Source: an uncultured virus (IMG/VR IMGVR_UViG_3300034072_002247)
Taxonomy: Duplodnaviria; Heunggongvirae; Uroviricota; Caudoviricetes
Strand: one strand, 5' to 3'
IMG/VR virus record: IMGVR_UViG_3300034072_002247
DNA length: 20,000 nt
A program made the translations under genes and the position numbers. This document shows, one piece after another, positions 1-20,000 of this stretch. Numbering within the stretch: the stretch's first letter is position 1; each line of letters begins with the position of its first letter. The notes under the pieces were generated by a model. The model made no database searches, was not told the DNA's origin, and saw only the letters and a list, made by a program, of their open reading frames with translations.

Positions 1-1470
1 AAAACAGCAGTTGATATCCTTAGATTAGCAGTTTCATTTTCTAATGGTGATATTTCATTAGCTGAAAAAACTAAATTTAAGCTATCAAACAAACAAAGAA
101 AACTAATTATGTCATTATTAAACAATGTTAATAATGCTGAAGTTGACATGTTAAGATATCGTGAAGAATTTTTAAGATTAGGTGAAGTTTTACATATAGG
201 TTCATTTAAAAACAAATATAAAAACACTTATAAATCATTTCAGTTAATTAGAAATAATTCTAAAGATATAGAGACATTTTCTAAAAAAGTAGAATCTTTA
301 ATAAAATCTTTAAAAGATTCTAAAAATAAAGATTTTATTGTACAACAACTTGTTAATATTTTATCTACAAGAGAAGGTGAATTTGCTCGTAAATTAGATT
401 TATTATTAAGAAATTCAAATAATAAATTTGATGTTGTTTCATCTTTTATTACTGTTATATCAAAAGTTAAGACTCCTATGTTATTAACTCTATTAAAGCA
501 TTTCCAGCATAGAAGTTTTAAAAAAGAATATCGTTCTTTCTTACCAAAAGGTAGCTTTGCTAAAATAAAATATTTAGAAGGAGATGATAGAGAAACTATT
601 GATATATTAGTTTGTAATGAAATAGTATCTAAAATAAGAGAAGAATTAATCACAAGATTTTCTAAGAAAGAATCTTTAGGTAATGTTTTATTATCAAAAG
701 AATTAATGGATATCATTATACCTAGCAGCCAAAGAAGTGCTACTAAGTCCTTATTGAATATACCTAGAGGTTCAAGAATTAAACTTGATAACAAACCATT
801 TATAAGACTTTATACTTATTGGAAACATCCTTCTGATGTCGATCTAACAGCTTGCTGCTATGATAAAGATCTTAAAAAAATAATGGATATATCTTATTAT
901 AACTTAAGTGGTTTTGGTAAGAGTATTCATTCTGGAGATATCAGAAATGGTCGCCTTGGTGCTACTGAATTTATTGATCTAGATATAGAAGAGTTTAAGA
1001 GAAGAAAAATTAAATATGTTGGAGTATTAGTTTATTCTTATAGTGGAGAGAAATTCTCTGATATGGAATGCTTTGCTGGATTTATGGAAAAAGACTCCCC
1101 TGATAGCAATCAATTTGATGCAACTCAGTTAGTTCATAAATTCAATATTAGTTCTCCTACAACTCAATGTATTCCTATGATGTTTGATATTGAAAACAAT
1201 GAGTTTATATGGATGGATATTAGTGTTAAATGTGGTAATATTTACGCTAATGGTGTAAATACTAATAAACATGTTGTAGAAAAAATGAAATCAGTTTTAG
1301 ATTTTAAAAATCAAAAGTCTTCAATGTTTGACCTTTTAGAATTACATTCTTTAGGTAGAGCAACTAGAGTTGATTATGAAAAAGTAAAAGATGTTGAATA
1401 CGATACTGTATTTGATATTGAAATACTAAAAGATATAGATGTTATAATGTCAAAATACTTAGAATCTTGA
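1..1470 (+). CDS. Ter-type stress-response protein: helical N-terminal region plus C-terminal TerD domain (5' end outside window)
   Basis: Frame is open from base 1 (KTAVDILRLAVSFSNGDISLAEKTKFKL), so ATG109 is internal. Motifs REGEFARKLD and P-SQRSA..PRGSRI are typical of large TerD-fused proteins. TerD motifs DVDLT, HSGDIRNG, ATEFIDLD and VYSYSGEKF are present. Confidence 0.8.
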   Translation, partial: KTAVDILRLAVSFSNGDISLAEKTKFKLSNKQRKLIMSLLNNVNNAEVDMLRYREEFLRLGEVLHIGSFKNKYKNTYKSFQLIRNNSKDIETFSKKVESLIKSLKDSKNKDFIVQQLVNILSTREGEFARKLDLLLRNSNNKFDVVSSFITVISKVKTPMLLTLLKHFQHRSFKKEYRSFLPKGSFAKIKYLEGDDRETIDILVCNEIVSKIREELITRFSKKESLGNVLLSKELMDIIIPSSQRSATKSLLNIPRGSRIKLDNKPFIRLYTYWKHPSDVDLTACCYDKDLKKIMDISYYNLSGFGKSIHSGDIRNGRLGATEFIDLDIEEFKRRKIKYVGVLVYSYSGEKFSDMECFAGFMEKDSPDSNQFDATQLVHKFNISSPTTQCIPMMFDIENNEFIWMDISVKCGNIYANGVNTNKHVVEKMKSVLDFKNQKSSMFDLLELHSLGRATRVDYEKVKDVEYDTVFDIEILKDIDVIMSKYLES

Positions 1471-1472
1471 TT

Positions 1473-2213
1473 CTAAGTATTTTTTAATTTATTTTTATTT
1501 TTAATATTATCTTTAAAAAAATCGCTCAATAATTCAGGAGATATTTTTAAATCTTCAAGCATATTTCTTCCTTTATGCTCTACTCTAAGTTCAGTTAACT
1601 CGTATATTTCATCTTCATCAGTTATACCTTCGTATTCTTCAAAATAATCTGGTAGTCCATATCCTGTTTGGCAAGAATAATTATCATAATCAAAAACTCC
1701 ATCATCAAAAAGATTTTCAACTTCTAATGGCGTTAATCCTCCAGAATTTTCAATAAACTCTAATGCATGCTGAATTTCATGAGTTAACGTTACTAGATAT
1801 CTATTTAAACAATCTTCTTTATTTAAAAAATACGCTTTATGATTAGTATAAAATTTATTAAAATCATTTATGCTTGCGTTTACTAGAACTATGAATTCAT
1901 CTGCTATATAACTTTCTCCAAGTACACCATCACCATTTGATATATTGAACAAGCCATAAGTCTTTTCAGCAATTTCTTCCTCAAAAAAATGTTTAAAAAT
2001 TTCATTACTATCTACTAATAATATTCTTATTTTAATTTCTTCTGGAAAATCTATTTCTTTATAATTTTCTTTATGTTTATTTTCTATAAATATATTTTTT
2101 TCGTTTAATCTATCTGTTATATGTTCAAATAAATTAACTAACTTAGATTCTTCTTTAAAATTATAATCCGTTAATTCAGATTTAAACTTTTCTATTTCAA
2201 ATTTTATTTTCAT
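1473..2213 (-). CDS. Putative zincin-like metalloprotease (HExxH)
   Basis: TLTHEIQHALE (HEIQH at 1767-1781) with later Glu candidates (ELRVE). ATG2213 lies just after the upstream gene's stop, with GGA upstream. Ends KNKNKLKNT. Confidence 0.65.
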   Translation of the reverse strand: MKIKFEIEKFKSELTDYNFKEESKLVNLFEHITDRLNEKNIFIENKHKENYKEIDFPEEIKIRILLVDSNEIFKHFFEEEIAEKTYGLFNISNGDGVLGESYIADEFIVLVNASINDFNKFYTNHKAYFLNKEDCLNRYLVTLTHEIQHALEFIENSGGLTPLEVENLFDDGVFDYDNYSCQTGYGLPDYFEEYEGITDEDEIYELTELRVEHKGRNMLEDLKISPELLSDFFKDNIKNKNKLKNT

Positions 2214-2215
2214 AG

Positions 2216-5200
2216 TTAATCCATATAAACTCTTAATGTTTGACCAGCTCTTGTACTTAAACCTGTAACACAATTATCATACTGATATGAATCACCATAT
2301 ATATCAAAAATACTTCCTGTTTGGTTACATCTTACACCATTAATATATATTTGTTTATTTGAATAAAGACCATCTGGAGTCCCTGTTGGGAATACTAAAT
2401 TAGTATTGTAAACTACTTCATATAAGCTTACTATTTCATATCCACTATAAATATAACTAGATAAAGCGCCTGCTAGTTGTGCAGACCAACTACTTCCACC
2501 CGGAGCATCTTTGATATATCCAAAAGCGTAAAGATTATAATAGCTAGTATAGTATTGTCCTATATATAAATTTCTTAAGTTTCCTACACCTACTATCATA
2601 TTTTGAGCAGCAGATGTTCTTGTAACTCCATTTAAAGTTTTAGTTGCACTAAAAGAATATGTATATTCACCTATTAATGATGGTGCATTATTTGGAACAT
2701 TCTCTACTAGTGTTGCGCCACTTGATAATGTAGCTGATGGATTTAAAACAGCCGATTTAGAAACATTTATAAATGAACTTGTAGAATTTATAGTTGGATT
2801 TGATATAGTAGGATCAGATTCAACTATTACATTTCTTGTTGTTGTTGAAGTTACACCAACAGAGTTTGTTGCAGTTATTGTATAAGTGTAAGTTCCTGCT
2901 GCTGTCGGTGTAATATTAACGGATGTCGCAGTTCCTAAATCAACGTCAGTAGTTGAAATTCCTGAAGCAGCAGAGTTGGATCTTATTTTATAATTAACTG
3001 CATCTGAAGCACTATAACTCATTGTAAATGCAGCATTAGCGAATACGTTACTTGGCGCTGTTGTTGCTCCAAATACTGGTGCTGCTATAACATTTACAAC
3101 AACACTTCTTAATGTGCTAAATCTTGAAACAGAGTTTAAAGATTTAGTAGCAGCAGCATAATAAGTGTAAGTACCAGCAGTTGCTGGTGCTGCACTTGGT
3201 AATGTTGCATTTGTAGTGTTTCCACTGTCTCTGCCTTGTAATGTTGCACCAGTGCTAAAACCTGAACCAGCAAATGTTAATGCAGCACTTGGTGAAACAT
3301 TAATATTAGTTCCAGCATTTACTGTAAATCCAGTAAATGTTGGATTTGCTTCTACTGTTACGTTTCTTGTTGTAGTTGTAGTTACTCCAACGTTGTTAGT
3401 TGCAGTTATAGTATAGGTATAAGTTCCTGCGGCTGTTGGTGTTATATTAGTTGAAGTAGCAGTTCCTAAATCAACATCTGTTGTAGCTACACCAGAAGCT
3501 GCTATATTTCCACGAATCTTATAATTAATAGCATCACTAGCACTATAAGATAAAGTAAATGCCGCATTAGCAAATACATTGCTTGGTGCTGTAATAGTAC
3601 CAAATACTGGAGCATCGATTACATTTACAACAACGTTTCTTAATGCACTATATCTTGAAACGGAGTTTAAAGATTTAGTTGCAGCAGCATAATAAGTGTA
3701 AGTACCAGCAGTTGCTGGTGCTGCACTTGGTAATGTAGCATTTGTTGTATTTCCACTGTCTCTACCTTGCAATGTTGAACCAGAACTGAAACCAGTACCG
3801 GCAAATGTTAATGCTGCGCTTGGTGAAACATTAATATTAGTTCCAGCATTTACTGTAAAACCAGTAAATGTTGGATTTGCTTCGACTGTTACGTTTCTTG
3901 TTGTAGTTGTAGTAACTCCAGCAGAATTAGTTGCTGTTATTGTGTAAGTGTAAGTACCTGCTGCTGTTGGAGTGATGTTAGTTGAAGTAGCAGTTCCTAA
4001 ATCAACATCAGTAGTAGCTACACCAGAAGCTGCTAAGTTACCACGAATTTTATAATTTACTGCATTACTTGCACTATAGCTCATTGTAAATGCAGAATTA
4101 GCAAATACATTGCTTGGTGCTGTAATTGTTCCAAATACTGGAGAAGCAATCACATTTACTACAACGTTTCTTAAGGCGCTATATCTTGATATAGAGTTTA
4201 AAGATTTAGTTGCAGCAGCGTAGTAAGTATAAGTACCAGCAGTTGATGGTGCTGTCGCTGGTAGTGTAGCATTTGTAGTATTACCACTGTCTCTACCTTG
4301 TAATGTAGCACCAGAACTGAAACCACTTCCAGCAAATGTTAATGCTGCGCTTGGTGAAACATTAATATTAGTTCCACTATTTACTGTAAATCCAGTAAAT
4401 GTTGGATTTGCTTCTACAATCACTGTTTTAGTTGAATCAACTTTAGCATTTGCAGTGTTATATCCACTTAAAGTGTAAATGTAAGTTCCAGAATTTGTTG
4501 GAGTTGTGTTAGTGTTTAAAGAACTTCCTAAATCAACGGCTGTAGTTGGTATTCCAGAATCTGCATTATTAGATTTTATTTCATACTTTGAAACACCAGT
4601 ACCAATCCAAGATAATGTTAATGGAGAATTCGCAAAAACAATATTAGGGCCTGTAAATGAATCAATAACTGGTAATCCTACAACATTAACAGATAATGAC
4701 TGACTTACAGAATCACCGGCACCATTAAATGCTTCTAAAGTATATTGTGTAGTACCAGTAGTTGAAGATGCAACTAAATTTGTTGTTGTTTCGTTTATAA
4801 TATTTCCATTTAACTTGTAAGATACTGCATCTGAAACATCCCAAACGAAATTTAATGGGTCGTTTGGTGAAGCATCAATAGTAGTAGAACTTCCATTAAT
4901 AGTGTATGAGTTAATAACAGCCTGATTATATACATTTATATTAATTGGACTAGAAGAAACAATTGTTCCATTTAAACTTGTTGATTCCAAAGTGAAATCA
5001 AAACTTCCTGAATTATTAAACGTAATGTTTTGAGAGCCAGTAGGAATACCAGAAACAGAACCATATGGATTTAAATTTAATCCTTCAGAATCAGTCACAT
5101 CCCAGCTAAAAGAAATTGAATCACCTTTGGTTATATTTAATTCAGATGCATTAAATGAATTTATAACAGAGTTATTTACAACATCAATAGTTAAATATTC

Positions 5201-5764
5201 AGTTGCATCTGCAATTCCTTCATAACCTTTTGCATTCAATCTAAATGTTGTATCAATTGTAGGATATACATCTAAATTTCCTGATAATGGTAATCCTGTA
5301 CCGACTCCATTATCTATGTCAACATATTCAGCATTTTCAACATTCCAAGATAAATTAACTGGCTGACCTATGCCAATTCTTAATTTATCCGCATTAAAGG
5401 TAATATTTTGGTTTGGTTGTATAACAGTTAAAAATAAATTTTCAATTTTCTTTTGAGAACCTTTTGTTACTTCTATTTCATAGTTTCTTGATGCTAAAGG
5501 AGATAATGTAATAGAGCCAACTTTTCCATATTTACCTAGACCTTTTATATCAACTTCATTGGCATAATCATAATTCCAAGATAAAGTGGAAGAACCACCA
5601 CGATTTATAGAGTTAGGTGATAGAGAAATATTCCCATTGATGGGAGTTTCTTCCATTATAATTCCTTTTGGATCTAATGGAATAATTATTTGATAATCAG
5701 CATAAGCAAAGTTAGCAAAAAAAATTGCTATATATAACTTTTTTATTTTTATATTAACTTTCAT
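2216..5764 (-). CDS. Large secreted/surface adhesin-like protein with tandem Ig/PKD-like beta-sandwich repeats and a distinct C-terminal tip domain
   Basis: Signal peptide (KIKIKKLYIAIFFANFAYA-D) and AAAGGA SD. Ig-like motifs (LSWN, GTYTYTITATN) and Thr/Ala/Ser/Gly-rich composition with internal 177-aa repeats. Confidence 0.85.
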   Translation of the reverse strand: MKVNIKIKKLYIAIFFANFAYADYQIIIPLDPKGIIMEETPINGNISLSPNSINRGGSSTLSWNYDYANEVDIKGLGKYGKVGSITLSPLASRNYEIEVTKGSQKKIENLFLTVIQPNQNITFNADKLRIGIGQPVNLSWNVENAEYVDIDNGVGTGLPLSGNLDVYPTIDTTFRLNAKGYEGIADATEYLTIDVVNNSVINSFNASELNITKGDSISFSWDVTDSEGLNLNPYGSVSGIPTGSQNITFNNSGSFDFTLESTSLNGTIVSSSPININVYNQAVINSYTINGSSTTIDASPNDPLNFVWDVSDAVSYKLNGNIINETTTNLVASSTTGTTQYTLEAFNGAGDSVSQSLSVNVVGLPVIDSFTGPNIVFANSPLTLSWIGTGVSKYEIKSNNADSGIPTTAVDLGSSLNTNTTPTNSGTYIYTLSGYNTANAKVDSTKTVIVEANPTFTGFTVNSGTNINVSPSAALTFAGSGFSSGATLQGRDSGNTTNATLPATAPSTAGTYTYYAAATKSLNSISRYSALRNVVVNVIASPVFGTITAPSNVFANSAFTMSYSASNAVNYKIRGNLAASGVATTDVDLGTATSTNITPTAAGTYTYTITATNSAGVTTTTTRNVTVEANPTFTGFTVNAGTNINVSPSAALTFAGTGFSSGSTLQGRDSGNTTNATLPSAAPATAGTYTYYAAATKSLNSVSRYSALRNVVVNVIDAPVFGTITAPSNVFANAAFTLSYSASDAINYKIRGNIAASGVATTDVDLGTATSTNITPTAAGTYTYTITATNNVGVTTTTTRNVTVEANPTFTGFTVNAGTNINVSPSAALTFAGSGFSTGATLQGRDSGNTTNATLPSAAPATAGTYTYYAAATKSLNSVSRFSTLRSVVVNVIAAPVFGATTAPSNVFANAAFTMSYSASDAVNYKIRSNSAASGISTTDVDLGTATSVNITPTAAGTYTYTITATNSVGVTSTTTRNVIVESDPTISNPTINSTSSFINVSKSAVLNPSATLSSGATLVENVPNNAPSLIGEYTYSFSATKTLNGVTRTSAAQNMIVGVGNLRNLYIGQYYTSYYNLYAFGYIKDAPGGSSWSAQLAGALSSYIYSGYEIVSLYEVVYNTNLVFPTGTPDGLYSNKQIYINGVRCNQTGSIFDIYGDSYQYDNCVTGLSTRAGQTLRVYMD
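2825..4417 (-). repeat. Three tandem 531-bp (177-aa) intragenic repeats with diverged flanking half-units
   Basis: ttactgtaaa(t/a)ccagtaaatgttggatttgcttc begins at 3319, 3850 and 4381, a period of 531. Confidence 0.95.
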
Positions 5765-5882
5765 AAAAAATCCTTTTTCTTGTATTATAGTGTTTTTATT
5801 AAAATTTTCAATACTATATACTATTTTATATTTTTCATGATATAATAATATTATATAAACAAATTCAAATAAGAGGATAATA

Positions 5883-7070
5883 ATGAATCATTTAAGTTTA
5901 AATTATAATGAAGTTCAAAAATTATTAATAGATAATGAAAATCAAAATATCTATTATGATAAAATAAAAGTTCAAGTTCAATATTCTGTTCTAGATAATA
6001 AAGGAAATGATTTTAAACAAATAGCAGAAGAAAATGGCTATGGTATAAAAATAAATGGAGTTGAACATATTATATTTTCAAATTCGTATGATGACTCTTC
6101 CACACCATATATTTTAGTAGAAAAAAATTCAGAAAATATAAAATCTGTTAAAGTAATAGAGCAAGGTTTATTTTCATATGAAAGAGAGTTATCTATAGTA
6201 AATAAATATATAACAAAAAAAATGGGTATTAATGGTAAGCCTTTTGGTAATAATGATGAATTAAATAATAAGTTATCAGAGCACTTAGAAACTCATAAAA
6301 ATAGATATTTAAAATCATTTAAAGAAGGTTTAATAGAAAATTTAAATTCTGTTATTGCTAGTGATAAAAACATTAAGTTTATAAATTTAAAAGATGATCA
6401 TATTCATGAAATGAATGATTTATTTATACAACATACTGATGAAATATTTTCTTTGTATAGTCAAGAATATAAATTTATAATGGAACAAGAAAGAAAAGAC
6501 TATTTAAGAAAACAAGAGTTAGAAAGAGAACTAAAGAAAAAATTAATGGAAGAAAAAGAAAAAGAAGCTGTTAAAGAACAAAATGAATTTTCTTTGTCTA
6601 AATTTGGTTATTACACAGAGATTGAAACAGATTTAAAAAATAAATCAGTTGAATTAAATATATTCAATAAAGATAACTTAAAAACTTTTAATTATAAATT
6701 TCCTTTAACATTAAAAGAAGTAGAGTATTTTGATCAATCTACTGGATTAGATGAAGTTTTTTCATTTTATATTGTAGATAAAAAATTTGAAAACAATATA
6801 AATAAATCAGATTATAAGAAATTTTATCATGCTATATTTGAATTGAAAGATAGTATATTAGTAGAAAAAAATCAATTAGAAGGATTAGATATTGTAGCTA
6901 ATAGAGATCTTTCTGATTTTGAAGGCACTGATAATGTTCTTTCTGTTGAAAAGAAAAATTCTTTATCTAAAACTATATACGAAAATCACTCTACAACTGA
7001 TAATAGACTAGTATATATAAATGAAGAAATGAAAGAAAAATTTAACAACAATAAATTAAAGATTAAATAA
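5883..7070 (+). CDS. Hypothetical protein with central charged coiled-coil
   Basis: 395-aa ORF with GAGGA SD and extended -10 TGATATAAT upstream. EQERKDYLRKQELERELKKKLMEEKEKE segment. Ends NNNKLKIK. Confidence 0.8.
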   Translation: MNHLSLNYNEVQKLLIDNENQNIYYDKIKVQVQYSVLDNKGNDFKQIAEENGYGIKINGVEHIIFSNSYDDSSTPYILVEKNSENIKSVKVIEQGLFSYERELSIVNKYITKKMGINGKPFGNNDELNNKLSEHLETHKNRYLKSFKEGLIENLNSVIASDKNIKFINLKDDHIHEMNDLFIQHTDEIFSLYSQEYKFIMEQERKDYLRKQELERELKKKLMEEKEKEAVKEQNEFSLSKFGYYTEIETDLKNKSVELNIFNKDNLKTFNYKFPLTLKEVEYFDQSTGLDEVFSFYIVDKKFENNINKSDYKKFYHAIFELKDSILVEKNQLEGLDIVANRDLSDFEGTDNVLSVEKKNSLSKTIYENHSTTDNRLVYINEEMKEKFNNNKLKIK

Positions 7071-7081
7071 ATTTAATGATT

Positions 7082-7110
7082 AAAAAAATCCTCCATTTGG
7101 AGGTTTTTTT
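7082..7110. terminator. Bidirectional rho-independent terminator
   Basis: A7-t-CCTCC-attt-GGAGG-T7 between convergent genes. Confidence 0.8.
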
Positions 7111-7393
7111 ATTTAGCTAAACTTTTTATCTGATTGACTTCAGATATATATGCAACTATAGAGTTGCGACTTTTATTAATTAATATTTGGAATCTATCTA
7201 ATTCAATTTTTTGTTCTTCAAGTTTTTTAATTCCTTCAATAACAGAAAAATGATCTTTTCCTATATTAATTGCTTTATCTAAATAACTGAATAAACCTTT
7301 ATTATCTTCGTTTATTCTGCAACTTTTAAGAAAGTCGATTGATTGCTTCAATTGCAAACTCAATATATCAAAATCACTAACTAATTTACTCAT
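7109..7393 (-). CDS. Small helical hypothetical protein
   Basis: AGGTG SD 6 nt before ATG7393, preferred over the GTG at 7402. TTGAAT-16-TATACT upstream. Confidence 0.7.
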   Translation of the reverse strand: MSKLVSDFDILSLQLKQSIDFLKSCRINEDNKGLFSYLDKAINIGKDHFSVIEGIKKLEEQKIELDRFQILINKSRNSIVAYISEVNQIKSLAK

Positions 7394-7490
7394 ACATATC
7401 ACCTAATATAATATTCACTAACAATTTTAGTATACCTCATTTTTAAACAAATTCAACCTTTTGACAAAAAAATTAAAACTTTTAAAAATA

Positions 7491-7519
7491 AAAAAAGCCT
7501 TATTTATCAAGGCTTTTTT
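7491..7519. terminator. Rho-independent terminator
   Basis: AAAAAAGCCTT-atttatc-AAGGCTTTTTT just downstream of the 7539..7778 (-) gene. Confidence 0.85.
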
Positions 7520-7538
7520 AAATGCTGTTAAAAATAAA

Positions 7539-7778
7539 TTAAACTATTTTTATACCTTTTGTTGTATTAAAACTAGCCTTAATATCAGTGTTATCAACTA
7601 TGTTTAATTTTTCAAAAATATTTTTTGGAAATATTTCTTCTAATGAAAAATTTTCTGTCTCTCCTAAAGATTTTAACTCTTTCAATAAATCTGGCATGAA
7701 TAAATTTTCTTGTGTCTCTATAATATTTTTAAGAATTTTTGCGCCAGTTTCGGTGATGATTTGTCCTATCTTTTCCAT
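7539..7778 (-). CDS. Small hypothetical protein
   Basis: 79 aa with AAGGA SD and a downstream terminator. Ends TTKGIKIV. Confidence 0.75.
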   Translation of the reverse strand: MEKIGQIITETGAKILKNIIETQENLFMPDLLKELKSLGETENFSLEEIFPKNIFEKLNIVDNTDIKASFNTTKGIKIV

Positions 7779-7877
7779 TTTAAATTCCTTTTATTATTGT
7801 GCTATTTTTTTCATTCTATCATTAAAAATAATAAAAAAAAGATATTATTTTAAAAAAAAGTTAAATATATCAACAAT

Positions 7878-8123
7878 TTATTTATTTTTATGATTTTGAA
7901 TAATTATTTCTCTTAAATTTTTTATATTATTTATTATTAAATTTTCAATATTCTTGTCGTATTTATTATTTTTAAGAATGTTAAAATCATTTTTTATTTT
8001 TTCTATATGGTAGGCATATTTAATTAATCTTTTATGATTTATAGAATCTTTATTTGTTTTATTTATATTATTTTTTATAAAAGTTTCTATTTTATTTATT
8101 TCAGTGTTTATAACTTCTATCAT
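7878..8123 (-). CDS. Small basic Asn/Lys/Ile-rich hypothetical protein
   Basis: 81 aa with AAGGA SD, following the 8150..8638 gene. Confidence 0.55.
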   Translation of the reverse strand: MIEVINTEINKIETFIKNNINKTNKDSINHKRLIKYAYHIEKIKNDFNILKNNKYDKNIENLIINNIKNLREIIIQNHKNK

Positions 8124-8149
8124 TATTTTTTTATTCCTTTTTGATAATT

Positions 8150-8638
8150 TTAACTCATTTTTATAGGATAAACAAATACAATATAATTTTTGCCATCAAT
8201 AGAATTTCTATAACAACTTATATTAGCAGTTGTATTTTCCGAATATTCTAAAACTGTTTCAGTCTTTGTAATATTTCCTATATTTAAAGACTTATTATTT
8301 ATTCTATTTTTTTCATAATCTAAACATTCACCATCACTTAAATTTGAATTAAAAAACACTCTTTCTGCTTTATTATTTTTTGTAAAATCATACTCTACAT
8401 TATTCAAACTCGGAATTGCTCCATTAAAATTTTTAATATTATTTATAGAATTAAAATCTTCATTTTGACTATCTGCTGAGTCAAGTATAATTCCAAAATC
8501 AACATAATTTTGATTTATTTGAACTATTATTGATTTTCTGTTTAGCTCATAAAATGGCGTGTCTAAATAAGATACAGTTGATAATAACATAGCAACTGTC
8601 AATGACAGTGCTATTATAGAAGTTAATAAAGCGTACAT
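8150..8638 (-). CDS. Pilin-like or membrane-anchored exported protein
   Basis: Uncharged hydrophobic N-terminal helix MYALLTSIIALSLTVAMLLSTVSY, then a ~135-aa globular part with two C-terminal Cys (possible disulfide, as in pilin D-regions). No basic prepilin leader and no Glu5. Confidence 0.5.
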   Translation of the reverse strand: MYALLTSIIALSLTVAMLLSTVSYLDTPFYELNRKSIIVQINQNYVDFGIILDSADSQNEDFNSINNIKNFNGAIPSLNNVEYDFTKNNKAERVFFNSNLSDGECLDYEKNRINNKSLNIGNITKTETVLEYSENTTANISCYRNSIDGKNYIVFVYPIKMS

Positions 8639-8661
8639 ATTTTTATTTTATTGTTTTTATT

Positions 8662-8690
8662 ATTCTATTTCTTATATATTATTTTGTCAA
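8662..8690 (-). promoter_or_regulatory. Sigma70-type promoter for 8150..8638
   Basis: TTGACA-17-TAGAAT on the minus strand. Confidence 0.7.
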
Positions 8691-8693
8691 AGT

Positions 8694-9122
8694 TTAATCT
8701 TCTGTAGAACTTAAAATATCACAAAGATCTATTAGTTCTTCAAAAAACTCTTCTAGTGAAAATCTTACATCTATATTTCTATAAATTACTTCAATTATTG
8801 AAACTAAAAATGGATCATATTGATAATAAGAATTTAATTCATCAATTCTCTTTACTCTAAATATATGCTCTACTTCATCTTCAGCAACTTCTTCAAAAGG
8901 CTTTAATAACTCAAGAATATCTCCTAAAGTTTCTGGCACATCTGGATTGTCATTTAAAATTGTTTCAATAAAATAAGCATTATCTTCCCAATTTTCAGAT
9001 GTATCTTCTCCTTTTTCTAAAAGTAAATTATGATAATCAAAGAAACCATTCTTTATAATTTCTGAGTCACTGTTGCTTATAGAATCAAACTCAAAATTAT
9101 TAATTTCTTTCTTAATAGACAT
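8694..9122 (-). CDS. Highly acidic small protein
   Basis: 142 aa with about 37 D/E versus about 10 K/R by hand count. GGAGG SD. Confidence 0.8.
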   Translation of the reverse strand: MSIKKEINNFEFDSISNSDSEIIKNGFFDYHNLLLEKGEDTSENWEDNAYFIETILNDNPDVPETLGDILELLKPFEEVAEDEVEHIFRVKRIDELNSYYQYDPFLVSIIEVIYRNIDVRFSLEEFFEELIDLCDILSSTED

Positions 9123-9145
9123 ACTTCCTCCATATATTTAAGACT

Positions 9146-9175
9146 ATTATATTATTTATTTTTTTTATTTGTCAA
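9146..9175 (-). promoter_or_regulatory. Sigma70-type promoter for 8694..9122
   Basis: TTGACA-18-TATAAT on the minus strand. Confidence 0.7.
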
Positions 9176-9224
9176 TATTTTTGAATAATTTTGCTTATAC
9201 TTGTTTTTTAAAAACTAAATATAA

Positions 9225-9253
9225 TTGTTTTTTTGTTTAAAATTTGATATAAT
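9225..9253 (+). promoter_or_regulatory. Sigma70-type extended -10 promoter for the 9279 operon
   Basis: TTGTTT-17-TATAAT with TG at 9245-46. GGAG SD downstream. Confidence 0.6.
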
Positions 9254-9278
9254 TATCTTACTAAAATTGGAGTAGATT

Positions 9279-9833
9279 ATGAATGATGTCTTAAAACTTG
9301 AAAATTATTTAAAAAATAATGGTTATGATATTATTTCATCTTTTAAAAGTCCTTCTTCAATAATATTTAAATACAATAAAAAACAATTTATTAAATTTAA
9401 TAAAAATTTAAAGAATATACCATTAAATAAATTTAAATTAAGAAATGGATATTGTTCAAATATTCAAGAAAAATCAATCGTATCTCATAAAAATTATGAA
9501 TTTATAAAAAATGTTTATAATTATATTTCTAATTTTAACTATTTAATATTAGGTGCTGCTTTTTGTAATACATATATTGATATTGAAAGTTTAGATAAGT
9601 ATGCTTATTTAAAATTAGATACTGGTAATGAAATCTATTATTTATCTAATATAAATGAATTTCCAGAAAGGTTTGTGTTTAACAAAAAAGGAATTGTTAA
9701 CTTTAATATTATTAGAATCGAAGAAAACAATTATAAAGAAATAATTGAAAACATATTTTTTTCAGAATTCAAAAGATATAATGAAAAAGCAACTCTTGAA
9801 GATTTTAAATTAGAATTGATTAAAAACTATTAA
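9279..9833 (+). CDS. Hypothetical protein, C-terminal-Tyr tag group
   Basis: 184 aa with GGAG SD. Ends LEDFKLELIKNY. Confidence 0.8.
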   Translation: MNDVLKLENYLKNNGYDIISSFKSPSSIIFKYNKKQFIKFNKNLKNIPLNKFKLRNGYCSNIQEKSIVSHKNYEFIKNVYNYISNFNYLILGAAFCNTYIDIESLDKYAYLKLDTGNEIYYLSNINEFPERFVFNKKGIVNFNIIRIEENNYKEIIENIFFSEFKRYNEKATLEDFKLELIKNY

Positions 9834-9843
9834 GGATTAAAAA

Positions 9844-10479
9844 ATGTATAATGAAACTTTAAAAAAGTATTTAGATTATTTGATTTCAAATTTAAATAAA
9901 AATAATGACATCTTTTTAGTTGAAAAGAAGTCTTCTGATTCTTTTGTTAAATATGAAGATGAAGAAAATGATATATTAGCAACTTTAACCACCTCAACTT
10001 TAAGATTTAGACATCAAAATAAAACTTTTCTTATTGAAGATAAAAGTTCTATTTTTGGAAAAATAAATAATACTGTATTTACAAGTCAAGAACTTCATTC
10101 TGATCCTTTTAAAAACTTTCCAAACTTTTTCAATGATTTCTTGAGTTTGTATAACATAACTAAAAAACTATTTAGTTCACAATCTCTTATTACATATAAT
10201 ATTATTTCTGGTGAAATCTATCATATTATTAGTTATATGTATCCTGATGAAATTGATAGATACTTAACAATAACTAATCATCCTGAATTATTAAGTTTTC
10301 ACAATACAAATATTAAACATATTATTCAAGATGATATTTTTGACATGCATTTTGTTTTAAATACTAACCATGAAAATTTTAAAAAAGATTTTAATGATTT
10401 TAAATTTAATGTATATAAAGAAGAGTTTCCAGAAAAAAATATCGATGATTTTAATTTAGATTTAATAAAAGAATATTAA
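9844..10479 (+). CDS. Hypothetical protein, C-terminal-Tyr tag group; paralog of 10491..11120
   Basis: 211 aa with TAAGGA SD overlapping the previous stop. Ends FPEKNIDDFNLDLIKEY. Confidence 0.85.
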   Translation: MYNETLKKYLDYLISNLNKNNDIFLVEKKSSDSFVKYEDEENDILATLTTSTLRFRHQNKTFLIEDKSSIFGKINNTVFTSQELHSDPFKNFPNFFNDFLSLYNITKKLFSSQSLITYNIISGEIYHIISYMYPDEIDRYLTITNHPELLSFHNTNIKHIIQDDIFDMHFVLNTNHENFKKDFNDFKFNVYKEEFPEKNIDDFNLDLIKEY

Positions 10480-10490
10480 GGATTTTTATA

Positions 10491-11120
10491 TTGAATAGAA
10501 ATTTAAATAAATATTTTTCAGTTATACAAAAAAAATTAGAATACTCTAGTATAATTAAAAAATCTGATCTTTTATTTATAAAAGAAAAAAATTCATTAAA
10601 ATATAAAGACGAAAGCAGAAATTTTTCTGTTACTATTACTAAAGAATGTTTATTCTTGACAGTTAAATTTAAATCTTTTTTTATAAAAACTAAATGTAGT
10701 GTCTTTGGAGATCTAAAAAATACAGTATTTACTTCTCCTGAATTTCATTTGGACGATTCATACTATTCTTTAGACTTTTCAACTTATTTTTCAAATTTAT
10801 ATAATCTAACAGGAGATAAATTTATACCTGTAAAAACAATAACATATAACTTAAAATCATCTAAAATATATAATATAATACATTACCAATATCCAAATAA
10901 ACTTAATAGCTATTTAACGATTACTGATCATCCTGAATTACTTAAATTTCATAGCAAATACTTAATAAATTCAGAATTTAATAATGAACATTATATTTTA
11001 AACATTAATGACAAAAATTTTAAAGAATGTTTTGATAGTTTTATATTAAAATTTTATTTTGAAAAATTTCCAGAAAAAAATATTGATGATTTTAAAATTG
11101 AAAGCCTTATATATTATTGA
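10491..11120 (+). CDS. Hypothetical protein, C-terminal-Tyr tag group; paralog of 9844..10479
   Basis: TTG start after TAAGGA. Shares NTVFTS, ITYN, YLTIT.HPELL.FH and FPEKNIDDF. Ends IESLIYY. Confidence 0.85.
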   Translation: MNRNLNKYFSVIQKKLEYSSIIKKSDLLFIKEKNSLKYKDESRNFSVTITKECLFLTVKFKSFFIKTKCSVFGDLKNTVFTSPEFHLDDSYYSLDFSTYFSNLYNLTGDKFIPVKTITYNLKSSKIYNIIHYQYPNKLNSYLTITDHPELLKFHSKYLINSEFNNEHYILNINDKNFKECFDSFILKFYFEKFPEKNIDDFKIESLIYY

Positions 11121-11173
11121 TTTATTTTAAAGATCAACTATAATTTTATAAATTTAATAAAAAAGGATAAAAA

Positions 11174-11974
11174 ATGCAGTCAAAACAAGTTGAAGCAAAA
11201 TTTTTAAAAAATCATTTTCAAAGTTATTTAAGCTTTAATAGAGATCTTAGTATAAAAGATTTAAGTGTTAAAAAAATACTATCAAATGAACCTTTAGAAT
11301 TTTACTTTTATGATTCTATAAAAGGTTCTTATCAAAATGAAATAAAAAATAAAGTTCCAATGAATGTAAAAAGTATTTGCTTAAATGAAATTTTAAATAT
11401 ATTAACCGAACGTTTAGATTACTTAAAATTGTTAATTGATGAACAATTTAATAGTAAATTTAGACAGATAACAAAATTTCTTAGAAACAATGATGAACTT
11501 AATTCATTAATTTCTGAGCAGTCTAAAATTCAAAAATTGATAGCTAATCCTTCAGAAATAGAAAAAAACATCTTAGTCGAAGTAAGTTTAATAGACCAAA
11601 ATACTTTATATTCTATTCCTTTTAATACTTTGGAATATGGTCAAAATGTTTATATTGTAACTCAAAGTTTTAATTCATATCTTGAAATAAAGAAATATCA
11701 AGTTTCAGATATAATTATAATAAATACAAAAAATGATTCTGAATTTAACACTGATTTTGAATTTAATTACTACTTGAAGAATATTGATACTAATGAATTA
11801 ATTGAAATTAGTTATTATAATTTTAGAAACTTTGATGGTACTAAATCAAACATCAATAATGGGTTTTTATTTGTTGATTTAGAGTCTGCCAAGGAACACT
11901 GTATTCTTTCATTAAATAATCTTAAAAATACTATAGTTGACAAAATAAAAGAGATTCAAAATTATGATAAATAA
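11174..11974 (+). CDS. Hypothetical protein (coiled-coil plus beta-rich C-terminal domain)
   Basis: 266 aa with AAGGA SD. Overlaps the next gene by 11 nt. Confidence 0.8.
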   Translation: MQSKQVEAKFLKNHFQSYLSFNRDLSIKDLSVKKILSNEPLEFYFYDSIKGSYQNEIKNKVPMNVKSICLNEILNILTERLDYLKLLIDEQFNSKFRQITKFLRNNDELNSLISEQSKIQKLIANPSEIEKNILVEVSLIDQNTLYSIPFNTLEYGQNVYIVTQSFNSYLEIKKYQVSDIIIINTKNDSEFNTDFEFNYYLKNIDTNELIEISYYNFRNFDGTKSNINNGFLFVDLESAKEHCILSLNNLKNTIVDKIKEIQNYDK

Positions 11975-12590
11975 TTTTATTAAAGATCAAAAACAATTTT
12001 ATTCTAAATTAATTTTTGAAAATATTTTTGAAAGTATAAATAAGATAGAAGAAAATAATTATATTTATACTCCTGTAGGAGCATATTTAATAAAAAAAGA
12101 TAATAAAATAAATAATAATATAGATATCTTTACCATTATTAATTCAAAACTAAAAAATCATACTTCAACTTTTGGAACTACTGGAAGAGGTAAATCTGTC
12201 TTTTTAGAAGATATTTTTTATTCTGATTTGTTAAATAAAATTCCTAACATTGTTAAAACTTTAAAATTTAAAAGTGAACTTGCATATTATTTTTTTAGTT
12301 TAATAGAACTTAATTTAAAAGATGTTAATAAATCTATATTTTTATTAAATTTAAGTATATATAAAGATGTTTCTTATATAATAAACACCAATAATATTGA
12401 ATCTTTTAGCTTTAATTTTAATATAAAAATTAATAACTTATTTGTAGAAGATAATAATTTATTCAAAGAAGATCTTCTTAAAATTTCTTATATTTTAGAA
12501 ACTGATTCTTTTGATGAAGACATTTTAAACAATTTGAATTCAGAAAACTATTCAGATTATATTAAACTTTCAAACATCGAATTATATTAA
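11964..12590 (+). CDS. Hypothetical protein, C-terminal-Tyr tag group, with isolated Walker A-like motif
   Basis: 208 aa. GTTGRGKS at 12174-12197. Ends SDYIKLSNIELY. Confidence 0.75.
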   Translation: MINNFIKDQKQFYSKLIFENIFESINKIEENNYIYTPVGAYLIKKDNKINNNIDIFTIINSKLKNHTSTFGTTGRGKSVFLEDIFYSDLLNKIPNIVKTLKFKSELAYYFFSLIELNLKDVNKSIFLLNLSIYKDVSYIINTNNIESFSFNFNIKINNLFVEDNNLFKEDLLKISYILETDSFDEDILNNLNSENYSDYIKLSNIELY

Positions 12591-12675
12591 AAATCTTTTA
12601 TATATTATTTTTTACTTGAAAAAAAGTTTTCATTTGTAATAATATAAATAAAATTGAAAAATAAAAGGAGACAAC

Positions 12676-13623
12676 ATGTTAAAAAAATCAGCTTTAGTAA
12701 TTTCTTTAGCTATAATTGCTGGATGTAGTTCTGTAAGTTCTTATGAAAAAATTGCTTCAAATACAGAATATACTTATGACCATTCTTTAAAACAGTCAGT
12801 TATTAAAGGACCTATAGATGAATCAAAACCACAAGGTGCAAGAGTTGAAGACTTTAAATATGATTTAATTATAAAAGATTCTACTGTTTTTGCTAATGTT
12901 TCTTTTAACTACAAAGATAAAAGCCCAAGAGTATACACACATGTTGTTGACTCAATGGGGGTTAGTTATCAACTATTAAACCAAAAAGATAAAGTATTAG
13001 ATTGTGGAATTAATGGAACAATAAATTATGGAACTTGTAATTTTGAACAGTCTTTTACTTTCCAAATGCCTAGAGATAATCGTTATCAGTTCTCTTTAAT
13101 AGGTAAATCAAGTAATAGTAGTGTTTATTTTAAAATCAATAAAGATTATATTGCTGTAATGGATGATTTTATGTATAGATTAAAAACTCCAAGAGCCGAT
13201 TATGATGAAGCAACTATAAAAAAAGAAACACTATTAGCAGCTAAACCAGCACCAGTACAAAAACCTTCTGTTTCTATTCCACAACCAATTGTAGGTAATG
13301 CTTTAGAACAAGAAAAAAACAATGCACCTAAAGTTTCTACAGTTGCTATAAATAAACCATTAATTGTAAATAATCCTCCTATTGTTAAGCAATTTGAGAA
13401 TAATAAACAATGTAATTGTTCAACTGGAAATGCTTTAACTGTTTCCAATAAACCTGTTTTAGAACCAATGGCAAAAACACCTTTCTGCTCAACTATGAAG
13501 TTTAAAAACTCTTGTGCTGAGATAACTAGTTGTAGAGAGGCTTATGACCAGTACTCTTGTGGTAATAAAAAGTTAGATCCTACAAGAAAAGGTATGCCTT
13601 GTCCTAATGTATGTAAACTTTAA
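12676..13623 (+). CDS. Lipoprotein with Pro-rich linker and C-terminal Excalibur-like domain
   Basis: Lipobox IIAG-C17 and AGGAG SD. C-terminal C..KNSCAEITSCREAY...CG...LD....G.PCP.VC matches the proteobacterial Excalibur pattern. Confidence 0.8.
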   Translation: MLKKSALVISLAIIAGCSSVSSYEKIASNTEYTYDHSLKQSVIKGPIDESKPQGARVEDFKYDLIIKDSTVFANVSFNYKDKSPRVYTHVVDSMGVSYQLLNQKDKVLDCGINGTINYGTCNFEQSFTFQMPRDNRYQFSLIGKSSNSSVYFKINKDYIAVMDDFMYRLKTPRADYDEATIKKETLLAAKPAPVQKPSVSIPQPIVGNALEQEKNNAPKVSTVAINKPLIVNNPPIVKQFENNKQCNCSTGNALTVSNKPVLEPMAKTPFCSTMKFKNSCAEITSCREAYDQYSCGNKKLDPTRKGMPCPNVCKL

Positions 13624-13626
13624 AAT

Positions 13627-13654
13627 AAAAACCGCTTAGGCGGTTTTATTTTTT
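13627..13654. terminator. Bidirectional rho-independent terminator
   Basis: AAAACCGC-ttag-GCGGTTTT between convergent genes. Confidence 0.85.
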
Positions 13655-14305
13655 ATTCAAATCTTTAATTTTTTCTATTATACCTTTTTCACTAAATCTA
13701 AAGTAATTACTATAGATTAAATCCCAATTATTATAATTATCTATTAATATTTTATATTTTTTATTTTTACTGTTTATTTCTAAACTTACATTGTTTTCAT
13801 AATCGCATTCTTTAAAATTATTATCTTCTCTTATTTCATAACTAAAATCACATATTTTTACATTGTATGGATAAAATTCTTTATAATATTTTTCAATTAA
13901 TATTTGATTATCAATTTCTAGTCCTTCAATTTTATTTAATAATATTTTTATATTTGCTACATCTTTTTTTAAAAAATAACCAAATAAAAAATTATCTATT
14001 ATTTTTTTATTGTTATCAAATTTTATAAAATAATCTATATTAAGATTATTTTCTTCATTCTTATAATTAAACTGAATTTCCGTTATATAGTCCAAACTAT
14101 ACTTCTCTTTTATATTTATTGATTTTTTATAAACATTAATTTGATTTGAATTATTATTATAAACTAAATTTTTAACACCATTATCTTTTAAATACTTATT
14201 TAATGATATTATATATTCTTTGTTCATTTGTTCATTTTCTTTATAAATATAAAATCCAGAAAAAATAGCTAATATAAAAAACACTAAAACTATATTTTTT
14301 CCCAT
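13646..14305 (-). CDS. Hypothetical protein with single N-terminal membrane anchor
   Basis: IVLVFFILAIFSGFYIY helix. AAGGA SD favours ATG14305 over GTG14320. Confidence 0.7.
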   Translation of the reverse strand: MGKNIVLVFFILAIFSGFYIYKENEQMNKEYIISLNKYLKDNGVKNLVYNNNSNQINVYKKSINIKEKYSLDYITEIQFNYKNEENNLNIDYFIKFDNNKKIIDNFLFGYFLKKDVANIKILLNKIEGLEIDNQILIEKYYKEFYPYNVKICDFSYEIREDNNFKECDYENNVSLEINSKNKKYKILIDNYNNWDLIYSNYFRFSEKGIIEKIKDLNKK

Positions 14306-14368
14306 TCTTAATTCCTTCACTTGAACTATTAGAATATGATTTTTACCATTTTATATACAAAAAGTCAA

Positions 14369-14397
14369 TTGCATTAATATCTTAAAAATGTTATAAT
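14369..14397 (+). promoter_or_regulatory. Sigma70-type promoter for the 14420 operon
   Basis: TTGCAT-17-TATAAT with extended TG. Confidence 0.7.
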
Positions 14398-14419
14398 AAC
14401 GAACATTTGGAGAAAAAGA

Positions 14420-15133
14420 ATGCAGTTAACAGATAAAATAAAAAATGTCCTTTATCATCATTCTCATGAAATTCAGGATAATATTGTTCAAAAAGACAGT
14501 AGCAATAACTGGCACATGACTCGTTATATTCGAAAAAATATTATTCCTGAAAGTCCTATATCTTTTGAAAAAATTGAAGATCAGATTTTTTTTGTAATTT
14601 ATAAAAATGTTAAAATTGCTATATACGATGAAAGATCTTTATGTTTGTTTCAAGTTCTTAACCCTTATGTAGAAAATAAAAAAGTAATTTTATCTGAAAT
14701 TGAAATGTTTCATTACTATTTGAAATCTATATTAAAAAATTATCTTTTTTTTATGTATATTATTGAAGAAAATAATAATTATATTGATTACATTAAATTT
14801 TTAGATGATGAAAAAACATTTTATTCTGAAATTGTTTCTAAACCAAGTAATCCTGTTAATCTTTATGTTTCTATCACTAATCGTAAAGTTATTGTTAAAA
14901 TTAAAAATAAGTATATTAAAGATTTAGAATTAACATTATATTCTGGAGATGATTTCTTTGAATTTTCTATTACAAAAGAAAAAGATAAAGCAAAAGTTCA
15001 TAAAAATTTTAAATCATTTCTAAATTACTTTAATAATTATTTGTATGAAAATATAATTTATAAAACTACAAATATTAAAGTTGAAGATTTTGATAAAGAA
15101 CAATTAAAATTATTTAGGATTCTATCAGTATGA
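14420..15133 (+). CDS. Hypothetical protein, C-terminal tag group (variant ending V)
   Basis: 237 aa with GGAG SD. Ends NIKVEDFDKEQLKLFRILSV. ATGA overlap with the next gene. Confidence 0.8.
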   Translation: MQLTDKIKNVLYHHSHEIQDNIVQKDSSNNWHMTRYIRKNIIPESPISFEKIEDQIFFVIYKNVKIAIYDERSLCLFQVLNPYVENKKVILSEIEMFHYYLKSILKNYLFFMYIIEENNNYIDYIKFLDDEKTFYSEIVSKPSNPVNLYVSITNRKVIVKIKNKYIKDLELTLYSGDDFFEFSITKEKDKAKVHKNFKSFLNYFNNYLYENIIYKTTNIKVEDFDKEQLKLFRILSV

Positions 15134-15915
15134 ATTTTATTGATCTTTCAGAAGAAAAAGATGATTCAAATATATCAATTGAACTATTTGATGAAAATTC
15201 ATCTTTTTCAGTTAAGTTTAATAATGTAGAGAAATGTTTTAAAAAAGATATTTTTTATTCTATTTTTAATTTTTTTAAAGAAAACTTAACAAAACGAGTT
15301 CCTTTATTAATTGATTACAATGAAGAATCTGGAATTTCTTTAGTTTCTATAATTGAAAAAAACAATAAATTAGATTTAGGTTATATTTTTGATATTCAAA
15401 AAATATCTGATGTAGAATCTGTATCTTTTTCTATTAGTAATATTTATTATAATGAAGAAAAAATATTTAAATTTGATCATTTTAGAGATATTAAAGTTAT
15501 CTTTAGTCAGTTTTTAAATTTTATGATTGTGATGTATGGATTAAAACATTCATATAAAATACATAATATAATTGAAAATGAGAAAAATTTATTCAACTAT
15601 TTACAAGATTTTTTAGATAATAAATACATTGATTTATTTGACTTTATGAATTTTAACATTGATAATAAAACAGCAAAATTAAGAATTCATGATTTAAATA
15701 TAGACTTAAATATAGATTTAACTTATAATTATTCCAATAAAAATTTAATTTTGAATAATAATGATAAAACTTTTATATATGAAAATAAAAATTTTTTTTT
15801 AAAGTTTTTTTCTAAAGACCTTTACTCTTTAGATATAGAAAAAAAAATAGAAATACCTTATGAAGAATTTAATTTTAAACATTTATATTTGTTAAATATC
15901 ATAAATCACTATTGA
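15130..15915 (+). CDS. Hypothetical protein, C-terminal-Tyr tag group
   Basis: 261 aa, coupled by ATGA with AGGA upstream. Ends EIPYEEFNFKHLYLLNIINHY. Confidence 0.8.
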   Translation: MNFIDLSEEKDDSNISIELFDENSSFSVKFNNVEKCFKKDIFYSIFNFFKENLTKRVPLLIDYNEESGISLVSIIEKNNKLDLGYIFDIQKISDVESVSFSISNIYYNEEKIFKFDHFRDIKVIFSQFLNFMIVMYGLKHSYKIHNIIENEKNLFNYLQDFLDNKYIDLFDFMNFNIDNKTAKLRIHDLNIDLNIDLTYNYSNKNLILNNNDKTFIYENKNFFLKFFSKDLYSLDIEKKIEIPYEEFNFKHLYLLNIINHY

Positions 15916-15945
15916 AATATATTTCTATTATGTTAAATTATAAAA

Positions 15946-16082
15946 ACATCGTTTCTTCAGCAAAATAATAAATAAATAAGTCTTATTGAAACGAATACTT
16001 TAATATACAGAACTTAATTTTCATAACTCTCTTTTATTATAAGACTTAAAATTCTTTAATCCCCAATTTGGGGATTTTTTTT
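15946..16082 (+). ncRNA. Candidate structured small RNA (~135 nt)
   Basis: Intergenic, preceded by TTGAAA-16-(TG-t)TAAATT and ending in a terminator. Pairings TCGTTTC/GAAACGA and TAAGTCTTAT/ATAAGACTTA. Confidence 0.4.
16059..16082 (+). terminator. Rho-independent terminator
   Basis: ATCCCCA-att-TGGGGAT followed by a T run. Confidence 0.85.
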
Positions 16083-16172
16083 AAACATTTGTTTTATTTT
16101 ATTATCTTTTTTTCTATTGAAATCAATTATTAATAATTTAAAATTATAATATAAGCATTAAAATGGTGGAGC

Positions 16173-16718
16173 ATGCAAAACAAGGATAGTTTTGATAAAG
16201 GCTTTATTAATGAAATAAATACTTTTACTGTTAATCCAAGTATAAACCTTGGCTATTATCCAGAACTTAATAATGAAAAAATTGAATCAATTATTTTTAA
16301 ATCTCTTTTGAAAGAAAAAATAATAGAATTAATATTTAAAGATATAAATATGAAATTAAATGATTTAAATTTTATTAATATATTTTTCAATAATCAAATT
16401 TGTTTAAAAACAATATCTAAAGAATATATAATCAATAGTATAAATCACGATGGTAATCATTATTATTTTGAACATTTAATTAAGGATTATATTAACAACT
16501 CTGAAGTTTCTTTTATTTATAAAATCATAAATAAAAAACATGATGATTTTTTAATACAAAAACAAACTATAAAGTTTGATAACAATCTTATAGAATATTC
16601 TGATTTTTCATTGTTTAAAAAAATAATTTTTGAAAATATAGTTTGTAAATGTTTAAATAAAAACATTAATGAAATAAAACTTTCAGATTATAGACTTCTT
16701 TGGATTTTTAATTATTAA
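16173..16718 (+). CDS. Hypothetical protein, C-terminal-Tyr tag group
   Basis: 181 aa with GGTGGAG upstream. Ends NKNINEIKLSDYRLLWIFNY. Confidence 0.75.
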   Translation: MQNKDSFDKGFINEINTFTVNPSINLGYYPELNNEKIESIIFKSLLKEKIIELIFKDINMKLNDLNFINIFFNNQICLKTISKEYIINSINHDGNHYYFEHLIKDYINNSEVSFIYKIINKKHDDFLIQKQTIKFDNNLIEYSDFSLFKKIIFENIVCKCLNKNINEIKLSDYRLLWIFNY

Positions 16719-17277
16719 TATACTTTAATTCAATTAATCTATTTGTAACTATACCTATATTAGAAACTTCTAACATTCTTGCTATGTTTCCTATATTACA
16801 TTCTACTTTCATTTCTCTTAATCTATTTATTGTATTAAATATTACTTCTTTTGGCATTAATAATCTTTTTGTAAATTCTTCTGCTTTTTTTTCATGCTCT
16901 CTTACACATTCACCACGAATGCTTTTTTCGTCTATATGTACGCATTTTGATTTTTCATTATCTAAAAATCCGCTCGTTATATAACTTAATGAATAAGATA
17001 TACATAATCTTAAAGATTCTATTGTCATTCCTTTTTTATAATGCAATATATATTCATTATCTATATTACTTATTGTTGCAAAAAAATTATTAAATTCTTT
17101 ATCTATACTTGTATCAAATTCTATAAATTCAAATTTAAACTCTTTTATATTTAAAGCTAAATCTATTACATTTATTTGAAAATCTATTTTTTTTAAATAT
17201 TTTTCAAGCAAATATTCAGGTGTTAATTTATAAATTCTTTTAATTCTAGCATTATTTAAATCAATTATATTACTCAT
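16708..17277 (-). CDS. ImmA/IrrE (DUF955)-like protein, apparently catalytically inactive
   Basis: QINVIDLA, YILHY, SLRLCISYSLSY (aligned to RFTIAHELGH), EKKAEEFTKRLLMP and IARMLEVS..IVTNRLIEL follow the family layout. Start at MSNIIDL preferred. Confidence 0.7.
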   Translation of the reverse strand: MSNIIDLNNARIKRIYKLTPEYLLEKYLKKIDFQINVIDLALNIKEFKFEFIEFDTSIDKEFNNFFATISNIDNEYILHYKKGMTIESLRLCISYSLSYITSGFLDNEKSKCVHIDEKSIRGECVREHEKKAEEFTKRLLMPKEVIFNTINRLREMKVECNIGNIARMLEVSNIGIVTNRLIELKYINN

Positions 17278-17393
17278 TAAAAAATTCCATTTTCTTAATT
17301 CCTTAATTTTAGTATAACACTTTTTTAAAATTTCAAACATTGATTTAATATAATAATTAATTTAATATAATAATATGTAATAATTTATATATT

Positions 17394-17939
17394 ATGAAGA
17401 TAGCTATTAAAAATAATTTTCAAGATGAATTATTCTTTTATCAAATTCTAAGTTGTATTGATCATTTTTTATTAGTTGACTTTAAGTTAACTGGCCTTGA
17501 TGGTAAATATAAAGATTATATTTTAAAATTAATTCATAATTTTAGGTCGATAAGAAAAAACTTAATTCATGAACCTAATCTTATTTTAGAAATATATCCA
17601 CATGATGAAAAATATTTAAATAACATACATAACATAAAATCATTGTATGACTATCCATTAGATATATCTAATAAACAATATTCTTTTTATATAGATTTTT
17701 CAGATTTTTATAATTTATCATTTTATGAATTTGAAAAAGGTACAATATTTTCAAAACTATCTTTAAATAAAAATGTTATCTCCGCAGAAGAAATAAAAAC
17801 ATCTATGTTATTTGATAATTTTCAATCTAATATAAATTTTTATTTAATAGAACCTATTAAAAAATTATTAGATACTGATAAAGATTTTTACCAAATATCT
17901 AAAGAAGAATTTCAAATATTAAAATTAATTCAATACTAA
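17394..17939 (+). CDS. Hypothetical protein, C-terminal-Tyr tag group
   Basis: 181 aa with no clear SD (possibly leaderless or short leader). Ends QISKEEFQILKLIQY. Confidence 0.75.
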   Translation: MKIAIKNNFQDELFFYQILSCIDHFLLVDFKLTGLDGKYKDYILKLIHNFRSIRKNLIHEPNLILEIYPHDEKYLNNIHNIKSLYDYPLDISNKQYSFYIDFSDFYNLSFYEFEKGTIFSKLSLNKNVISAEEIKTSMLFDNFQSNINFYLIEPIKKLLDTDKDFYQISKEEFQILKLIQY

Positions 17940-17954
17940 AATATAAACTAAAAA

Positions 17955-17983
17955 TTGACATTTTTTTATTTTTTTTATATAAT
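17955..17983 (+). promoter_or_regulatory. Consensus sigma70 promoter
   Basis: Perfect TTGACA-17-TATAAT. GGAG SD at 17997-18000. Confidence 0.85.
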
Positions 17984-18009
17984 TTTCTATCAAATTGGAG
18001 TAATTCATA

Positions 18010-18981
18010 TTGTTAGAAGTCACTGATTTAAAATTTAATATCTTTTTAAGAGATCATCTAAAAAATGATGTTTTTTTAGAAGTTTTTTATTTCGATAAAA
18101 AATTAAAAATAGATCTTGGGCCTAGTAAAGATCTTAAAGAACAAAAAGATTTTTCTGTTATAATTTATAAAGAAAACAATGAAATAGGAAACTTTAAAAT
18201 TAAATATTTAAGTTATCCATTTTTATTTTCAGTTTATGATTATTATGATTATAAAAAATTTGATTTTAAAAGATTAAAAAAAGAATTAATTGATTTCATT
18301 AATTACTTTCCAATATTTTTATCAGATAGCTTAATTCATAGTTTTAATATTATTTACAAAAATTTCTCAAATTATACTTTAAGTTCTGACTTTAATATTA
18401 AAGGTTTGAACTATGAAATATTTCCTCAAGTTAAAATCCATGACTCTTCAAATTATTTAGAGCCAGCCAATAATAGTAAAAAAAATATATCAGAAAGAAA
18501 AATAAATTATATTTTTAGAGATCAAATTTTAACTACTTTAAGCATAAGCGATTTACTAAACTTCTATAAAGTTGATAAGTTCTATATAAATTCAGTTCTT
18601 AGCTTTTTAAAATCTTTTGAATTTACTCCTTTTTTAACTGAAAATAAATTAGGATTCTTTTTGTTCATTCCTGAAATAAGTTTTGTTTACTTTTTATATT
18701 TTGATAATAAAATTAAAAAATATAAAGTTTTAAATAATAATTCCCAAATCTTTACAGAATTTATTTTAGGTCTAAATTTTGATAATAATTATCATTTTGA
18801 AAATGAATTAAAAAATTGTATAAAAATAAATTTAAAAAATAATGAAGAAAACTTAAAATTTTTTATTCAATCCTGTATTAAAAATCTTTATTTAAGTCCT
18901 ATTTTAAAAGAAATATTATCCTATAATGAATATACAGAATTAGAATATAAAATTTCTTTAACAAAAATTATAAATTATTAA
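18010..18981 (+). CDS. Hypothetical protein, C-terminal-Tyr tag group
   Basis: 323 aa with TTG start. Ends ELEYKISLTKIINY. Confidence 0.8.
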   Translation: MLEVTDLKFNIFLRDHLKNDVFLEVFYFDKKLKIDLGPSKDLKEQKDFSVIIYKENNEIGNFKIKYLSYPFLFSVYDYYDYKKFDFKRLKKELIDFINYFPIFLSDSLIHSFNIIYKNFSNYTLSSDFNIKGLNYEIFPQVKIHDSSNYLEPANNSKKNISERKINYIFRDQILTTLSISDLLNFYKVDKFYINSVLSFLKSFEFTPFLTENKLGFFLFIPEISFVYFLYFDNKIKKYKVLNNNSQIFTEFILGLNFDNNYHFENELKNCIKINLKNNEENLKFFIQSCIKNLYLSPILKEILSYNEYTELEYKISLTKIINY

Positions 18982-18993
18982 CAAGGATTATAA

Positions 18994-19578
18994 ATGATTA
19001 AAATATTAGGTTATCAAGATAAATGTTCAAATCAAGATATAATTGTAAATACAACTACTAGAAGTACTGGATTTGGAAGAAACCTTTCTCCTATGCTTTT
19101 AGGTCCTATAGAAACTCCTTTTGGAACTTCTAAAAATTTTGAAAATTTTTGGCAATTTTCTAAAGTTTATCCTATTCATTTAGATAATGGAACTTTTGAT
19201 GGTAATATATTGAGTTCTTATTTTGAATGGAGAAATAAAGGATTTAATTATAAATTTGCACATAGATATCCTATGGGAAAAGGCGCTATTCCTTTGTTTA
19301 GTCTATTAGGAGAAAAAAAACTAAGTTATATAGATGCAAGAAAAGAAATTTATTTAAAATATTATAAAGAAAATATTATTAAAACTCATGCTTATCAAGA
19401 ATTATTAAATAAATATAAAGAATCAATAGAAAAAAATGTTGATCTAGTGTTAATTGATTTCGATGCTTATGATCATAGAAATCTTGGATATGATTATAAT
19501 AATGTTATTAATGATCCACGAAGAAAAATGGGCCACGCTTTTGTTCTTGGAATGTTGTTAGATGGTTTTTTAAAATAA
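18994..19578 (+). CDS. DUF6939-like / NADAR-like protein
   Basis: Motifs LSPMLLGP, ENFWQFSKVY, LSYIDARKEIY, LVLIDFD and MGHAFVL, recognised from memory of a conserved phage/bacterial family. AAGGA SD. Confidence 0.6.
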   Translation: MIKILGYQDKCSNQDIIVNTTTRSTGFGRNLSPMLLGPIETPFGTSKNFENFWQFSKVYPIHLDNGTFDGNILSSYFEWRNKGFNYKFAHRYPMGKGAIPLFSLLGEKKLSYIDARKEIYLKYYKENIIKTHAYQELLNKYKESIEKNVDLVLIDFDAYDHRNLGYDYNNVINDPRRKMGHAFVLGMLLDGFLK

Positions 19579-19579
19579 C

Positions 19580-19608
19580 TTGATTTATAATTGAATTTTT
19601 GATATTAT
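19580..19608 (+). promoter_or_regulatory. Sigma70-type promoter for leader ORF and MSRSYK gene
   Basis: TTGATT-17-TATTAT with extended TG. Confidence 0.6.
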
Positions 19609-19627
19609 AGCAAAAAAGAGGTGAATT

Positions 19628-19666
19628 ATGAAAAAGATGCAGGAGTTTGTTACTACTCGATTATGA
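19628..19666 (+). CDS. Putative 12-aa leader peptide MKKMQEFVTTRL
   Basis: Strong SD GAGGTG (19618-23) 4 nt before ATG. Stop TGA followed by C. Confidence 0.5.
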   Translation: MKKMQEFVTTRL

Positions 19667-19685
19667 CCTTAAAAGGAGATTAATA

Positions 19686-20000
19686 ATGAGTAGAAGTTAT
19701 AAACATATAAATAAAGATTGTTCTAAAAATAACTATGCAAAACATATTTATTTTAGTTGGTATTACAAAAATCCGTATTATTATGATGTAGAGAGCATAT
19801 CTGATAGTAATCAAAGTTTTAATGCTTTGTATCATTTTGATTGGTATTCCAGTAGCGCACCTAAAAGTTTTAGAAAAGAACTTAATAGGTCTAAAAAGAG
19901 CAAAGATAAACAAGAAATTATCAGAAGATTAAAAAATAATACTTTTGATGATATGCCTAAATTTAAATGGTTCAATGATGCAAATTACTTGTATTGGTAA
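19686..20000 (+). CDS. Small basic aromatic-rich protein (MSRSYK... type)
   Basis: AGGAG SD at 19674-78 before ATG19686. Motifs SSAPKSFRKELNR and DANYLYW. Confidence 0.75.
   Translation: MSRSYKHINKDCSKNNYAKHIYFSWYYKNPYYYDVESISDSNQSFNALYHFDWYSSSAPKSFRKELNRSKKSKDKQEIIRRLKNNTFDDMPKFKWFNDANYLYW

Follow-up and report, generated by a model that had tools for sequence, protein, structure and literature searches.

Nine genes on one stretch of environmental DNA finish in what looks like the same short C-terminal tail, which raises the question of whether the tail is a constrained element in its own right and, if it is, what might read it. The stretch (the window) comprises 20,000 nucleotides, has a GC content of about 20% and is part of a contig of 1,042,066 bp (1.04 Mb). 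A preliminary description had proposed that nine + strand ORFs with similar ends encode variable bodies carrying a tail read by one partner. All nine ORFs (181-323 aa) are real, and both their positions and their ends were confirmed. We call their products carriers:

9279..9833, + strand: carrier of 184 aa, ending in LEDFKLELIKNY (ORF call, motif alignment)
9844..10479, + strand: carrier of 211 aa with a folded model (AlphaFold2 pLDDT 78, pTM 0.71)
10491..11120, + strand: carrier of 209 aa, tandem paralogue of the 9844 product (41%; alignment)
11964..12590, + strand: carrier of 208 aa containing GTTGRGKS, a stretch resembling Walker A (Pfam, L003 comparison)
14420..15133, + strand: carrier of 237 aa, ending in LFRILSV, the sole non-Tyr end among the nine
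15130..15915, + strand: carrier of 261 aa, the poorest motif fit of the nine (tail scoring)
16173..16718, + strand: carrier of 181 aa, ending in RLLWIFNY; its stop overlaps a convergent gene at 16708-17340
17394..17939, + strand: carrier of 181 aa with a folded model (pLDDT 87, pTM 0.85) and an orthologue set
18010..18981, + strand: carrier of 323 aa, ending in LTKIINY (ORF call, motif alignment, Met-4 matrix)

A register anchored at the stop codon

Aligned from the stop, the nine ends share a single ungapped register, with a hydrophobic residue at -9 (9/9), Leu or Ile at -7 (9/9), Ile or Leu at -4 (9/9; seven Ile, two Leu and no Met) and Tyr at -1 (8/9). Asp or Glu is found at -11 in six of the nine tails and at -10 in five. 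A wider register also fits the tails: acidic at -15, Asp, Glu, Asn or Ser at -11, hydrophobic at -9, Leu, Ile or Val at -7, and hydrophobic at -1. The tails are mildly acidic, with 2-5 Asp plus Glu between -25 and -8 compared to a mean of 2.6 in other ORFs, and the sequence signal common to the carriers is restricted to their last ~15 residues.

Could such ends simply be a composition artefact, produced by AT-rich ORFs that happen to finish in TAT-TAA? The GC content of the region (16-25%) would favor this, as would the fact that leave-out HMMs failed to recover tail members (7.6 bits at most). Against it stands the enrichment over a null that the preliminary description had called for. Among the 24 non-shadow ORFs retained out of 34 called in the window, eight are Tyr-terminal, more than a Tyr frequency of 6.1% would predict (binomial 5.6e-5). 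The four-position hydrophobic pattern is found at 9 of these 24 ends but in 1.6% of internal 15-mers, and none of 2000 null draws, each maximised across all 1365 four-position patterns, matched 9 ends (the highest reached 6). Both TAT and TAC are used for the final Tyr, and both TAA and TGA as stops, so the signal lies at the protein level. Synonymous variants at the end and the retention of tails in orthologues argue in the same direction, and a matrix built independently of the window, together with an orthologue alignment (both below), had already refuted the artefact, which we regard as exceedingly improbable.

Two qualifications apply. Eight carriers do end in Tyr, but they are not the only ORFs in the window to do so, as had been claimed: a shadow ORF at 19680-19913 (- strand), left out of the 24, is also Tyr-terminal. 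Second, while the pattern is enriched over the null, the failed HMMs show that the tail signal is weak in any single protein; in leave-clan-out scoring, the tails of 14420 and 15130 were only within the top 6% of internal 12-mers.

Met-4 tails in sister elements

The window is syntenic and orthologous to a 437-kb record, G001. In G001, Met occupies -4 in 101 out of 485 ORFs, and in a second sister record, G002, in 44 out of 179. This is about one-fifth of sister-element ORFs, whereas the figure for a Vibrio megaplasmid, over 400 kb, is 5 out of 369. The sister elements' tails mostly combine Met at -4 with Ile at -1, so the terminal Tyr is not the residue that defines this kind of tail. When a scoring matrix built solely from 114 Met-4 tails was applied to the window ends, the nine had a mean of +3.6 at shift 0 versus -3.5 to -14.8 at shifts 1-4 (with -4 omitted), and they outscored the other 15 ends (p 1.4e-4; p 0.013 without -4 and -1).

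We next compared carriers that had been chosen blind to positions -4 and -1. Met is found at -4 in 79 of 95 sister carriers versus none of 8 window carriers, and Tyr at -1 in 15 of 95 versus 6 of 8; these counts are not independent, because the nine include three related proteins and also contributed to the selection rule. In a gap-free alignment of the 17394 orthologues, members of the window clade have a Leu/Tyr tail and the others a Met/Ile-Phe tail. Against a clean switch, the G001 orthologue of 14420 already combines Ile at -4 with Tyr at -1. Because the orthologues have Met at -4, the window tail is a variant of the Met-4 tail; judged from the aligned sequences, it is a dialect of the sister tail in which Ile or Leu has replaced Met at -4 and Tyr has replaced Ile at -1. 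The change from Ile to Tyr is not one that AT drift would make, since AT-only codons serve both residues and Ile is the commoner (10.8% vs 6.1%). Met, on the other hand, is only about half as frequent in the window (1.1% vs 2.3%), and its loss may therefore be due in part to AT drift.

The dialect change spans carriers whose bodies do not align, and such a concerted change of endings relative to the sister element suggests that one partner grips all nine carriers. The single partner proposed earlier is thus the best reading of the switch, although no reader was found.

A tail profile (A2) applied to 8000 scored candidates and to 1.84 billion proteins matched only orthologues of its own inputs (14 and 4, respectively). 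Across five records it gave four matches: one at a C-terminus in G001, one inside an ORF in G005, and those in G003 and G004 with the same score and span. At the DNA level, a Tyr-dialect pattern gave 54 loci, none with a tail cluster, and a Met pattern gave 101 stretches, 80 of them with flanks and 2 with clusters. A RING/TerD neighbour gene was of little use as a marker, since its 36 loci included no tail cluster. Single proteins scanned against viral sequences in three runs gave no match, GTDB genomes yielded no relative, and E. coli genomes searched with one G001 gene gave no match.

Carrier bodies and the origin of the tail helix

As had been noted by eye, the bodies align in one pair only, 9844/10491, with the 9279 product aligning weakly to that pair (E 0.13). 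No Pfam domain was found in any of 112 carriers, and Pfam, PHROGs and NCBIfam gave nothing over cut-off on the nine. An FtsK_SpoIIIE match in 11964 (E 6e-4) is weak and under cut-off; a search with its Walker-A stretch gave plasmid matches at E 0.05-0.1 only.

Comparisons with related records show how bodies and tails change. In L003, the 9279 orthologue has 76% identity, a dN/dS of 0.24 and 11 of the last 12 residues unchanged; 11964 retains its GTTGRGKS motif there, with a dN/dS of 0.41 and 12/12 terminal residues; 10491 has no counterpart. The dN/dS of 9844 is 0.27. The 16173 orthologue P0018 has an 89% identical body and a 12/12 tail. Toward G001, the 14420 orthologue has fallen to 23% (E 8e-9) but ends in LVNIFEY with the register unchanged, 16173 weakly matches one carrier (E 4e-5), and the positional equivalent of 9279 has Met at -4 and aligns weakly (E 0.19). 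There is no ORF in G001 at the position equivalent to 11964, and neither G001 nor G002 yielded a relative of 18010. Within the window clade, conservation was higher in tails (34/36) than in bodies (about 75%). These sequence comparisons indicate that the carriers are fast-evolving and under purifying selection, and, together with the Met-4 matrix and the 17394 orthologues, they uphold the proposal of a constrained free C-terminus on fast-diverging bodies.

An alternative is that the carriers constitute one hyper-diverged fold family, with the tail as a structural helix capping a strand-meander/helix domain and no outside reader. Lengths are narrowly distributed (154-350 aa, 5th-95th percentile; CV 0.25 vs 0.64) and composition is distinctive, with Ala, Gly and Trp scarce; carrier homologues mostly have tail-like ends as well. 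In G001, the gene positionally equivalent to 15130 ends in INAMIDY and has lost all similarity, yet its length is kept (259 vs 261 aa), so that bodies which fail to align may nonetheless have a common origin. Still, with their tails removed, 121 carriers sort into 96 BLAST groups.

The two folded models can be read both ways. The 9844 model consists of a helix, a five-strand meander, a helix, three strands, a helix, a strand, a helix (179-194) and the tail helix (200-210), and that of 17394 of a strand, two long helices, a strand, a helix, a four-strand meander, a helix (136-159) and the tail helix (170-180). In both, strands are followed at the end by a long helix and then by the tail helix, in agreement with the shared fold that the preliminary description had set against its own proposal, but their N-terminal halves differ. 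Fold searches with the two models gave best Z values of 6.2 and 4.8 and no match; Foldseek with both found no fold match (all E above 0.001), and an ESM Atlas search with poor models gave no usable match. Rows for PC4/PUR, MMOD, frataxin and anti-CRISPR folds were weak, and we do not count them as evidence. Moreover, a profile of the 60 pre-tail residues did not separate the nine from shuffles (p 0.46) and was weak on G002 carriers (p 0.02-0.08). Helix packing would also call for no fixed spacing from the stop codon, no near-invariant Met and no simultaneous switch in genes that evolve separately. We therefore consider a single fold family possible, but doubtful. A homodimer prediction for the 17394..17939 product (score 0.00) gave no answer either way.

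Candidate readers and known systems

We favor the reading that the tail helix is a docking handle, probably one read by a single partner. The handle would be a short amphipathic helix made up of the last ~12-15 residues, with its register set by the free C-terminus. Small, soluble alpha/beta proteins without enzymatic function would make up a large library encoded by the element. Each fast-evolving body would bind a target of its own, while the constant handle on every carrier would be read by the one partner. A change in the partner's pocket in the window lineage may then have been followed by all handles in concert, with Ile or Leu taking the place of Met at -4 and Tyr that of Ile at -1.

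G001 encodes tRNA synthetases, TolC-type efflux, a chemoreceptor, TnpB and NAPRTase, and a search for Terminase_6N in it gave no match. The element is giant, AT-rich and plasmid-like, and G001 is megaplasmid-like in content. TraG-D_C was matched in neither G001 nor G002, both of which are fragments, and no secretion system was found in the searched DNA.

A variable body with a constant tail is an adaptor-like design. The handle might accordingly dock on an intracellular AAA+ protease or chaperone, with the carriers as adaptors that bring in host proteins for degradation or the tail as a degron of short-lived proteins. G002 encodes a 765-aa Clp-type AAA+ protein and G001 an Hsp70 and several peptidases; pMEGA4 is reported to have ClpP and three FtsH-like proteins (10.1101/2025.09.30.679422). 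Giant elements often carry such genes, however, and the tail is lacking in the Vibrio control. We hold this version of the handle to be rather unlikely.

Two known signals share with the window tails the importance of a terminal or near-terminal aromatic residue. In the HbYX tail of proteasome activators, Tyr is next to last; the preliminary comparison with HbYX fails on register, as Tyr is last in 8/9 window tails and at -2 in 1/9. The outer-membrane beta-signal is an alternating hydrophobic strand on exported beta-barrels. It was rejected as well, because the tail is helical in both models and the nine have no long hydrophobic stretch (highest 19-residue hydropathy 0.77-1.53).

The handle could instead bind a sliding clamp or polymerase. 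In phage T4, the ends of gp43, gp55 and gp33 are described as interchangeable hydrophobic-acidic epitopes at the extreme C-terminus of unrelated proteins, all read by one partner (PMC2988020). This resembles the carriers, but T4 has three ligands with flexible linkers, compared to about one-fifth of the ORFs of a plasmid-like element and a predicted helix adjoining a folded domain. No clamp was found among the Pfam matches of 137 long G001 and G002 ORFs. We judge this version improbable.

Among candidate readers of the docking handle, we tentatively place a Dot/Icm-like conjugation system, through its coupling complex, ahead of an AAA+ protease or scaffold and of a clamp or polymerase; the complex would export the library to recipient or neighboring cells. 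Many known effectors carry Pfam domains, and the carriers differ from them in this respect, which counts against export. A more general form of the reading, which we offer as speculative, is that giant conjugative plasmids possess a private address system. A plasmid-encoded reader would load a library of terminal-helix binders for cell-to-cell delivery, with up to a fifth of plasmid proteins tagged in a Met/Ile or an Ile-Leu/Tyr dialect. With a dialect for each lineage, tag-reader pairs would be orthogonal, and the cargo of co-resident plasmids would not be cross-exported.

A single handle would account in one stroke for many of the orphan genes of megabase plasmids, and two natural dialects on orthologous genes are ready-made test material. 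If the conjugation machine is the reader, the proteins delivered to other bacteria could number around a hundred or more, far exceeding the handful of transferred proteins reported for the F plasmid (PMC8406263). We found no description of the tail in the literature searched, in which subscription journals lay mostly outside scope and pMEGA supplements were covered by term search; neither 'C-terminal' nor 'tail' occurs in the main text of the pMEGA paper (10.1101/2025.09.30.679422). What the present analysis adds is the Tyr dialect, the switch between orthologues and the link to megaplasmids.

The pMEGA elements of Enterobacteriaceae are described as megabase-sized, low in GC (pMEGA4, 26%) and without phage hallmark genes, and as carrying TnpB, efflux pumps, NAPRTase, vWA proteins and multicopy RNase-H-fold genes (10.1101/2025.09.30.679422). 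G001 and G002 share much of this content, and the element fits the pMEGA-type profile (megabase, low GC, host-like accessory genes) in gene content and size, as opposed to sequence. The window is more AT-rich than pMEGA, and the samples containing its DNA are from water, wastewater, hot springs and the subsurface, with no RNA sample among those listed.

These megaplasmids of similar size and low GC are also reported to have Vir/Dot/Icm genes and a coupling protein (10.1101/2025.09.30.679422), which resembles the Dot/Icm setting and supports export. T4SS effector signals are usually C-terminal (PMC10025392). The carrier tail differs from them in having a fixed register and near-invariant positions, where reviews describe signals without a consensus (PMC9302130, PMC10025392, PMC10100965). 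Unlike the E-block read by DotM, which is reported to mark only a subset of Dot/Icm substrates, it lacks a block rich in Glu (the 18 residues from -25 to -8 include 1-4 Glu). Like the carriers, however, Dot/Icm (type IVB) substrates are many dissimilar proteins with a short acidic and hydrophobic C-terminal signal, located in their last ~20-50 residues as the carrier signal is in its last ~15 (PMC9302130, PMC10025392, PMC10100965).

A common C-terminal tail in nine window ORFs

The preliminary description had proposed that nine + strand ORFs, starting at 9279, 9844, 10491, 11964, 14420, 15130, 16173, 17394 and 18010, share a tail that usually ends in Tyr. The ORF listing contains all nine, and the enrichment of terminal Tyr was borne out: it closes 8 of the 24 non-shadow ORFs (out of 34 listed), compared with a background of 6.1% (p 5.6e-5). 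When these carriers were aligned on the stop without gaps, all nine had a hydrophobic residue at -9, Leu or Ile at -7 and Ile or Leu at -4 (-1 being the final residue), and eight had Tyr at -1. Asp and Glu are frequent at -10, -11 and -15. The four-position pattern occurs at 9 of 24 ends versus 1.6% of internal positions, and none of 2000 random draws with free choice of pattern reached nine. Because the end codons vary among carriers (TAT or TAC for Tyr, TAA or TGA for the stop), the constraint lies at the protein level. The signal per protein is modest: with their own clan left out, two carriers reach only the top 6% among internal 12-mers, and leave-out HMMs of the tail did not recover members.

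We compared the window with L003, a syntenic 90-kb contig. Three carriers gave dN/dS values of 0.24, 0.27 and 0.41, versus 0.05-0.19 for seven neighbour genes; an eighth neighbour was identical. Judged by these sequence comparisons, the carriers are real and fast-evolving genes. Their last 12 residues are identical at 34 of 36 positions, while the whole proteins are about 75% identical. Since the C-terminal ends of the neighbours are likewise well conserved, this comparison by itself does not set the tail apart.

Sister elements and the dialect switch

A DNA pattern for tails with Met at -4 (Met-4 tails) returned 101 stretches, 80 of them with flanks and two with clusters. These two, G001 (437 kb) and G002 (181 kb, of which 180 kb were analysed), are each 31% GC. 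Met is found at -4 in 101 of 485 G001 ORFs (8-fold enriched) and 44 of 179 G002 ORFs (9-fold), compared with 5 of 369 in the 400 kb used as a control from a Vibrio plasmid of 882 kb. Between 20 and 40 kb, G001 encodes orthologues of nine window neighbours in conserved order (29-54% identity), together with orthologues of carriers 14420 (23%) and 17394 (32%, first 109 aa), which shows, at the level of sequence and gene order, that G001 is a relative of the window itself. A profile of the window's tails matched G001 a single time (E 0.0065), and that match lies at the extreme C-terminus of the orthologue of 14420. Conversely, a matrix trained on 114 Met-4 tails places the nine in register and gives them higher scores than the 15 remaining window ends (p 1.4e-4; p 0.013 with positions -4 and -1 omitted).

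The tail region of the 17394 alignment is gap-free. The three sequences of the window clade end in EEFQILKLIQY or EEFEILKLIKY, whereas in the remaining five rows, which hold four distinct tails, Met occupies -4 and the final residue is Ile or Phe. Across clades the last 12 residues are identical at 1-4 positions, and the bodies are about 30% identical. By orthology, the Met-4 tail and the Ile-Leu/Tyr tail of the window are thus proved to be one tail. Met occupies -4 in 4 of 5 carriers in the syntenic G001 stretch versus 0 of 9 in the window (p 0.005), counts that are not fully independent. The same caution applies to carriers chosen without regard to -4 and -1, where Met at -4 was found in 79 of 95 versus 0 of 8 in the window, and terminal Tyr in 15 of 95 versus 6 of 8; the eight comprise seven of the nine plus ORF 8150. 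Drift may contribute to the loss of Met, since this residue is rarer by a factor of two in the window. The change from Ile to Tyr at -1 is not an AT effect.

Carrier bodies and readings of the tail

No family match above cut-off and no long hydrophobic stretch was found for the nine. Among Met-4 carriers, 0 of 112 had a Pfam match at E 0.001, compared with 77 of 137 other ORFs of at least 300 aa, a set not length-matched to the carriers. With tails removed, 121 carriers fell into 96 BLAST groups. They span a narrow range of lengths and are depleted in Ala, Gly and Trp, which would point away from enzymes.

We read the observed motif, register, scale, selection and dialect switch as probably reflecting a docking handle that would be recognised by a single reader. 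The same end change is seen in genes whose bodies have no detectable common sequence, as a shared reader predicts. Alternatively, the tail could be a helix with a structural role in a single decayed fold, which we consider possible but less likely. Compared by secondary structure, the predicted models of 9844 (pLDDT 78) and 17394 (pLDDT 87) both close with strands followed by a helix and then the tail helix; their predicted N-termini differ, a beta-meander in 9844 versus two long helices in 17394. No common sequence signal was found among the nine in the 60 residues preceding the tail.

For the docking handle, the leading candidate reader, itself doubtful, is a Dot/Icm-like coupling complex. 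The pMEGA megaplasmids of Enterobacteriaceae encode a Dot/Icm-like system with a coupling protein (10.1101/2025.09.30.679422), and type IV secretion effector signals are described as usually C-terminal (PMC10025392; PMC9302130; PMC10100965). However, the tails lack an E-block, and a coupling protein was not found in G001 or G002, both of which are fragments. A protease or scaffold ranks after it as a less likely reader, and a clamp (compare PMC2988020) comes last, as improbable.

P0005, a 9844 orthologue, has a 20-residue deletion and retains the tail, and P0010 joins a 9844 body to a 10491 tail and continues beyond it. Both could stem from recombination between tails or else from errors in assembly. 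The first half of a 492-aa G002 carrier (L249 5353-6831) is 71% identical to a 216-aa G001 ORF (L219 47-697), and the carrier is possibly a fusion of two units.

The element carrying the window

Other features of the window
1-1470, +, SCO0854-family RING/TerD-like protein, assignment below cut-off
1473-2273, -, orphan with an HExxH motif (THEIQH), conserved in L003
2216-5764, -, 1182-aa repeat protein with weak Ig-like matches, 29-38% GC amid more AT-rich DNA
11964-12590, +, carrier with a Walker-A-like motif (residues 70-77) conserved in L003
12676-13623, +, protein with a lipoprotein-like start and Cys-rich end, 41% identity in G001
16708-17340, -, conserved protein, 43% to G001, weak PHROG matches, end overlapping that of carrier 16173

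The product of 1473-2273 is a possible zinc protease by its motif, and the Walker-A-like part of 11964 may be a fragment captured from an FtsK/HerA-type ATPase. The repeat protein is missing at the equivalent L003 site, has a 463-aa relative elsewhere in G001 and looks like a mobile surface-protein cassette. The 16708-17340 product, which we take to resemble ImmA/IrrE proteins, lacks HExxH. No match to 12676-13623 was found in plasmids or GTDB genomes; relatives of 1-1470 lie on 0.8-0.9-Mb Variovorax and Vibrio plasmids. L003 carries a 535-aa ORF, TnpB-like by eye (6482-8089, -), inserted where the window has only a small ORF (7878-8123).

GC is 16-25% across the nine-carrier region. A window protein was located on a 1,042,066-bp contig, and one orthologue cluster includes a member on a 1,539,155-bp contig. 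Near-identical DNA occurs in runs of 13 studies of subsurface, hot-spring, fresh and waste water, one of which may be the source; no relatives were found in GTDB genomes.

IMG/VR classes G001 and G002 as viruses, 98% and 58% complete. Neither has a Terminase_6N match. Together they encode tRNA synthetases, TolC-type efflux, a chemoreceptor, TnpB, NAPRTase, ART-PolyVal proteins and multicopy DEDDh exonucleases (8 DEDDh_C genes in G001, 2 in G002), and they look like megaplasmid fragments.

The tail belongs to none of the described signal families tested. The literature searched yielded no description of it, and the term 'C-terminal' does not occur in the main text of the pMEGA paper (10.1101/2025.09.30.679422). 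What is new is the Ile-Leu/Tyr form, the proof by orthology of its unity with the Met-4 form, and the megaplasmid-like setting. If the docking reading holds, the tail would function in the manner of known C-terminal signals for docking or export. The gene content of G001 and G002 is similar to that of the pMEGA megaplasmids (10.1101/2025.09.30.679422), a likeness of content rather than a comparison of sequence.
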